Source of the DNA: an uncultured Phycisphaeraceae bacterium
GTDB lineage: Bacteria; Planctomycetota; Phycisphaerae; Phycisphaerales; Phycisphaeraceae
NCBI GenBank assembly: GCA_964625505.1
Contig: CAZVBW010000001.1
Coordinates: forward strand, 8,542-72,541
DNA: 64,000 nt
Direction of reading: 5' to 3'
In this document: piece by piece, positions 1-64,000 of the stretch
How positions within the stretch are numbered: position 1 is the first letter of the stretch
Layout: each line of letters starts with the position of its first letter
Translations under genes and position numbers: made by a program
Notes under the pieces: generated by a model
What the model saw: only the letters and a program-made list of their open reading frames with translations
Database searches by the model: none
What the model was told of the DNA's origin: nothing

Positions 1-583
1 TGCCCAGGTCCGAGCCACCACCGTCGCCGATCAACAGCTTGAGACTGGGCATCGGCACGGCATCGATCCGGCCGTAGCTGCGTCGCTGGGCGTTCCAGTC
101 GCCCCCGCCGATCGGCCCGCCGTGGCAGCCTTCCTGAGCCGTCTCATTGGGGCAGATGCGTCGGCTCTTGCCGTAGCCGCCGTTGAACCGCCGTTCCAGG
201 CGGGTCGCGCCCAGCGCGTCCATCCGGTCGGCGAAGTCCGGGCATACCAGCGGGTTGTTGGCCCACTGGTCATCGATCGACAACTCGGGCCGGGGCCCGG
301 CGGGCGGGAAGTCGGCGAGTTTCGGGACCTGCAGGTACTCGCCGAGGAAGAAGAACCAGTCGCCGTTGTCGACCCCGCCTGCGTTGGTGGGCATGATCCA
401 ACCGTCGAAGTCGCTGGCGTAGTTGTGCGTGGCGATGGTGATCTGCCGCAGCTGCGACAGGCAGTTGACGCGGCGGGCCGCGGCCCGGGCCGACCCCAGC
501 GAGGGCAGCAGCAAGGCGATCAGCAAGGCGATGATCGAGATCACCACCAGCAGCTCAATCAGCGTAAAGGCGCGACGATTCAT
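1..583 (-). CDS. Prepilin-type N-terminal cleavage/methylation protein, DUF1559 family (partial; C-terminus runs off the window start)
   Basis: Absent from the ORF track because the window edge truncates it. The reverse complement from ATG (comp. 581-583) reads [54 protein letters not shown]. The frame is still open at base 1 (...[15 protein letters not shown]). FTLIELLVV is the canonical prepilin methylation motif. Confidence 0.85.
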
Positions 584-607
584 CGGTGGACTCCGGACAT
601 GGAAGAA

Positions 608-633
608 AGCCCGCGGACGTCAATCCGCGGGCT
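608..633 (-). terminator. Hairpin between the PEP-CTERM gene and the downstream DUF1559 gene (terminator/attenuator-like)
   Basis: On the minus strand: AGCCCGCGG-attgacgt-CCGCGGGCT (9 bp stem) followed by TTCTTCC. It lies in the 61-nt gap between the stop at 645 and the start at 583. Confidence 0.45.
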
Positions 634-644
634 TGGCGTGTGGC

Positions 645-1589
645 TTAGCGGCGACGACACGGCAGACCGCCCGAGGCGGACTTCCGCTGACGCTTCAGCA
701 GGCAGAGGGCCCCGGCGCCCATCAGTGCCAGCGACGCGGGTTCGGGGATCGCGTCGTAGACGACCGAGACGTTGTCGAGGGTCATCGTGGCCGGACCGTT
801 CTCGGCGAAGTTGGAGTCGAACACATCGTCGTCGTCGCGGTTGCCCAGGGCAATGGTGTCGAGTGTGAAGCTGAAGTCTTCCCAGTTGCCGCTTCCCGAG
901 GGCAGGCTGATGACCCCGGGGTTGGAGTGGGTCACGCCGTTGACGGTGGCCAGAATCGAGACCTCGCTGGCACCGGAGCGGGTGAAGTCGATGCTGATGC
1001 TGTTCTCGCCGTTGTTGTTGACGGTGAGGCTGCCGCTGGGGTTGCTCGTCGAGCCGACGCCATCGCTGGTGATGAGGGTGTCGGATCCGCCGGAGTTGGG
1101 GCGGTTGGCGGACACTTGGCCGGCGCCACTGCCGCCGGTGGTGAGGTCGAGCCGGAAGCCCTCGAACGCCCGATCGTGCGGGCCGGTGGTGTTCTGGTTG
1201 CTCGAGGCAAGCGTGGCGGAGTTGGAGCCGAACAGGCCGATGACGAAACGATTGAACTGGGTTTCCGGATCGACGTCCAGGTCCAGGTCCATCGACAGGA
1301 CGATGCTGTCGCCGACGTTGGCCAAAGTCGTGGCGTCAAAACCGCGAAACACATGGGCCCCCCCCGGCACGGTGCCGGCGTCGCCGAGGCTGAACTGCAC
1401 CGCTCCGGTCGCACCGACGGTGACGTTGGTGCCTGAGGGGTTGGTCCCGCTGCTGGCGTAGAACCAGCCGGTCGTGGAAGGGTTGGGGTCGTTCAGGACA
1501 CTGACGGGCACCGCGTGGGCCGCGGGGCCGATCAGGAACGCACCGGCGGCCAAGGTCAGGGCGGCGGCGGGGGTGGTGATGGACTGCAT
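645..1589 (-). CDS. PEP-CTERM sorting-domain secreted protein (S/T/G/N-rich beta-type domain)
   Basis: The N-terminal signal peptide is MQSITTPAAALTLAAGAFLIGPAAHA. The C-terminus IPEPASLALMGAGALCLLKRQRK has the PEP motif, a TM helix and a basic tail. A GGAGG RBS precedes the ATG. Confidence 0.85.
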   Translation of the reverse strand: MQSITTPAAALTLAAGAFLIGPAAHAVPVSVLNDPNPSTTGWFYASSGTNPSGTNVTVGATGAVQFSLGDAGTVPGGAHVFRGFDATTLANVGDSIVLSMDLDLDVDPETQFNRFVIGLFGSNSATLASSNQNTTGPHDRAFEGFRLDLTTGGSGAGQVSANRPNSGGSDTLITSDGVGSTSNPSGSLTVNNNGENSISIDFTRSGASEVSILATVNGVTHSNPGVISLPSGSGNWEDFSFTLDTIALGNRDDDDVFDSNFAENGPATMTLDNVSVVYDAIPEPASLALMGAGALCLLKRQRKSASGGLPCRRR

Positions 1590-1717
1590 GGGGACCTCCA
1601 GGAAGGGGCGGGGGCGGAAGAAGCGAGCGATACGCTCAACGATGCATCAATAGATACCCCGTGGATGGAGCCGATGGTTGACGTGTACGACAATGCGCGT
1701 GTAGTTTTGCGTCAAGT

Positions 1718-2854
1718 ATGCCGGTCATCCAGGTCTATCTGACGGAGGGGTCGCGTCGGCTGCTCGAGGGGGTGGGTCGTTTCGCGCGTGAGCGGCCGGC
1801 GTGGAGCCTGGCGCGCGGTGACCGGGACCGGGCTATCGATACGCAGGCGCGGCGTGCGGGCGCGGCGGGGTTGCTCGGGGTGTGGAACGGTTCGGAGCGG
1901 GTGGCCCAGCAGGTGGCGCGGCTGGGGTTGCCGGCGGTGGACATGTACGGCCCGACCGGCGGGTCGATGCCGATGGTGACGGTCGCCGACGATCGGGTCG
2001 GGCAGTTGGGGGCCGAGCACCTGATGGACTGCGGGTACCGCCGGCTGGCGTTCTGCGGGTTGGATCAGCGTTGGAGTCTGCTGCGGCAGCGGGGTTTTGT
2101 GGGTGCAGCGCGACGGGCCGGGGCGCCGTGCACCACGCTGGGCGGCGGCCGGGCCGGGGAGCGGAAGGTCACGTGGTCGGCGTTGCACGGCGGGGACCTG
2201 CTGGGCAAGTGGCTGGCGAAACTCAAGCGACCGGTGGGGCTGATGGTGGCCAGCGACCCGCTGGGCCGCCGGGTGCAGGATGAGGTGGGCCGGCTGGGTT
2301 GGAGCGTGCCGGACCAGCTGGGGCTGCTTGGGGTGGACAACCGGCTGGACGCGTGCCTGTTTGGCAGCGTGCCGATGAGTTCGATCGACCGCAACGAGGT
2401 GACGGTGGGTTACGAGGCCGCGCGGCTGCTGGACCAGATGCTGGCGGGCGAACCGGCGCCGGAGCAGGCGGTCGAGATCGAGCCGGTCGGCGTCATCCCG
2501 CGAAAGAGCACCGAGGGGGTGCCGTTTACCGACCCGGACCTGACGGCGGCGTTGCAGTTCATGCGGGCCCACGCCGACGAGGGCATCGGCGTCGAGGACG
2601 TGCTGGACGCGAGCACGATCAGCCGGCGGACGCTGGAGCGGCGGTTCGTCGAGGCGATCGGGCGGACCCCCGCCGCGGAGCTTCGCCGGCTGCGGCTGGA
2701 GCGGGCCCGCGAGCAGATCATCAGCACCGACATGCCGCTGGTCGAGGTCGCGGTCCGCAGCGGCTTTGGCTCGGTGTCGCATCTGAGCAAGGCCTTCAAG
2801 TCGGCCTACGGCGAGCCGCCCAGCGACTACCGGGCCCATCGCCGGCGACGCTGA
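1718..2854 (+). CDS. XylR-like transcriptional regulator (periplasmic-binding-like sensor domain plus AraC-type HTH)
   Basis: The C-terminal AraC HTH reads ISRRTLERRFVEAIGRTPAAELRRLRLERAREQIISTDMPLVEVAVRSGFGSVSHLSKAFKSAYGEPPSDYR. The N-terminal region is LacI/PBP-like. Confidence 0.8.
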   Translation: MPVIQVYLTEGSRRLLEGVGRFARERPAWSLARGDRDRAIDTQARRAGAAGLLGVWNGSERVAQQVARLGLPAVDMYGPTGGSMPMVTVADDRVGQLGAEHLMDCGYRRLAFCGLDQRWSLLRQRGFVGAARRAGAPCTTLGGGRAGERKVTWSALHGGDLLGKWLAKLKRPVGLMVASDPLGRRVQDEVGRLGWSVPDQLGLLGVDNRLDACLFGSVPMSSIDRNEVTVGYEAARLLDQMLAGEPAPEQAVEIEPVGVIPRKSTEGVPFTDPDLTAALQFMRAHADEGIGVEDVLDASTISRRTLERRFVEAIGRTPAAELRRLRLERAREQIISTDMPLVEVAVRSGFGSVSHLSKAFKSAYGEPPSDYRAHRRRR

Positions 2855-2956
2855 CCCCGCGGCAGGCGGTGGGCGGCGACCGGCGGGATTCAGAACACGC
2901 AGCGCTCGTAGCCGCCGCCCCGCGGTTGGGGATGGCCTCGCGGATCAGCCGCGGCA

Positions 2957-5716
2957 TCACCGCCGCTCCGTGACCAGGTCCGGAACCGGGTCGCCGATCT
3001 GATACAGGATCGGCCGGGCGCCCGGCGGCGTGGTAGTGTCCGTCGCCTCGTCCACGATGGCCGGGAACCGCATCACGAACGCCCGCCACAGGCGGTTCCG
3101 CGGGCTGAGGGCCCCGAACGAGTCCTGGGTGAACTGCGGCTCGTCACCCAGGTTGGTGATCAGGATGTCCGAGCTCTGGCCGCGGATGCGGAACATCGGC
3201 TCGCCGTCGGCGTAGGGCCCGCCGATGCCGGCCATGCCGTGGACGCGGACGTGCGAGCTGTCGTTGATCTCCAGGAACACGCCGTGCATCTCCTGCTTGA
3301 TGCCGTAGACGTCGACATGCCGGGCGTTGCGGAACTCGGCCTGGGCGTCCGAGCGTTTGTGCTGGATGTGCAGGTGATAGACCTCGAAGCGGTTGACGGT
3401 GTCCTCGACCAGCAGGGTGCGGTGGTCGCCCGAGACCGGGTCGTAGCCGTGGTTCCAGAACTGGAACCATTGGCCGCCGCCGTTGCCGCGGACCTGGACC
3501 AGCGAGTGGTTGAGCGGGCTCAGGTCGTACTCGCCGTTGGGACCCGGGCCGTTGCCGTAGTCGCCAAAGCCCTCGGGATCGGGGATTTCCCACCCGACGC
3601 GGGGGTCGAGCCGGCCGTCCTCGGAGCGCTGGTGGTTGGCGTGGACGAACTCGCGGTCCAGACCATAGTGGTCGAACAGGATGAAAAACTCCCACCAGTT
3701 GGTGTGCACGTCGTACTTCACCTCGACGCCGCGGACCTGCCCCAGGCCCGACCGCCACTCCAGCCCGTAGACGCCGATGGGCTCGGGGTCGTGCTGGTCG
3801 TAGGTCCGGTTGACGCGCAGCCCGAGAAAGCCAATGCGGGTCCGGTCGTCCGCGGCGTCGTGGGTCCGCACCAGCGGCAGGCCCACATTGGCCGGGTCCT
3901 CGTTGCCGCCAAACCGCCCGCGGGACGCGGTATCGACAGCCATGAGCTGACTGATCTTGTGGTGCACCCCGATCAGCGTCTGGTCGGGCAGCAGCTGCAG
4001 CGTGTCGCGGATGACGTACACGCCCTTGGGGACGAACACCACCCCGCCGCGCCCGGCCGCGGCGATGGCGGCTTGCACGGCATCGGTGTCGTCGGTGTCG
4101 CCGTCGCCGACCGCGCCGTGGTCGCGGATGCTGACGATGCCGGGCGTATTGAACGTGGGCCAATCGCCCAGGTGGTGCCGCGTGGTCAAGCCCTCGGGCG
4201 GGGCGGCAGTCGGGGCGGCGTCCAGGTGGTGATCCCCGACCCGCTGGCCGTCGATCCAAACGCCCTCGTCGATCGAGACGGTGACCTCCTCGCGCTGGCC
4301 GTCGCGGTCCATGTCGATCCTGGCCGTACGGGTCGCGCCGTTCCAGCTGTGGATGGCCAGGGCCGCCTGGCGGACGTGGGTCCAGCCCGTGTCGTCCACG
4401 TCCAGCCGCTGGTCAAAGATATAGCTCGCGTTCTCGACGAAGCAGTTCTCCAGATAGAAGCTGCGCTGCGTGTCGATCACGGTGTTGATCGGGTCCGGGG
4501 CCGGGTACTGGACGGTCGATTCGATCAGCGCCAGCGAGTTGGCGAATGGCTCACGCCACCAGCGCTCGCGGAGGCGGATCACCGGCCCGGGGCGGTCGGT
4601 GCGGATGTCTGCGCCGACCACGGTCAGCGGGCCGCGGACGTTGGTGTCCAGCGCCCACTCGGACTGGTTGATGAGCGTGGCGCCGGTGATCGTGGGCCCG
4701 GGCTGGGCGTCGTTGCCGTAGACCGGCGAGTCTTCGTGGGCCGTCGCGATGCCGACCCGGCCGCCGATCACGGTCACGTCGAACATCCCCCCGCCCGAGC
4801 CGAGGACCCCCGTGACCCCGCCGATCCCGCCCTCGGCATGGATGGTCACGTCCTGCAGGCTCGAACCCTCGGGCGCCTGGAAGCTCACGCCCCACGCCCC
4901 CGGGTTATCGCCCAGGACAATATCGACACCAGCGACGAGTTGGGCGTAGTTCTTGGTGCTCGCCGCGTGCCGCACCGGGTGGCGGTCGACGCGGATGTTG
5001 CTCGGCTTGAACACGTACACCACCGGGTGGGCGTCGTCTGGATCGGTGTAGGTCCCGTCGGCGAGGATCAGCCGCGCCCGGCGGTCGGCACCCACGGTCT
5101 GGCCCACCAGCTGACAGCCGTACAGCTCCCTGTCGCGGACCTCGCCGCCGGCGTGGCGGATGTGGGCTTGGGCCAGCATCAGCGTGTGGCGGACGTGGTA
5201 ATCGCCGGCCGGTAGATAGGTCACCAGCTGGTGGTCGCGGGCGAAGTCGATCGCGTCCTGCAGCCGGTCCGTGTCGTCCTGGCCGTCATCGGGGATGACG
5301 TTGAACGGTTCGGCGGTCACGTCGACGTACCCCAGGTCAGCCAGTTCCGCGTTACCCAGGCCCTCCGGCGCACCGGGCCGGTAGTAGCGACCCATGAACT
5401 CGGCGGGGTTGGTGCGGTCGGCGTCGGCGGGGTGGCGCGGGTGGCGGTCGCCGGGGTTGAAGTACGGCCGCCAGAGGTCCACGTGTTCGGGGACCATGCG
5501 CTCGTCGCCACGCTCGGGAGAGCTGTAGTAGTCGCGGACGACCTGCCACTGCGCGTCGGTCAGGCGCCAGTCATCAAAGCCATAGTTCTCGCCGGTCCCC
5601 GCCCGCTCGGGCAAGTTGGCGGTCCACTCGGCCATCTCGGCCGGCAGCTGCGCCGACGCGGTGAAGCTGCCGGCGGCCAGCATCAAGCCAGCGGCGATAC
5701 GTTTCGCAATATTCAT
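2957..5716 (-). CDS. Secreted glycoside hydrolase with two tandem pectate-lyase-superfamily beta-helix domains (GH55-like architecture)
   Basis: The signal peptide is MNIAKRIAAGLMLAAGSFTASAQ. There are two Pectate_lyase_3-type starts: DDGQDDTDRLQDAIDFARDHQLVTYLPAGDY and GAVGDGDTDDTDAVQAAIAAAGRGGVVFVPKGVYVI. Confidence 0.7.
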   Translation of the reverse strand: MNIAKRIAAGLMLAAGSFTASAQLPAEMAEWTANLPERAGTGENYGFDDWRLTDAQWQVVRDYYSSPERGDERMVPEHVDLWRPYFNPGDRHPRHPADADRTNPAEFMGRYYRPGAPEGLGNAELADLGYVDVTAEPFNVIPDDGQDDTDRLQDAIDFARDHQLVTYLPAGDYHVRHTLMLAQAHIRHAGGEVRDRELYGCQLVGQTVGADRRARLILADGTYTDPDDAHPVVYVFKPSNIRVDRHPVRHAASTKNYAQLVAGVDIVLGDNPGAWGVSFQAPEGSSLQDVTIHAEGGIGGVTGVLGSGGGMFDVTVIGGRVGIATAHEDSPVYGNDAQPGPTITGATLINQSEWALDTNVRGPLTVVGADIRTDRPGPVIRLRERWWREPFANSLALIESTVQYPAPDPINTVIDTQRSFYLENCFVENASYIFDQRLDVDDTGWTHVRQAALAIHSWNGATRTARIDMDRDGQREEVTVSIDEGVWIDGQRVGDHHLDAAPTAAPPEGLTTRHHLGDWPTFNTPGIVSIRDHGAVGDGDTDDTDAVQAAIAAAGRGGVVFVPKGVYVIRDTLQLLPDQTLIGVHHKISQLMAVDTASRGRFGGNEDPANVGLPLVRTHDAADDRTRIGFLGLRVNRTYDQHDPEPIGVYGLEWRSGLGQVRGVEVKYDVHTNWWEFFILFDHYGLDREFVHANHQRSEDGRLDPRVGWEIPDPEGFGDYGNGPGPNGEYDLSPLNHSLVQVRGNGGGQWFQFWNHGYDPVSGDHRTLLVEDTVNRFEVYHLHIQHKRSDAQAEFRNARHVDVYGIKQEMHGVFLEINDSSHVRVHGMAGIGGPYADGEPMFRIRGQSSDILITNLGDEPQFTQDSFGALSPRNRLWRAFVMRFPAIVDEATDTTTPPGARPILYQIGDPVPDLVTERR

Positions 5717-5764
5717 GTCGCAGTTCCTTTCTAATCTTGGTGAAGCGATTGCATCTCTTGACGA

Positions 5765-6577
5765 TCAGCCCGTAGGCTGCGCGACCGGCCAGCGGGATCT
5801 CGCGGCGTCCACACCCGCACGGCTGGCGAGCGCCGACTCCAGCGGCGGCATTTGCGGGCCGTCCCGTTCGACCACCACCCAGCCCGCATAGTCTTGCCGG
5901 TCCAGTTCCGCGAAGAACGCTGTAAATTCCAGGCCCGCCGAGCCGTCGCCGATCTCGGTGAAGGCCTCGCGGACCGGGTCCCAGTCCTTGAGGTGCACGT
6001 GCGTCACCCGCTCACCGTGCTTCCGCAGCATGGCCAGCGGGTCGGCCCCCGCGGCGATCAGGTGGCCCGTGTCGATGCATAGGTCCACGTCGGGCTTGTA
6101 CGCAAGCAGGCGGTCCAGTTCTTCGTCGGTCTCCACGATGCACTTGAGGTGCGGGTGGTAGCTCAGTCGGCAGCCGTGGTCGGCGGCGATCTTCGCGTGG
6201 GCGTCGAGGTTCTCGGCGAACATTTCGTACTCCCACTCGAAGGCGTGCCGGCGTTTGCCGGCGTTGAACCCGCCGCAGGTCATCAGCGTGCTCACGCCCA
6301 GCTGTCGGGCGTACGCGCAGCCGGTGCGGAACTTCTCGGTGGCCGGTGGGTGCGGGTTGAGCGTCACCGACGTGGCCAGGGCCGGGAGCCTCAAGCCGTG
6401 CTCATCCAGCAGCCGCTGCACCCGCCGCGGATCGCCGGTGCTTTCGGGATCGGCACCGAGCTCCACGCCGTCGTAACCGGCCTGGGCGACGTCGCGGCAG
6501 ACCCGCCGCAGGTCGAAAGGCTCGCCGCGCTGTTTGAACCAGCCGGCCCACGTGTTGACCTGGTGTCCGAGTTTCAT
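5765..6577 (-). CDS. Sugar phosphate isomerase/epimerase (xylose-isomerase-like TIM barrel)
   Basis: I start at the internal MKLGHQVNTWAGWF (ATG comp. 6575-6577) rather than the Arg/Pro-rich extension to 6724. There is an ATGA overlap with the upstream gene's stop. HVHLKDW and similar motifs are typical of the family. Confidence 0.8.
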   Translation of the reverse strand: MKLGHQVNTWAGWFKQRGEPFDLRRVCRDVAQAGYDGVELGADPESTGDPRRVQRLLDEHGLRLPALATSVTLNPHPPATEKFRTGCAYARQLGVSTLMTCGGFNAGKRRHAFEWEYEMFAENLDAHAKIAADHGCRLSYHPHLKCIVETDEELDRLLAYKPDVDLCIDTGHLIAAGADPLAMLRKHGERVTHVHLKDWDPVREAFTEIGDGSAGLEFTAFFAELDRQDYAGWVVVERDGPQMPPLESALASRAGVDAARSRWPVAQPTG

Positions 6578-7593
6578 GAAGGCGCCCCCGCGGTCTGCGG
6601 AGTCGGATCGCGGTCGACGTGGTGTGCGTGGACTTGGTCGACCTGGACGACGGCGTGGGTTTCGGCCGAGCGGAAGACCGCCTCGGCGACCCGCATCACG
6701 TCCAGGCCCCAGGCGGTGCCGCACCAGGGCTCATCGGCGCCGCGGATCGCGTCCAGCCAGCGGGCCCGCAGGTCCGCCTGTGGCGCCAGATCGACGGTCT
6801 CGCGGGACCCGGCCAGCGGGGCGTAGTACACGTCGTTGCCCCACTCATTGGTGGTCGCCCCGCCGGCGCTCCCGTGCAGGCCCTTGTAAAAGTTGGGCGT
6901 CGCGGCTCGCCAGGAACCCTCGTGCTGACCGACCGCGTGGTTGGTGAAGTTGAGCGTGACCCAGATGTGGTCGTTGGCCCGCAGGCCCGTGGTCTGGTCG
7001 GCCCGCGTCTGCGCGTAGACCGATTCGACCGGGCCGGCCAGGTACATCATCCAGTCCAGTTCGTGGACGTTGATCTCCAACAGCAGCCCGCCGGAGCGTG
7101 AGGCGTCGGCCCGCCAACCCGCGAGTTTCTCATCGGGCATGTACATCAGCCGGCGGGACCAGACGCTGATCACGTCACCGATCCGCCCGTCGTCGACGAG
7201 CTTCCGCATCGTCTGGGATTCGCGGCTCAGCCGCGGCGAGAACCCGACCGCCGAGGCCACGCCGGCCGCCTCGACCGCCTCGTGGATGGCCGAGGCCTCG
7301 CCGAAGTTCAGGCCCATCGGCTTCTCGCAGTACACGTGCTTGCCCGCGTCGGCGCAGGCCACGGCGTGCTCGGCGTGCAGGAAGTTGGGCGACGAGACAA
7401 CCACCGCATCGACGTCGCCCAGGAACTGCGTGTGGTCCTCGACGTGCCGGGCACCGACCTCGTCGGCCAGGGCGCGGCCCACGTCGACCGCCGGGTCGGC
7501 GATGGCCACGACGTCGACCCCGTCGGTCGCGTCGAAGCGGGTGGCGTGGCCGCGGGCGTTGCCCCCGGCTCCGATGATGCCAATACGGATCAT
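6574..7593 (-). CDS. Gfo/Idh/MocA family oxidoreductase
   Basis: The N-terminus has a Rossmann motif, MIRIGIIGAGGNARGH. The EKP motif is present (VYCEKPMGL). An AGGAGA RBS lies upstream. Confidence 0.85.
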   Translation of the reverse strand: MIRIGIIGAGGNARGHATRFDATDGVDVVAIADPAVDVGRALADEVGARHVEDHTQFLGDVDAVVVSSPNFLHAEHAVACADAGKHVYCEKPMGLNFGEASAIHEAVEAAGVASAVGFSPRLSRESQTMRKLVDDGRIGDVISVWSRRLMYMPDEKLAGWRADASRSGGLLLEINVHELDWMMYLAGPVESVYAQTRADQTTGLRANDHIWVTLNFTNHAVGQHEGSWRAATPNFYKGLHGSAGGATTNEWGNDVYYAPLAGSRETVDLAPQADLRARWLDAIRGADEPWCGTAWGLDVMRVAEAVFRSAETHAVVQVDQVHAHHVDRDPTPQTAGAPS

Positions 7594-7756
7594 GATCCGA
7601 TCGTCTCCTGCGGGATGGCCCCTGCGATTTCAGCGGCCTCGATGGCGAAGCGGTCCAGGCGGGGCGAGCGGACGGGCCGCGCCGTCACAGCCCAGCTGTC
7701 GGCCCAGGTCGTGACCGACCACGTCGACGGTGTTGGGGCGTTCGTCGGGCATCGGA

Positions 7757-10700
7757 TCACTCGGCGCGGGCCCGGCCGTCGGCGGTCGGGCCCGCGTCGG
7801 CGGGCCGGGCGGCGAGGAAGCCCCAGTAGTAGCTGGTGGGCCGGAGGGTCTGAGTGATGGTGTACTCATTCATGGCGGCCCACTTGTTGATGCCGACGTA
7901 GGCCTCGTGGCCCGGCCAGTCGCGGCTGTCGGGGACCATGTTGCGCAGGTGCCACTGGTGGGCCCAGTCGGTGTTGCGGGTAGGCCAGCCGGGGTCGGTC
8001 TGGCCGTAGACGGTGATGCCGTCGGGGAACGGCTGGCCCGAGGCGCGGCTGTCGATGTGCAGGACGCCGGTGGGGCCTTCGTGGCCCACGCCGGTGGTCA
8101 GGGTGATGTTCATCGGGTTGGCGCCGGCGGTGTAGTGGGCGGCGGCCAGGGCGCCGCGGAGGTATCGCACATCGCCGGTGAGCACGTAGGCCCGCGGCAG
8201 GATCGGGCCGACCACCATCTCGGGCGCTGACCAGTACGCGACGTAGCCGATCGGCGGCAGCGACGGGGCGAGTGACGCGAGCCCAAAGGCGTTGCCCTGC
8301 TGAAACTCCAGAGCCACGTCGGCCAGGGCCACCAGGGCGTCGCGGGCCCGCTGGCGCAGCTGCGGATCCGCCAGGTCGTCGGGCAGCATGGCGTAGGCGA
8401 ACAGGCCGTCGATGTTCCGCGGGGCGGCGTCGATCGCCGCGTCGGCTTGCTCGCGGAACGCGTCGTGATATCGGGCTTCGCGGGTCAGCCGGTACAGCTC
8501 GACGCTCGCGTCCAGCCGGGCTTCGGTCAGTTCACGTCGGGCGCGCTCGGGCCGGAATCGGCCGCCGGTGTCCATCCGGGCCTCGTAACGGGCGAGTTCC
8601 GCCCCGCCGTTGGCCTGGGCCCAGTCGAAGGCCCGGACCGTCGACGCGCGGTAGGTGGCCGCCAGGTCCGGGTCGTACGCCTTGAGCAGCCGGGCGGCCC
8701 GGGCGGCGTTGGCGGCGTAGATGTAGCTGCTCACCGGGTCCGGATCGAAAGCCGCGATGAGCAATGTCTCCTGCCAACTGGCCTCGCCGTCGCGGGGGTG
8801 GCCGGTCGACTCGACGCCCCCGCCCACGCCCCCGTGATCTTCCTGCAGCCGGCGGTACAGGTCGATGCCGAACAGAGCCTCGTCCAGCAGGTCGGGAAGG
8901 CCATTCTCCGCCTCGTCCGGCGGCAGGGCGAGTGCAAAGCCCTCGAAGAACTCGGGGAACAGGTCCAGCAGCTCCATGTGGGCGAAGCTCGCTTCCATGT
9001 GCTGGCTGCGGCGGTCCCAGTCGCCCGCGTCCATGTAGCCGCCCCACGCGTCCGGGTGCAGCGTCAGGCCCGAGACGTCGATCGGCTGTTCACCGTCGAT
9101 CTGCAGCTGCTCGCGGAGCCCGACGTTGATCGCGCCCGCCTCGCCCTCCAGCCGGGTCCGCCCGGAGCGGTACACCGGCACATCGTCCGGGTGCATGTTC
9201 CGCGGCCGGACGTACTCCGTGAACGGCCGGCCAAGCTCGATGCCGCTGCGGTGAGACAAAAACCCGTGCATGCTCGTCCGGAACGCGTCGGACCAGGTCC
9301 CCCGGTCGGCGATCTGGAACCGGTAGCTGGTCCCGATGCCCGGCACCAGCACGCGGTAGGTCCCCGGCTGGTCGAAGTCGTGGAAGTCCATCCAGTACAC
9401 GTGGGTGTGGGCGTAGTTCTTGGACTGCTTGAGTGCCTCGGGCTGATCAGCGGCAAAGCCCAGGCGGACCTGCCCGGTGTACACGGCGTTGCCGGCATCA
9501 TCGATGAGTTGGAACGTGTCGACCTCGTCGAAGGCGTGGGCCCCGCCGGTGCCCAGCCACAGCGAGAGGTAGGCCCGCTTGAACGGGTCGCCCGGGCGGT
9601 AGCCGATGTGGCTGGCGTGGACCGCCTCGCTGCGGGATTGCTCGGGGCGATGGGTGTAGTCGACGTGGTCGACCGCGGCGTTGATGCCGTGGAACACCAC
9701 GCGGTACGTTGCCCCCTCCCGCATGTCGTGGGGCAGCGCGAGGTACAGCTTGTGCTCCATCACTTGGTGATGCTCTGCGGCCTGGACGTCGCCCCGCTCG
9801 ATCGGGCGGCTCTTGCAGTGCACGGCGGTGGGCACGACCCCGTCGGCAAACCGCTCGTCGTCGTCGCTCACCACGCGGTAGGCCTGCGGGGCGTCGACCG
9901 ACTCGGTGACCAACCGTGAACCGACGAACCGGTCCTGCACCAGCAGTCGCTGATCGCTGCCGGCCGGCTGGATGATGAACCCGAGGGTCTCGGCCCGGCC
10001 GTCGCCGTCGGTGTCCCGCAGCAGCCGCTGGCCCTTGGGCCCGATGCGGACCTGCTCGCCGAAGCGGGCGAGGACCTGGCGGTTGTTGGTGGGCTCGATC
10101 ACGTCGCCGGGCTGCGGCTGGTAAGCCACGGGGGCCAAATGCTCGGTGCGGCCGGCCTCCAGCTCGATGCCGAGGATGTCGCGGTCCACCGCGCCGACGT
10201 GCACGACCCGCGGGCCCTGCGGGTCGGCCGGAACGCCGTCACGCAGCAGCGTCTCGCGAGCCCGGGCCTGGTCCTGCTGCTGCTGGGCCTGCCGCTGGGC
10301 CCGGCGCTGCTCACGCTGCCGCTGGGCGGCGACCGCGTCGGCCATCTCCTGGTCTTGGGCCACCAGGTGCACCGCCCGGGCCTGCACGTGCACCGGCCGA
10401 CGCCGCCAGTCGCCCTGCAGCTGCACCTGCTCAATCGAAGCCAGGTCCAGCCCGCCGTGCTCCCCCAGCGTCAGCGGGTTCTGCGGGACCACGCGGGTGA
10501 AGCCGTCGCCGGTGGCCTCCGCGAGCGGGTAGGTGTAGACGGCGCGGGTCCCGTCGCCGTCGGCGAAAAACACGCGGATGGCCTGCGCCTGATGGCCCGG
10601 CATGGTGCGGACCTCCAGCACGGGCACCCGCTCGGCCGCCCCTGCCAAGTCGGGAACCTGATCGAATCGAACGCCGCCGCGTGCCCCGGAAGCGCGGATC

Positions 10701-10879
10701 GTCGTGACGCCCGAGCCCAGGCGGACCGCGTCGTCGGCGAAGTCGCCGTAGGCGTGGCCCGCGGGCTGGTCCAGGCGGATCACGTCCGCCGAACCGGCCA
10801 CGGCGGGGAGGGTCAGCAGGCCGATCAGCCCCATCAGGCAGACGACGCGGTGCAGCGGTACGGTCATGGTGATGCTCAC
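7757..10879 (-). CDS. GH9-like glycoside hydrolase with CelD_N-type Ig domain and a long N-terminal extension
   Basis: A signal peptide follows MTVPLHRVVCLMGLIGLLTLPAVAGS (ATG at comp. 10867 or GTG at 10879). The GGYMDAGDWDRRSQH motif resembles DAGD of GH9. The C-terminus contains ...GANPMNITLTTGVGHEGP... and ...MNEYTI.... It is a paralog of 28867-31347. Confidence 0.7.
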   Translation of the reverse strand: MSITMTVPLHRVVCLMGLIGLLTLPAVAGSADVIRLDQPAGHAYGDFADDAVRLGSGVTTIRASGARGGVRFDQVPDLAGAAERVPVLEVRTMPGHQAQAIRVFFADGDGTRAVYTYPLAEATGDGFTRVVPQNPLTLGEHGGLDLASIEQVQLQGDWRRRPVHVQARAVHLVAQDQEMADAVAAQRQREQRRAQRQAQQQQDQARARETLLRDGVPADPQGPRVVHVGAVDRDILGIELEAGRTEHLAPVAYQPQPGDVIEPTNNRQVLARFGEQVRIGPKGQRLLRDTDGDGRAETLGFIIQPAGSDQRLLVQDRFVGSRLVTESVDAPQAYRVVSDDDERFADGVVPTAVHCKSRPIERGDVQAAEHHQVMEHKLYLALPHDMREGATYRVVFHGINAAVDHVDYTHRPEQSRSEAVHASHIGYRPGDPFKRAYLSLWLGTGGAHAFDEVDTFQLIDDAGNAVYTGQVRLGFAADQPEALKQSKNYAHTHVYWMDFHDFDQPGTYRVLVPGIGTSYRFQIADRGTWSDAFRTSMHGFLSHRSGIELGRPFTEYVRPRNMHPDDVPVYRSGRTRLEGEAGAINVGLREQLQIDGEQPIDVSGLTLHPDAWGGYMDAGDWDRRSQHMEASFAHMELLDLFPEFFEGFALALPPDEAENGLPDLLDEALFGIDLYRRLQEDHGGVGGGVESTGHPRDGEASWQETLLIAAFDPDPVSSYIYAANAARAARLLKAYDPDLAATYRASTVRAFDWAQANGGAELARYEARMDTGGRFRPERARRELTEARLDASVELYRLTREARYHDAFREQADAAIDAAPRNIDGLFAYAMLPDDLADPQLRQRARDALVALADVALEFQQGNAFGLASLAPSLPPIGYVAYWSAPEMVVGPILPRAYVLTGDVRYLRGALAAAHYTAGANPMNITLTTGVGHEGPTGVLHIDSRASGQPFPDGITVYGQTDPGWPTRNTDWAHQWHLRNMVPDSRDWPGHEAYVGINKWAAMNEYTITQTLRPTSYYWGFLAARPADAGPTADGRARAE

Positions 10880-10915
10880 GGGCTTGGACGATGCGTGGCG
10901 GGCTTGGACGCCTTG

Positions 10916-10986
10916 GCGAAACGGTTCGCGGTTGCACGCCCCGCCGAACAGCGTAGACTTAGCGAAACGTTTTGCAACCCCCGAGC
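10916..10986. promoter_or_regulatory. Two LacI-type operator-like near-palindromes in the divergent GH9-like/LacI intergenic region
   Basis: GCGAAACGGTTCGC lies at 10916-10929 and GCGAAACGTTTTGC at 10972-10985. Both are built around a central AAACG.TT core like LacI/CcpA-family sites. Confidence 0.4.
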
Positions 10987-11008
10987 GTATTCAAATGCGA
11001 GTGACCCC

Positions 11009-12112
11009 GTGCCGACCCTGATCGATGTGGCTAAGCGCGCTCAGGTGAGCGTCTCCACCGCGTCGGTGGTCCTGAACCCCGGTTCGCAGGCCAAACGTGT
11101 CAGCGCGCAGAAGGCCCGGCAGGTCCAGCAGGCGGCGCGGGAGCTGGGCTACATCCCCAACTACCACGCCCAGGCCATGAAGCGCGGCCGAGCCCAGGTC
11201 AGCGGGATCGTCTTCGAGGTCCCCGGCCGGCACGGGCCGCTGCAGAGCCCGCTGAGCAGCCCGTACTGGGGGACGCTGGTGGGCGGGATCGAGGCGGCGA
11301 TGCGGCGGGCCGGCTCGGCGGCGATGGTCGTGGGCCCCGACACGCATCGGTCGGCGACGGTGCGGGCGGTCGATGCGCTGCAGCAGCGGCAGCTGGACGG
11401 CGCGGTCCTGCTGGGGGCGGTGCTCAAAGCCGACGAGCCAGCGGTGATGGACCCGCCGATGCTGCCGATGGTGGTCGCGGATGCAACGCTCGATACGCCG
11501 CTGCCACGGGTCAGCTGGGACGAGCGGCGGGCGGTGCAGCTGGCGGTCGACCACCTCGCCCAACTGGGCCATCGCCGGCTGCTCTGGGTCCAGCCCTTGT
11601 CGCGGCAGGGCGTGCCGGAGCGTCGCCAGCGGGTCTTCGTCGAGGCGGCGCGGGCGGCGGGCCTGCGGGTCCGGGAGCTGGTGGTCCCGTACGTTCCGAG
11701 CACACAAAGCGGCGACCCGATCGCGCAGCTGCTCTGCGACGTGGAGCAAGCGGTCGTCCGGGGGTGGGCCGATTGGCGGCGGGCGGGCCCCGACGACCTG
11801 CCCACCGCCGTGGCCGGGTTCAACGACGTGACCGGCATCGGGGTGCTGCGGGCGCTGGCGGCCCTGGGGCTGAGCTGCCCGCGGCAGGTGTCGGTGCTGA
11901 GCTTCGACAACTTCCAGGCCGCGCTCGCCTGGCCGCAGCTGACCGCGGTGGACCACACGCTGGTGGACATCGGCCGGGCGTCGGTCGAGCTGCTGCACGA
12001 GCTCATCGACGGCGGCGAACCGGCGATCCGCGAGCACCGCGGCTACCGCCGGGACCTCGAGCCCACGCTGATCGTCCGCCAAAGCACCGGCCCCGCCCCG
12101 GAGCAGACCTGA
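11009..12112 (+). CDS. LacI family transcriptional regulator
   Basis: From the GTG start the protein reads VPTLIDVAKRAQVSVSTASVVLNPGSQAKRVSAQKARQVQQAARELGYIPNYHAQAMKRG, a LacI HTH. The upstream part of ORF 10139-12112 is antisense to the GH9-like gene and is rejected. Confidence 0.85.
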   Translation: MPTLIDVAKRAQVSVSTASVVLNPGSQAKRVSAQKARQVQQAARELGYIPNYHAQAMKRGRAQVSGIVFEVPGRHGPLQSPLSSPYWGTLVGGIEAAMRRAGSAAMVVGPDTHRSATVRAVDALQQRQLDGAVLLGAVLKADEPAVMDPPMLPMVVADATLDTPLPRVSWDERRAVQLAVDHLAQLGHRRLLWVQPLSRQGVPERRQRVFVEAARAAGLRVRELVVPYVPSTQSGDPIAQLLCDVEQAVVRGWADWRRAGPDDLPTAVAGFNDVTGIGVLRALAALGLSCPRQVSVLSFDNFQAALAWPQLTAVDHTLVDIGRASVELLHELIDGGEPAIREHRGYRRDLEPTLIVRQSTGPAPEQT

Positions 12113-13128
12113 TGCCCGACCCGCCCAACCCATCAATCGACCCCGTCCAAGCCCGCGCCGTGGTCGACCGCGGCGACGCGTCGCTGCGCCTGGAGCCGGT
12201 GACGCTGCGGGCCCTGGAGCCCGGCGAGGTGCGTGTCCGGCACACGCTCTCGTGTGTCAGCCCCGGCACCGAACTGCGGGTCCACGATCAGCACCGCGGC
12301 GACCCCGCCCCGACCGTGCCCGGCTACGCCCGCGTCGGGCAGGTCGAGGCCGTCCACGGCGACGCCCCGCTGCAACCCGGCGACCGCGTGATCGTCACTA
12401 AGAGCCTCGACTACGGCGGGCTCACCGCGCACTGGGGCGCCCACATCAGCCACTCGATCTGCACGTCGGCGACCGTGCTGCGGGTCCCCGACACGGTCAG
12501 CGACCGCGACGCGGTCCTCGCCCGGCTGTCCGCGATCCCGTTTCACGGCTGGCGGCTGATCGACCCGCAGCCGGGCACGACCGTCGCAATCGTCGGCCTG
12601 GGCGCGATCGGGATGCCCGCCGCCAAGTTCTTCGCCGACAGCGGCTGCCCAATGCTGGCCCTGGACCGCTCGGCCCAGCGGGTGGAGGCCGCCCGGGCCT
12701 GGGGCATCGACGCCGAGGTCGGCAACGGGCCGATCGGTGACCAGGTCAAACGACGCATGCCCGAGGGCGTGGACGTGCTGGTCGACGCGACCGGGGTGCC
12801 GGCGGTCGCGGCGGGCGCGGGCCTGGCGATTCGGATGCCCGCATGGCACGAGCCCAACGCCCGACCGGTGCGTTATCTCGTGCAGGGCAGCTACGCCGAC
12901 ACGCTGCCGCTGCCATACCAGGACCTGTTCATGCGTGAGGCGCACGTGATCTTCTCGCGCGACTGGGAACCGCAAGACCTGCGGCTGCTCCTGGAGCGGA
13001 TGGCCGACGGCGGCCTGAGTTTCGACCCGCTACCAACACACAACCTGTCGCCCGATGACGCGGATCAAGCGTATGACTTGTTACGCAAGGCGCAGACGCC
13101 GCTGACCGTGATATTTGACTGGGAATGA
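12112..13128 (+). CDS. MDR-superfamily (alcohol-dehydrogenase-like) oxidoreductase
   Basis: The ATG shares one base (12112) with the LacI stop in the sequence TGATG. The sequence includes MPDPPNPSIDPVQARAVVDRGD...LEPGEVRVRHTLSCVSPGTE...VAIVGLGAIGMPAAKF. This gives a GroES-like plus Rossmann architecture, and the classic GHE zinc motif is not evident. Confidence 0.7.
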   Translation: MPDPPNPSIDPVQARAVVDRGDASLRLEPVTLRALEPGEVRVRHTLSCVSPGTELRVHDQHRGDPAPTVPGYARVGQVEAVHGDAPLQPGDRVIVTKSLDYGGLTAHWGAHISHSICTSATVLRVPDTVSDRDAVLARLSAIPFHGWRLIDPQPGTTVAIVGLGAIGMPAAKFFADSGCPMLALDRSAQRVEAARAWGIDAEVGNGPIGDQVKRRMPEGVDVLVDATGVPAVAAGAGLAIRMPAWHEPNARPVRYLVQGSYADTLPLPYQDLFMREAHVIFSRDWEPQDLRLLLERMADGGLSFDPLPTHNLSPDDADQAYDLLRKAQTPLTVIFDWE

Positions 13129-13138
13129 CGAAGTCCGC

Positions 13139-14674
13139 ATGCCCGACACGCAACGCCCCAACATCCTGCTGATCTGCTCGGATGAGTACCGCGGCGACAT
13201 GATCGCCTGCAACGGACAGAACCCCGACATCCGCACACCACACATCGACGGCCTGGCCGCCCGCGGCGTCAACTTCCGCCAGCACTTTTGCAGCTTCCCC
13301 AAGTGCGTGCCCTCCCGCGTGAGCATGATGACCGGCCGGTACACCCACACCGACGGGTACCGCAACATCCACCAGCTGATGCCCCACGGCACTCCCGACC
13401 TCGCGTCGACGCTGCAAAATCACGGCTACGAGCTCATCGAGTTGGGACGCAACCACTGCTGGGAGCACATGCTCGCGGCGAGCCACGACCCGCCGACGCT
13501 CCAGCCGGGCCAGCGGGGCATCGCGTTTGATCACCACGCCTGGACCGCGCCGTTCAAGCCGATCTGGGAGAAGCACCTCGCCGAGCATCGGCAGCTCACC
13601 GAGCAACACCTCGAGGGGCTGGAGCGTGGCGAAGGGTTCGTGCGGTGTGACAATCAGAAGTGGGGTCCCGACTTGGCGATCACCGAACAAGTCGAGCACT
13701 TTCTTGAACACGTGCGGGAACCGGATCGACCGTTTTTCTGCCAGCTGAACTATGGCAATCCGCACCCGGGTTATGAAGTCGACCAGCCGTGGTTCTCGAT
13801 GTACGACACCGACGGGCTCACGCCGCTGCCCCGCAACGTGCCCGACGACGCGCCCTACTGCGTCACGCAGCAGCGGGCTGTCCGGACCGGCGACGCCCCG
13901 GAGGGCCTGTTCCGCGCGGTGCAGACCACGTACATGGGCATGTGCAGCCGGATCGATCAACTGGTCGGCCGGGTGCTCGCGGCCGTGGACCGGCTCGGCC
14001 TGGCCGACGACACGGTCGTGATCTTCACCAGTGACCACGGCGACTACGCCGGGCAGTACGGCCTGGTCGAGAAGTGGGACACGCACTTCGCCGACTGCCT
14101 GATGCAGGTCCCGATGGTTATCGCCGGCCCGGGCCTGGACCGCGGGACCACCGTCGAGTCGCTCACCAGCCACGTCGACCTCGCCCCGACGCTCTGCGAG
14201 CTGGTCGGCATCGACCCGTTCGCCGGGGTTCACGGCACGTCCCTGCTGCCCACGCTCGGCGGCGAGCGGGTCCGCGACGCAGTCTTCGGCGACGGCGGCC
14301 ACGAACCGGAAATGCGCCGACGCTTCAACCACTACGACGGCCAACACCCCACGCCCGCCGCCACGCCCGACCACTTCAAGCCCCGCCCCGACCGCAAGGC
14401 CGGCCAGGGCAACGGCAAGCAGGAGACCTACCGCCTGTTCCCGGACACCATGGCCCGGGCCAAGATGGTCCGCACCGACCGCTGGAAGTACGTCCACCGT
14501 CAGACCGGCGACCACGAGCTGTACGACCTCCACGCCGACCGCTGGGAACTGCACAACCTCTTCCCCACACGCCCCGCCGGCGACCCGGTCATCAACGACC
14601 TGCGGTCCCGCCTGCTGGACTGGTCCCTCGCGACCGATACCGATCGACCGCATCAGGAGAAGGTCGGCGCATGA
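13139..14674 (+). CDS. Sulfatase (Cys-type, formylglycine-dependent)
   Basis: PNILLICSDEYRGD is followed by the CxPSR signature in CVPSRVSMMTGRYTH. The length is about 510 aa. Confidence 0.9.
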   Translation: MPDTQRPNILLICSDEYRGDMIACNGQNPDIRTPHIDGLAARGVNFRQHFCSFPKCVPSRVSMMTGRYTHTDGYRNIHQLMPHGTPDLASTLQNHGYELIELGRNHCWEHMLAASHDPPTLQPGQRGIAFDHHAWTAPFKPIWEKHLAEHRQLTEQHLEGLERGEGFVRCDNQKWGPDLAITEQVEHFLEHVREPDRPFFCQLNYGNPHPGYEVDQPWFSMYDTDGLTPLPRNVPDDAPYCVTQQRAVRTGDAPEGLFRAVQTTYMGMCSRIDQLVGRVLAAVDRLGLADDTVVIFTSDHGDYAGQYGLVEKWDTHFADCLMQVPMVIAGPGLDRGTTVESLTSHVDLAPTLCELVGIDPFAGVHGTSLLPTLGGERVRDAVFGDGGHEPEMRRRFNHYDGQHPTPAATPDHFKPRPDRKAGQGNGKQETYRLFPDTMARAKMVRTDRWKYVHRQTGDHELYDLHADRWELHNLFPTRPAGDPVINDLRSRLLDWSLATDTDRPHQEKVGA

Positions 14675-14726
14675 GCCCAACCCACCGCCCCACCGCCCCA
14701 CTGCACCATCGGCCCGCCGGGGCCCC

Positions 14727-15200
14727 TTGACCCGACGCACCTTCCTCCAGGCCTCGGCCGCCGGGCTCGCGACCGCCTGGGCCTCGCCGCTTTTGGCCCA
14801 GGACCAGCCGGCCACGATAAGCGGACCCGCCGCCACGCCCGCCACCGGCCCCGCACCACCCAACATCCTGTTCATCCTCGCCGACGACCTCGGCTACGTC
14901 GGCCTGGGGTGCTTCACCCTCGCCGAGTCGCTCCGCCACGCCGGCTACCGCACCGCCTGCGTCGGCAAGTGGCACCTGTCCGCCTGGACCGACGGCTATT
15001 ACGACATGCTCTTCGAGCAGCACCGCGACGCCCACGGCTTCGACGTCGCCCGGCCCACCTACGACCGCCGACACCAGACCAGCGGCCGGTCCGCCGACAA
15101 AGGCGTCACCGAACACACCGACGCCGCCATCGACTTCATCAGTGACCACGCCCAGGGCCCGCCGTGGTTCTGCTACCTCGCCTACCAGCCGGTCCGCGGC
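14727..15200 (+). pseudogene. Sulfatase remnant: Tat signal plus N-terminal sulfatase fragment, with the CxPSR active-site segment and the C-terminal half missing
   Basis: The sequence is MTRRTFLQASAAGLATAWASPLLAQ...PNILFILADDLGYVGLGCF|TLAESLRHAGYRTACVGKWHL...PWFCYLAYQPV. The roughly 50 residues normally carrying C-x-P-S-R between LGC and the AGY..GKWH block are absent. Recognisable similarity ends near 15195. The rest of the ORF (to 15542) is Arg/Pro-rich and overlaps the convergent IclR gene. Confidence 0.55.
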
Positions 15201-15261
15201 CATCGGCGGGCGCGCCGCTTCGGGACCGAGACCGGGGGCCTCGGCACAAATCATCGACGAT

Positions 15262-16032
15262 TCAGGTTCGCGGCGTGGCCCGACGCAGCGCCGCCTCCAA
15301 CGCCTCGGCGGCATCGACGACCGCACCCGCTAAAGCCTCGGCGTCGAAATCGCCGGGCGACATCACCCGGTACGCCCCGATGGCCCCTGCGAACCGATTC
15401 AGCGGGTCGAAGATCGGGGCGGTCACCGCGAACAGGTCCGGTGCCAGCGGCGGTGGCAGGACGTAGCCCCGCTCCCGCGACAGCTCGAGGAAGCTCTCCA
15501 GATCATCCAGCGAGTCCCAGTACTGGCTGCCGTACTGGTTGAACGGATAGCGGTGACGCAGGTCCGCCACCGTGCCCTTGTTGGCGAACGCCTGCAGGGC
15601 CAGGCTGGATGCCTTGGCGTAGGGGTGCATGATCTCGACGTGCGGCCGTTGCACCAGGTCCGGCCGGGACGATTCAATCCGGGCCATCGAGTGCATCACC
15701 CCGTCGACCGGCTGCGTGAACGAGACGCCACAGCTCGGTAGATCACGCTGCAGTTCTTTAAGGGTGCTCACCGCCCGCGACAGGATGGATCGTTGCCCCT
15801 GGAGCTCCAGCATCGCCGCCACCGCCGGGCCGAGGACGTATCGCCCGCGGTCTTCGGCGGGCCGCACGAACCGCTTGGACGCCAAGGTCCGCATCAGATT
15901 GTGCACCGTCGAGCGATTGAGCCGAAGCTCGACCGCCACCTCCCGCGGCGTCAAACCCTCACCTGACCCGGCGAGCACCTCCATCACATCTAGCGCCCGG
16001 ATCACCGACTGAACCAGTTCGCTACGGGGCAT
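15262..16032 (-). CDS. IclR family transcriptional regulator
   Basis: The N-terminus is a winged HTH, VQSVIRALDVMEVLAGSGEGLTPREVAVELRLNRSTVHNLMRTLASKRFV. An IclR-type effector domain follows. Confidence 0.85.
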   Translation of the reverse strand: MPRSELVQSVIRALDVMEVLAGSGEGLTPREVAVELRLNRSTVHNLMRTLASKRFVRPAEDRGRYVLGPAVAAMLELQGQRSILSRAVSTLKELQRDLPSCGVSFTQPVDGVMHSMARIESSRPDLVQRPHVEIMHPYAKASSLALQAFANKGTVADLRHRYPFNQYGSQYWDSLDDLESFLELSRERGYVLPPPLAPDLFAVTAPIFDPLNRFAGAIGAYRVMSPGDFDAEALAGAVVDAAEALEAALRRATPRT

Positions 16033-16149
16033 ATGACATCAATGATAACGCTTCCGGACGGCTTTTCCGCATTCTTCCGGCTGTGCTCGCAATTCTCGAT
16101 ACTAGATACGCCGGACGCGTCTATTTTGGAACTGGCGTCAGCCCTTTCG

Positions 16150-16165
16150 CGGAGCACGTGCTCCG
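16150..16165. promoter_or_regulatory. 16-nt perfect palindrome CGGAGCACGTGCTCCG upstream of a PEP-CTERM gene and divergent from IclR
   Basis: The palindrome is perfect in the sequence. Its core GCACGTGCTC recurs at 27104-27113 upstream of another PEP-CTERM gene. Confidence 0.35.
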
Positions 16166-16228
16166 GCAGTCATCCTGGATGACCCCTGCTGAACCGTCAC
16201 CTTGCCCCGCCTTCTCAGGAGAACCCTC

Positions 16229-17005
16229 ATGTCGATTCGCCTCAACACCCATCTGTTCGCTGCGGCCGCCACCACGGCGTTGTTCACCACCGGTGCCTCC
16301 GCCGCCGTCGTGACCAACCTCAGCGGTGCAACCGTCACCTCGCTCGACGTCGACCGCGGCAGCACCGTCTACAACTACGACACCTCGGAGTTGATCAACG
16401 TCGAACTCACGGCTTTCGGCGGCAATAGCTCCGGCAGCTCTGATCTCTACTTCGCCGTGCCCGATGGCAGCGACCTCACCGTCCCCGCCCCCGGGACGCG
16501 AGCTGGCCTCGTCGAAGACTTCGACCTCTCAACCGGCCTGCTCAACCTCAACGGGGCTTCCACCTTTAGCTTTGACTCTGCGGTCGTCAATGACACGGGT
16601 ACGGACATCGTGATCTACGACATCGGCGGCGGGGACGATGTCACCCTCAGCGTCCCCGGTGGGACGAGCACGATCGTGAACCCCACGTTCGTGGATGCGG
16701 GCGTGGGGAATGTCAGCTCGGTACTCCGCGGCCTGGCCGCAGACGCGGACACGCTGACCGAGTTGGAGACCATTGCAAAGAACGGTGCCACAACTGGCAA
16801 CAGCAACCCACGGGCCTATTACGAAGTGGACCTCAGCACCTTTGAGATTGCCGACGGCGCCTCGGTGAGCTCGATCACCCTCACGGGCGAAGGCAACATC
16901 GACCCCGTGCTGATCGTCGGCCTGCCCGCCATCCCCGAGCCTGCCTCGGTCGCGCTGCTGGGCCTGGGCGGCCTGTGCCTGCTCGGCCGGCGTCGCACGG
17001 CCTGA
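16229..17005 (+). CDS. PEP-CTERM sorting-domain secreted protein
   Basis: An AGGAGA RBS lies 6 nt before the ATG. The signal peptide is MSIRLNTHLFAAAATTALFTTGASA. The C-terminus is IPEPASVALLGLGGLCLLGRRRTA. Confidence 0.85.
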   Translation: MSIRLNTHLFAAAATTALFTTGASAAVVTNLSGATVTSLDVDRGSTVYNYDTSELINVELTAFGGNSSGSSDLYFAVPDGSDLTVPAPGTRAGLVEDFDLSTGLLNLNGASTFSFDSAVVNDTGTDIVIYDIGGGDDVTLSVPGGTSTIVNPTFVDAGVGNVSSVLRGLAADADTLTELETIAKNGATTGNSNPRAYYEVDLSTFEIADGASVSSITLTGEGNIDPVLIVGLPAIPEPASVALLGLGGLCLLGRRRTA

Positions 17006-17280
17006 TCGAGCGAGCCATCTCTCAACTCGCGATGATCGGCGGCCGTGACTGGCTGCCGATTTTTTCTAGCCTTCAGCCGGTAGCTGAACTCGCTGGTGGC
17101 AGCGGTCAGCGCCGTCAATTCAGTGCCCTGCTCCCGCTGCGTCAGCAGCACCAGCGTCCCGAGCATTTGCTCGTGCGCTCGCTCCCAACCTTCCGGGTCG
17201 CCGGGCAGGACCTGGCCGTCTTCGACATAACCGCGTGTATCACCGGGCAGCCACGTGCCGTATGTGGTGGCGGTTGTCAT
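16819..17280 (-). pseudogene. N-terminal fragment resembling an IS200/RAYT-type (Y1) transposase-like protein; the remainder is missing
   Basis: MTTATTYGTWLPGDTRGYVEDGQVLPGDP... resembles the T.YG.WLPGD.RG.V N-terminus seen in planctomycete Y1-transposase-like proteins (from memory). Similarity is lost after ...EFSYRLKA at an A-run (AGAAAAAAT). The open frame then overlaps the 3' end of the convergent PEP-CTERM gene by about 186 nt. Confidence 0.3.
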
Positions 17281-17401
17281 CGTTGCGAGCAGCCGCCGCA
17301 CCACACCCCCGTTCGCCCCGGGCTGTGCCTGGGGGTAGTTCGCGGCGCAGCCGCGAAAGATCTCGAGGCCACCCCGGGCCGAGCCCGGGGCTGAAGAGGC
17401 G

Positions 17402-18259
17402 TCAATCCACCGACTCGCCGCCCACCTCGATGTTGCCTTCCTCGATGTCCAGCTCGGCGGCGGTGGCGATCTTCTCAATTTGCCCGTCGCGGATGTAGAG
17501 CACTCGGTCGGAGTTGGCGAGCATCTTGTGGTCGTGGGTGGCGGTGATGATCGTCACGCCCTCGTCGACCGAGAGGTTTTTCATGATCTCGATGATCTCC
17601 GCGCCCGTGTGCAGGTCCAGGTTGGCGGTCGGCTCGTCGGCGAGGATGATCGTCGGGTCATTAACCAGGGCCCGGGCAATGGCGACGCGCTGCTGCTGGC
17701 CGCCGGACAGCTCGTCGGGGCGGTGGTCCAGGCGGTGGCCCAGCCCGACCTGCTCGAGCCGGCGGGTCGCGGCGGCGTCGGCCTCCTCCACGGTCAATCC
17801 CCGGAACACCGCGGGCAGCGAGACGTTCTTCACCGCCGTCAGCGACGGGATCAGGTTGTACGCCTGGAAGACGTACCCGATGTAGTTGCACCGCACGTAC
17901 GCCAGCTGCCGGGGCTTGAGCTTGGTCAGCTCCAGCGGGCCGATGGTGACGTTGCCTTCCGAGGGCTTATCGAGCGCACCGATGATGTTGAACAGCGTGG
18001 ACTTGCCGGACCCGGAGGGGCCCATGATCGAGAGGTATTCGCTGCGGAAGATGTCCAGGCCCACGTCCCGCAGGGCGTAGACCTTTTCCTTGCCCTTGAG
18101 CGTATAGATCTTCGAGACGCCGCGGACGGTGATGAGCCTGTCGCCACGGGCGATCTGCCCGGCCGCGCCGGTCGGGCCGCCCACGGGGGCGTCGATCGTG
18201 TCGCCGGCTGTCACGTCGGCGGGGCGGGCGGGGTCGGCGGTGGCGGCGGGCGTGGTCAT
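17402..18259 (-). CDS. ABC transporter ATP-binding protein (MacB/LolD/FtsE-like)
   Basis: The Walker A motif is GPSGSGKSTL, the signature is LSGGQQQRVAIARAL and the Walker B motif is IILADEPT. An N-terminal extension of about 50 aa is low complexity. No permease gene is adjacent. Confidence 0.9.
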   Translation of the reverse strand: MTTPAATADPARPADVTAGDTIDAPVGGPTGAAGQIARGDRLITVRGVSKIYTLKGKEKVYALRDVGLDIFRSEYLSIMGPSGSGKSTLFNIIGALDKPSEGNVTIGPLELTKLKPRQLAYVRCNYIGYVFQAYNLIPSLTAVKNVSLPAVFRGLTVEEADAAATRRLEQVGLGHRLDHRPDELSGGQQQRVAIARALVNDPTIILADEPTANLDLHTGAEIIEIMKNLSVDEGVTIITATHDHKMLANSDRVLYIRDGQIEKIATAAELDIEEGNIEVGGESVD

Positions 18260-18286
18260 GGGGGCATGAGGATACCGCGGCGGGCC

Positions 18287-19222
18287 TCAGGGGCCCATGC
18301 CCACCAGGCGCGAGGAGTCACCTTCGTAGACCACGTGGCGGACGCCGTGGTTGTCATTGTCGGTGCGGATATTGGACCAGTCGGTGCGGGTCGCCAGCTC
18401 GATGGACCGGACCTCGCCGCCGTGGCGGAGGACCTGGTTGGCGCCGAGGTGCTTGGGGGAGTGCCAGTCGTACTGGCCGCCGCCGAGCCCGACGTAGTCC
18501 TCGTGGCCGCCGTAGACGCCCTGTTCGTAGGTTCGGCCCATGTCCGCCGCGAGCGGCAGGTAACCCGGCTCGGACTGGTCCAACGGGCGGATCCACCGCG
18601 GGATGCCGCCGCTGACCTGCCCGCCGCGGGACGGCAGGTGGTAGCTGATGTTGCGGTTGCCCGGCCACGTGGGGTTGAAGCCGGTCGCGGCGTCCCACTG
18701 GGCACCGGTCATGTTGCCGTGGTCCAGAAAGGCCGCGAAGTTCTCCCAATAGTTGAAATCAAGACTCTTGTCGTTGAGGTCGCGGTTGTTCGGGCACAGG
18801 AACATCTCCGGCGAGCCGTACGCCGGGGCCAGCATCGTCGGAGCCGGCCGGTTGTACCGCTTGCCGAAGCCGTCCATGTTGTGGGGCGTGCTGGTGCCGC
18901 CGAAGCCGGACTGGCGGGTCCATTCGTCCTGAAACTCGCCCGCGAACCAGGCGTCGTGCCCGTAGAAGTTGTCGGTGAAGTGGCTGACCGGAAACGCGCT
19001 GCGGCTGTCGGTCGCGTAGCTGTGGAAGGCGATGCCGATCTGCCGCAGGTTGCTGCCGCAGACCACCTTCCGCCCCGCCTCCCGGGCCTGCTTCAGACTC
19101 GGCAGCAGCAGCGCCACCAGCAGCGCGATGATGCTGATCACCACCAACAGCTCGACCAGCGTAAAGCCGCCCCGAGACCCGGCCCCATGGCCAACTGAAT
19201 CGCCCGCATGACGCTCGAACAC
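18287..19222 (-). CDS. Prepilin-type N-terminal cleavage/methylation protein, DUF1559 family
   Basis: The start is GTG. The sequence is ...[55 protein letters not shown]. It lies 27 nt upstream of the ABC ATPase gene. Confidence 0.85.
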
Positions 19223-19637
19223 GATAGACCTCCCGACCTGTTATCGACTGAAACAGCCAATTTCTTGGCGAACTGACTCATGAGTATAGCGGGGCACCCG
19301 CCGCAGAGCCACGATGTTTTCGGTGGGCCATGGGACGCCACCGGCGGTCAGGGCGTCGAAGACCGCTTCGAAGCGTCGGGGCTGGTGTGGGCGATCGTGC
19401 GTGCGTTGGGACGTGCGAGGGCGCGCGATCGTCACAGCCGGGCCGCCCCGCGGCCCGGGCCCAGCTGGCGATCCGCGGCCATCACCTCGCCACGGCCGCA
19501 CAAGCAACCCGGCTCTTGGCTCAACGTGCCGAGGGGCGGCACCCACCCCGGGCCGCCCCGCTCACCCCAACTGCTCCGACAGGCTGGGCGGGCGCTTGAC
19601 CCAAGGCGATCAGGATCACGCCGCCGCCGGCGAAGCA

Positions 19638-19671
19638 ACAAAAACGGGCCGCGTGCGAAGCAAGCGGCCCG
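19638..19671 (-). terminator. Rho-independent terminator after PEP-CTERM gene 19699-20445
   Basis: On the minus strand: CGGGCCGC-ttgcttcgcac-GCGGCCCG followed by TTTTTGTT. Confidence 0.65.
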
Positions 19672-19698
19672 GGTCAGTCTCTATAGAGTGCGAAGCGT

Positions 19699-20445
19699 TC
19701 AGCGGCGCCGACGCGTGAGCATCAATGCTCCGCCCGCGGCGAGCAGCGCGATCGACGCGGGCTCGGGGATCACCTCGAGCTGCACGTTGTCGAGCCGGGC
19801 GAACTCGGCGTTCGCATTCGGATTGCTGCTGAACTCGATCCAGAGCTGCTGGCCGATGCTGGCACTGAGCGGCGCCACCACCTCATCGGCAGGGTCGACC
19901 GTCTGGTACGTCGATGGGTTACCCGACACCGACCCGGACAGCAACGTGGTCTTCGTGCCGCCGAGCGTGTTGTCGCTGGTGGTGAAGAGGTAGTATTCAA
20001 AGGAATCGCCGGTGGCATCCCACGTTTGCGCAGCCAACCAGTCGAACGAGAGGTCGAGGATATCTCCATCCTGCACCACGTAGTTGGTGTTCAACAGGCC
20101 GCCGAGGACATCGCCACCGCCTTCGGCACCCATCACCAAGGAATGGCTGCCCTCGGACGCCAGCAGATTGTCGCGGGTTTGAATCGATTCGACGACGTTA
20201 GTACCGACCCCGTCGCCGGTCTGCCAGAAGCCCGCCGTGGCGTTGTCCGATGTCAGCTCGTTGCCCGAAGGACCAAACTCAAAGCTGCCGTTGCTGTTGT
20301 AAATGTCGCCGGGGCCGTTGGTGTAGCTGGGGTCGACCACGACCACCGCGGCGGCGGAGCCGGCTACCGCACAGGACAAGGCCACCGCAGAAGCGGAAGC
20401 CAAAGCGGCGACAGATGGGATGAGGGGGGTGCATTTGCTGGACAT
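19699..20445 (-). CDS. PEP-CTERM sorting-domain secreted protein (lectin/CBM-like body)
   Basis: I start at MSSKCTPLIPSVAALASASAVALSCA (ATG comp. 20443-20445, AAGGAG RBS). The C-terminus is LDNVQLEVIPEPASIALLAAGGALMLTRRRR. The 5' extension to 20718 is rejected. Confidence 0.85.
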   Translation of the reverse strand: MSSKCTPLIPSVAALASASAVALSCAVAGSAAAVVVVDPSYTNGPGDIYNSNGSFEFGPSGNELTSDNATAGFWQTGDGVGTNVVESIQTRDNLLASEGSHSLVMGAEGGGDVLGGLLNTNYVVQDGDILDLSFDWLAAQTWDATGDSFEYYLFTTSDNTLGGTKTTLLSGSVSGNPSTYQTVDPADEVVAPLSASIGQQLWIEFSSNPNANAEFARLDNVQLEVIPEPASIALLAAGGALMLTRRRR

Positions 20446-20528
20446 TCCAAATCTCCTTGGGGATTCACTCGGCCTGAGCTTCGACTCAGTTTCCAGAACC
20501 TTGGCGACCTTGCGCGACGACCATAAAG

Positions 20529-20583
20529 TCGAAGCGCTTCGAAGCTGCTGGTACAGTCTACGCCGGGGTCCGCAGGGTGTCAA
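20529..20583 (-). promoter_or_regulatory. Sigma70-like promoter TTGACA-N17-TAGACT plus a 14-nt perfect palindrome just downstream
   Basis: On the minus strand the -35 TTGACA is comp. 20578-20583. The -10 TAGACT is comp. 20555-20560, giving a 17-nt spacer. The palindrome TCGAAGCGCTTCGA at 20529-20542 sits in an operator-like position, about 85-140 nt upstream of the start at 20445. Confidence 0.5.
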
Positions 20584-20944
20584 CGTTTTCTTGTGACCCA
20601 ACCCGCGGTGCATCGCCGTGCCGAGACGCCGACGTCGCGCCTGTCGGGTGACCTGGAGCCGATCAACGATCCCCGTAACGGCTAGATGGCGACGGCTGTG
20701 GGGCGGGCGGTGTGCCACAGCTCGGCCGAGGGCCTATGGGTGCCCCGGAGCCGCCGGCTGTCGACACGCCTCACCGCCGCGTCGGCGAGGAGATACCCCA
20801 CCCGACCACCGCGACATCGATTGCTGCGCGGCTCTGTCTCTGACGAGCGTCATGAAGACAGGCGGAACTCACGCCGCCCGCCGCCGGCTTCAACGACGCC
20901 CGGCGACGGCTTGGCCACCGACACGTTCCGCGGCCCCACCCCGC

Positions 20945-22342
20945 TCACCCCGACTCCTCCGAGCGCCTGCCGACCTGGACCCGCAGCCGCGGGGCCGACG
21001 CCAACGCTTCGACCAGCCGCGGGATGTCCTTGCTGTGGATCTTGCCCGCCCGGCCGATCCGGCCCATCGACTCGATCGCCAGCCGCGCCACCGCCCCGTC
21101 CTTCCGCACGTGCAGCACCGCGTCCTGGTTCAGGCACACGCTCCGCTGCTTGCGATACTTGTGATACACCAGCCGCTGGTCGGTCACCAGCACGCCCGCC
21201 AGCCCCGCGTCGGTCGACGGCAGGTCCGGATCATTTAAGTACAGCGCAAAACTCTCGCCCCGCCCGAAACGCGCCCACGCCTCGATCCGCTTGCGGGTCT
21301 TGTCCGCCAGCGACGTCCATCGATCGTCGCTGAGCCGCTGGATGTCCCGGCTCAGCAGCGCGTGCTCGGGACCGACGCACCCGTTGACCCGCTCCAGCCA
21401 TTGCAGCGCCACCTCGCCGTGGGGCACCCGCACCTCGCAGGCGACCTTGCCGCCGGCCTGCTCCTTCGTCCAGGCATCGAGCGTGTGGTCGTCGCTGCGG
21501 TCCGACGCGTAGTACGCCAGCGTCTGATCGAACGGCCGGGCGAAGCCGTCCATCGACCCGATCGACTTCACCGCCGCGTGCCGGTCCGTGCCCCGGCCCA
21601 GCCGACGCTCCCGCTTGTGTTCCAGCGAGCGCGTCGACATCTCAGGGCCCCGGTACCGATCCGCAAACACCACCGGCCGGACCATCAGCGACCCCCCCGC
21701 CGCCGCCTCGCCCGTGAACACGCAACGCATCGGCAGCGACGCCCGGAACCGCTCGTCCCGCAGCCACCGACTGTCAAACGCCAGCGTCACCCCCTCCATC
21801 GTCACCTCCCGCACCGCCAGGTACGGCCGAGCCTTCACCGGGTCGATCTGCGTCGGATACGTCGCCTCACCGGGCGTCGGTGCCCCAGCCTTCCCCGCCG
21901 GCGCGGCCTTGGGCGGGGTACCGGCAGCCGCGTCCCGCGGCTCGGACATGTTGTCCCGCCAGACCGTGCGGTCTTCCTCGGGCCGACCCTTGGGGTCCAC
22001 TTCTCGCCCCACCGCGATACCCGCCACCGTCCCCCCGGCATCGCCGCCGTCGCCGCCACCGTCCACGCCCTCGCCGATGCCCAGCGGGTCGTCGTCCGCC
22101 GCCGTGGCCACGTGCATCTCACCCCCGCCCGTCGAGCCTCCAGCCTCGCCCGACTCCTCGTCTTCACGCAGCCGCTCGCTGCTGAAGCTCTCGGCCATCC
22201 AGTGCGAGACCGTCTCGTCCAGCAGGTCCCGCGGCGACGGGATCACGAACCGCCCCGTGCATTCACTGCACTTGGCCCGACGACCCGACGCTTCCTGAGG
22301 AACCAGCAGCGGGGCCTGGCAATGCGGACAATCGATCGTCAT
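20945..22342 (-). CDS. Zinc-ribbon (MJ0042-type) N-terminal protein with an acidic/Gly-rich linker and a C-terminal domain of unknown function
   Basis: MTIDCPHCQAPLLVPQEASGRRAKCSECTGRFVIP contains CxxC...CxxC. A low-complexity stretch GGSTGGGEMHVATAADDDPLGIGEGVDGGGDGGDAGG follows. The remaining roughly 300 aa match no family I recognise. Confidence 0.6.
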   Translation of the reverse strand: MTIDCPHCQAPLLVPQEASGRRAKCSECTGRFVIPSPRDLLDETVSHWMAESFSSERLREDEESGEAGGSTGGGEMHVATAADDDPLGIGEGVDGGGDGGDAGGTVAGIAVGREVDPKGRPEEDRTVWRDNMSEPRDAAAGTPPKAAPAGKAGAPTPGEATYPTQIDPVKARPYLAVREVTMEGVTLAFDSRWLRDERFRASLPMRCVFTGEAAAGGSLMVRPVVFADRYRGPEMSTRSLEHKRERRLGRGTDRHAAVKSIGSMDGFARPFDQTLAYYASDRSDDHTLDAWTKEQAGGKVACEVRVPHGEVALQWLERVNGCVGPEHALLSRDIQRLSDDRWTSLADKTRKRIEAWARFGRGESFALYLNDPDLPSTDAGLAGVLVTDQRLVYHKYRKQRSVCLNQDAVLHVRKDGAVARLAIESMGRIGRAGKIHSKDIPRLVEALASAPRLRVQVGRRSEESG

Positions 22343-22506
22343 TTCCACGGCGTGACTCCTCTGCGAACCAACCGGCACGCGGCAGCGCAAGACAGGACCC
22401 GGGCGCGCCGCAACGCCAGTCTACCAGTGCGTCTGAGAAGCCGAAGTCCGGGACGCAGCCGAAGCGTCGGATCAAACACCGCCGCGTCACCCACCGCGCC
22501 GTTCGC

Positions 22507-23244
22507 CTATACCAACACCGCCGACCGCTCCGCCGCCTCCGTCGGCCGGGCCGCCAGACCCGCTGCCCAGACCACCCGCGCCACCACCAGCGTCTGCCTG
22601 GCCCCCCAGTCGCTCGCGAACACCTCCAGCCCCAGCCGCACCCGCTGACCCAGCCGGACCAGCTCCACCCGCGGCGGCTCACCGGCCAGCTCATGGTCCG
22701 GGCCGTCCAGCAGCTCCAGCATGCTCACCAGCGGGGGCGTGATCACCGCCACGTCCGGCCGATCGTCCATCGCCTCCACCGCCGTCCGCCCGATCCCCGC
22801 CAGCGGCGCCTCCGCGCCGCACCGCAGTTCCCGCCACTGGTCCGTCGGCACCTGCAGTGTCAGGTGGCCCAAGGCCTGCCCCGGCTGGGCCTCGGCCCGC
22901 CCCGCCACATCGCTACGCACCGGCGCAACGCTCCCGACCGCGTGCCCGTCGATGATCAGCCAGTCGTCGCCCGGCCGGTCCTCCCGCGACTGCTCGGGCG
23001 GCCCGAGGTCCACCACGTCCAGCCACACCCGCCGGCCCGCCCGCCGACGACGCAGCACCCGCACCAGCCGCCGGCCCCCCAACGCCTTGGCATCCACCGC
23101 CACCTCCCGCCGCAGCGACGCCACGTCCTGCAGCAGGTCCGCCGCCAGCGACAGCCGCACCAGGCCCGGCTCGGAGCGGTCCCGTTCCAACCCCCGCACC
23201 GGGCCACGCACCTGCCGATCCACGTACAACCAGCCGTCCATCAT
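22507..23244 (-). CDS. Hypothetical protein
   Basis: The ORF composition is plausible (MMDGWLYVDRQVRGPV...) and is the least Arg/Pro-biased of the overlapping frames. I recognise no family. Confidence 0.4.
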   Translation of the reverse strand: MMDGWLYVDRQVRGPVRGLERDRSEPGLVRLSLAADLLQDVASLRREVAVDAKALGGRRLVRVLRRRRAGRRVWLDVVDLGPPEQSREDRPGDDWLIIDGHAVGSVAPVRSDVAGRAEAQPGQALGHLTLQVPTDQWRELRCGAEAPLAGIGRTAVEAMDDRPDVAVITPPLVSMLELLDGPDHELAGEPPRVELVRLGQRVRLGLEVFASDWGARQTLVVARVVWAAGLAARPTEAAERSAVLV

Positions 23245-23443
23245 CCCTCGGCCCTCTCCCACAATGGCGAACACAGACCGCGCCGATCAATCCTACTGCT
23301 GCGGCTGCCGGCATAAACCCCGCCCGCGCTTGCCCAGAATCACAATCCGGCGGCGGGCGAAGATTTTCTGGCACCGATGACGCGGCGCGGGTAAACTGGG
23401 AGGTTCGTTCCGCTGGATGGCTGGCGGGGCATCTTTGACAACT

Positions 23444-23834
23444 GGGGCCGACTGGCATCGACCGGACGCGTTCCGGTTCGTGGTTGCACGTCGAGGTCCA
23501 GGGACCTCGTTAATCCTCCTGGAAAACACTAAATGCCGACGATTCCATCGCCGGTCGGATCGGCTTCGCGCCGGCCCGCCTCGCTGCCTAACTTCGGTTA
23601 GCGCAGCCTCTGCCTCCCCGTCCAATCTTCCTGCGTTGGGCGGGGCAGGCACACTGACCAGCAGGATCGCCCGCGTCGGGCTGTCTCCGACGACGCGGGT
23701 TAAGAGCACCGGAGACTGGACCCGAGGCAGGGCGTCGCTGCTCGTCCGAGGGTCGAGATCAAATCAGCGAATACACGTGTAGACGCTACGGGCTGCCCGT
23801 CACGGCACGGGGGTTCGAATCCCCCCGGCTCCAC
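23444..23834 (+). ncRNA. ssrA: tmRNA (transfer-messenger RNA)
   Basis: The 5' GGGGCCG pairs with the 3' CGGCUCC, including the G3:U pair. The 3' end GGGGGUUCGAAUCCCCCCGGCUCCA is a tRNA-like T-arm and acceptor stem. The tag ORF at 23535-23591 encodes ADDSIAGRIGFAPARLAA followed by a stop, which is a canonical ...LAA ending. CCA is only partly encoded. Confidence 0.93.
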
Positions 23835-23851
23835 TGGTTCCGATGAGGAAC

Positions 23852-23900
23852 CCAGGCCGCCAAGCACGCGCGAAAGCGTTTGCCTGGCGGCCTTTTTGTT
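23852..23900 (+). terminator. Rho-independent terminator downstream of ssrA
   Basis: AGGCCGCCA ... TGGCGGCCT forms a stem followed by TTTTGTT. Confidence 0.6.
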
Positions 23901-23994
23901 GCGCCAGCAGGGAACCGCTGCTCAGATGGAGGCGGCGTTGCTTCGACTGGGGCTCGGGCAGGCCGTCGTCGCTGGGAAGCCCGCCGACGAGCCG

Positions 23995-25815
23995 TCACGC
24001 GCTCGCCATCGCTTCGGGGATCGATGCCGGGCCGGTTTGTTCGTGACTGTCGAGCCACTGGGCCATGCGGATGAACACCGCGGCGGTCCAGCCGTAGGTC
24101 GGGCAGCGCAGGCCCCGGCCGTCGTCGGCGGCGTAGTTCTCGTACATGCCCGGCTGCCGTGCGACGTTGCGGCAGAAGCGCTCGGCGACCTGGGCCGCGT
24201 GGTCCTCCCGGCCCGCGTCGATCAGGCCCCGGAAGATGATCCACGTCGGCGGTGCCCAGATCGGGCCGCGCCAGTAGCTGTCGCTGAGGAACTTCTCGCT
24301 CTGGGGCGACTCGGTCGCCGGGCCGAACGCCGTCAGCCACGGCCCGTCGGGCTCCAGCGCGTCGATGCAATGGTCCAGCAGCGGTTCGGGCAGCCGCTTG
24401 CCCAGCACGATCGGCAGGTAAGGCATCAGCGACATCGTCGGCTCGTGGTCGTGGTCGCCGCTGCGGGCCGACACGAAGCCCCCGTCGCGGACGCCTTGCT
24501 CCAGCAGCGCCTCGAGTTGACGTTCCGACCGGGCCTGCCACTGGGCGGCCTCGTCGGGCTTGCCGAGGATCTCGGCGATCCGGCCAAGCTGTTCGCACTG
24601 GATCACCAGGTACGCCGCCAGGTCCACGCCTTCGGTGGGCATGCCCTGATCGAACACCGTCGCGTTGTCCCAGCCCGAGTCGTTGCCGTGGTGGTACTGG
24701 CACATCCCGTCGCGGTCGTCGTCGCGGAAGCGGTACCACCAGTGGGTCCATCGGCTCATCGGCTCGTAGATCTCGGCGAGCCTGTCGCGGCACGCCTCGA
24801 TGCCCGCCGCGTCGATCAGGTCGCGCAGGACCAGCCCCTGCACCGGCGGCTTGAGGAAGCCGAAGTTGGCCTCGGCATCGTGCAGGTGATCGCAGATCTG
24901 CCCGCTGGGGGCCTGGTGATCAAAGTGCAGCATCAACTGGTCAAACGCCAAGTCCAGGTCCGCCGAGCCCACGCCCAGCGCCGCGAACGCGGCGTCCCAC
25001 GGCCAGGTGATGTTCATCCACAGCCGGCCCATGATGATCGCCGGACGTTGCAGCAGCCCGCGTGGGCCGACGCGGTGGTGCCAGAGCGTGTGCCACGCGT
25101 ACTCCGCGGCGGCCTGGAATTCCTCGGGGACCGATGGCATCTGAGTCATCCATGCCTCGATCTGCTCATGCTTGGCCCGCAGCGCCCGGTCGTACGGCGG
25201 GACGCGCAGCGCGGCCTGGTCGGGCTCGACCTCGTGCAGCGAGAACACCGCCTCCAGGGGCGACGCCGCGCCGTCCAGATGGATCGACGCGATCATCTTG
25301 GCCACGCCGTTTCGCGATTCGGATGCGGGGCTGTGCAGCCGTTCTTGCAGATGGACCCGCTCGGCTGAGCCGCTATGGACCACGGCCGTTTCGCCGGCCA
25401 ATGCGTCGTAGACCATCACGCAGTTGTCGTCGCGCTGGGCCCGCCAGCCCTGCGGCTTGCACCCCTTGAGCAGCACCGAGACGCCCCGACTCCGCATGGC
25501 GATCGCGTCGGTCCCGCAGAAGGTGAGTCGCGCTTCGCCCTGCTGGCTGATGAGGCGCAACTCGGCCGCCGTCGCCCGGACCTCATAGGGCAGCGGCTGG
25601 CCCGCCGCGTCGAGCAGCTGCACGTCGAACAGGTCGGTGTTCCCGCACCCGTACTGCTGCGAGGTGCCCCAGACACTGCGACGGCAGGACTGCAGGCGCA
25701 CCGGCCAGTGCTTGTCCGCACCATGCGGCGCCGCCGCCGGCGAGCGCACCTGCAGGAACGAACCGGCAGAGCTCCAAGCGTTGACGGTCAGATCGATTGG
25801 GAAGTTGTTACTCAT
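23995..25815 (-). CDS. GH63-like / MGH1-like (alpha/alpha)6-barrel glycoside hydrolase
   Basis: I start at MSNNFPIDL (ATG comp. 25813-25815), 5 nt after the LacI stop. Motifs HHGNDSGWDNATVFD, YWRGPIWAPPTW and MYENY are typical of the trehalase/GH63-like clan (from memory). Confidence 0.65.
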   Translation of the reverse strand: MSNNFPIDLTVNAWSSAGSFLQVRSPAAAPHGADKHWPVRLQSCRRSVWGTSQQYGCGNTDLFDVQLLDAAGQPLPYEVRATAAELRLISQQGEARLTFCGTDAIAMRSRGVSVLLKGCKPQGWRAQRDDNCVMVYDALAGETAVVHSGSAERVHLQERLHSPASESRNGVAKMIASIHLDGAASPLEAVFSLHEVEPDQAALRVPPYDRALRAKHEQIEAWMTQMPSVPEEFQAAAEYAWHTLWHHRVGPRGLLQRPAIIMGRLWMNITWPWDAAFAALGVGSADLDLAFDQLMLHFDHQAPSGQICDHLHDAEANFGFLKPPVQGLVLRDLIDAAGIEACRDRLAEIYEPMSRWTHWWYRFRDDDRDGMCQYHHGNDSGWDNATVFDQGMPTEGVDLAAYLVIQCEQLGRIAEILGKPDEAAQWQARSERQLEALLEQGVRDGGFVSARSGDHDHEPTMSLMPYLPIVLGKRLPEPLLDHCIDALEPDGPWLTAFGPATESPQSEKFLSDSYWRGPIWAPPTWIIFRGLIDAGREDHAAQVAERFCRNVARQPGMYENYAADDGRGLRCPTYGWTAAVFIRMAQWLDSHEQTGPASIPEAMASA

Positions 25816-26932
25816 GGATGCAAGCGGGGGCTGTGCTTTCGCGCACCACCAGTCGAGGTTCGATGACTTCGCAAAAATCACGGTGGGCGGCGATGGCCTT
25901 CTCGCCGCCGTCGGCAAGCGCCAGGACCAGTTCGCCCGCCTGGACACCCAGGTCGATCAGTCGGGCGTCCACGGTGGTCAGGCGTGTGTGCATGCGCGTC
26001 GGGTCCAGGTTGTCGAACCCGGTGACCGAGATGTCCTGCGGCACGCGGAGGCCGTGCCTGCTCAGGGCCCGGCAGGCGCTCACGGCGGTGATGTCGTTGA
26101 AGCAGACCACGCCGGTGACGCCCCGGCCGATGCCCTCGTGCCCGCGACGGTGCAGCCAGCGTTCCATCGCCTCCTCGCGGTAGTTCGCTTCGGCGAGCCG
26201 GTCGGGCGGATCTTCACGCTCCTTGCGGGGCTGGCCGTGGGTCCACGCCTCGGCCTTGATGCCATGTCGGCAAGCCGCGGCGAGGAAGTGTCGCTCACGC
26301 TGGGCGGCAATCTGATTGCTGCGTTGCCCATATTCGGGCCCCAGGTACAGCAGCTCGCGGTGGCCCAGTTCGTGGAGGTGATCGACCAGACGCCCGATCG
26401 CGTCCTTCGTGTCGTAAATGAACGAAGGCAACCGGGTCTCAACCGACGGCAACACCGCCACGATCGGCAGCGCAGGGCTGTCGCGGAGCGTCTGGGTGTT
26501 GTCCTCGACGAGGTTGCACGGCGGCAGCACCAGCCCGTCGATCCGCTTTTCTTCGACTTGGCGTCGGCCGCGAGCATTGGCCCGGCTGGTGGTGCTCGGG
26601 ACGATCAGCGCGAGGTTGTAGCCCGCGGCGTGGGTGGCCTGCTCGACGCCGGCGATGATCTCGCCGTAGAACGGCTGAAGCAGCGAGGACGGTTGGGTTG
26701 GCTCGGCGGCCGGGCCGTTCTGCTCGACGGCGACGCCCAGCGTTTCGGTCTTGCCGCTTCGGATCGCCCGGCGGTGGTACCCCGCGACGTAACCGACTTC
26801 CCGTGCAGCATTTCGCACACGCGCGGCACAATCGGCACTGATGCGCTCGGAGAGCTTGGTGCCATTGAGCACCCGCGAGGCGGTGGAGACGCTCACCCCC
26901 GCTGTTTCAGCCACATCCGACAAACTGGGCAT
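25808..26932 (-). CDS. LacI family transcriptional regulator
   Basis: MPSLSDVAETAGVSVSTASRVLNGTKLSERISADCAARVRNAAREVGYVAGYHRRAI is a LacI HTH. A sugar-binding domain follows. Confidence 0.9.
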   Translation of the reverse strand: MPSLSDVAETAGVSVSTASRVLNGTKLSERISADCAARVRNAAREVGYVAGYHRRAIRSGKTETLGVAVEQNGPAAEPTQPSSLLQPFYGEIIAGVEQATHAAGYNLALIVPSTTSRANARGRRQVEEKRIDGLVLPPCNLVEDNTQTLRDSPALPIVAVLPSVETRLPSFIYDTKDAIGRLVDHLHELGHRELLYLGPEYGQRSNQIAAQRERHFLAAACRHGIKAEAWTHGQPRKEREDPPDRLAEANYREEAMERWLHRRGHEGIGRGVTGVVCFNDITAVSACRALSRHGLRVPQDISVTGFDNLDPTRMHTRLTTVDARLIDLGVQAGELVLALADGGEKAIAAHRDFCEVIEPRLVVRESTAPACIHE

Positions 26933-27062
26933 CAGCGATAATTAGCACGCCGCGGCGGCTTTGGCAACAACAATCCGCGACGTGGGTGGGTGTAACGGGG
27001 TTGTGAAGCGGGTACGCGCCTTTCGATGACAGGCAAACTTCTTATCCGACCAGGCCGAAGGG

Positions 27063-27090
27063 TTGACAGCGAATCGGTGTGTGCTATCTT
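27063..27090 (+). promoter_or_regulatory. Sigma70-like promoter TTGACA-N16-(TGc)TATCTT upstream of a PEP-CTERM gene
   Basis: The -35 TTGACA lies at 27063-27068. An extended -10 TGCTATCTT ends at 27090. The element is about 77 nt upstream of the ATG at 27167, in a locally less GC-rich region. Confidence 0.45.
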
Positions 27091-27166
27091 TCGCACAAGG
27101 CGGGCACGTGCTCTGCCGGAATCTTGAGCTTTCATCCGAATTCGTCGAGGAACGAGGAACCTGCCC

Positions 27167-27973
27167 ATGTCAATCACCCGCCCTTTCAGCTCGCTGTCCG
27201 CCGCCGTCGCCGCCGCGGCCCTGTTCACGCCCGCCGCCCAGGCCGACCTGCTGGTCGAGTTCACGACCGCCGAGGGTTACACCTCGGGTTCGATCGGCGG
27301 ACAGGAGGTCGACGACTCGACCAGCAGCAACGTCGCATGGAGTAGCGGCTCCGGAGCGCCTCAGTATGCGGTCGATACGACCAACGACTGGGTGCAGTTT
27401 TCCAATAGTGTCGGGACGTTCAGCGGCGTCAGCACCGGCAACTTCGACAGCGCTCTGCTGGGCTTTGATCCGGCGAACCCGGGTGCCGGTTTCACCGTGA
27501 GTATTGATGTCGATTGGATTCAGAACACGGGCCAGGACAACGGAGGGGTCAGTGACACACAGCAGATTCGGTTCGAGATCCGCGATCCCGGCGGTAATCC
27601 TTACGCTGGTATCAACGTCAACGGTGACGGCACGCTGAAGTCGCGGTCTGGCGGCGACAGCAACAGCACCACCATTGCCGACATCTCCGGCGTCACCGGC
27701 TTCTCAACCGTTGACATGGCCGTCGACTTGGTCAACAGCAACGTCAGTTACAGCCTGGACGGCAACCCGGTGACCGGCTTGCAGGATGTCGCGTTCCTCG
27801 ACTCCTCAGCCAACGGCGACATCGGTCGGTTCGACTTCCGCCAGAACTTCGGCAACGCTGGCGAAGGCTTCGTCGTCCGCTTTGACAATCTGGCGGTTGT
27901 GCCCGAGCCCGGGTCGCTTGGACTGTCGGCCATCGGCGGGCTGTTGCTCATGGCCCGGCGCCGCCGGAAGTGA
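27167..27973 (+). CDS. PEP-CTERM sorting-domain secreted protein
   Basis: The signal peptide is [26 protein letters not shown]. The C-terminus is [30 protein letters not shown]. Confidence 0.88.
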
Positions 27974-28040
27974 GCCGAGCTTTCAGCTTTGGAACCGTTC
28001 GGGTGCTTGGATGTTCAGTCAACTTCAGGAAGGTGTGACG

Positions 28041-28805
28041 ATGCCACGGCGACAGGCCTTTACCCTCATCGAGTTGCTGGTTGTCATCAGCATCATCGCC
28101 CTGCTGATCGCGCTGCTGTTGCCGGCCCTGGGGGCGGCGCGGGAGGCGGCGCGGAGCGTGCAGTGCCTGTCCAACCTCCGGCAGAGTGGCATCGCCCAGA
28201 GCGTCTACGCCGCGGACCACGACGATTACGTGGTCATCATGGGGCAGAGCGGCACCTACAAGCCCTGGACCGCGATCTTCGAGAGAAACGGAATCCTGCC
28301 GGCTGACAACAATGATGCGACCCGATGCCCCAGCGAGCCGACGGAAGGGACGTCGCAGGCCGGTGAGGCCTACGGCATCACCACCGGCATCGCCAGCAAC
28401 TACGTCCGCCGGTCCGCGGCCCCCGGCGTCACCCCGGGGTCCAGCTACACGGTTGGCTCTTTCCCGGACGAGGATCGTCCTTACACGGTCTACCAGTTCC
28501 GCTTTCACCAGACCGACGGGGGGCAGGTCGAGAGCTACCTCAACCTGAACACCATCGGCAGGCCGACCAAGTATCTCGGCTTTGTCGACAGCTGGCGGCA
28601 GGCAACCGGGCGGCAGAACCACCAGCTCAAGACCAGCGGGATCGGCACCTACAACACCGGCGTGGCGATGCGTCACGGCGACCGGGCCCAGGCGGTCGCC
28701 TGGGACGGCCACGCCGAGGGCTACGACCGCCAGGGGTTGGCCGACCGCGGCTTTGACGAGGCGTTCGCCCAGGACGACGGCTACACGATCGTGGGCCTGC
28801 CCTGA
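28041..28805 (+). CDS. Prepilin-type N-terminal cleavage/methylation protein, DUF1559 / H-X9-DG family
   Basis: The N-terminus is [48 protein letters not shown]. The C-terminal [13 protein letters not shown] fits H-X9-DG. An AGGAAGG RBS is present. The ORF-track 5' extension (27786) overlaps the previous gene and is rejected. Confidence 0.88.
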
Positions 28806-28866
28806 TCGGCCGTCGGCGATCGAACCATCCCACTTCACCAACCCCCCCGCTCTCAGGAGAGGCAGA

Positions 28867-31347
28867 TTGTCGCTTACGACCCCCCGCAGGCTTTTGATTG
28901 CCCTCACCGTCGGCCTTGGGGCCCTGGGCAGCACCGCGCACGCGTCCGAGCCTGAAGCCTCCGACCCGCCGCCGACGGTCGACCACATCGGCCCGATCCA
29001 GCCGGACATGCTGCACCTCACGGTGCTCGAGGGCCGGGTGATCCCCGGCACCATCGAGCGGTACGAGCCCCAGCCGGGCGACCGGGCCCAACAGCGGACG
29101 CCGACCGAGTACGGGGCGCGGGCCCTGGACCGCGACGGTCAGACCATTGGCCTTGTCCTCGGCCGCGACGACTCGCACGTGCGCCTGCCCGACCGCTTCG
29201 AAGGTCAGCGGCTGGACCGCGCGTTGATCGACGAAGCTTCGAGCTACCGGCTCTCCACCGCCGAGGGCTCCGACGTGCCCGGGGTGGTGCGGGTCTACCG
29301 CAAAACCTCCGTGGACGACTTGAGCCTGCACAACCGTCAAGAGGGTTCGCAAGCCCAGCTGCGGCACCGCCTGTACCTGCAGCTGGACCAGCCGCTGGAG
29401 GTTGGGCGGACCTACACGCTGAACTTCGCCGACCCGCTCCTGGAGCCGGCCCGGTACGTGCATGAACCGCGAACCACCCGGAGCGACGCGGTTCACGCCC
29501 CGCACATCGGGTTTCGGCCGGGCGACCCGGCGAAGTTCGCCTACGTCTCGCTGTGGCTGGGCGAGGGCCCGGGCGTCGGCGGCGGCATCGACTTTCAGCC
29601 CGGCACGCCGTTCGAGGTGATCGACCAGGACAGCGGCGAATCGGTCTTCCAGGGCGAGCTGCAGCTGCGCCGCCGCGGCGATCAGGATGAGCAGGGCCGG
29701 ATGGTCGACTACCCCGACGGCCGGTTCAACTGGGCCAAGGTGAACGTCTACGAGGCGGACTTCTCATCGCTTGATCGGCCCGGCCGCTACCGGGTCTTCG
29801 TCGAGGGGGTGGGTTGTTCGTACCCCTTTGAAATCCGTGAGGACGTTTGGCGCGATGCGTTCCTGACAACGCTCGCGGGCATCTACGTGCACCGCAGCGG
29901 GATGCCCGTCGAGGTCACGTCGGTCGGCGGGGCTCGCTGGCACCGGCCGCGCGGGTTTCACCCGGACGACGGCGTGGTCGTTCGGCAGTCCACGGCGATC
30001 GTCAGCGACGCCGACTTTGACCGCCTCGTGCAGGGCGCAACCGAGCAGGAGGTCCCGGAGGCGTGGGGCGGCTACATGGACGCGGGGGACTGGGACCGGT
30101 CGTCCAAGCACCTGAACATCTCCTGGAACCTGCTGGATTTCGTCGAGCAGTTCCCGGAGTACGCCGGCTCACTGGACCTGCCGATCCCCGACAGCGCCGA
30201 GGTCCTGCCCCACCCGGCGTACGCCCAGGCCGACCTGCCAGACCTGCTGGACGAAGCGGTCTGGGGCCTGGACCTGTTCCGCCGGATGCAGCAGGACGAC
30301 GGCGGGGTCCGCGGCGGCATCGAGTCGGCCGCCCACCCCCGGCCGGGCGAGCCGAGCTGGCTCGAGTCGCTGGGCGTGTACGCCTGGGCCGTGGACGAGC
30401 GGTCCAGCTACTACTTCGCCAAGGTGGCCGCCAAGGCGGCCTGGGTGTTGCGGGATTACAACCCGCAGCTCGCCCAGCTGTACCACGACGCCGCCGTGCG
30501 GGCCTACGACTGGGCTCAGGCCCACCCGACCGAGTTGGACGAGGCCACGCTCCAGAGCGACTACCGCCGTAAGAAGCACCACGCGCCGGCGCTGGCCGCC
30601 GCCGCCGAGCTGTACCGCCTCACCGGCGAGACGCGGTATCAGGACGACCTGCTCGCCATCGAGCGAGAACCCGATGAAACCGCCGGCATGATCGCCGACC
30701 GCGACCTGACCGACCGCGACCAGCTCGACGCCGCCTGGACCTACATCCACACCGACCACCCGTCGGTGGATCAGGCGCTGCGCGAGACGGTCCGGGAGCA
30801 CTACCTCCGCACGACGATGGGCATGGCCCGGATCGCCAATGAGCGGACGGCGTTTGGTGTGCTGAAGTTCGGCTGGCACCCGTTCGGCGGGGCCGGGGCC
30901 GGTACCAACCCCAACGAGCGGACCGAGCACGTGGCCCGGGCGTACCTACTCACCGGCGACCCGGCGTACCGCGCGGCGGTCGTCCGGGGTGTCTCGCTGG
31001 GCCTGGGTGCCAACCCGCAGAACCTGGCCATGATCACCGGCCTGGGCCACCGCTCGCCCCAGCGCATCCTCCACGTCGACTCGCAGGCGGTGGGCCAGAC
31101 CGCCCCGGTGGGCATCGCGCTCTACGGCTGGAACCCGTCGACATCCGGCGTGCTCAGCCGGCACGGGCGGACGTTCAACACCGAGAACCAGCAGGCCATT
31201 GTGCCCGACTTCCAGACGTGGCCATATATGGAGAACTTCCACGCTCACCCGCGCTGGTGGCAGATGACCGAGTACGTCGTGGACCGCAACATGTCGCCGA
31301 CGAACTATCTGCTGGGCTTCCTGGACGCCCTGCCCGCCGAACGGTGA
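28867..31347 (+). CDS. GH9-like glycoside hydrolase with CelD_N-type Ig domain (paralog of 7757-10879)
   Basis: The TTG start lies 6 nt after an AGGAGA RBS. The signal peptide is LSLTTPRRLLIALTVGLGALGSTAHA. Motifs GGYMDAGDWDRSSKH, GANPQNLAMITGLGHRSP and MTEYVV are collinear with the other copy. Confidence 0.72.
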   Translation: MSLTTPRRLLIALTVGLGALGSTAHASEPEASDPPPTVDHIGPIQPDMLHLTVLEGRVIPGTIERYEPQPGDRAQQRTPTEYGARALDRDGQTIGLVLGRDDSHVRLPDRFEGQRLDRALIDEASSYRLSTAEGSDVPGVVRVYRKTSVDDLSLHNRQEGSQAQLRHRLYLQLDQPLEVGRTYTLNFADPLLEPARYVHEPRTTRSDAVHAPHIGFRPGDPAKFAYVSLWLGEGPGVGGGIDFQPGTPFEVIDQDSGESVFQGELQLRRRGDQDEQGRMVDYPDGRFNWAKVNVYEADFSSLDRPGRYRVFVEGVGCSYPFEIREDVWRDAFLTTLAGIYVHRSGMPVEVTSVGGARWHRPRGFHPDDGVVVRQSTAIVSDADFDRLVQGATEQEVPEAWGGYMDAGDWDRSSKHLNISWNLLDFVEQFPEYAGSLDLPIPDSAEVLPHPAYAQADLPDLLDEAVWGLDLFRRMQQDDGGVRGGIESAAHPRPGEPSWLESLGVYAWAVDERSSYYFAKVAAKAAWVLRDYNPQLAQLYHDAAVRAYDWAQAHPTELDEATLQSDYRRKKHHAPALAAAAELYRLTGETRYQDDLLAIEREPDETAGMIADRDLTDRDQLDAAWTYIHTDHPSVDQALRETVREHYLRTTMGMARIANERTAFGVLKFGWHPFGGAGAGTNPNERTEHVARAYLLTGDPAYRAAVVRGVSLGLGANPQNLAMITGLGHRSPQRILHVDSQAVGQTAPVGIALYGWNPSTSGVLSRHGRTFNTENQQAIVPDFQTWPYMENFHAHPRWWQMTEYVVDRNMSPTNYLLGFLDALPAER

Positions 31348-31581
31348 TGCCCTTCCAACAGGGGGGCGTTACCGGCTGTCTGGCGTCGATGACGCGGTGA
31401 GCAGCCAGACCTGTCACGGCCGGCCGGTGGCGGTAGCCAGCGCTGGTCCAGCGTCCGGGCTGTTGTCGCCGGGGTGATGAGGCTCTGGGTCTGCGCGTGG
31501 GGCCGTGGGGGCCGGCGGACCGGGGCAGGTGGGCTGTGCGTTGCTGGCGTTGGCGGTCATACTTGTGGGGTGAGCGGACCC

Positions 31582-32625
31582 ATGCCAGCTGCGGAACGCG
31601 GAGCGATCGCTCCGCCGGTGCGTCGGGTGCGGCGGCGGCGGGTGGCCAAGGGTGTGGTGATGCTGAGCCTGGGGGTGCTGGTGTGGCTGCTGGCCCAGTG
31701 GATGCTCTCCCCGGGCGAGTCCTCGCGGCTGCGGAGTTTTGTGTACCAGTCGAATCAGGTCTGGCTGACCGGGCGGATCGACATCGACCAGATGCCCACG
31801 GAGTACGCGATCTATGCCTCGGGGGCGTCGACGGTCGAGCCGTTTGGCCAGCCGCTGGTCGAGTCGATGGCGCGGATCCGCCAGACTGATTACGTGCGGG
31901 ACCACTTCCCGGAGTTCTATTGGGATCAGACCAGCGGCGACCACTACCTGGAGTTTGCCCGCGGCCCGCTGCACAGCTACTTCATGCGGGCCGACGAGCT
32001 GGCGGGCGACTGGGCGACCGAGCGGCGGGCGGCGGTGGTTGAGCCGCTGTTGGTCGAGGGCTGGCAGGGCAACGCGCCGCTGGATCGGCTGCGGCCGTGG
32101 CTGCCGGACCGGTTCCTGGAGCGGGCGGAGATCAGCCGGCGGATCGAGCGCCAGCTGGCGCAGCTGCACACCGAGCTTCGGCCCGACGGCGAACCGCTCT
32201 CGGCGGAGGCCGCGGCCCGTCTGGGTGAGATGGACCTGTACCTGGTGATGCTCAAGGCCCGCAAGCACGCTCGGGACCTGGCCGTCAGCGAGGGCATGCC
32301 CAGCCGGCTGGACAAGCTGGACCGGGCGCAGCAGGAGCAGGTGCTGCGGGGGCTCAAGGCGTACATCCGGCGGGAGGATCCGCGGCTGTGGCAGCAGCTG
32401 CACCTGGTGGACGCGACGGTCGGGCTGCTGGGCGTCCTGGACGCGTCGGACATTTACAGCAATCAGCTGACCCGGCCGATCCTCGCGGTCCGCGACAGCC
32501 TCGCGTGGGGTGGGCTGGTGCTGGTGATGCTGGGTCTGGGCACGCTGATGCGGCACTGGCACCGGACCGGGCCGCGTCGGACGGGGGCGGCGGGCGGCGG
32601 GGACAACGGCGACGGCGTGAGATAG
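31582..32625 (+). CDS. Hypothetical membrane protein (N- and C-terminal TM helices)
   Basis: The N-terminus MPAAERG...RRRRVAKGVVMLSLGVLVWLLAQWML and the C-terminus WGGLVLVMLGLGTLM are hydrophobic. The central region has ordinary composition. I recognise no family. Confidence 0.5.
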   Translation: MPAAERGAIAPPVRRVRRRRVAKGVVMLSLGVLVWLLAQWMLSPGESSRLRSFVYQSNQVWLTGRIDIDQMPTEYAIYASGASTVEPFGQPLVESMARIRQTDYVRDHFPEFYWDQTSGDHYLEFARGPLHSYFMRADELAGDWATERRAAVVEPLLVEGWQGNAPLDRLRPWLPDRFLERAEISRRIERQLAQLHTELRPDGEPLSAEAAARLGEMDLYLVMLKARKHARDLAVSEGMPSRLDKLDRAQQEQVLRGLKAYIRREDPRLWQQLHLVDATVGLLGVLDASDIYSNQLTRPILAVRDSLAWGGLVLVMLGLGTLMRHWHRTGPRRTGAAGGGDNGDGVR

Positions 32626-32721
32626 GGGTTGCCGGAGACGGGGGCAGCTTCGCTGCACCCGCTAAACGGGGATTGGGTGGGGGGCGAGGGGCGTGCGGGG
32701 CGACGCCCTAGGCTGTGGGCG

Positions 32722-33882
32722 ATGAGTGTGGTCCAAGCCCAAACGTTGCCGACGACGGTGGAGGATGCGGTCAACGCGCAGGTGCTGGCGGTGTCGGAGG
32801 ACCGGGTGCAGGGATTTGTGGTCGATCCGCTGGGTCGGATTGCGGAGCTGTCGGGGTTGCCGGTGGGTGTGGTGACCGAGCGGATCGCGGCGATGCTGCG
32901 GGCGGGGACGATTCGGCGGGTGCGGCAGACGCTGATCACGACGTCGCTGGCGCCGGGGGCGTTGGTGGCGTGGAAGCTGCCGCCCAAGCGGCTGACCGCG
33001 GGGTTTGAGAAGCTGCACGGGGACGATCCGTTTACGGGGCACGTGGTGACGCGGACGACGGACCGGGAGACGCCGGGCAGCGGGTATCGGCTGTGGACGA
33101 CGCTGAAGGTGCCGGTGGGCTACAGCCTGAAGAAGCATTGCGAGCTGCTGGCCGGCTGGATCGGGGCGGAAGACTTTGTGCCGCTGCCCGCGAAGAAGCT
33201 GTTTGCGTTGGGGGTAGGTCACATGCGTCGGCGGGGCCTGGAGCCGGGCAGCCGATCGGATGAACCCGGGCGGGTGCTAGATACCAAGATCGTTGAGCTG
33301 GACGAGCGGCAGTGGCGGGTGGTGACGGCGATGAAGCGGCCGTTTACCGCGGAGGAACTTGGGCCGGACCTTTGGACGTCGCGTGCCGAGGAAGCGGGGC
33401 TGACGCGGGAGGCGTTTATCGAGGCGGCGCAGCAGCTGGACGCGATGGGGATCGTCGGGCGGTTTTCGACGTTTCTGGAGCACGTGAAGCAGCACCGGGA
33501 TGGGTCGCGGGTGACGCGGTTCAACGCGTTGTTCCACTGGCGGGTACCCGAAGGTCAGCAGCTGGAGGCGGGGCGGGAGGTCGGCCGGCACCATTGCATG
33601 ACGCACGCCTACTGGCGTGAGGGCGGGCCGAAGTTTGCGGATGTGAATGTGATGGGTGTGGCGCACGGGCTGGACAAGCAACTGGTCCTGGACCACAAGT
33701 CGGCGATCGACGAGCACCTCGAGCAGGCGGGCATCCCGGTGCGGTACACGAACGTATTCTGGGGCGGGCGGAGCGAGATCAAGCCCAGCGAGATCAGCCC
33801 GCTGGCGTACCGGCAGTGGTGTGAGCAGCAGGGCATCGACCCGCGGTCGATGCGTGAGGATTTGGAGCACACGGATGTATAG
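32722..33882 (+). CDS. Two-module Lrp/AsnC-like protein resembling fused siroheme decarboxylase (NirD/L, AhbA/B type)
   Basis: There are two repeats of the pattern HTH-like segment, then ...ALVAWKLP... or ...ALFHWRVPEG..., then ...TH..R/YW.... This pattern is typical of NirDLGH/AhbAB proteins (from memory). Confidence 0.5.
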   Translation: MSVVQAQTLPTTVEDAVNAQVLAVSEDRVQGFVVDPLGRIAELSGLPVGVVTERIAAMLRAGTIRRVRQTLITTSLAPGALVAWKLPPKRLTAGFEKLHGDDPFTGHVVTRTTDRETPGSGYRLWTTLKVPVGYSLKKHCELLAGWIGAEDFVPLPAKKLFALGVGHMRRRGLEPGSRSDEPGRVLDTKIVELDERQWRVVTAMKRPFTAEELGPDLWTSRAEEAGLTREAFIEAAQQLDAMGIVGRFSTFLEHVKQHRDGSRVTRFNALFHWRVPEGQQLEAGREVGRHHCMTHAYWREGGPKFADVNVMGVAHGLDKQLVLDHKSAIDEHLEQAGIPVRYTNVFWGGRSEIKPSEISPLAYRQWCEQQGIDPRSMREDLEHTDV

Positions 33883-34114
33883 AAGATCGAACGGGCGACG
33901 GACCCGCGGATTCGGCTACGCCTCATCCGCGGCGTGGGTGATCGGGTTGGCGATGCTGCTGGTGGTGGGTTGCGAGGCCTACAGCGGCGATCGGTCCGAC
34001 AGCGGGCTGGACTCGGATGAGCTGCTGCCGGCTCCGGACTTGCCGGGCGAGGACCTGCCGGACCCGACGGACCCTCGGGTGGGCGGGCCCGGCGGCCGGT
34101 TCATTGGGCAATGA
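33875..34114 (+). CDS. Small lipoprotein (acidic, Pro-rich)
   Basis: The ATG overlaps the previous gene's stop (ATGTATAG). MYRRSNGRRTRGFGYASSAAWVIGLAMLLVVGCEAYSG contains the lipobox LVVGC. Confidence 0.5.
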   Translation: MYRRSNGRRTRGFGYASSAAWVIGLAMLLVVGCEAYSGDRSDSGLDSDELLPAPDLPGEDLPDPTDPRVGGPGGRFIGQ

Positions 34115-34136
34115 AGGCCAGGGGGAAGGACGAAGG

Positions 34137-35015
34137 ATGAAGGCAGAAGGCCCGGAGCGGTCGCCGGGTGACTCACCCGTGCGTCGGTATGTGTTGACGC
34201 TGGCGTATGAGGGGACGGGGTTTCACGGGTGGCAGAAGCAGGCGAATCCGGATGGGCCGGTGCGGACGGTGCAGGGGGAGTTGGACGCGGCGCTGGTGCA
34301 GGTCTTGCGGCAGCCGGTGAGCACCTTGGGGGCCAGCCGGACGGATGCGGGGGTGCACGCGATGGGTCAGGTGGTGCAGTTTGATGCGGCGACGCCGCTG
34401 CCGGTGGAGCGGATGGCGATGGCGATCAACAGCCGGTTGCCGGAGGACGTGCGGGTGGTGGGGGCGGCGGTGGCGCCGCGGCCGGACTTCCGGTGCATCA
34501 GCGAGCCGGTGTGGAAGCGGTACCGGTACCGGGTGGACGATTCGGGGCGGCCGGTGCTTTGGCGTCGGCGGTGGGTGCATGTGGTGCGGAGTCGGCTGGA
34601 CGTGGAGCGGATGAACGACGCGGCGGGCCGGCTGGTGGGGACGATCGACATGGCGGGGCTGGCGGCGGCGGGCCACGGCCGGGCGACGACGGTGCGGACG
34701 GTGCATCAGTGTGAGGTGGTGCGGGTGGGGGCGGCGGGGGATGAGGAGGGGGAGGCGGGGGAGGACGCGGCGGGGCGATCCGGGGGGGGGGGGGGCAGCG
34801 GGGAGGTGCACGTGGTGGTGCGGGGGGATGGGTTTTTGTGGAACACGGTGCGGATCATTGCCGGGACGTTGGTGGACGTCGGGCTGGGGCGTCTGGAGCC
34901 GGGGGTGGTGGATGAGGTGTTGGCGACGGGGGATCGACGGCGGGCCGGGCCGACGCTGCCGCCGCAGGGGTTGTGGCTGGAGCGGATTGCGTATGCGGGG
35001 GGGGAGCCGAGCTGA
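34137..35015 (+). CDS. truA: tRNA pseudouridine(38-40) synthase
   Basis: YVLTLAYEGTGFHGWQKQ and GASRTDAGVHAMGQVVQF (catalytic Asp motif) are present, as is FLWNTVRIIAG. A low-complexity insert includes a G14 tract. Confidence 0.9.
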   Translation: MKAEGPERSPGDSPVRRYVLTLAYEGTGFHGWQKQANPDGPVRTVQGELDAALVQVLRQPVSTLGASRTDAGVHAMGQVVQFDAATPLPVERMAMAINSRLPEDVRVVGAAVAPRPDFRCISEPVWKRYRYRVDDSGRPVLWRRRWVHVVRSRLDVERMNDAAGRLVGTIDMAGLAAAGHGRATTVRTVHQCEVVRVGAAGDEEGEAGEDAAGRSGGGGGSGEVHVVVRGDGFLWNTVRIIAGTLVDVGLGRLEPGVVDEVLATGDRRRAGPTLPPQGLWLERIAYAGGEPS

Positions 35016-35071
35016 GGCGTGGGCGGGGCTTTGGCTATGCCGAACGTGCTAAGCCGCGAGCGGCAACGGGA

Positions 35072-35997
35072 TCAGTCGAGCTCGTCGAGGGCGGCCTGGG
35101 CGACGGCGCGTTGGCGGAGCCATTCCTGGAACAGCTCGTCGGGCTCGTCGTAGTAGTCCAGCAGCTGTTCGTAAGCCCGGACGGCCTGGGGGTAGGCTTG
35201 GCTCTGGAGCAGCTGGTAGGCCCGGTCGTTCTGGCGGGTGAGTTCCTGGACCATCAGGTCCTGCACCTGCCGCCAGCGGCGTTCGTCCGCCTCGTTGAGG
35301 AAGTACGACCGCTGCGAGTGGGCCAGGGCCTGACGGTACTGGCGGTAGACGATGGGCAGCTCGCGTGAGCCGGCCAGCTGTTCGGGGGCGGCGGCGAAGA
35401 GGCGGCGGGCCTGTTCGACGGCTTCCTGGAAGCCGCGGTCGCCGCTGTCGATCGGGTCCAGTGGCTGGCGGATGGCGTCGTCGATCTGGTCGGCGGTGAC
35501 CGGCCGGATCCCCTCGGTCTGGACGCCGGGGTCGTCTTCCTGCTGGACGATGCTGAAGATGATGATCGCGAGGAGCATCAGCAGCACGTAGACGCCCAGG
35601 CCGACCCACAGCTTGGTCCGCGGCTTGTCCTCGCGGCTGGCGGCGGCGGGGTCGTCCTCGGGCTCGACCGGCGGGGGCGGGGCGTTGGCGGGGGCGCCGG
35701 CGACGGTGACGCGGAAGACCTCGGTCTCGCCGACGGTGACCACGTGCTCCTCGGCCATGGCGCGGGGCTTGGCCCGGACCAGTCGGCGGTCCAGTCGGGT
35801 GCCGTTGTCCGAGAGGTTGACCAGGTACCAGCGGTCGTCCTGGGCGTCCCACTCGAATCGGCCATGCTGGCGGGACATCTCCGGCAGGTCGACGACCAAG
35901 GCGTTGTCGACGTTGCGGCCGAAGCTGACCGGCGCGTCGGTGAGCAGCACGGTTTTGCCCGCGTCCTCGCCGGTCAGGATCTGGACCTGCAGGCCAT
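35072..35997 (-). CDS. FHA domain protein with a TM segment and a C-terminal helical (TPR-like) domain
   Basis: The start MNGLQVQILTGEDAGKTVLLTDAPVSFGRNVDNALVVDLPEMSRQHGRFEW...LVNLSDNGTRL is an FHA domain. The TM segment is LWVGLGVYVLLMLLAIIIFSIV. The start abuts the tadC stop (35998). Confidence 0.8.
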
Positions 35998-36912
35998 TCA
36001 TCCGAGCAGCGACCCCTGATTGATGTAGCGGATGAGCATGGGGGCAAAGACGATGGTGACCACGGCGATGAGGATCATCATCGACGGGATCAGGATCCGC
36101 AGCGATGCGGACGCGGACATCTTCTCGGCGCGGACGCCCCGCTGCATCCGGAGCATGTCGGCCTGCATCTTGAGGATCGACGCCAGCGGGGTGCCCAGCT
36201 TCTCGGCCTGGTTGACCGCCGCGACGGCCGACCGCAGGCTCTCCAGCGGGACACGCTCGGCCAGCCCGGTCATGGCCTCGGCGCGGGTAGACCCGAAGCG
36301 GATTTCGGCCAGACACACGCTCAGTTCCTGGTTGAGGTCTTCGTCGGGGTTGTCGCGGATGAGCGTTTCGACGGCCTCGGTGAAGTTGCTGCCCGCCGCC
36401 ATGACCAGGGCGACCAGGTCCAGGGTGTACGGCAGCTGCTTGCTGATGCGGGACACGCGGGCGGTCGCCGAGCTGCGGAGCGTGGTCAGCGGCAGCCAGA
36501 ACCCGGCGGCCATGAAGATCGGCACGACGATGGTCGCGGCGTTCATCGCCAGCAGCAGGTTGAGGCCCAGGCCCAGCAGCCCCCCGAGCACGCACGAGAG
36601 CACCGACAGCCCGACGTACTGGTCGACGCTGTAGCCGGCGATGTTGCCCGACGCGGAGAGGTCCTGCCAGACCCGCCGGCGCAGCGACGGCACCAGCTCC
36701 CCCAGCCTCGAGCCCAGGCGGACCGCGGGCTCCATCAGCGGCGCCAGCGCAGCGTTCTCGAAGACCGTCGCGCGGTCCACGTCCAGCGCCCGGACGATCT
36801 GCCGGTGCTGGGCGACCTGGGCCGCCGACGCCGGGCGGCACAGCAGCAGCCACACCACCGCGAACACGGCGGCGAAGACGACCAGCGAGATGACAAATTG
36901 CAGTGGGTCCAT
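35998..36912 (-). CDS. tadC: Type II secretion system F family protein (Tad pilus TadC-like)
   Basis: This is a T2SSF domain (KQLPYTLDLVALVMAAGSNFTEAVETLI...LGTPLASILKMQADMLRMQRGVRAEKMSASASLRILIP) with the typical TM topology. Confidence 0.8.
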   Translation of the reverse strand: MDPLQFVISLVVFAAVFAVVWLLLCRPASAAQVAQHRQIVRALDVDRATVFENAALAPLMEPAVRLGSRLGELVPSLRRRVWQDLSASGNIAGYSVDQYVGLSVLSCVLGGLLGLGLNLLLAMNAATIVVPIFMAAGFWLPLTTLRSSATARVSRISKQLPYTLDLVALVMAAGSNFTEAVETLIRDNPDEDLNQELSVCLAEIRFGSTRAEAMTGLAERVPLESLRSAVAAVNQAEKLGTPLASILKMQADMLRMQRGVRAEKMSASASLRILIPSMMILIAVVTIVFAPMLIRYINQGSLLG

Positions 36913-36976
36913 CAGCAGGGGTCAACTTAACCGGCGGCAAGCCTCGGGATGGCCATCCCCGGGCTTGACCAAGGCC

Positions 36977-37933
36977 TCAGATATCCACCGCCATGATCTT
37001 GCGGATCCAGAAAAACGCCAACACGATCAGGATCGCCACGCCGATGAGCATCAGCTGACCGAACCGCTCGGTGAACAGCATCGAGACGCCTTCGGGGTCG
37101 ATGACCCAGAAGATGCCAAGGAACACCACGGGCATCACCGCCATCATCCAGGCTTGGGTCCGGCCCTGGCTGGTCAGGGCGTCGAGCTTGCCCTCGAGCC
37201 GTTCGATCTCGCGGATCGACTCGCTGATGCGGTCCATCGACTCGCCGGTGTCGCCGCCGCGGAGCCGGTGCATCTCGATCGCGGTGAACGTCAGACGGTA
37301 CAGCGGCGAGCCGATGCGGTTGGCCGCCGACCGCATCGCGTCGTGCAGGTCGCGTCCCATGTGGTACTCGCGCATGATCTGGCCGAACTCCTGGGCGATG
37401 GGCCCGGTGTGGTTGTCGGCGACCAGTTGGATGGCCTGCACCAGGTTCAGCCCGGCCCGGACGCCCGAGGCGATGCTCGTCAGCCCGCCGACCAGCTGCC
37501 GCTCCAGCCGCAGCCGACGTTTCTGCTCCAGGTGCTTCATCAGCGCGTAGGGCAGGAAGAACGCCACCGCCGCGCACGCCAGGCCCCAGGTGACCGTCCC
37601 CACCACCAGCCACCCGAAGACGAACATGAGCCCCACCACACCCATCGCGAGGACAAACGCCCCCTGCGGCGGGACGTCCAGCAGCAACTGCTGACGCAGC
37701 ACGTGCTCGTACCGCTCAAGCTGCCGGCGGTACCAGCCCAGCCCCGGGCCGATGCCGTAGCGAACGAACAGGAACACCGCCAGACCCGCCGCGACGGAAA
37801 ACAGCACCGGGATGGCAAGCTCGGACGGCTGAGGCACGGGCACCAGTTTAAGCGAGCCGGACTCGGTGAGGCCGGTCGGGGTCGCCGACGCAGGCTCGGT
37901 TTGGGTGATCGCCCGATAACATGGCCATGACAA
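36977..37933 (-). CDS. tadB: Type II secretion system F family protein (Tad pilus TadB-like)
   Basis: This is a T2SSF domain (RQLVGGLTSIASGVRAGLNLVQAIQLVADN...GDTGESMDRISESIREIERLEGKLDALTSQGRTQAWMMAVMPV). The true start may be an internal GTG near 37843, because 37933 overlaps the divergent gene's start. Confidence 0.78.
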   Translation of the reverse strand: MSWPCYRAITQTEPASATPTGLTESGSLKLVPVPQPSELAIPVLFSVAAGLAVFLFVRYGIGPGLGWYRRQLERYEHVLRQQLLLDVPPQGAFVLAMGVVGLMFVFGWLVVGTVTWGLACAAVAFFLPYALMKHLEQKRRLRLERQLVGGLTSIASGVRAGLNLVQAIQLVADNHTGPIAQEFGQIMREYHMGRDLHDAMRSAANRIGSPLYRLTFTAIEMHRLRGGDTGESMDRISESIREIERLEGKLDALTSQGRTQAWMMAVMPVVFLGIFWVIDPEGVSMLFTERFGQLMLIGVAILIVLAFFWIRKIMAVDI

Positions 37934-40900
37934 AGGAGCTGGTCATGCTCGGATTCATGCAGCGGGTCATGTGGGGGGTGCTGGTTCTGGCGGCGGCGGT
38001 GGCCCCCGGACCGGCGATGGCCCAGGGGGTGCACACCATCACCGGGGTGGACCTGCTGGTCGAGGAGGGGACGCTGTGGACCGGGCGGACGGCCATGGTG
38101 CCGTTCCGGCTGGCCGAGCCGGCGGTCGAGGACATCCAGGTGCAGTCATGGGTGCTGGGTGAGGGGGCGTGGGTGACCCGGCCCGGGGAGGTGCTCGAGG
38201 GTCAACAGGTGGGGCACGTGCGCGTCTGGGCCCAACCGGGTGCCGAGCAGACGACGGTGCTGCTGCGTGTGGGCGATGCCCAGCAGGACCTGCGGCTGGC
38301 GGCGTCGCCTGCCGAGGCGTTGACGGCGGAGGGTCCGCGGGTGATCTCGCCGATCAACGACGCGGTGGTCTGGGGCCGGCTCGGCGTCGGCGTCGAACTG
38401 CCGCCGCGAGCGACCGACGACGGCTGGGCGGCGGACGGGCGGGAGGTCCGGCTGCGGCTGCCCGACGGCACGCTGCTGGAGGCGGACGAGGCGACGCAGC
38501 CGGCGGAAAACCCGCTGCGGCGCTTCGCGTTCACCGTGGACGCCGATGCGCTGGCCCAGGGGTTGCAGACGCTGGTGCCGGTGGTGGTGGGCGATGACGG
38601 GCAACCGGTGCCAGATGCTGGCGTCGACCCGGCCGGGGCGGTGCGGGTCCGGGTGATGCGGCCGGGGGTCGGGCAGCTGCGGGTCGAGGAGGCCGAGGCG
38701 AGGCGGCATCCCCGGCGGCCGGATCGGTACCGCGATCAGCCGCTGCGGGTCGGGCAGGACCCCGACGCGTCGGGCGGGGTCTACGTCAACAACGCCGGCG
38801 ACCAGCCCACGGTCGCCCTGCCGATCAAGCCCGACCGCGGCGGTTGGTATCAACTGATCGTCCGGGCCAGCGGCGACCCGGCGGCGGGCGTGATGCCGCA
38901 TGTCGGGGCGTATTTCGACAACAGCAACGACCCGCGGACCGGCGCGGCGGTGACGCACACCGACGGCTGGGCCCGCATTGCGGTGGGTCGGCCGTTCCAC
39001 TTGAGCGACGAAAAGCACATTGTGCTGCCGCGGTTCGCCAACGACTTCAACGCCGGCCGCGGCGTGGACCGCAACCTCCGGCTGGACACCGTTGAGCTAC
39101 TGCGGCTGCCCGGGTCCCCCGCGAGTTGGCCCGGCGACACTGCCGACCAGGACGACGCGCTAGCCGCCCCGGCCGACGACACGCTCTGGGTCGCCATCGA
39201 CCCGTCGCTGCACCGCGCGACCGCCGCCGGCGACTTGCCGGTCCAGGTCCGAACCCGCGTCACCCACCGCGGCGGCCAGCAGCCCCGCATCACGCTGCAC
39301 ATCAACGGGCAGCCCGCCCTCACCGGCGGCGGCGACCACATCCGCTTCGACGTCTCCCGCGGCCACCTGCAGCCCGGCGAGAACACCCTGGTCGCCCACG
39401 CCCAGCTGGCCGACGGCCGCACCGCCCGCAGCCAGCCGATCACCCTCCGCCTCGCCGACCACCCCGCCCGCCCCGAGCCGGTCACCATCCGCCGCTTCAA
39501 CGCCACCGACCCCCGCGTCACCGGCGTGCCCCGACGAAACGACCGGCCTAACGGCAACCGGCCCACCCTCGCCTTCAGCGCCAACGGCTCGGCCGACATG
39601 CCGCTGCCCGACGACGCCACCGGCCCGCACCGCCTGCTCATCAGCGCCCGCGGCGACGCCCACGAGGGCTGGCCCATCGCCCGGCTGGTCCTCCACCACG
39701 ACGGCCAGGAACAGCCACTCGGCGAGATCGAGGTCAACTCCGGCGGCTACCGCAACTTCTACCTCGACGGCCGGGTCGACCTGCCCGCGGGCCCCAAACG
39801 CCTCAGTGTGCGGTTCATCAACGACCTCTACGACGGCAATGATCGCGACCGCAACCTCTACGTCCGCACCATCCGCCTGGACCCCGTCCGCTCGGGCGAG
39901 GACCAGGAGCCGGTGGCCCGCATCCTCTATCCCTCGCCGCGCCAGTCGGTCTTCGGTGCCGACGCGGTCGTGTTCGAGGTCGCCGACGACCGCCAGGTCC
40001 GCGCCGCCGAGCTGGTCATCGACGGCGAACCGACCGGCCAGATCGTCGAGATCGACAACGGCATGGCCCGCCACGTGCTGCCGCTGCCGCTCCGCGTGCT
40101 CGACGCCGGCCGACACCGTCTCGCGGTCCGCGTGGTCGACTCGGCCCAGCAGACCGCTACCAGCGACCGCGTCGAGGTCCGCATCAGCCACGAGCCGCCG
40201 CCCCAGCCAGGCCCATACGCACGGGCGCTGCGGGTCCTGGACCGCTTCGGCTGGGGGCCCGAGCCGCGGGCGCTGGCGGACATCCTCGTCGAGGGGCCCG
40301 GCGACTACTTGCGCGACCGCCTGCTGGCCCCGCCCGACGAGCCGGGGTCCGTCAACGCCATGACCTGGGCCCGCATCCGCTACCCCGCGGACAACAACCA
40401 GGGCCACGTCGTCCGCCGGGCGCTGACCTACCAGCTCACCGAGCCCAACCCGCTGCGGGCCCGCTTCGTGCTGTTTGCCGACAACCACTTCAACACCTGG
40501 ATGCGCAAAGTCCGCCCCGAGAACAAGGCCCCCGAGCACAGCCGCTTCACCGCCCTGGGCATCGCTCCCATGGAGGACCTGCTCTGGGCCTCGGCGACCA
40601 GCCCCGCGATGCTCGTCTACCTCGATCAGCAGCGCAGCTTCGGCAACCGCATCAACGAGAACTACGCCCGCGAGATCATGGAACTGCACTCGCTGGGCGT
40701 CCACGGCGGGTACACACAGGACGATGTCACCCAGCTGGCCCACCTGCTCACCGGCTGGACCACCGCGCAGACCGCCCCACCCAGCAGCGGCAACGGCTTC
40801 CGCCCGCACCGTTTCGCCTATGAGCCGGTCGTCGCCGAGCCCGACGCCCAGCGCGTCTACACCCTCGCCCTGCCCGCAGCGACGGACCCGGCCGACCGGT

Positions 40901-41568
40901 TCGACCGTGTCCGTCTCGTCGTCGAGACGCTCGCCCGGCACCCGGCGACCGCCCGGTTCATGGCGACCAAGCTCGCCGAGCATTACGTGGCTCACCCGGC
41001 CGACGAAGAGCTCGTCGACGACATCGCCCAGGTGCTGCTCGCCAGCGGCGGGGACTTCCGCCAGGCGCTGCTCGCCCTGGCCGACCACCCGACCGTCGCC
41101 GACCCCCGCCTCGAGGAGCGGCTGGCCCACCCGATGCAGTTTGGCCTGCGGCTCTCGCGGACCCTGGGCGTGGACAACCCCGGCTATGTCGCCGACTATC
41201 TGGGCGCGGCGGGCTTTGGCCTGTTCGACCGCGACACCCCCGACGGCTACCCCGAGGAAGACCACGCCTACGCCGACTCCAACGCCATGCTCCAACGCTG
41301 GCGCCTGGCCGGCCGGATGCAGGGCCCGATGGTCCAGGCCTTCCCGGGGTTGCCCGAGTTGCCCGAGGACACCCCCGCCCCGGTCGTTCGGCGGTATTAC
41401 CAGCAGATGGTGGACCTCATGGCTGTCCGCCTCACCGGCAGGCTGCTCTCGGGCCGGTCTAACGAGGCGGCGCTGCAGGTGATGCTCACCTCCAACGCCG
41501 ACCGCGAGGCGCGACTCGTGCTGCTGGGCAGCCTGATTACGCAGCTGCCCGAGGCCTCGCTGCGGTGA
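37921..41568 (+). CDS. Giant DUF1800 family protein with an N-terminal extension of about 750 aa carrying CBM-like modules
   Basis: The signal peptide is ...MQRVMWGVLVLAAAVAPGPAMAQG. The C-terminal DUF1800 hallmarks are NHFNTWMRKV and REIMELHSLGVHGGYTQDDVTQLAHLLTGWT. Upstream, two modules end in FANDFNAGRGVDRNLRLDTVELL and FINDLYDGNDRDRNLYVRTIRL. Confidence 0.8.
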   Translation: MAMTKELVMLGFMQRVMWGVLVLAAAVAPGPAMAQGVHTITGVDLLVEEGTLWTGRTAMVPFRLAEPAVEDIQVQSWVLGEGAWVTRPGEVLEGQQVGHVRVWAQPGAEQTTVLLRVGDAQQDLRLAASPAEALTAEGPRVISPINDAVVWGRLGVGVELPPRATDDGWAADGREVRLRLPDGTLLEADEATQPAENPLRRFAFTVDADALAQGLQTLVPVVVGDDGQPVPDAGVDPAGAVRVRVMRPGVGQLRVEEAEARRHPRRPDRYRDQPLRVGQDPDASGGVYVNNAGDQPTVALPIKPDRGGWYQLIVRASGDPAAGVMPHVGAYFDNSNDPRTGAAVTHTDGWARIAVGRPFHLSDEKHIVLPRFANDFNAGRGVDRNLRLDTVELLRLPGSPASWPGDTADQDDALAAPADDTLWVAIDPSLHRATAAGDLPVQVRTRVTHRGGQQPRITLHINGQPALTGGGDHIRFDVSRGHLQPGENTLVAHAQLADGRTARSQPITLRLADHPARPEPVTIRRFNATDPRVTGVPRRNDRPNGNRPTLAFSANGSADMPLPDDATGPHRLLISARGDAHEGWPIARLVLHHDGQEQPLGEIEVNSGGYRNFYLDGRVDLPAGPKRLSVRFINDLYDGNDRDRNLYVRTIRLDPVRSGEDQEPVARILYPSPRQSVFGADAVVFEVADDRQVRAAELVIDGEPTGQIVEIDNGMARHVLPLPLRVLDAGRHRLAVRVVDSAQQTATSDRVEVRISHEPPPQPGPYARALRVLDRFGWGPEPRALADILVEGPGDYLRDRLLAPPDEPGSVNAMTWARIRYPADNNQGHVVRRALTYQLTEPNPLRARFVLFADNHFNTWMRKVRPENKAPEHSRFTALGIAPMEDLLWASATSPAMLVYLDQQRSFGNRINENYAREIMELHSLGVHGGYTQDDVTQLAHLLTGWTTAQTAPPSSGNGFRPHRFAYEPVVAEPDAQRVYTLALPAATDPADRFDRVRLVVETLARHPATARFMATKLAEHYVAHPADEELVDDIAQVLLASGGDFRQALLALADHPTVADPRLEERLAHPMQFGLRLSRTLGVDNPGYVADYLGAAGFGLFDRDTPDGYPEEDHAYADSNAMLQRWRLAGRMQGPMVQAFPGLPELPEDTPAPVVRRYYQQMVDLMAVRLTGRLLSGRSNEAALQVMLTSNADREARLVLLGSLITQLPEASLR

Positions 41569-41712
41569 GGCCGGGTCGCGGGTCGCTGGACCGAAATCGC
41601 ATCCCCCGCGACCCGCAACCCGCAACCCGACTTCCCTCTTGGCATCTGCCCCTCACTGACCGATAATCCCCAGAGCCCACCCGTCCCCCACCGCATCCGC
41701 CGGAGCCGACCC

Positions 41713-43035
41713 ATGCACATGACCCGCCGATTTTTCCTCAAGACCTCCGGCGCGATGGCGGTCTACTGCGGCGTGGCCCCGATGCAGTCGCTGGGCGGCG
41801 CGGCCCACGCCGTGCAGAACGCCGCCGGCACCACCACCACCGCCGGCAAGACCCTCGTGGTCATCTTCCTCCGCGGCGGCATCGACGGGCTGTCGCTCAT
41901 CGTGCCCCACGGTGACCCGGCCTACAACGACCTCCGCCGAAGCCTCCGCATCCCCCGCCCGGGACAGGAAGACGGGGCGCTGGACCTGGACGGGTACTTC
42001 AGCCTCAACCCCCGGGCCTCGGCCCTGATGCCCCTGTTCGACCAGCGGCTGGCCGTCGCCGCCCAGGCCGTGGGTTACGAGCACAACACCCGCTCGCACT
42101 TCGAGGAGCAGGACCGCTGGGAGACCGGCGTGATCGGCAACACGATCGGCGCCGACGGCTGGCTCAACCGCCACCTGCTCACCAGCCAGGGCCACGGCCC
42201 GGTCCGCGCCATCTCGCTGGGTTCGACCCTGCCCCGCATCCTCCGCGGCGACGCCGCCGCCTACGCGGTCCGCGGCCTGGACGACCTGGGCCTGCCGCTG
42301 CCCGACGCCGGCGGGGCCGACGTCGCCGCCGCCCTCGAACACGCCTACGCCGACGACGCCCGCGGCCAGCGCTCCCACGCCCGCGAGCTGGTCCACCAGG
42401 CCGGCCGCAGCACCCTCGAAGGCATCCGCGTCATCCAGCAGGTCGCCGCCGAGGACTACACCCCCGCCGCCCAGTACCCCGACAGCGGCCTGGGCCGGCA
42501 GCTCCGCACCGCCGCCCGGCTCATCAAAGCCAACATCGGCCTGGAAGTGCTCGAAGTCGACTACGGCGGCTGGGACACGCACAACAACCAGGGCTCTGGC
42601 GTCCAAGGCAACTACAACAACAAGGTCCAGCAGCTCGCCGACGCCCTGGCCGCCTTCGCCGCCGACCTGGGCGAACGGCTGGACGACACGCTCGTGCTGA
42701 CGCTCTCGGACTTCGGCCGAACCGCCCGCGAGAACGGCACCCGCGGCACCGATCACGGCTGGGCCAACGCCATGATGGCCATCGGCGGCCCCGTCGCCGC
42801 CGCGCCCAACGGCACGAACAACGCCCGGCCGCAGACCAACCTCAACCAGCGACGACCGGTCCTCACCGACTGGCCGGGCCTGGGCGCCGACCAGCTGTGG
42901 CAGAACCGCGACCTGCGCCACACCATCGACTTCCGCGACGTCCTCGCCGAAGTCGTCGGCAGCCACCTGGGCAACAACAACCTCTCCCGCGTCCTGCCCG
43001 ACCGCGAGTTCCGCCCCGTCGGCCTGATCGCGTAA
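41713..43035 (+). CDS. DUF1501 family protein (Tat-signal, sulfatase-fold-like)
   Basis: MHMTRRFFLKTSGAMAVYCG is a Tat motif. LVVIFLRGGIDGLS, GGWDTHNNQ and SDFGRTARENGTRGTDHGW are typical DUF1501 motifs. It is the canonical partner of DUF1800. Confidence 0.88.
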   Translation: MHMTRRFFLKTSGAMAVYCGVAPMQSLGGAAHAVQNAAGTTTTAGKTLVVIFLRGGIDGLSLIVPHGDPAYNDLRRSLRIPRPGQEDGALDLDGYFSLNPRASALMPLFDQRLAVAAQAVGYEHNTRSHFEEQDRWETGVIGNTIGADGWLNRHLLTSQGHGPVRAISLGSTLPRILRGDAAAYAVRGLDDLGLPLPDAGGADVAAALEHAYADDARGQRSHARELVHQAGRSTLEGIRVIQQVAAEDYTPAAQYPDSGLGRQLRTAARLIKANIGLEVLEVDYGGWDTHNNQGSGVQGNYNNKVQQLADALAAFAADLGERLDDTLVLTLSDFGRTARENGTRGTDHGWANAMMAIGGPVAAAPNGTNNARPQTNLNQRRPVLTDWPGLGADQLWQNRDLRHTIDFRDVLAEVVGSHLGNNNLSRVLPDREFRPVGLIA

Positions 43036-43065
43036 GCACCAAGCAAACCCCTCGCCGCAGCGGCA

Positions 43066-43169
43066 ATAGCCGGGCCGCTACGCGGCCCTGGCGCACCTCG
43101 CAATCAGCGACTGCATCAGGTACCACGCGCGCCGCAAGTCCTGCCAGGGCCGCGTAGCGGCCCGGCTAT
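43066..43169. repeat. 26-bp perfect inverted repeat with a 52-nt spacer (MITE-like or structured element)
   Basis: ATAGCCGGGCCGCTACGCGGCCCTGG at 43066-43091 is the exact reverse complement of 43144-43169. The element lies between the convergent DUF1501 and fliN-like genes. Confidence 0.8.
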
Positions 43170-43220
43170 CGAGTGCGTGCCGATGAACCTCGGGTCGTAA
43201 AGCCGACCCACCCCGGATCG

Positions 43221-43505
43221 CTATTGCCCGTCCTCTTCCCCGCCCAGCGCCGCCTGCAGCCGGTCCTCCGAACTCAGCACCCGGCTCACCCGCAGCCCGA
43301 AGTTCTCCCCCAGCTTCACCGCGACACCGTCGCCGATGGCCTTATTGTTCGCCATCACCGACAGCGGGTCCGCCGCGGCCTTGTCCAGCTCGATGATCGC
43401 CCCGGGCCCCAGCGCCAGCACCTCTTCACACGCCATCCGGCGCCGCCCGATCCTCACGATCAGCGGCACGCGGAGTTGAAGGATCGTCTGCGGGTCGGGG
43501 CGCAT
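43221..43505 (-). CDS. fliN: FliN/SpoA-domain protein (flagellar motor switch / T3SS sorting-platform family)
   Basis: The 94-aa sequence LRVPLIVRIGRRRMACEEVLALGPGAIIELDKAAADPLSVMANNKAIGDGVAVKLGENFGLRVSRVL matches the SpoA/FliN pattern. Confidence 0.75.
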   Translation of the reverse strand: MRPDPQTILQLRVPLIVRIGRRRMACEEVLALGPGAIIELDKAAADPLSVMANNKAIGDGVAVKLGENFGLRVSRVLSSEDRLQAALGGEEDGQ

Positions 43506-43726
43506 TCTCTCTAGCTATCGGCTCACCCGCCCCCGCGGCTTGCGGCAGCGGCCCGAATTGGGTCCGGGGTGCCACGGCCGCGTGCGGCCGTGCCTCCGAA
43601 TGGTTCCCGCGGCCCGCACTGCCGCACGCGGCAGTGGCACCCTTGCCATACTCGCTCGCCGCCTCTGAGCGCGACCGCTGCCCGCCTACGATCGGCGTGC
43701 GAGGCTTGCGGCAAGGTTTGACCGAA

Positions 43727-44302
43727 ATGCTCCGCCGCCGGGACCCGGCGGTCCGGCGGACCTGCCGGCTGATGGAGCAGCAGTTCTGGTGCATGGGCTG
43801 TGACGCCCGGCGAAAAGCGGGCAATCTGCTGCTCGCCTACGGCTTCGAGGTGCATCCCGCACCGCAGGACGCGGCCGACTCCTGCTACACCCACGGCGAA
43901 GGCGACCGCCGGCTTTGGCTCTGGCGGTTTGGCGCGGCCTGGTCGGCCTCGGGTGTGCTGCTCTACGCCGACCGGGAAGACGCCCGGCCCCGCCTGATCC
44001 CTGCGGACATGGGCCGGACGCTGCACCACGTGCACCAACCCGAGCCGCTGCAGACCCTGACCACCTCCACCCGGCCGCGGTTGATCGCCAGTCTCGGCAC
44101 GCGGTTCGCCGCCTACGAGCGGTGGGTCCAGGAGACCGCCGGGCCGCTGTACCGGGAGCGGTGCGTCGCGAGCTGGCGTCGGCCACGGGTGGTCGACGCC
44201 TTGGCGATGGCCGACGCGTGGCGGGCCGTCGGCCATGAGCCCGCGGATGACTTGCGCTCGACAGGGGCTCCGGCCGGGGGCGTGCTGGCGACCGTAGGAT
44301 GA
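43727..44302 (+). CDS. Hypothetical protein
   Basis: The ORF has ordinary composition from the ATG at 43727 (MLRRRDPAVRRTCRLMEQQFWCMGCDARRK...). I recognise no family, and the start is uncertain (GTG at 43634 is possible). Confidence 0.4.
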   Translation: MLRRRDPAVRRTCRLMEQQFWCMGCDARRKAGNLLLAYGFEVHPAPQDAADSCYTHGEGDRRLWLWRFGAAWSASGVLLYADREDARPRLIPADMGRTLHHVHQPEPLQTLTTSTRPRLIASLGTRFAAYERWVQETAGPLYRERCVASWRRPRVVDALAMADAWRAVGHEPADDLRSTGAPAGGVLATVG

Positions 44303-44309
44303 GTTGTTG

Positions 44310-45542
44310 ATGGATGTGGTGCTTCAACTACTTGCCGCGTTGTGGGCGGTGGTGCTGGAGGCGGCGCCGTGGTTGTTGTTCGGGCTGATCATCGCGGGGC
44401 TGCTGAAGGGGTTGATGCCGCAGGCTTGGCTGGCGCGGTGGCTCGGCGGCCGGGGGGTCGGGCCGGTGGTGCGGGCGGCGGTGATTGGGGTGCCGTTACC
44501 GCTGTGTTCGTGCTCGGTGGTCCCCGCGGCGGTGGCGCTTCGGCGGACCGGGGCGAGTAAGGGGGCCACGGTGTCGTTCCTGGTCAGCACGCCGGAGAAC
44601 GGCGCGGATTCGTTGGCGTTGACGTACGCGCTGCTGGGCCCGGTGATGACGGTGGCCCGGCCGGTGGCGGCGGTGATCAGCGCGGTGGGGGCGGGGCTGG
44701 CGACGATGTGGTGGGACCGGGATGACAGCGAGCCGGGGTCTGTGACCCCGGATTCGGGATGCTGCGGAGGCGCAGCGCCGGTCGCGTCGTGCTGCGACAG
44801 CGAGCCGGTGTCTGTGACACCGGATTCGGGGTGCTGCGGCGGCGCGGACATACCAGACGCTTCTCCGCCTGCGGCGGATCAGGGTCGGCTTCCGGGGGTT
44901 CCGGGGGTTCCGGGGGCTCGGGGGCTGGCGAGGCGGTCGGTCGATGGGGTGCGGTATGCGTTGACGACGTTGCTGGACGAGATCGGGCTGTGGCTGGTGA
45001 TCGGGTTGGTGCTGGCGGCGGGGGTGGCGGTGCTGGCGCCGCCGGACGTGATCGCGCGGTGGGGCAGCGGGCCGCTGGCGATGGTGCTGATGCTGGTGGT
45101 GGGGGTGCCGATGTACATCTGTGCGACGGCGTCGACGCCGGTGGCCGCGGCGCTGCTGCTGGCGGGGGTGAGCCCGGGGACGGTGCTGGTGTTCTTGCTC
45201 GCCGGGCCTGCGACGAACCTGGGCACGGTCGGCATCGTCCGCCGGGAGCTCGGCTGGCGGGCGACGGGGTCGTACCTGGGCGCAGTGGCGATCGGCTCGA
45301 TCGGGGCGGGGCTGCTGCTGGACTGGATGATCACGGCCTGGCAGTTGCCGGTCATGGCCCACGTCGGCGAACACGGCGAGATGCTCCCGGCGTGGCTGGC
45401 GATCGGCTCGGCCGCCCTGCTGCTGACCCTCGGAGCGTGGCGCGTCGCCGTCCGGCTGGGCCAACGCTTCACCCGCGCAGACACCGACGCCCCCCAGCCC
45501 TGCTGCAGCACCGACGAATCCCCCGCGCCCGCCTCCGCCTGA
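44310..45542 (+). CDS. Permease of the DUF318/ArsP-like family (putative metal transporter) with a Cys-rich central loop
   Basis: The sequence includes LEAAPWLLFGLIIAGLLKG...VIGVPLPLCSCSVVPAAVALRRTGASKGATVSFLVSTPE. The central loop contains two SEPG/VSVTPDSGCCGG units encoded by repeat elements. Confidence 0.75.
   Translation: MDVVLQLLAALWAVVLEAAPWLLFGLIIAGLLKGLMPQAWLARWLGGRGVGPVVRAAVIGVPLPLCSCSVVPAAVALRRTGASKGATVSFLVSTPENGADSLALTYALLGPVMTVARPVAAVISAVGAGLATMWWDRDDSEPGSVTPDSGCCGGAAPVASCCDSEPVSVTPDSGCCGGADIPDASPPAADQGRLPGVPGVPGARGLARRSVDGVRYALTTLLDEIGLWLVIGLVLAAGVAVLAPPDVIARWGSGPLAMVLMLVVGVPMYICATASTPVAAALLLAGVSPGTVLVFLLAGPATNLGTVGIVRRELGWRATGSYLGAVAIGSIGAGLLLDWMITAWQLPVMAHVGEHGEMLPAWLAIGSAALLLTLGAWRVAVRLGQRFTRADTDAPQPCCSTDESPAPASA
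44727..44893. repeat. Two family-A elements (44727-44758, 44799-44830) and one family-B element (44850-44893) inside the permease loop
   Basis: Family A is AGCGAGCCGG(G/T)GTCTGTGAC(C/A)CCGGATTCGGG. Family B is ATACCAGACGCTTCTCCGCCTGCGGCGGATCAGGGTCGGCTTCC. Other copies are at 52686, 55260, 60433 and 62803. Confidence 0.8.
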
Positions 45543-45563
45543 CCCCCCTTCCGCCTCCGCGCT

Positions 45564-47281
45564 TCAACCTTCTGCCTTGCCAAAGGCCTGCTCCGCCAGC
45601 GCGATCGCCCGCGCCAGCGCCGCCGCCTTGTGCACCGTCTCCTCGTGCTCCGCGTCCGGGTCGCTGTCCGCCACGATCCCCCCGCCCGCCTGCAGGTGAT
45701 ACGTCCACTGGCCCCCGTCCCCGCTCCCCCCGGCAGTGTCACTTAATTGACACTGCCCGTCGCCGGCCCCACTTCCGGGGGCGGGGGGCGGCAGCACCAC
45801 CATCGTCCGCAGCGCGATGCACATGTCCAGGTTCCCCGCCAGGTCCGCGTGACCCACCGCCCCCGCGTATGGACCCCGCCGGGTCGGCTCCAGCTCGTCG
45901 ATGATCTGCATCGCCCGGACCTTCGGCGCCCCGCTCACCGTCCCCACCGGCAGCGAATACCGCAGCGCATCCCAACACGTCAGCCCCCGCCGCATCAGCC
46001 CGCTCACCGTCGAACTCAAGTGCATCACGTGGCTGTACCGCTCCACCGCGAAGAGCTCCGGCAACTCGATCGTTCCCGGCGACGCCAGCCGACCGATGTC
46101 GTTGCGATGCAAATCCACCAGCATCACGTGCTCCGCCCGGTCCTTCGGGTCCGCGAGCAGCTCGGCTTCCAGCGCCGCGTCCTGCTGGGCCGTCGCCCCC
46201 CGCTTCCGCGTGCCCGCCAACGGCCGACTCGTCACCCGCTTGTGCTCGCCCGCCGCCGCGTCGGGCTCCCCCAAATGCCGGCGCACCGGCTCGTCCAATC
46301 CCTCGACCTCCCCCGCCCCCGCCGACTCAACCCGCACCAGAATCTCGGGCGAACTGCCCACTAACACCGCCCCCCGCGCCTGCAGATAAAACATGTAAGG
46401 CGACGGGTTCACCACCCGCAGCGCCCGATACGCCTCGAACGGGTCCACCCCGCTGCGAAGCTCGAACCGCTGGCTGGGCACCACCTGAAACGCATCACCC
46501 GCCGCGACGTACTGCTTCACCCGACGCACGGCCTCGCGATACCCGCGGTCCCCCATGCTGCTGGTCGGCATCGTCGGCGGCCCAGGCACCTGCTCGATCG
46601 ACCCGGCAGGCAACCGGTGCCCCTCGTCTGCCGACGGGTCCAGCAATAACCGCTCCAGCTCGTCCAGCCGCGCCTCGGCCGCCGCACGCTCGCTCCCATC
46701 CGCGCCAGCCCCATCGTCCGGGGCCGGGGTGTGCGTAATGGCCAGCAAGGTCTTATTCACATGATCAAAGACCACCAGCTCGCGGTACAGCTGCAGGTGC
46801 AGGTCCGGCAACCCCCGGTCGTCCCCCGGCGCCCCCGCGAACGGCAGCTTCTCCGGCTCGACGTACCGCACCGTGTCGTACCCCACGTACCCGACCCAGC
46901 CGCCGGTAAACGTGGGAAGGTCCGGCTGCGGCTTGGCCGAGTACCCCCCCGCGATCCGCGCGACCTCCGCCAACGGATCGGCCACCTCTCGACGCTCAGA
47001 CTCCGCACCCGCCGGCTCATCAATCAACTCATGCCCGTACGCCAGCACCTGCCGCACCGGCCGCGCCCCGAGGAAGCTGTACCGCCCCACCCGCTCGCCA
47101 CCCACCACCGACTCAAACAAAAAGCTCGGCGAGTCCCGAGCATCCGGCGCCACCAACCGCCGATACGCCAGCACCGGCGTTAACGCATCGGCAAACAACC
47201 GCCGCACTACCGGCGTCCAAATCGGGCTCCGACAATCGGCGGTCGGCTGCGGGGAATCGGACAGGTAGGGGGTGGTGCTCA
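45564..47281 (-). CDS. trpE: Anthranilate synthase component I
   Basis: Hallmarks are present: VVPSQRF, NPSPYMFYL, RPLAGTRKRG, LLADPKDRAEHVMLVDLHRNDIGR, PVGTVSGAPKVRAMQIIDELE and QAGGGIVADSDP. I take the ATG at comp. 47279-47281 (a TTG at 47291 is also possible). Confidence 0.92.
45732..45757. repeat. Perfect 9-bp hairpin with an AT-rich loop inside trpE
   Basis: GGCAGTGTC-acttaatt-GACACTGCC encodes QCQLSDT within an extra segment of about 25 aa between the conserved CIALRT and QAGGG blocks. Confidence 0.8.
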
Positions 47282-47378
47282 TGCGGCTCAACCGGGAGGG
47301 CTGCGGTATGCTAAATCCTCCAGCAGGGCGGTCCGGCCCGGGGAATTAGGGTGCGACGTATCAACAAGGGGCTCCGCA

Positions 47379-48215
47379 TTGACCGAACAGCCATCTGATG
47401 ACGCGGTTATCGCGACCACCGCCGTCCGACCAACCGCAGCCGTGCCTCCCGAACGTGCACGCTCGCCGTGGAGCTTGGCCGCCGCCGGCCTCGCCACCGC
47501 CGCCGCGATATTCGGCATGGCCTGGATCATCATCCACGCGACCTATCACTCCCGGTATGACGCACTCGATCAACAGGTGCAGCTGCAGCAGGGCGAGATC
47601 GACTCCCTTCAGGCCGCCTCGCGGCGACTCGATGGCGATCTCGACAGATCACGCGACGTGATCCGCGGGTCCTTGGACATCCGACTCAACGAAGTGCAGC
47701 GGCAAAACGAACGGATTCAGCAGGCCGTCAGCACCCTCCGCGAAGCGATGCAGTCCGCTGCCGAGTTCGACATCGACACCTCGCGAAGCCAAGATCAACT
47801 GGACGACGCGTGGGGTCGGTACGTGGGCACCTACGACAACAACCTCGAAGCCTACCGGGAGCTGCATCAGACCTTCATCGACGTGTCTGTGCAGACGGTC
47901 ACTGCCCTGGACAGCAGTATCGACCAGCTCGCCGAAGAGCACCGCCGCGTCCTCGTCGCGGCGGATCGACAGCAGAACGATCCCCCCCGAAGCGAAGTCA
48001 TCCGCAACCCCAACGGAACGATGACGATCATCTCCGGGGTGTCGATTGACCTAGCGGCCCGAGCCAGAGGCATGGAGCGGGACCTTCGCGGAGCCCGCGG
48101 GCTGCGAGAACGGACCCGCGAGACCCTTGAGGGCTGGCCCGACGCATCGCCATTCGATCATGCCGAAATGTTGGACCCGCAACCCGCCGACGACCGACCC
48201 GCTTCAACCCATTGA
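47379..48215 (+). CDS. Membrane-anchored coiled-coil protein (hypothetical)
   Basis: The start is TTG. The TM segment is WSLAAAGLATAAAIFGMAWIIIHA. A Q/E/R/L-rich heptad-like region follows (QVQLQQGEIDSLQAASRRLDGDLDRSRD...). Confidence 0.55.
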   Translation: MTEQPSDDAVIATTAVRPTAAVPPERARSPWSLAAAGLATAAAIFGMAWIIIHATYHSRYDALDQQVQLQQGEIDSLQAASRRLDGDLDRSRDVIRGSLDIRLNEVQRQNERIQQAVSTLREAMQSAAEFDIDTSRSQDQLDDAWGRYVGTYDNNLEAYRELHQTFIDVSVQTVTALDSSIDQLAEEHRRVLVAADRQQNDPPRSEVIRNPNGTMTIISGVSIDLAARARGMERDLRGARGLRERTRETLEGWPDASPFDHAEMLDPQPADDRPASTH

Positions 48216-48234
48216 CCCATACCACGGTGTATCG

Positions 48235-49236
48235 TCACCCCACCGACGCCCAAGTCCCCTCCCGCGCCCCGCGGTACACCGCGTCCATCACGATGCTGCG
48301 GTACGCCGCCTCCTGGGCCGTCACCAGCGGCACGTCATCCTTGCCCCCCACCGCCTCCAGGAACAAGTTAAACGCGTGCGGCCAGGCCTCGGGCAAGTTC
48401 TCCACCACGCCCTCCTGTTTGTCCCGGCCGTCGCCCCGCATGACCTGGTGCAGGTCGCCACCCTGGTGGTACAGCGTCCCGTCCAGCCCGCTGACCAGCA
48501 TCCGCTGCGGGTCGGCCATATCGACCCACCCGCCGCACAGCGTCGCGACCGCCCCGGAGTCAAATTTCAGCATCGCCTCGCCGTACTCGTCGATGTTGTC
48601 GTGTCGGCCGGTCGCCGTCCCGACCGCCCCGGTCGCCGCGACCACCGGATCACCCTCCATCCACCACAGACACAGGTCCAGCACATGCGTGCCCAGGTCG
48701 CCCAGCGCCCCGACCCCCGCCCGCTGCGGGTCGAGCATCCACGTCCAGTCTTCGAGCCACTGCGCGGTCACGCCGTTGTGGGCGTTGCTCAGCCGCAGCC
48801 GGGTCAGCTGGCCCAGCCGACGCTCCCGCACCGCGGCATGGGTGTACTGGGCCCAGGGCGAGCCCCGCATGAAGTAGCCGGTCTGGAAGATCACCCCCGC
48901 CTGATCGATCGCGTCCGCCATCTCCCGGGCGTCCTTCGCCCCGATGCCCAGCGGCTTCTCGACAAACAGGTGCTTGCCCGCATCGACCGTTGCCAGGACC
49001 AGCTCGCGGTGCAGGTCCGTCTGCGAGCAGATGACCACCGCGTCCACGCCGTCGCCCAGCGCCGCCTGATACGAGTCGACGACCTCCCCGCCGGTCGCCG
49101 CCTGCCGCTCGGCCGCGACCGCGGGGTCGGGGTCCCACACGTGGGTCACCTCCACGCCGTCAGCGGCACTGAGGATCTTCGCAAAGTTCGGGGTGTGGAT
49201 GTGCCCCCCGCCAATCAGTGCCATCTTGGTCATCAC
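48235..49236 (-). CDS. Gfo/Idh/MocA family oxidoreductase
   Basis: MALIGGGHIHTPNF is a Rossmann motif, and LFVEKPLG is the EKP motif. Confidence 0.85.
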   Translation of the reverse strand: MMTKMALIGGGHIHTPNFAKILSAADGVEVTHVWDPDPAVAAERQAATGGEVVDSYQAALGDGVDAVVICSQTDLHRELVLATVDAGKHLFVEKPLGIGAKDAREMADAIDQAGVIFQTGYFMRGSPWAQYTHAAVRERRLGQLTRLRLSNAHNGVTAQWLEDWTWMLDPQRAGVGALGDLGTHVLDLCLWWMEGDPVVAATGAVGTATGRHDNIDEYGEAMLKFDSGAVATLCGGWVDMADPQRMLVSGLDGTLYHQGGDLHQVMRGDGRDKQEGVVENLPEAWPHAFNLFLEAVGGKDDVPLVTAQEAAYRSIVMDAVYRGAREGTWASVG

Positions 49237-49380
49237 AGACTCCAGACACGCGGGGCAAGCCCCACGGCTAAATGATCAATGTAGCCCCTCCACCTCTTCG
49301 TGCCTCCGTGCCTCCGTCCCTCACCACTTCGTCTCTCCGTCTCTTATCTCTGCGTCTCTCCCCCCCGCCTATCTTCCCCC

Positions 49381-50970
49381 ATGCCCCGCCCCCTCATGCC
49401 GATCCTCGGCAACCAGCTGTTCCCCTGGGTCCGCCTCAAGCCCCACGCCGACGCCCACTTCTTTCTGGCTGAGGACCTGGAGCTGTGCACCTACGTCCGG
49501 CACCACAAGCAGAAGCTCGTGCTGTTCCTCGCCGCGATGCGGAGCTACGCCGACGAGCTCCGAGACCACGACGCCGACGTCCACTACGTGCCCCTAAGCC
49601 CCGCATGTACATGCGGGGCTCAAGCCGCCACCACCTACGAAGCGAAACTCACCGCCCACCTGCACCGCCTCCGCGAGCAGCACGGCAGCGATGCGGTCAG
49701 CCACGTCCGCCTGTGGGAGGTCGAGGACAAGTGGTTCGAGCAGCGGCTCGAGGCTTGGGCCGGTGAGCATGACCTGGACATCCAGTGGCTGACCTCCCCG
49801 ATGTTCGTCACCACCCGGCAGCAGTTCGAGGACTACCTCGATGAGGCGTCCGGGCCGTTCATGGCCAAGTTCTACGAACGCCAGCGCCGCCGGCTCAAGA
49901 TCATGGTCGACGACGCAGGGGCGCCCCACGGCGGGCAGTGGAGCTACGACCACGACAACCGCGAAAAGCTCCCCGACCACGTCGAGATCCCCGACGTGAA
50001 CTACGCCAACCCGACCCAGCACGTTCAAGACGTGATGAAGCTCGTCGGTGAACACTTCCGGGGGCACCCCGGTCAGCTCGATGACTGGTGGCTGCCGACG
50101 ACCCGCCGGCAGGCGTTGTCATGGCTTCGGCAGTTTCTGGACGACCGGTTCTATCACTTCGGACCCTACGAAGACGCCCTGAGCAACCGCGGGCCTTGGC
50201 TGTTCCACAGCGTGCTCTCGCCGATGATGAACATGGGCCTGATCACCCCGGATGAGGTCCTGGACCGGGCCGTGGCCGTCGCCGACGAAAAGCAGGTCCC
50301 GATCAATTCGCTCGAAGGCTTCGTCCGCCAGATCATCGGCTGGCGGGAGTTCATCCGCGGCATCTACCGCGAGTACAGCGAGAAGCAGGAGCAGGCCAAC
50401 CACTTCGGCGCCACCGGCAAACTCACCGACCACTGGTACGACGCGACCACCGGCATCCCCCCGCTGGACGACGCGATCCGCAAGGCCCAGCGCTTCGGCT
50501 GGACCCACCACATCGAGCGCCTCATGGTCCTGGGCAACCTCATGAACCTCACCGGCCTGCACCCCCACGAGGCCCACCGCTGGTTCATGGAGATGTACGT
50601 CGACTCCTCCGACTGGGTCATGGGCCCCAACGTCTACGGCATGGCCCTGCACAGCGACGGCGGCATCTTCGCCACCAAACCCTACATCGCCGGCAGCAAC
50701 TACCTCCGCAAGATGAGCGCCTACAAGTGCCCCCGGAAGCCAACCGCCGCGTCACTGCATGATGGGGAACCGGTCGATGGCACCGGCGAGGCGACATGGT
50801 GTGATGTCGTCGACGGACTCTACTGGCGCTTCATCGACCAGCACCGCGCGACCTTCGTGAGCAACCCCCGCATGTCCATGATGACCCGCACCCTCGACAA
50901 GCTGAAGCCCGACCGCCGAAAGCAAATCTTTGGTGCGGCCGAGCGGTTCATCGAGCGGGTGGTGAATTGA
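49381..50970 (+). CDS. Cryptochrome/photolyase-related protein (DPRP / COG3046 type)
   Basis: MPRPLMPILGNQLFPW...LAEDLELCTYVRHHKQKLVLFLAAMRSYADEL and the C-terminal WTHHIERLMVLGNLMNL, FMEMYVDSSDWVMGPNVYGM match the family from memory. I take the ATG at 49381. Confidence 0.8.
   Translation: MPRPLMPILGNQLFPWVRLKPHADAHFFLAEDLELCTYVRHHKQKLVLFLAAMRSYADELRDHDADVHYVPLSPACTCGAQAATTYEAKLTAHLHRLREQHGSDAVSHVRLWEVEDKWFEQRLEAWAGEHDLDIQWLTSPMFVTTRQQFEDYLDEASGPFMAKFYERQRRRLKIMVDDAGAPHGGQWSYDHDNREKLPDHVEIPDVNYANPTQHVQDVMKLVGEHFRGHPGQLDDWWLPTTRRQALSWLRQFLDDRFYHFGPYEDALSNRGPWLFHSVLSPMMNMGLITPDEVLDRAVAVADEKQVPINSLEGFVRQIIGWREFIRGIYREYSEKQEQANHFGATGKLTDHWYDATTGIPPLDDAIRKAQRFGWTHHIERLMVLGNLMNLTGLHPHEAHRWFMEMYVDSSDWVMGPNVYGMALHSDGGIFATKPYIAGSNYLRKMSAYKCPRKPTAASLHDGEPVDGTGEATWCDVVDGLYWRFIDQHRATFVSNPRMSMMTRTLDKLKPDRRKQIFGAAERFIERVVN
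49597..49620. repeat. 24-nt perfect palindrome (family E) inside the photolyase-related gene
   Basis: AGCCCCGCATGTACATGCGGGGCT has a second copy, AGCCCCGCATGTGCATGCGGGGCT, at 53641-53664 inside murC. Confidence 0.85.
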
Positions 50971-51056
50971 CGAGCCGCGACCGTGAGGGAGCGGACAGGC
51001 CCCAGCGGCACCGCGCGTGTCGTCTCCAACCTCCGCTCCCTGACGGTCGCGGCTCG

Positions 51057-52661
51057 TCAGACGACGCCGGCACTGCCGGTGGTGATCGGTTCGCTGACAT
51101 ACTCCCGGGGGTCGGTGACGTGGCCGGTGAGGGCGGAAGCAGCGACGGTGAGGGGGCTGGCGAGGAAGACGCCGGCGGACTTGTGGCCCATTCTGCCGGG
51201 GAAGTTCCTGTTGGTTGAAGAGATGCACGCCATCGGCTCGTTGAGTCGGCCGAAGGTATCTTGCGGTCCGCCGAGGCAGGCGGCGCAAGACGCCGGGCCG
51301 ATGAGGCAACCGGCGGCTTCGAGGGCGTCGTAGATGGAGGTGGTGGCTTTGCGGTCGCCGTTGGACGGACCCACCCCCGGAGGGGGTGGGCTTTCGCCGC
51401 CGCGGGCGAGGAGTTGAGATTGCGTGGGGATGGGGCCGGAGATGCCGGGGATGGCGGGGTTGCTGAGGGTGATGGGGACGCCGTCGCCGTTGGCGCTGCC
51501 GTTGGAACCCACCCCCGGAGGGGGTGGGCTTTCGTTGCCGTTCAGCGGCTCGCCGTAGAGGTTGAGCCGTTGCATGTCCCGATGGACCTCGGTGGACCCG
51601 GGCACCACATAGGTGGGGATCTTCACCTCGTTGCCGTGGAGGATGTTGGCGGCGAACAGCATGTCCGTGATCTTGCCGCCGGTGCATGAGCCGAGGTAGG
51701 CGCGGTCCAGCTGGACGTCCTCGCAGTTGCGGGCCAGGTCCTTGTTGTCCGGGGAGTGGGGCTTGGCGACCATGGGTTCCATGGCGGCGAGGTCCCACTC
51801 GTGCTCGAAGATGTACTCGACGCCGGGGTCGTCTTCGTAGACGGTCCAGTCTGGCCGTTTGGAGCGGTTGCGGACGTAGGCGAGGGTCTTCTCGTCGACG
51901 TCGCAGATGCCGTTCTTGCCCCCGGCCTCGATGGCCATGTTGGTCAGGGTCATGCGGTCTTCGAGCGACAGCGAGCCGATGCCGTCGCCTGCGAAGTACA
52001 TCGTCTTGTAGGTCGCGCCGCTGACGGAGATGTGGCCGATGACCGCGAGGATGAGGTCCTTGGCGGTGAGGTAAGACGGGATCTCGCCGTGGAAGGCGAA
52101 CTTCATCGTCGGCGGGGTTTTGAGCCAGGTCTTGCCGGTGCCGAGGGTGAACGCGGCGTCGGTGTTGCCCACGCCGGTGGCGAACATGCCCAGGGCGCCG
52201 GCGGTACAGGTGTGGCTGTCGGTGCCCAGCAACAGCTCGCCCGGGCGGACGTGGCCCTCCTCGGGCAGGGCCTTGTGGCAGACGCCCTTGTAGGACGTGG
52301 TCGACGGGTCGCGGTAGCTGGCGGGCATCCCCGAGTCGGGGTCGGTGTCGAGGAAGTCGGGGTCGTAGTACCAGGGCAGCTTGTGCTCGGCGACGAAGTC
52401 GCGGAGGGTCTGGACGTTGCGGTGGCACTTGCCGTCGGCGGTGAAGATGTAGTGGTCGGGGATGATGACCACGCGGTCGGGGTCCCAGACCTTGGCGTCG
52501 GGTCCGAACTCCTTCTTGAAGATCCCGATGGTCCCGGGGCCGCAGACGTCGTGGGTGAGCAGGACATCGACGTCGACCCAGACGTTTTCGCCGGGCGCGA
52601 CGTAGTCACGGCCGGCGTGGGCGGCGAAGATCTTCTGGGTCATGGTCATGGGTGCGGGCAT
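51057..52661 (-). CDS. leuC: Aconitase-family large subunit (3-isopropylmalate/homoaconitate dehydratase LeuC/HacA type) with an internal insertion of about 70 aa
   Basis: The sequence includes MTQKIFAAHAG, LLTHDVCGPG, GTDSHTCTAGALG, GSCTGGK, ASCAACLGG and STNRNFPGRMG. No small-subunit gene is adjacent. Confidence 0.85.
   Translation of the reverse strand: MPAPMTMTQKIFAAHAGRDYVAPGENVWVDVDVLLTHDVCGPGTIGIFKKEFGPDAKVWDPDRVVIIPDHYIFTADGKCHRNVQTLRDFVAEHKLPWYYDPDFLDTDPDSGMPASYRDPSTTSYKGVCHKALPEEGHVRPGELLLGTDSHTCTAGALGMFATGVGNTDAAFTLGTGKTWLKTPPTMKFAFHGEIPSYLTAKDLILAVIGHISVSGATYKTMYFAGDGIGSLSLEDRMTLTNMAIEAGGKNGICDVDEKTLAYVRNRSKRPDWTVYEDDPGVEYIFEHEWDLAAMEPMVAKPHSPDNKDLARNCEDVQLDRAYLGSCTGGKITDMLFAANILHGNEVKIPTYVVPGSTEVHRDMQRLNLYGEPLNGNESPPPPGVGSNGSANGDGVPITLSNPAIPGISGPIPTQSQLLARGGESPPPPGVGPSNGDRKATTSIYDALEAAGCLIGPASCAACLGGPQDTFGRLNEPMACISSTNRNFPGRMGHKSAGVFLASPLTVAASALTGHVTDPREYVSEPITTGSAGVV
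51370..51538. repeat. Two direct copies of hairpin CCCACCCCCGGAGGGGGTGGG (family D) 148 nt apart inside leuC
   Basis: The copies lie at 51370-51390 and 51518-51538. They share the flanks GTTGGA..AC and CTTTCG. Each encodes ESPPPPGVG on the coding strand. Confidence 0.85.
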
Positions 52662-52685
52662 GGCGGGGATTGTAGGTGCGTCATG

Positions 52686-52737
52686 AGCGAGCCGGGGTCT
52701 GTGACCCCGGATCCGGGTTCGCAGAACCCGGCTCGCT
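52686..52737. repeat. Full-length family-A element (closing stem plus two internal hairpins) in the divergent leuC/murC intergenic region
   Basis: The sequence is AGCGAGCCGGGGTCTGTGACCCCGGATCCGGGTTCGCAGAACCCGGCTCGCT. The outer stem AGCGAGCCGGG/CCCGGCTCGCT encloses the hairpins CCGGGG-tctgtga-CCCCGG and CCGGGTT-cgcag-AACCCGG. Confidence 0.8.
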
Positions 52738-52768
52738 TAAGAAGGCCGCGGCGGCCGATAGCATCCGT

Positions 52769-54277
52769 ATGACGCTGATGAGCTCGCCGCCGATGAACCA
52801 CGTGCCGCCCGCTGCCCCGTCGCTCGCCGGGCGCCGGCTGCACTTCTGCGGCATCGGCGGGTGCGGCATGTCTGGCCTGGCCCGCATGGCCGCCCAGCAG
52901 GGGGCCCACGTCACCGGCAGCGACCGCACCGCCTCGGCGGTTACGCGTGGTCTCCAGTCGGTCGGCATCGACGTGGCACTCGAGCAATCAGCGGACACCC
53001 TTCCGGGGGACGCGGACGTGCTGGTCGTCACCGCGGCGATCCCCGCCGGCCACCCCGAGCTGGCTGAGGCGCAGCAGCGGGGCATCGACGTCATCAAGTA
53101 CGCCCAGCTGCTGGGCCGGCTGATGATCGGCCGCACCGGCGTGGCCATCGCGGGGACCCACGGCAAGTCGACCACCACGTCCCTGCTGTGCCACCTGCTG
53201 CTGACCGCCCAGCTGGACCCGTCGTTCATCGTCGGGGCGAGTTGCCCGCAGATCGGCGGCGGCGCCCGCGTCGGCGGGTCCGGCGGGTCCGGGGGGTCCG
53301 GGGGGTCGGACGTGCTCGTCGCCGAGGCTTGCGAGTACGACCGCTCATTCCACGCCCTGCACCCGAGCGTCGCGGCGATCCTTAACGTCGAAGCCGACCA
53401 CCTGGACATTTACGACGACCTCGGGGCAATCGTCGAGGCGTTCGCGCGCTTCGCGTCGCTGCTGCCCCCGGAAGATGGGGCCGGCGGCGCCGGGGGGTTT
53501 TTGCTCATCAATCACGATGTGCCGTCACGGCAGGATATCGCCGGGGCGACCTCGGCCACCGTGCAGACGATCGGGTTTCATCCGCAGGCGGATTGGCGGA
53601 TCGAAGTGGACGGGCCGCGGGTGACATTGTCGCGAATCGAAGCCCCGCATGTGCATGCGGGGCTCAGGCTCGAGTGGACCCAGCCGATCCCCGGCGAGCA
53701 CATGGCATTCAACGCCGCCGCCGCCGCGGTGCTCGCCCATCGGTTGGGAGCGGGGTGGGACGCGATCCGCGAAGGGCTTGAAAGCTTCCGGGGGCTGCAG
53801 CGGCGGATGGACTGGCTCGGGCACCGGTTGTGTCAGCCGACGGATTTACATCCGCGGCTTCGGGCGACTGCGGTGCCGGTGATCGATGATTACGGGCACC
53901 ACCCGACGGAGATCGACACGACGCTGCGGGCGCTGCGGCAGCACCACCGGCCGCAGCGCTTGATCTGCGTGTTCCAGCCGCACCAGCACAGCCGAACGCG
54001 TCACCTGCTCGATGGGTTTGCCGGAGCGTTCAGCCAGGCGGACGTGGTGATCGTGCCGGAGATTTACTTCGTGCGGGACAGCGAGCAGGATCGCCGAGAG
54101 GTCACGTCGCAGCACCTGGTCCAGCGGCTCAGCGACCGGGGCGTGGACGCGATGCACCTGCACCCGTTCGAGGCCATCGTCGACCACCTGCACCGGCACA
54201 CGCGTCCGGGCGACTTGGTCGTGACGATGGGCGCGGGGCCAGTCGACCGCATCGCGCACGGGTACCTGCGTTCATAA
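52769..54277 (+). CDS. murC: UDP-N-acetylmuramate--L-alanine ligase
   Basis: Hallmarks are LHFCGIGGCGMSGLARM, VAIAGTHGKSTTTSL, EACEYDRSF, NVEADHLDIY and DDYGHHPTEI. I take the ATG at 52769. Confidence 0.85.
   Translation: MTLMSSPPMNHVPPAAPSLAGRRLHFCGIGGCGMSGLARMAAQQGAHVTGSDRTASAVTRGLQSVGIDVALEQSADTLPGDADVLVVTAAIPAGHPELAEAQQRGIDVIKYAQLLGRLMIGRTGVAIAGTHGKSTTTSLLCHLLLTAQLDPSFIVGASCPQIGGGARVGGSGGSGGSGGSDVLVAEACEYDRSFHALHPSVAAILNVEADHLDIYDDLGAIVEAFARFASLLPPEDGAGGAGGFLLINHDVPSRQDIAGATSATVQTIGFHPQADWRIEVDGPRVTLSRIEAPHVHAGLRLEWTQPIPGEHMAFNAAAAAVLAHRLGAGWDAIREGLESFRGLQRRMDWLGHRLCQPTDLHPRLRATAVPVIDDYGHHPTEIDTTLRALRQHHRPQRLICVFQPHQHSRTRHLLDGFAGAFSQADVVIVPEIYFVRDSEQDRREVTSQHLVQRLSDRGVDAMHLHPFEAIVDHLHRHTRPGDLVVTMGAGPVDRIAHGYLRS
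53641..53664. repeat. Family-E palindrome inside murC
   Basis: AGCCCCGCATGTGCATGCGGGGCT encodes EAPHVHAGL in frame. Confidence 0.85.
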
Positions 54278-54337
54278 AGCCGCCGCCGTCGGCGGCGCTC
54301 CGGGCGCGGCCACCGGCCGCGGCTTTATGTTGCGTGC

Positions 54338-54805
54338 ATGCGGACGGTCACCGTGAATACCCGAATCGCGGCGCCGCCGCAGCGGTGTTTCGACCTCGCG
54401 CGGTCGGTCGAGGCCCACGTGGCGTCGGCGGGCGACACCGGGGAGCGGGCGGTCGCGGGGAGGACGTCGGGGCTGCTCGAGCTCGGTGACGAGGTGACTT
54501 GGGAGGCCCGCCACTTCGGCGTGCGGCAGCGGCTGACAAGCCGGATCACCGCCTTCGACGCGCCGCACTACTTCCAAGACACGATGGTCCGCGGGGCATT
54601 GAAGTCGCTGGTCCACGACCACCACTTCGAGCCGACCCCGGACGGGCAAGCGACGGTGATGCGGGACGTGCTGGTCTTCGCCGCACCCGGCGGGCCGATC
54701 GGCTGGTTGGCGGAGCGGCTGGTGCTCGCGGGGCACTTGCGCCGGTTCCTGCAGCGGCGGGGCGAGGCGCTGCGGAAAATGGCCCAGCGGCCCACCCACG
54801 CCTGA
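54338..54805 (+). CDS. SRPBCC family protein (polyketide cyclase/START-like)
   Basis: The 155-aa protein begins MRTVTVNTRIAAPPQRCFDLARSVEAHV. The pattern ...WEARHFGVRQRLTSRITAFDAPHYF is typical of SRPBCC. Confidence 0.7.
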   Translation: MRTVTVNTRIAAPPQRCFDLARSVEAHVASAGDTGERAVAGRTSGLLELGDEVTWEARHFGVRQRLTSRITAFDAPHYFQDTMVRGALKSLVHDHHFEPTPDGQATVMRDVLVFAAPGGPIGWLAERLVLAGHLRRFLQRRGEALRKMAQRPTHA

Positions 54806-54826
54806 AGGCGTGGGCGTTGAATGACG

Positions 54827-55243
54827 TCACGTCACGTCGTTCTTGAACAGCTCGATGACCTCGCCGTCGGGGCCCTTGAAGAACGCGAGGCGGACGGGGA
54901 CTTCCGGCTCACCCGGGGCTTCGTTGGGGATGGTCACGTCCTTGGTCGGGACGGTGACCTCGCAGCCGTGGTCGACCGCCTTGGCGAGCATGGCGTCGAC
55001 GTCGTCGGTGCGGAGGGCCAGGTGGATGAACGAGCCTTCGCGGTTGATCGCCGGGTGGTTGGGCCGGCCGAACAGCTCGAGGTAGTTGCCGTCGCCGGTG
55101 TCGAGCATGGCCGCGTCGCTGCCGTCGCCGAGGGTCCAGCGGACCTTGACGGTGAAACCGAGCACGCCGGTGTAGAACTGCAGGGAGCGGACAAAGTCGT
55201 GGACGTTGGCCGCGACGTGGTGGATGCCGGTGATCTGTGCCAT
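54827..55243 (-). CDS. VOC family protein (glyoxalase/bleomycin-resistance fold)
   Basis: The sequence is MAQITGIHHVAANVHDFVRSLQFYTGVLGF...HLALRTDDVDAMLAKAVDHG...AFFKGPDGEVIELF. Confidence 0.85.
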   Translation of the reverse strand: MAQITGIHHVAANVHDFVRSLQFYTGVLGFTVKVRWTLGDGSDAAMLDTGDGNYLELFGRPNHPAINREGSFIHLALRTDDVDAMLAKAVDHGCEVTVPTKDVTIPNEAPGEPEVPVRLAFFKGPDGEVIELFKNDVT

Positions 55244-55259
55244 GGTTCCACTTTACGCG

Positions 55260-55286
55260 GAATCCGGGGTCACAGACTCCGGCTCG
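55260..55286. repeat. Family-A element copy (reverse orientation) overlapping the 3' end of the GT9 gene
   Basis: The reverse complement is CGAGCCGGAGTCTGTGACCCCGGATTC. Its loop TCTGTGA supplies the last codons ...SRSL and the TGA stop (comp. 55270-55272). Confidence 0.8.
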
Positions 55287-56526
55287 ACAGCGACGTCTGC
55301 AGCTCTTGCCACACCGCGTCCACCGGGACCCGTCGGATCAGCGCGTCATCATCCTTGCGTCGGCGGTAGTTGCTCATCTCCTCGGGCGTGAGGCCCGGGG
55401 GCTGCACGACCGACTCGGGCCGGCCGTAGGGACCGACGAGCGCCGGGTCGGTCGGTCCGAAGATGGCCACGGTCGGCACGTCCAGCCCCACCGCGAGGTG
55501 CAGCGGTGCCGAGTCGTTGCACACCACCGCCGACGCCCGGCGGATCAGCCCCATCATCTGCCCCACCGTCGTCCGCGGCCAAGTGGCATCACCTCCCAGT
55601 TCCCGCAGCACCACTTCCGCACGCGACGCCTCCCCCGGCGAAGCCAGCACCACCACCGGCCCCCGCCCCCGCCCACCCCGCAACGCCCGCCGCCCCAGCT
55701 CCGCGAACATCTCCGGCGGCCAGCACTTGCAACCCCACTGCGCCGTCGGCGCCAAAATCAGCGGGCCGACCTCTGGCCCCCTCTCCCTCGCAGGGAGAGG
55801 GCCGGGGTGAGGGTTGGGCTCCGCGTCGCCTGCATGCTTAGAACCTGCACGCACCCCTCCCCCACCCCCCCCCTGCAAGGGAGGGGGGGCAGCCGGGCTG
55901 GCCGCCAGTGCCCGCGGCTCAGCAGGAGCTTCGCCCTCCCGAACCGGCGCCGGCCGCGAACCGTGCCCGTGCTCCCCCAACCACCGATCCGCCCACGCCT
56001 GGTCCGCCTCCGCGACGTACAGCCGCATGTCGTGCACCGGCTCATGCCCGTCGGCCGCCAGCAGCCCCAACATCCGGTCCACCGTGTGCGGGGCACCGAT
56101 GCGGTGGCGATCCTTCCGGGGGCATGCCAGCCACGCCCCCTCCCGGGCATCAGCAAACCCCACCCGCCGCGGCGCCCGCGTGGCCCACGTCATCAGCCCC
56201 GACCGGGCCAGGCCCTGCAGGTCATACACCACGTCGTACCGCCCCCCCCGCAGCCGCTCCGCCAGTGCCTTCGCCGCCACCCGGGCCGACGCCCGCCCCG
56301 GCCAACCGCGCACCGCCGCCCGATCAAACGGCACCACCTCATCCAGCATCGGGTGCGACGCCACCGCCGCCGAGAACGCTTCATTGACCACCCAATCGAT
56401 CCGCGCCCCGGGCCACGTCGCCCGCAGCGTCGCCAGACACGGCACCGTCCGCGCCACATCGCCCAGCGCCGACGGGCGGATGATCAGGACACGTTCGGGT
56501 GAATCCATTCCCACAGTCTCACCCAT
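55270..56526 (-). CDS. Glycosyltransferase family 9 (heptosyltransferase-like) with an internal repeat-derived insertion
   Basis: RVLIIRPSALGDVARTVPCL...IDWVV and the C-terminal ...NDSAPLHLAVGLDVPTVAIFGPTDP are present. An extra segment of about 60 aa, PAPVREGEAPAEP...PLQGGGGGG...PHPGPLPARERGP, corresponds to the repeats at 55776-55892. Confidence 0.8.
   Translation of the reverse strand: MGETVGMDSPERVLIIRPSALGDVARTVPCLATLRATWPGARIDWVVNEAFSAAVASHPMLDEVVPFDRAAVRGWPGRASARVAAKALAERLRGGRYDVVYDLQGLARSGLMTWATRAPRRVGFADAREGAWLACPRKDRHRIGAPHTVDRMLGLLAADGHEPVHDMRLYVAEADQAWADRWLGEHGHGSRPAPVREGEAPAEPRALAASPAAPPPLQGGGGGGVRAGSKHAGDAEPNPHPGPLPARERGPEVGPLILAPTAQWGCKCWPPEMFAELGRRALRGGRGRGPVVVLASPGEASRAEVVLRELGGDATWPRTTVGQMMGLIRRASAVVCNDSAPLHLAVGLDVPTVAIFGPTDPALVGPYGRPESVVQPPGLTPEEMSNYRRRKDDDALIRRVPVDAVWQELQTSLSSRSL
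55776..55892. repeat. Two family-C hairpin elements inside the GT9 gene
   Basis: The first is CCCTCTCCC-tcgca-GGGAGAGGG followed by CCGGGGTGAGGGT (55780-55815). A degenerate C9/G7-rich version lies at 55854-55892. Confidence 0.8.
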
Positions 56527-56597
56527 CTGAAGCCGCGGGTGTCAACCCGTCGGCTCAGCCCGCCGAAGACGTCCACTCCATGTAACTTGCATCCACC

Positions 56598-57092
56598 ATG
56601 GCTGCAGCCCGCCGCGGCGTCTGGTTCTGGGTCCGCCTCGCCTGCATCGGCTCTGCCGTGGTGCTCAGTCAACTTGCATCGGTCGTGGGACCGAGCGACC
56701 CGTTGCCTGTGCCATGGCTTCCGCTGGGTGCCGCAGCACTGTTGTCCCTGCTGTTCATGCCGTTCATGCTGCTGGCGGTCATCGGCGTCCAGGCCGTCAA
56801 CCCCATGAGCGACGACCGGTGGTCGGTGCCCCGCCACGACACCAATCCCTTCCGCCTCGGCGATCCGCTGCACCTCTTTCACTTTGCAGCGTTTCTGATT
56901 ATTGGCTGCGGTATCGGCTCGATCGTGGGCGCCATCTGGGCCGGCTGGCTATCGCTCGGAATGGGCCTCTTTCAAGTGCTCGGCGGCCTAATGCTGCTGC
57001 TGAGCGTGCGGTGGTGCATCAAGGTTTACAAGCACAAGTATGTGCCTGAGGATGCAGCGGATTACTTGGAACAAGCGGGCGGCAGCCGCTAA
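56598..57092 (+). CDS. Hypothetical integral membrane protein (4 predicted TM segments)
   Basis: The hydrophobic segments are VWFWVRLACIGSAVVLSQL, LPLGAAALLSLLFMPFMLLAVIG, LFHFAAFLIIGCGIGSIVGAIW and LGMGLFQVLGGLMLLLSV. Confidence 0.55.
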   Translation: MAAARRGVWFWVRLACIGSAVVLSQLASVVGPSDPLPVPWLPLGAAALLSLLFMPFMLLAVIGVQAVNPMSDDRWSVPRHDTNPFRLGDPLHLFHFAAFLIIGCGIGSIVGAIWAGWLSLGMGLFQVLGGLMLLLSVRWCIKVYKHKYVPEDAADYLEQAGGSR

Positions 57093-57113
57093 GTAGCTGT
57101 TTCCCAACCTCGG

Positions 57114-57213
57114 GGGTGGCACTGATCCGCCTCAGGCGGAAAGTCCGCGGAGCTTGTCAGTGGGTCGAGCGGCTTCACTGACAAGCCGCAGAGCCGGCTT
57201 GTCAGTGCCACCC
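57114..57213. repeat. Compound structured element with nested and mutually exclusive hairpins
   Basis: The outer stem is GGGTGGCACTGA (57114-57125) paired with TCAGTGCCACCC (57202-57213). An inner hairpin is TCCGCC-tca-GGCGGA. GCTTGTCAGTG occurs twice (57152, 57197), flanking its complement CACTGACAAGC (57176). Confidence 0.75.
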
Positions 57214-57304
57214 ACGGAAGTTGGCGGCACCCATGGCCGTGAATGCTAAGCCGCGAGCGGCTTCGTTAAGCTGCGGCGACCGCCCGTCACGGATCCATCT
57301 GCCG

Positions 57305-58060
57305 ATGCCCACCGCGATCATCTCCGACATTCACGGCAACCTGGACGCGCTGGAGGTGGTGCTGGCGGACATCGAGCACCGGGGTCTGGACCAGATCGTG
57401 TGCCTGGGCGACATCATCGGGTACGGGCCGGACCCGCTGGCGTGTCTGGACCTGGTGCGGCAGCGGTGCGCGTTCGCGTTGATGGGCAACCACGACTTCG
57501 CCGTGCTGTACGAGCCGACGAGCTTCAACACCTCGGCCGAGCAGGCGGCGTTCTGGACGCGTCGGCAGTTCGAGCAGGAGCCGGACGGGGACATGCGTCG
57601 CTGCCGGTGGGAGTACCTGGGCAACCTGCTGGTGCGGCGGTGGGATGACGGGTGCCTGTGGGTGCACGCCTCGCCGCGTCGGCCGATCAACGAGTACATC
57701 TTCCCGGATGACGTGATCACCGCCCCGACGAAGATGCAGCAGATTTTCGACCGGGTGCAGACGCGGTGCTTTGTGGGGCACACGCACGTGCCGGGGGTCT
57801 TCACCGACGAGCCGGACTTCTACCCGCCCGGCGACCTGGGCGGGGCGTACAAGTTCCGCGATGACGAGAAGTGCATCGTCAACCCGGGCAGCGTCGGCCA
57901 GCCCCGAGACCGCGACCCGCGGGCCAGCTACGCGATCCTGCACGACGACCGCGTCGAGTTCGTCCGGCTGGAGTACGACATCGAGGCGGTGATCGAGAAG
58001 GTCAAGCGGGTGCCGGACCTGACGGATTTTCTCGGGCAGCGGCTGCTCGAGGGGCGGTAG
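57305..58060 (+). CDS. Metallophosphoesterase (calcineurin-like, YfcE/MPP family)
   Basis: MPTAIISDIHGNLDALEVVL, CLGDIIGYGPDP, GNHD and GHTHVP are the MPP motifs I-V. Confidence 0.88.
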   Translation: MPTAIISDIHGNLDALEVVLADIEHRGLDQIVCLGDIIGYGPDPLACLDLVRQRCAFALMGNHDFAVLYEPTSFNTSAEQAAFWTRRQFEQEPDGDMRRCRWEYLGNLLVRRWDDGCLWVHASPRRPINEYIFPDDVITAPTKMQQIFDRVQTRCFVGHTHVPGVFTDEPDFYPPGDLGGAYKFRDDEKCIVNPGSVGQPRDRDPRASYAILHDDRVEFVRLEYDIEAVIEKVKRVPDLTDFLGQRLLEGR

Positions 58061-58204
58061 GTAGATTCAATTCCGGGGGGCGTTTAGCCCGCGGTGTCAG
58101 CCGCGGCGGGGCGACCCGGCTTCGCCGGGAGCGCGGGCCAAGGCCCGCGGCTAAACAAGCGCCGAATCACCCGCCGGCGGTCATCGGACCGATAAGTCAC
58201 GGGT

Positions 58205-60250
58205 ATGGACCCGGCGATCTGGCGCGCGAACCTGGCGGCACTGCGACGGCGGCACCCGCTGGCGGCCGATGCCGTCGAGGCGGCAGAGCCCGCGTGCCTG
58301 CAGTGGGCCCAGGGGCGGGACGGGGCGGCGGTGGCGAGCATCGACCACGACGGCCGGCCGCTCGCGATGTGCAGCAAGTACGCCCCGCTCGACGAAGCCA
58401 GGGCCCTGATCGACCCGGTGGACCTGGACAAGGCGGCGTGCGTCGCCGTGCTGGGTTGCGGGGTGGGGCACCACGTCGCGGCGCTGGCCGATCGACTGAG
58501 CCGAAAGGCGGTGCTGGTGGTCTACGAGCCGGACGCCGGGCTGCTGCGGGCCGTGCTGGAGCGGGTGGACCACAGCGGCTGGCTGGGGGCGGACCACGTG
58601 GTGCTCATGGTCGGCGAAGAGGTCGACCGCGGGCAGCTGATCCGGCTGATCGAGCCGCGGGCGATGGTCGTGACCCAAGGCACACAGCTGGTCTCGCACC
58701 CGCCGACGCGTCGTCGGCATGCGGCCCAGCTCAAGGCCTTCGCCGACGAGCTGACCGCGGGCATCGACTACTGCCGGATGTCGATCGCGACGGTGCTGGT
58801 CAACGGCGTGCGGACCTGCCACAACCTCGCGATGAACCTGCCGCACTACACGGCCGGCGAGACGGTCAACGACCTCTACCAGGCCGCCGCCGGTCGGCCG
58901 GCCGTGCTTGTCGGGGCCGGGCCGTCGCTGGTGAAGAACGTCGACCTGCTGACCGACCCGGCGGTGCGGAACAACGTGGTGCTCATCACGGTGCAGACGT
59001 GCCTCAAGCCGCTGCTGGACCGCGGCATCCGCCCGGACTTCGTGACCGCGCTGGACTACTCAGCGATCTGCACGCGGTTTTACGAAGGGCTGCCGGACCT
59101 GCCCGACGTGACGCTCGTCGCCGAGCCCAAGGCCAACCCCGCCATCCTCGACGCGTTCCCCGGGCCGATCCGCATCTGCCGCAGCGAGTTCAACGACCAT
59201 GTGCTGGGCAACCCCGCCGACGGCGGGCTGAGCCGGCCGATGCGGCACGTCCCCGCCGGGGCGACCGTGGCCCACCTGTCCTTCTACGTGGCCCAGCTGC
59301 TGGGCTGCGACCCGATCATCATGATCGGCCAGGACCTGGGCTTTTCCGACGGCCTGTACTACGCCCCGGGCACGCCGGTGCACCAGGTCTGGTCCAGCGA
59401 GCTGGGCGCCTTCAACACCATCGAGATGATGGAGTGGACCCGCATCGTGCGGATGCGTGGCCACCTGTCCCGGCACGAGGACGTCCACGGCCGGCCGATC
59501 TTCAGCGACCAGCAGATGATCGCGTACCTGCGGCAGTTCGAGCGCGATTTCGCCGCCGCCCCGCAGACCGTTATCGACGCCACCCAGGGCGGGATGCCCA
59601 AGCTGCACACCACGCGGATGACCCTCGCCGAGGCGCTCGCCGAGCACGCGACCCAGCCCGTGCCGCCACTTCCGCAGGCCCAGCGAAACGTGGACGCCGA
59701 CCGACTGACGCGGCTGGGCCCGCTGCTGGATCGGCGGGTGGAGCAGGTGCAGCAGCTGGGCCGGACTACCCGGGCCTCGGTCCGCCTGCTCGAGCAGATG
59801 CAGGTCGCTCACGGCAAGGCAGACCAGTCCCGGCTCGCTTCGTTGTTCGCCAAGCTCAAGAAGCACCAGGCCCGGGTACACGGCGAACTGGGCGACGCCT
59901 TTGCCATCGTCAGCCTGATCAACAGCACCGGCGGGTTCGAACGCAATCGGCAGGACCGCCTGATCGACACCCACAGCGCCGACGGCCGCGACCGTGAAGC
60001 CCGGCAGATGCAGCGCGACCTGGCCAACCTCAAGTCGCTGCTGAGCGGTGTGGACGAGGCGGTCCGGATCCTCCGCGATGCGCGGGGGCGGGTGGCTGAT
60101 GTCTCGGCCTCCCCTCCCTCTCAGGGAGGGGCCGGGGGAGGGTCGAGCCGTCCCGCCGCCGATACGCCCGCGGCCCGTCCGCTGCGACCCTCACCCCAGC
60201 CCTCTCCCTGCAAGGGAGAGGGGGCCAAGCCGCTGAAGGAGGCCGCGTGA
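58205..60250 (+). CDS. DUF115 / motility-accessory-factor (Maf)-like putative nonulosonic-acid glycosyltransferase
   Basis: The central block is PAVLVGAGPSLVKNVDLL...VLITVQTCLKPLLDRGIRPDFVTALDY...GATVAHLSFYVAQLLGCDPIIMIGQDLGF. It matches the MptE-like/DUF115 core of Maf proteins (from memory). The C-terminal tail is repeat-derived. Confidence 0.65.
   Translation: MDPAIWRANLAALRRRHPLAADAVEAAEPACLQWAQGRDGAAVASIDHDGRPLAMCSKYAPLDEARALIDPVDLDKAACVAVLGCGVGHHVAALADRLSRKAVLVVYEPDAGLLRAVLERVDHSGWLGADHVVLMVGEEVDRGQLIRLIEPRAMVVTQGTQLVSHPPTRRRHAAQLKAFADELTAGIDYCRMSIATVLVNGVRTCHNLAMNLPHYTAGETVNDLYQAAAGRPAVLVGAGPSLVKNVDLLTDPAVRNNVVLITVQTCLKPLLDRGIRPDFVTALDYSAICTRFYEGLPDLPDVTLVAEPKANPAILDAFPGPIRICRSEFNDHVLGNPADGGLSRPMRHVPAGATVAHLSFYVAQLLGCDPIIMIGQDLGFSDGLYYAPGTPVHQVWSSELGAFNTIEMMEWTRIVRMRGHLSRHEDVHGRPIFSDQQMIAYLRQFERDFAAAPQTVIDATQGGMPKLHTTRMTLAEALAEHATQPVPPLPQAQRNVDADRLTRLGPLLDRRVEQVQQLGRTTRASVRLLEQMQVAHGKADQSRLASLFAKLKKHQARVHGELGDAFAIVSLINSTGGFERNRQDRLIDTHSADGRDREARQMQRDLANLKSLLSGVDEAVRILRDARGRVADVSASPPSQGGAGGGSSRPAADTPAARPLRPSPQPSPCKGEGAKPLKEAA
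60107..60225. repeat. Two family-C hairpin elements (opposite orientations) forming the 3' end of the Maf-like gene
   Basis: The first is CCCCTCCC-tctca-GGGAGGGG followed by CCGGGGGAGGGT (60111-60143). The second is ACCCTCACCCCAG followed by CCCTCTCCC-tgcaa-GGGAGAGGG (60187-60222). Confidence 0.8.
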
Positions 60251-61977
60251 CCCGCCGACGCATCGTGGCCCTGGTGGACGCCGACCCGCACCGCGGGCGG
60301 CTGGGGCACGCGCGGTCGCTCGGGGCGCGGCTGGGCCACACGACCGTGCTGGGCCAGACGCTGCATCGCATCGGGGCGGTCCCGGCGGTGACGGATGTGG
60401 TCGTGGTGCACCCGGCGGACGCGGCGCTGGAGATACCAGACGCTTCGCCGACTTCGTCGACTCAGCGTCGGCTTCCTATTGCCACTCATGCCGCATCCGT
60501 GCCGCACGACGACGGGGCCCGCCGACGCATCGTCGCTGCGCGTCAATGGGCCCACACCGCGTGGCGTGGCGGGCTGGGTCAGGCGACCGCTTGGGATGAA
60601 CTGTTGCCGGCCGACCCGTTCGCCGATGCGTTGGCGGCTAATGCTTCGGATGCCGATGTCGTACTGCTGCTGGGCGGCGACTGGTGCCTGGTCGATCCGG
60701 ACCTGACCGCATCGCTGATCGAGCGGTTTGAGCAGTCGCCCGAGGCGTTCAAGCTGGTCTTCGCGCAGGCCCCGCCGGGGCTGTCGCCGGTGCTGTTGCA
60801 GCCGGGGGTGCTGCGGGACCTGGCCGAGCACCGCGCGACGCTGGGCCGGGTGCTGGGCTACAACCCGAGCCAGCCGAGCCTGGACCCGATCGGCAAGGAC
60901 GTGTGTGTTGCGGTGCCGGCCCACGTCCGCGACCTGGGACGACGTCTGATCCACGACACGCCCCGGGCCATCGCACACCTCCGCGCCATCGCCGAGCACC
61001 TGGGCCCCGCCCTGCCGACCGCCGACGCCGACGCGATCGCCGACGCCTCCCGCGCTGTCGAGCTGACCTCCGACGCCTGGCGGACCCGCCGACTGCCCCC
61101 ACAGTGGTTCATCGAACTCACCCCGCACCGTGACGCCGCCGGGCCGATCACCCCGCAGCACCACGTGCAACCCGACCGCGGGCCGCTGGACGTGGCGCTG
61201 GCCCGCGACCTGTTCGCCGAGCTGGCCGAGGTCGGCGACGTGGCCGTGATGCTCGGCGGCATCGGCGAGCCGCTGCGGCACCCGCGCTGGACCGACATCG
61301 TCACCGCCGCCGCCGACGCCGGCATTGCCGCCATCGGGCTGACCACCGACCTGCTGGCCGACCGCGAGACCATCGCCCCGCTGATGGACCTGCCGCTGGA
61401 CGTGCTGCAGGTCCGCCTGAACGCCGACCGGCCCGACACCTACGCCCAGGTGATGGGTGTCGACCCGGCGAAGTGGGACCACGTGATGGGCCAGCTGCAG
61501 TGGCTGATCGACCAGCGGCTCAAGCGTGACGGTTCGCTGCGGGCTGGGCTGCCGTGGCTGGTGCCGACGCTGGTCAAGACAGCCGGCACGCTGCGGGACA
61601 TGGAGTCGTTTTTCGAGCGTTGGCTGCGCCTGGGCGAACACCCCGTGATCGAGCGTTTCGACACGGGCCTGGGCCGCGTGAACGATCTGTCGCCGGTCCC
61701 GATGGACCCGCCGCCGCGGGCCGCAAATCCGCATGCGGTACCGACCTGTGCCTATGTCCTGGCCGATGGCAGTGTTACCCTGTGCCTTGGAGACTGGCTG
61801 GGCGAGCGATCGCTGGGCCAGGCGGAGCAAGCCGGCGATCTGCTGAAGCATTGGCAGTCGCTGGCTCGTCCCGAGACGCGTCGGCGGCAGCGGGCCCTGG
61901 GGCTCACCGCCGGCTGCGAAGACTGGCTGCGGGGATGGGACACGCGGGCGGCCACCGCCCCACCGCGTGCGGCATGA
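60247..61977 (+). CDS. Fusion protein: SpsF/cytidylyltransferase-like N-terminal domain plus a radical-SAM/SPASM-like C-terminal domain lacking the CxxxCxxC motif
   Basis: The GTG start overlaps the Maf-like stop (GTGA). The N-terminus reads RRIVALVDADP...VVLLLGGDWCLVDPDL. The C-terminus reads WFIELTPHRDAAGPITPQ where a CX3CX2C would sit, followed by GGIGEPLRHPRW, GLTTDLL, LQVRLNADRPDTYAQVMG and ...CAYVLADGSVTLC. Confidence 0.55.
   Translation: MTRRRIVALVDADPHRGRLGHARSLGARLGHTTVLGQTLHRIGAVPAVTDVVVVHPADAALEIPDASPTSSTQRRLPIATHAASVPHDDGARRRIVAARQWAHTAWRGGLGQATAWDELLPADPFADALAANASDADVVLLLGGDWCLVDPDLTASLIERFEQSPEAFKLVFAQAPPGLSPVLLQPGVLRDLAEHRATLGRVLGYNPSQPSLDPIGKDVCVAVPAHVRDLGRRLIHDTPRAIAHLRAIAEHLGPALPTADADAIADASRAVELTSDAWRTRRLPPQWFIELTPHRDAAGPITPQHHVQPDRGPLDVALARDLFAELAEVGDVAVMLGGIGEPLRHPRWTDIVTAAADAGIAAIGLTTDLLADRETIAPLMDLPLDVLQVRLNADRPDTYAQVMGVDPAKWDHVMGQLQWLIDQRLKRDGSLRAGLPWLVPTLVKTAGTLRDMESFFERWLRLGEHPVIERFDTGLGRVNDLSPVPMDPPPRAANPHAVPTCAYVLADGSVTLCLGDWLGERSLGQAEQAGDLLKHWQSLARPETRRRQRALGLTAGCEDWLRGWDTRAATAPPRAA
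60433..60476. repeat. Family-B element inside the SpsF-like domain coding region
   Basis: ATACCAGACGCTTCGCCGACTTCGTCGACTCAGCGTCGGCTTCC encodes IPDASPTSSTQRRLP in frame. Confidence 0.75.
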
Positions 61978-61999
61978 GCACCAGCAGGAGGAACTGACG

Positions 62000-62755
62000 A
62001 TGAGCATCAAAACCCTGGGCGTCGTTCTCGCCCGAGCCGGCAGCAAGGGCCTGCCTGAAAAGAACTCCCGCCCCGTCGCCGGCAAGCCCATGCTCAGCTG
62101 GACGATCGAGCACGCCCTGGCCAGCCCGGCGCTGGACCGCGTGGTCTTGTCGACCGACGGCCAGGAACTGGCTCAGATCGGCCGCAAGCACAAGATCGAG
62201 GTGGTCCACCGCCCCTACGAACTGGCTCACGACACCGCCCCGGTCGACGCCGCCGCCCGCCACGCGGTGACTTCCATCATCGGGATGCACGAGCAGGTCG
62301 TGATCCTCTACGCCAATGTCCCGGTCCGCCCGGCCGACTTGGTCCAGCGGGCCGTCGACAAGCTCCAAGCCACCGGCTGCGACTCGGTCCAGTCCGTGTG
62401 CCCGGTCGGCAAGCACCACCCCTACTGGATGCAGCAGGTCCTGCCCGAACCGGGCGTCCGCGACCCCTCCGCCCACGCCGCCGGCCACGGCAGGCTCGAG
62501 CCGTTCCACGCCAATCAGGTCGACCGCCGGCAAGACCTGCCGCCGCTGTACGTCCTGGACGGCGGGATCATCGCCGTCCGCCGCGACAGCCTCTTTCACG
62601 TGGTCGAGGGCCAGCCGCACGCCTTCCTCGGCGACGACCGCCGGGCCATCATCACCCAGCCCGGCGAGGTCATCGACGTGGACAGCCCGCTGGAACTGCA
62701 CGTCGCCGAGGCCGTCCTCAACGAACAGCAAAACGCCGCCCGCGGCATCGCCTGA
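62000..62755 (+). CDS. Acylneuraminate (CMP-nonulosonic acid) cytidylyltransferase family protein
   Basis: An AGGAGG RBS precedes the start. The sequence is MSIKTLGVVLARAGSKGLPEKNSRPVAGKPMLSWTIEHAL...VLSTDG.... Confidence 0.8.
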   Translation: MSIKTLGVVLARAGSKGLPEKNSRPVAGKPMLSWTIEHALASPALDRVVLSTDGQELAQIGRKHKIEVVHRPYELAHDTAPVDAAARHAVTSIIGMHEQVVILYANVPVRPADLVQRAVDKLQATGCDSVQSVCPVGKHHPYWMQQVLPEPGVRDPSAHAAGHGRLEPFHANQVDRRQDLPPLYVLDGGIIAVRRDSLFHVVEGQPHAFLGDDRRAIITQPGEVIDVDSPLELHVAEAVLNEQQNAARGIA

Positions 62756-62766
62756 CGCCCCCCAAA

Positions 62767-62847
62767 GCCCACCCCTTCAGGGGTGGGCGGGTACCTGATG
62801 CCCCGAAGACGACGCCGATCCGCCTCAGGCGGAGAAGCGTCTGGTAT
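62767..62847. repeat. Family-D-like hairpin (62767-62788) plus a family-B element (62803-62847, reverse) filling the intergenic gap
   Basis: The hairpin is GCCCACCCC-ttca-GGGGTGGGC. The reverse complement of 62803-62847 is ATACCAGACGCTTCTCCGCCTGAGGCGGATCGGCGTCGTCTTCGG. Confidence 0.8.
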
Positions 62848-62857
62848 CCCTGTCCTC

Positions 62858-63988
62858 ATGCCCATCCCCCGCCGCATCGCCGTCGTCACCGGCACCCGCG
62901 CCGAGGCCGGCCTGCTGCGGCCGGTAATGCACGCCATCGCCGACCACCCGGACCTGCAGCTGCAGCTGGTCGTCGCCGGGATGCACCTGGTCCACTACAC
63001 GCACCGCGACCTGCCCTTCACCCCCGCCGCCGATGTCCCCATGCAGCACCCGGGCCACACCGGCCGGCTCGCCGACGCCCGGGCCCTGGGCCGCGGCATC
63101 GCCGGCTTCGCTGACGCCTTCGACACGCTGGACCCCGACGCGGTGCTCGTCCTGGGTGATCGCATCGAGGCCTTCGCCGCTGCCAGTGCCGCCAGCATCG
63201 CGGGCCACCTGCTGGTTCACATGCACGGCGGAGACCGCGCCCAGGGCGTCGCCGACGAGGCCATGCGCCACGCCATCACCAAGCTCGCCCACCTGCACCT
63301 ACCCGCGACCGCCCAGAGCCGACGCCGCATCCTCCGCATGGGCGAACCGGCCGACCGCGTCCACCGCGTCGGCTCACCCGCGGTCGACGGCCTGGGCGAG
63401 GTCCGCCCCGCCGACGACGCCCCCGCCTGCATCGTGATGCAACACCCCGTCGGCGACCCGCCCGACCTCGAACGCCAACGGATGCATGCCATCCTCAAAG
63501 CCACCGACCGCTTCACCCATACCGCATCCGCTTCTGCTGCCGGGGGCGGGGGCGGGGTCTGGGGCGGGGGTCGCCTGGTCATGGCCCCCAACGCCGACCC
63601 CGGCCGCGAAGGCATCACCCAAGCCATCACCGACCACGGCATCACCCCCGTCAACCACCTGCCCCGCGACCGTTGGCTCGCCACACTCAGGGCCGCCCGC
63701 GTCCTGGTCGGCAACAGCTCCGCCGGCCTCATCGAAGCGGCCGTGCTCAAAACCGCCACCGTCAACATCGGCCGCCGCCAGGCCGGCCGCGAAACCCCCG
63801 CCAACGTCATCAACCTCGCCAGCACTGCCACCCACGACATCACCGCCGCCCTCGACCACGCCCTCACCCTCAACCTCACCCGCCTCCGCCACCCCTACGG
63901 CCGCGGCGACACCGGCCCCCAAACCGCCCACCTCCTCGCCACCCTCAACCTCCAATCCCTCCCCCGCACCAAGCAAAACAGCTACTAG
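62858..63988 (+). CDS. UDP-N-acetylglucosamine 2-epimerase (hydrolysing, NeuC/LegG-like)
   Basis: RIAVVTGTRAEAGLLRPV, VLGDRIEAFAAA, HMHGGDRAQGVADEAMRHAITKLAHLH, VGNSSAGLIEA and NIGRRQAGR follow the NeuC pattern (from memory). There is a Gly-rich insert. Confidence 0.75.
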   Translation: MPIPRRIAVVTGTRAEAGLLRPVMHAIADHPDLQLQLVVAGMHLVHYTHRDLPFTPAADVPMQHPGHTGRLADARALGRGIAGFADAFDTLDPDAVLVLGDRIEAFAAASAASIAGHLLVHMHGGDRAQGVADEAMRHAITKLAHLHLPATAQSRRRILRMGEPADRVHRVGSPAVDGLGEVRPADDAPACIVMQHPVGDPPDLERQRMHAILKATDRFTHTASASAAGGGGGVWGGGRLVMAPNADPGREGITQAITDHGITPVNHLPRDRWLATLRAARVLVGNSSAGLIEAAVLKTATVNIGRRQAGRETPANVINLASTATHDITAALDHALTLNLTRLRHPYGRGDTGPQTAHLLATLNLQSLPRTKQNSY

Positions 63989-64000
63989 CAAGGGCGAAGG

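Follow-up and report, generated by a model that had tools for sequence, protein, structure and literature searches.

A radical-SAM-like protein without cluster cysteines, encoded behind Maf glycosyltransferases of Phycisphaerae, is a candidate non-radical Maf accessory subunit

Here we report the analysis of a 576-aa protein, hereafter X, encoded at 60247..61977 on the plus strand of a 64,000-nucleotide stretch of DNA (the window) from an uncultured Phycisphaeraceae bacterium. Maf-type glycosyltransferases decorate flagellin with nonulosonic (sialic-acid-like) acids, taken from CMP-activated donors, and X is most likely an undescribed Maf helper subunit, since it sits behind, or is fused to, Maf. 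Specifically, we propose, at a probability of roughly two in three, that X is a pseudo-radical-SAM protein acting, without radical chemistry, as an accessory or specificity subunit of the upstream Maf flagellin nonulosonic-acid transferase. A literature search found no publication describing X or its family.

Operon context and predicted fold of X

The open reading frame of X is supported by the ORF listing, 118 full-length homologs, an AF2 model, and Foldseek. It exists as described in an earlier reading of the sequence alone (the sequence-only reading), and every string quoted there occurs in its translation, namely IELTPHRDAAGPITPQ (aa 289-304), GGIGEPLRHP (aa 337-346), GLTTDLL (aa 364-370), LQVRLNADRPDTYAQVMG (aa 387-404), and CAYVLADGSVTLC (aa 501-513). 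Directly upstream on the plus strand lies the partner gene (58205..60250) for a Maf-type (MptE-like/DUF115) nonulosonic-acid protein glycosyltransferase, which matches Pfam PF01973 with 116.7 bits and Maf_flag10_N weakly, and whose product matches the Magnetospirillum magneticum Maf (PDB 5mu5). The Maf/X operon junction (60238..60250, plus strand), read from the sequence, bears out the proposed translational coupling of the two genes: a Shine-Dalgarno sequence GGAGG (60238-60242) precedes the GTG start of X, which overlaps the TGA stop of maf as GTGA (60247-60250). Downstream on the plus strand are a CMP-nonulosonate synthetase-like (NeuA/PseF-like) gene (62000..62755; PF02348, 68 bits; TIGR03584, 88 bits), for which the ATG at 62000 behind GGAGGAG is a likelier start than the GTG at 61967 of the listed ORF, and a NeuC-type hydrolysing UDP-GlcNAc 2-epimerase gene (62783..63988; TIGR03568, 274 bits, above the cut-off). 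The latter is the last gene of the operon, and the next high-GC3 ORF is located on the opposite strand.

The AF2 model of X is confident (pLDDT 91.6, pTM 0.91), and the protein is predicted to consist of a cytidylyltransferase-fold domain, then a partial barrel of the radical-SAM type, and finally a BtrN-like tail of the Twitch type. AF2 and Foldseek thus agree with the fold claimed in the sequence-only reading, a radical-SAM domain joined to an SpsF-like (cytidylyltransferase-like) one. The N-terminal domain (aa 1-235; 60247..60951, plus strand), delimited by Foldseek, invariant columns, and hhalign, retrieves the cytidylyltransferases 6oew, IspD, and KdsB, and NTP_transf_3 matches X below threshold (21 bits). 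Its likeness to SpsF holds for the fold and fails at the canonical CTP-binding P-loop ARxGSKGxPxKN, which was not found in this domain by hhalign against the NeuA of the same operon. The domain carries invariant motifs specific to the X family (R99, W106-R107-G108-G109, D117-E118, FxQAPPGL at 172-179, Y205, D213, R233, and D237), and those of the WRGG, DE, and QAPPGL type may point to genuine enzymatic activity.

The C-terminal half retrieves SuiB, DesII, SkfB, BtrN, BlsE, and MoaA, and the structural neighbours of X mix peptide-modifying enzymes (SuiB, CteB, SkfB) with nucleotide-sugar enzymes (DesII, BlsE, BtrN, viperin). The partial barrel without a cluster site (aa 285-480; 61099..61686, plus strand) is defined by these structural matches and by a sub-threshold hit to Radical_SAM (PF04055; 22.3 bits, aa 308-426). 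This hit covers profile positions 22-142 and therefore begins beyond the cysteine loop. In the X family columns the barrel still conserves GxGE/D...H, the counterpart of the SAM-binding 'GGE' motif, along with many polar residues, and it may house a binding site for a small molecule or even a centre of non-radical catalysis. The Twitch-like tail (aa 481-565; 61687..61941, plus strand) aligns with the Twitch of BtrN (E 1.7e-6). The suspected SPASM-like tail proved not to be a full seven-cysteine SPASM domain: it corresponds to a one-cluster Twitch of the BtrN type, degenerate in X.

Among curated families, the closest is the one named in the sequence-only reading, TIGR04321 (spiro-SPASM), which covers both halves of X in NCBIfam (54 bits, E 8e-15; aa 125-539 against profile positions 78-483 of 510) and shares its architecture of a nucleotidyltransferase-like N-terminal domain, a radical-SAM core, and a Cys-rich tail. 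Scores of relatives against this family are graded, at 209 and 199 (both triad-bearing), 171, 118, 54 (X), and 30 bits (a fused form). The 250-bit cut-off lies far above the score of X, and the X branch differs in lacking CX3CX2C and the SAM-ribose residues. A functional description of TIGR04321 was not found in the literature.

Loss of the two cluster sites

In the profile alignment to BtrN, the former cluster loop IELTPHRDAAGPITPQ (aa 289-304; 61111..61158, plus strand) places C16, C20, and C23 of BtrN on R295 (61129-61131), G299 (61141-61143), and T302 (61150-61152) of X, followed by a conserved P303. X contains five cysteines only (147, 220, 501, 513, and 557), and the absence of the triad, as originally noticed, is a property of the family and not a frame error. 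No CX3CX2C motif occurs in the six frames of 60000-62100, and the triad is missing from 238 of the 240 aligned relatives, whose columns read mostly R-G-T. Across the 39-sequence X family alignment the former loop contains no cysteine, and R, G, and T are found in 37, 36, and 27 members, respectively, within a conserved replacement loop, ELTPRRxxxGPITPQH. The residues contacting the SAM ribose follow the same pattern: ETNG and SxSxDA occur in each of the four relatives that bear the triad, and neither N368 nor S390 is present in any of the 15 triad-less lineages, including X of this locus. In split as well as fused forms, the barrel columns equal those of the N-domain in conservation, and X is under purifying selection. 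Cysteine loss is thus conserved in the close family and the triad persists only in distant relatives, in support of the original alternative of a pseudo-enzyme or scaffold versus a different chemistry.

The auxiliary cluster of the X family is disappearing as well. The four tail cysteines of the family align with the CX2C and the preceding Cys of the BtrN tail, columns that we take to be the BtrN auxiliary-cluster ligands. They are occupied in 24, 37, 36, and 37 of the 39 members. Most split forms keep all four, whereas 45 of the 48 fused Maf::X forms have none. In X of this locus the columns read N494, C513, T554, and C557, leaving two of the four cysteines; C501 is unique to its lineage, and the protein belongs to a clade with 100% support that lost the first auxiliary Cys. 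With the [4Fe-4S] site half gone, X probably carries no Fe-S cluster, or only a labile structural one.

Rare relatives within the phylum retain CX3CX2C along with the SAM-ribose residues and also belong to a Maf-X-NeuA operon, in one case inside a flagellin island. We therefore regard the X family as a branch of dead enzymes within the spiro-SPASM lineage, itself uncharacterised. BtrN, DesII, BlsE, and AbmM likewise combine a barrel with a one-cluster C-terminal module (Foldseek TMt 0.67 for BtrN). Unlike them, X lacks the radical-SAM cluster site, retains only half of its Twitch cysteines, has an additional cytidylyltransferase-like N-terminal domain, and gives no sign of redox chemistry. A curated precedent for named pseudo-enzymes is the haloarchaeal TIGR04347 'pseudo-SAM/SPASM protein', which differs from X in its taxon and in having neither an N-terminal nucleotidyltransferase-like domain nor a known Maf association; membership of X was rejected (16.7 bits against a 525-bit cut-off).

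Association with Maf and flagellin, and a proposed role

The X family is tightly linked to Maf. Of 80 X loci, 78 have maf immediately 5' of X in the same orientation, the other two having no upstream DNA; a NeuA-like gene is downstream in 68 and NeuC is present in 60. In the wider superfamily, Maf was found within 1.5 kb at only 12 of 20 loci. In about a fifth of the representative relatives, Maf and X form a single polypeptide with X as its C-terminal half; these fusions of 1100-1270 aa account for ~46 of the best 150 representatives (about 48 representative sequences altogether), in the order [Maf::X]-NeuA-NeuB-NeuC. One natural fusion was modelled by AF2 as a single confident body (pLDDT 92.5, pTM 0.91 over 1197 aa), with only the linker at residues ~640-660 uncertain, and its N-terminal half matches Maf 5mu5 (E 2e-17). 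In 151 Phycisphaerae genomes, counted without phylogenetic correction, X occurs in 74 of the 74 that are Maf-positive, and two X matches only, weak and partial, occur without Maf. Pairwise distances of Maf and X correlate at r 0.92, a measure that favours long proteins, Maf and X being the two longest; with NeuA and NeuC taken into account, Maf and X retain a partial r of 0.68, compared with 0.16-0.23 when X is paired with NeuA or NeuC. We infer a physical Maf-X interaction from the genomic data and a single AF2 model, judged by pLDDT and pTM and built on an MSA with only 6 paired rows out of 93.

Carriers of X are flagellated bacteria with long flagellins. Flagellin was detected in 74 of the 76 genomes with an X match versus 41 of the 75 without (Fisher 1e-10), and the median length of its open frames is 513 aa in carriers versus 292 aa in non-carriers, neither comparison being corrected for phylogeny. 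No flagellin was detected in one genome (G107) that nevertheless encodes a Maf::X-like fusion. The genome from which the window derives has flagellins and NeuB, and the locus of a triad-bearing ortholog (P0251) reads flagellin-FlaG-FliD-FliS-...-Maf-X-NeuA-NeuB-NeuC.

The ancestor of X was probably a true iron-sulfur radical-SAM sugar enzyme of the same Maf/nonulosonic-acid pathway, and orthologs with the triad are still found at this place in the operon. In Phycisphaerae the radical step would have been given up and X retained since Maf needs it physically. X would then hold or present one of the two Maf substrates, the CMP-sugar as donor or flagellin as acceptor, or might act allosterically, donor binding being suggested by its nucleotide-binding-type N-terminal domain and by a barrel resembling nucleotide-sugar radical-SAM enzymes. 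By analogy, its role could match that of GlfM, which is encoded in cis downstream of Maf-2 and is required for the Maf-flagellin complex, or that of the TPR domain fused to Maf-1 (Unay, Kint & Viollier, bioRxiv 10.1101/2023.12.03.569772). Both GlfM and X are encoded directly 3' of a Maf without its own acceptor-binding extension, and both systems come in split ('tripartite') and fused ('bipartite') versions; GlfM, however, is a small four-helix bundle of unrelated fold, not homologous to the 576-aa three-module X. The M. magneticum Maf represents the partner type of X, and X itself has no Maf/MptE-like domain. We know of no studied Maf (Campylobacter, Aeromonas, Magnetospirillum, Shewanella, Geobacillus) reported with an X-like partner.

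Alternative readings and an in-frame repeat

X might instead be a non-radical enzyme, its divergent nucleotidyltransferase-like N-terminal domain or remodelled barrel pocket catalysing a reaction of the nonulosonic-acid donor, for example nucleotide activation by another route, or the modification or editing of CMP-activated nonulosonic acid; the Maf association would then reflect metabolic channelling, not a structural role. The strongest conservation in the family indeed falls on polar or charged N-domain residues of a nucleotidyltransferase fold, shared with the triad-bearing relatives (adding R41 and D150 to R99, WRGG, D117-E118, Y205, D213, R233, and D237), and the barrel retains GxG(D/E)xxxH, T367, D385, Y399, and E453. 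We nevertheless consider this reading rather unlikely: the P-loop of the operon's NeuA is replaced by xxDxxxxRLG in X, the adjacent gene encodes a dedicated synthetase of the NeuA type, and X evolves faster than any other gene of the operon (mean p-distance 0.56 versus 0.40-0.45), a pattern that fits an adaptor better than a core enzyme.

Far less credible is a surviving radical SAM activity, with the SAM-cleaving cluster held by other ligands, by the Twitch cysteines, or jointly with Maf or another partner. Non-canonical radical-SAM-type sites exist elsewhere (ThiC, Dph2), and the Twitch cysteines persist in most split forms; against this stand the three cysteines (501, 513, 557) in the C-terminal half of X, the fused relatives with neither triad nor auxiliary Cys, the loss of N368 and S390 along with the triad, and the conserved Arg at the first Cys position. 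An equally improbable reading makes X a decaying relic, a functional pseudogene or passive operon passenger, as its high divergence, the progressive loss of both cluster sites, and a selfish repeat inserted in frame could suggest. Yet full-length intact ORFs persist in hundreds of lineages (994 matches at E<1e-3), the motifs replacing the lost site are conserved in their turn, the model of X is very confident, co-occurrence with Maf is perfect, and the reading frame was preserved through repeated fusion to Maf.

The repeat within X, a palindromic dispersed element termed family B, was confirmed at 60432..60475 (plus strand), where it encodes aa 62-77 (EIPDASPTSSTQRRLP). It falls in a variable surface loop that is 4-5 aa longer than in relatives and in which pLDDT dips at residues 61-80. 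An inverted copy lies at 62805-62848; a family-B 15-mer occurs three times in the window versus 0.07 expected, and about 56 BLAST matches were found genome-wide.

The gene X and its predicted fold

The open reading frame at 60247-61977 on the forward strand is real and encodes a protein of 576 residues, here called X, whose translation holds all of the peptide strings quoted in the sequence-only reading. Coupling of X to the Maf-like gene, which that reading had noted, is borne out by the junction GTGA (60247-60250, +), where the GTG start of X, preceded by a GGAGG box, overlaps the TGA stop of an upstream 681-aa gene. This upstream gene is of the Maf type, an MptE-like nonulosonic-acid (NulO) flagellin glycosyltransferase that scores 117 bits with PF01973 and matches 5mu5, the structure of the Magnetospirillum Maf. 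Downstream of X lie genes for a NeuA/PseF-like cytidylyltransferase and a NeuC-type UDP-GlcNAc 2-epimerase (274 bits, exceeding its cut-off), and since the first credible ORF past NeuC is on the opposite strand, the operon reads Maf-X-NeuA-NeuC. The NeuA-like ORF as listed begins with the GTG at 61967, which gives an 11-nt overlap with X; a likelier start is ATG 62000 (MSIKTLGVV...), which is preceded by GGAGGAG, agrees with the starts of homologs and lies 23 nt past the stop of X. NeuB and flagellin genes are present elsewhere in the same genome.

An AlphaFold2 model of X built with 39 homologs (pLDDT 91.6, pTM 0.91) and Foldseek comparisons show the radical-SAM fold proposed for the C-terminal half, in the form of a partial (beta/alpha)6 TIM-barrel core. 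The PDB matches of this half include SuiB, DesII, SkfB, BtrN, BlsE and MoaA (E 6e-9 to 1e-5), as well as CteB, with a TMt of 0.67 to BtrN. A PDB search with the single sequence of X gave no match, and BtrN was reached only by the X family profile (E 1.7e-6). PF04055 (Radical_SAM) scores 22.3 bits on X, below its gathering cut-off of 29.5, and its match begins at profile position 22, just past the cysteine loop. The N-terminal half, previously described as SpsF-like, has a nucleotidyltransferase (GT-A-like) fold, with Leptospira 6oew (TMt 0.67), IspD, KdsB and 2waw as Foldseek matches, and lacks the SpsF-type P-loop; NTP_transf_3 scores 21 bits against a cut-off of 27 and covers only profile positions 80-146. 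In an hhalign comparison with the NeuA family (probability 17%, trustworthy over the first ~60 columns), the canonical CTP P-loop ARxGSKGxPxKN carried by the NeuA of the operon aligns to xxDxxxxRLGxxxxL in X. With the P-loop thus replaced, the N-domain has a cytidylyltransferase fold without its defining motif.

The closest curated architecture is the spiro-SPASM family TIGR04321, which X resembles in its nucleotidyltransferase-like N-domain, radical-SAM core and Cys-rich tail, although the curated cut-off of 250 is not reached (54.4 bits, E 8e-15; 53.1 bits in the genome scan). The alignment crosses both halves, pairing X residues 125-539 with profile positions 78-483 of 510.

Iron-sulfur sites in the X family

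The three cysteines by which the radical SAM superfamily is recognized (CX3CX2C or a variant) are absent from X, which holds five cysteines in total (147, 220, 501, 513 and 557). In the BtrN profile alignment, the CX3CX2C columns are occupied by Arg295, Gly299 and Thr302, followed by the conserved Pro303, in agreement with the cysteine-free site reported from the sequence. A frameshift or mis-called frame hiding the triad was ruled out, as none of the six frames of 60000-62100 contains CX3CX2C and the homologs are colinear with X over 97% of its length.

A word-indexed search returned 118 full-length homologs of 30-50% identity, all from Phycisphaerae/Planctomycetota and mostly annotated as 'SPASM domain-containing protein', and an exhaustive HMMER search returned 994 relatives. 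The loss of the triad is shared by orthologs: no loop cysteine was found in the 39 aligned members, and the triad is missing in 238 of 240 well-covered relatives. The replacement loop ELTPRRxxxGPITPQH is itself conserved (R in 37/39, G in 36/39 and P in 38/39). The two relatives with a canonical triad are P0251 (CKMQCSFC) and P0184 (CPLHCVWC), and, with P0251 as the query, 301 Planctomycetota genomes yielded two further triad-bearing orthologs, from genomes G217 and G337.

The tail of X is of the Twitch rather than the SPASM type. The seven-Cys SPASM motif for two auxiliary clusters is absent, the X family consensus having four cysteines (C...GX4C...CX2C), and PF13186 does not match X. The CX2C pair of the BtrN Twitch domain and the cysteine preceding it, which we take to be ligands of the BtrN auxiliary cluster, align to family columns 513, 554 and 557; the fourth conserved cysteine column is 494. 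At these columns X has N494, C513, T554 and C557, with an additional C501 unique to X, and so does not hold the four ligands of a Twitch domain with one auxiliary [4Fe-4S] cluster of the BtrN type. The four-Cys site is intact in 123 of 192 relatives encoded separately from Maf (split), and 45 of 48 relatives fused to Maf have none of these cysteines. In the tree, X falls within a clade of 49 sequences with 100% support, of which 42 lack the first cysteine and six lack all four; X is its sole member to keep two auxiliary cysteines. Genomes of the same GTDB family vary, with four, three, or one to zero auxiliary cysteines. Neither Fe-S site is thus needed for the role of the X family, and X represents an intermediate. 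The public labels 'SPASM domain-containing protein' and 'radical SAM protein' overstate the chemistry of this family.

Maf, flagellin and the candidate role of X

Of 80 loci taken from species-representative genomes, 78 have a Maf homolog immediately upstream of X in the same orientation, and the contigs of the other two end before it; NeuA is found downstream in 68 and NeuC in 60. Maf::X fusions of 1100-1270 aa account for about 46 of the 150 best representative relatives; their first ~650 residues are Maf (PF01973 and Maf_flag10_N) and the rest is X, and one such fusion leads a [Maf::X]-NeuA-NeuB-NeuC operon. In 151 evenly sampled Phycisphaerae genomes, all 74 that encode Maf also encode X, and X was found without Maf in only two, both as weak partial matches. 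This pattern suggests that, among Phycisphaerae and some other Planctomycetota, Maf never works alone. Pairwise distances of X and Maf are correlated across 57 loci (r 0.92), with a partial r of 0.68 once the part explained by NeuA and NeuC is removed; X paired with NeuA or NeuC gives 0.16-0.23. As a caveat, X and Maf are the longest proteins, so their distances are also the least noisy. An AlphaFold2 model of a natural 1197-aa fusion, built from an alignment with 6 paired, 42 Maf-only and 45 X-only rows, reached a pLDDT of 92.5 and a whole-chain pTM of 0.91, with an uncertain linker at ~640-660; its first half matches Maf 5mu5 (E 2e-17). From the high whole-chain pTM we infer that the Maf and X halves of the fusion would have a defined packing. 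A more distant triad-less relative, at locus L096 (GCA_964574885.1), lies in a cluster of the order Maf-X-(139 aa)-NeuA-B12-binding radical SAM-NeuB, where a separate and apparently intact radical-SAM enzyme is encoded alongside it.

A link to flagellin is seen at the locus of the triad-bearing P0251, which reads flagellin-FlaG-FliD-FliS-DUF8042-Maf-X-NeuA-NeuB-NeuC, followed by methyltransferase-acetyltransferase-dehydratase-aminotransferase, with a four-base overlap of Maf and X; it is a classical flagellin glycosylation island. The Maf-X-NeuA order is also found in the triad-bearing genomes G217 and G337. Across the 151 Phycisphaerae genomes, flagellin is present in 74 of 76 genomes with an X match vs 41 of 75 without (Fisher 1e-10, uncorrected for phylogeny). 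Among the best matches listed, and again uncorrected for phylogeny, flagellin open frames have a median length of 513 aa (~480-630) in carriers of Maf and X and of 292 aa (~275-450) in non-carriers; the long flagellins that go with the Maf/X module presumably have surface-exposed domains. One genome of the same order, G107, encodes a 944-aa frame at C1:576732-579137 with a weak Maf match (E 1.5e-11) and an X match (E 5e-101), and this 97%-complete genome gave no flagellin match. G107 either departs from the flagellin link or hints at a different acceptor protein.

We consider X to be a non-radical accessory subunit of Maf, with a probability of about 0.65. Its ancestor would have been a true radical-SAM/Twitch enzyme whose N-domain was nucleotidyltransferase-like and which worked beside Maf in nonulosonic-acid glycosylation; enzymes that act on sugars linked to nucleotides or nucleosides (DesII, BlsE, BtrN and viperin) are among the nearest structural neighbours. 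The radical chemistry would have been abandoned in the lineage leading to Phycisphaerae, and the protein kept, co-evolved with Maf and fused to it repeatedly. On the simplest account, Maf would physically need X as a donor- or acceptor-presenting subunit. Alternatively, X could still be an enzyme, of a non-radical kind. The strongest invariants of the X family lie in the N-domain (R41, R99, W106-R107-G108-G109, D117-E118, FxQAPPGL, Y205, D213, R233 and D237), where they are common to the family and its triad-bearing relatives; this is the same domain that has no canonical P-loop, and we regard such an activity as unlikely.

Cryptic radical chemistry, for which X would have to bind a SAM-cleaving cluster non-canonically, is very improbable. 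X keeps the GxGE(P) motif at residues 338-342. Each of the four triad-bearing relatives has ETNG and SxSxDA; the 15 triad-less lineages in the comparison all lack Asn368 and Ser390, X having Asp368 and Arg390. The SAM-ribose contacts were thus lost together with the cluster, which argues against hidden radical chemistry. We give equally little credence to X as a functionless relic. X is the fastest-evolving of the four operon genes, with a mean pairwise p-distance of 0.56 (Maf, 0.45; NeuA, 0.41; NeuC, 0.44; loci L004-L083). Its barrel columns have a mean top-residue frequency of 0.52 vs 0.49 in the N-domain, and fifteen positions reach at least 85% in both split and fused members (E290, R295, R311, G338, G340, D/E341, H345, T367, D385, A393, Y399, P440, E453, F455 and W459). 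Judged by sequence conservation, X is not decaying.

We rate X, the putative Maf accessory subunit, as belonging to two known kinds, the pseudo-enzymes of the radical-SAM superfamily and the cis-encoded accessory factors of Maf. In Shewanella, flagellin binding by Maf-2 depends on GlfM, a small protein described as a four-helix bundle and encoded just downstream, and Maf-1 has a fused TPR domain; interconversion of split and fused forms is explicitly discussed by the authors (bioRxiv 10.1101/2023.12.03.569772). Like GlfM, X is encoded in cis directly downstream of Maf and exists in split and fused variants. Unlike the GlfM bundle, it is predicted to consist of an alpha/beta nucleotidyltransferase domain and a TIM barrel; the two are not homologous, so that the likeness is positional and logical only. 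X may likewise be needed for the Maf-flagellin complex and for glycosylation, with the distance correlation and the confident fusion model as the only indirect support. A bolder and more tentative proposal is that this entire clade of Maf flagellin sialyltransferases relies on a third kind of specificity module besides the TPR domain and GlfM, a former nucleotide-sugar radical-SAM enzyme that became iron-free stepwise (the SAM cluster, then the auxiliary one), docked on or fused to Maf and selecting the CMP-nonulosonate donor or the flagellin acceptor, with X possibly caught in mid-conversion.

Our literature searches returned no work on the X family, TIGR04321 or a radical-SAM-like Maf partner, and no direct precedent in the literature on radical-SAM pseudoenzymes; a 2026 paper on Treponema flagella mentions neither Maf nor SPASM nor radical SAM. 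Donor and acceptor recognition by Maf is only now emerging; sufficiency was first demonstrated in 2023, together with the need of some Mafs for a cis-encoded factor, and X offers a concrete named partner for Maf reconstitutions. At one orthologous operon position there is a natural series of proteins with the triad and the Twitch cluster, with the triad lost and Twitch kept, and with both lost and fusion to Maf. The series is a clean system in which to study the use of a radical-SAM barrel once its chemistry is gone, and could reveal how the still-active relatives act on nonulosonic acids or flagellin.

Palindromic repeats in the operon

The family-B repeat, a dispersed palindromic element that the sequence-only reading described as an insertion in X, is present at 60432-60475 (44 nt). 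Its arms, GATACCAGACGCTTC and TCAGCGTCGGCTTCC, are conserved and flank a GC hairpin that varies. The copy in X is translated in frame as residues 62-77, a variable surface loop of lowered pLDDT. A clean insertion is not supported: compared with relatives, this loop is extended by just 4-5 aa, so that the element took the place of part of a variable loop. No bearing of the element on function is evident. An inverted copy lies at 62805-62848, just within the listed NeuC ORF, and the 15-nt arm recurs a third time, with one mismatch, at 44849-44863, far from the glycosylation operon. Genome-wide, 56 BLAST matches were found. Outside the window, a single 416-aa open frame has its two Pfam NeuB pieces (C26:23008-23502 and 23575-23778) separated by a copy of the family-B element at C26:23526-23573, with 92% identity over 48 nt, so that this nonulosonate synthase gene seems to carry an in-frame insertion too. 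In the region 60180-60250, the 3' codons of Maf cross a perfect palindrome of another repeat family (ccctctccct-gcaa-gggagaggg, about 60200-60222), and the 3' end of Maf thus seems to be made of inserted elements.
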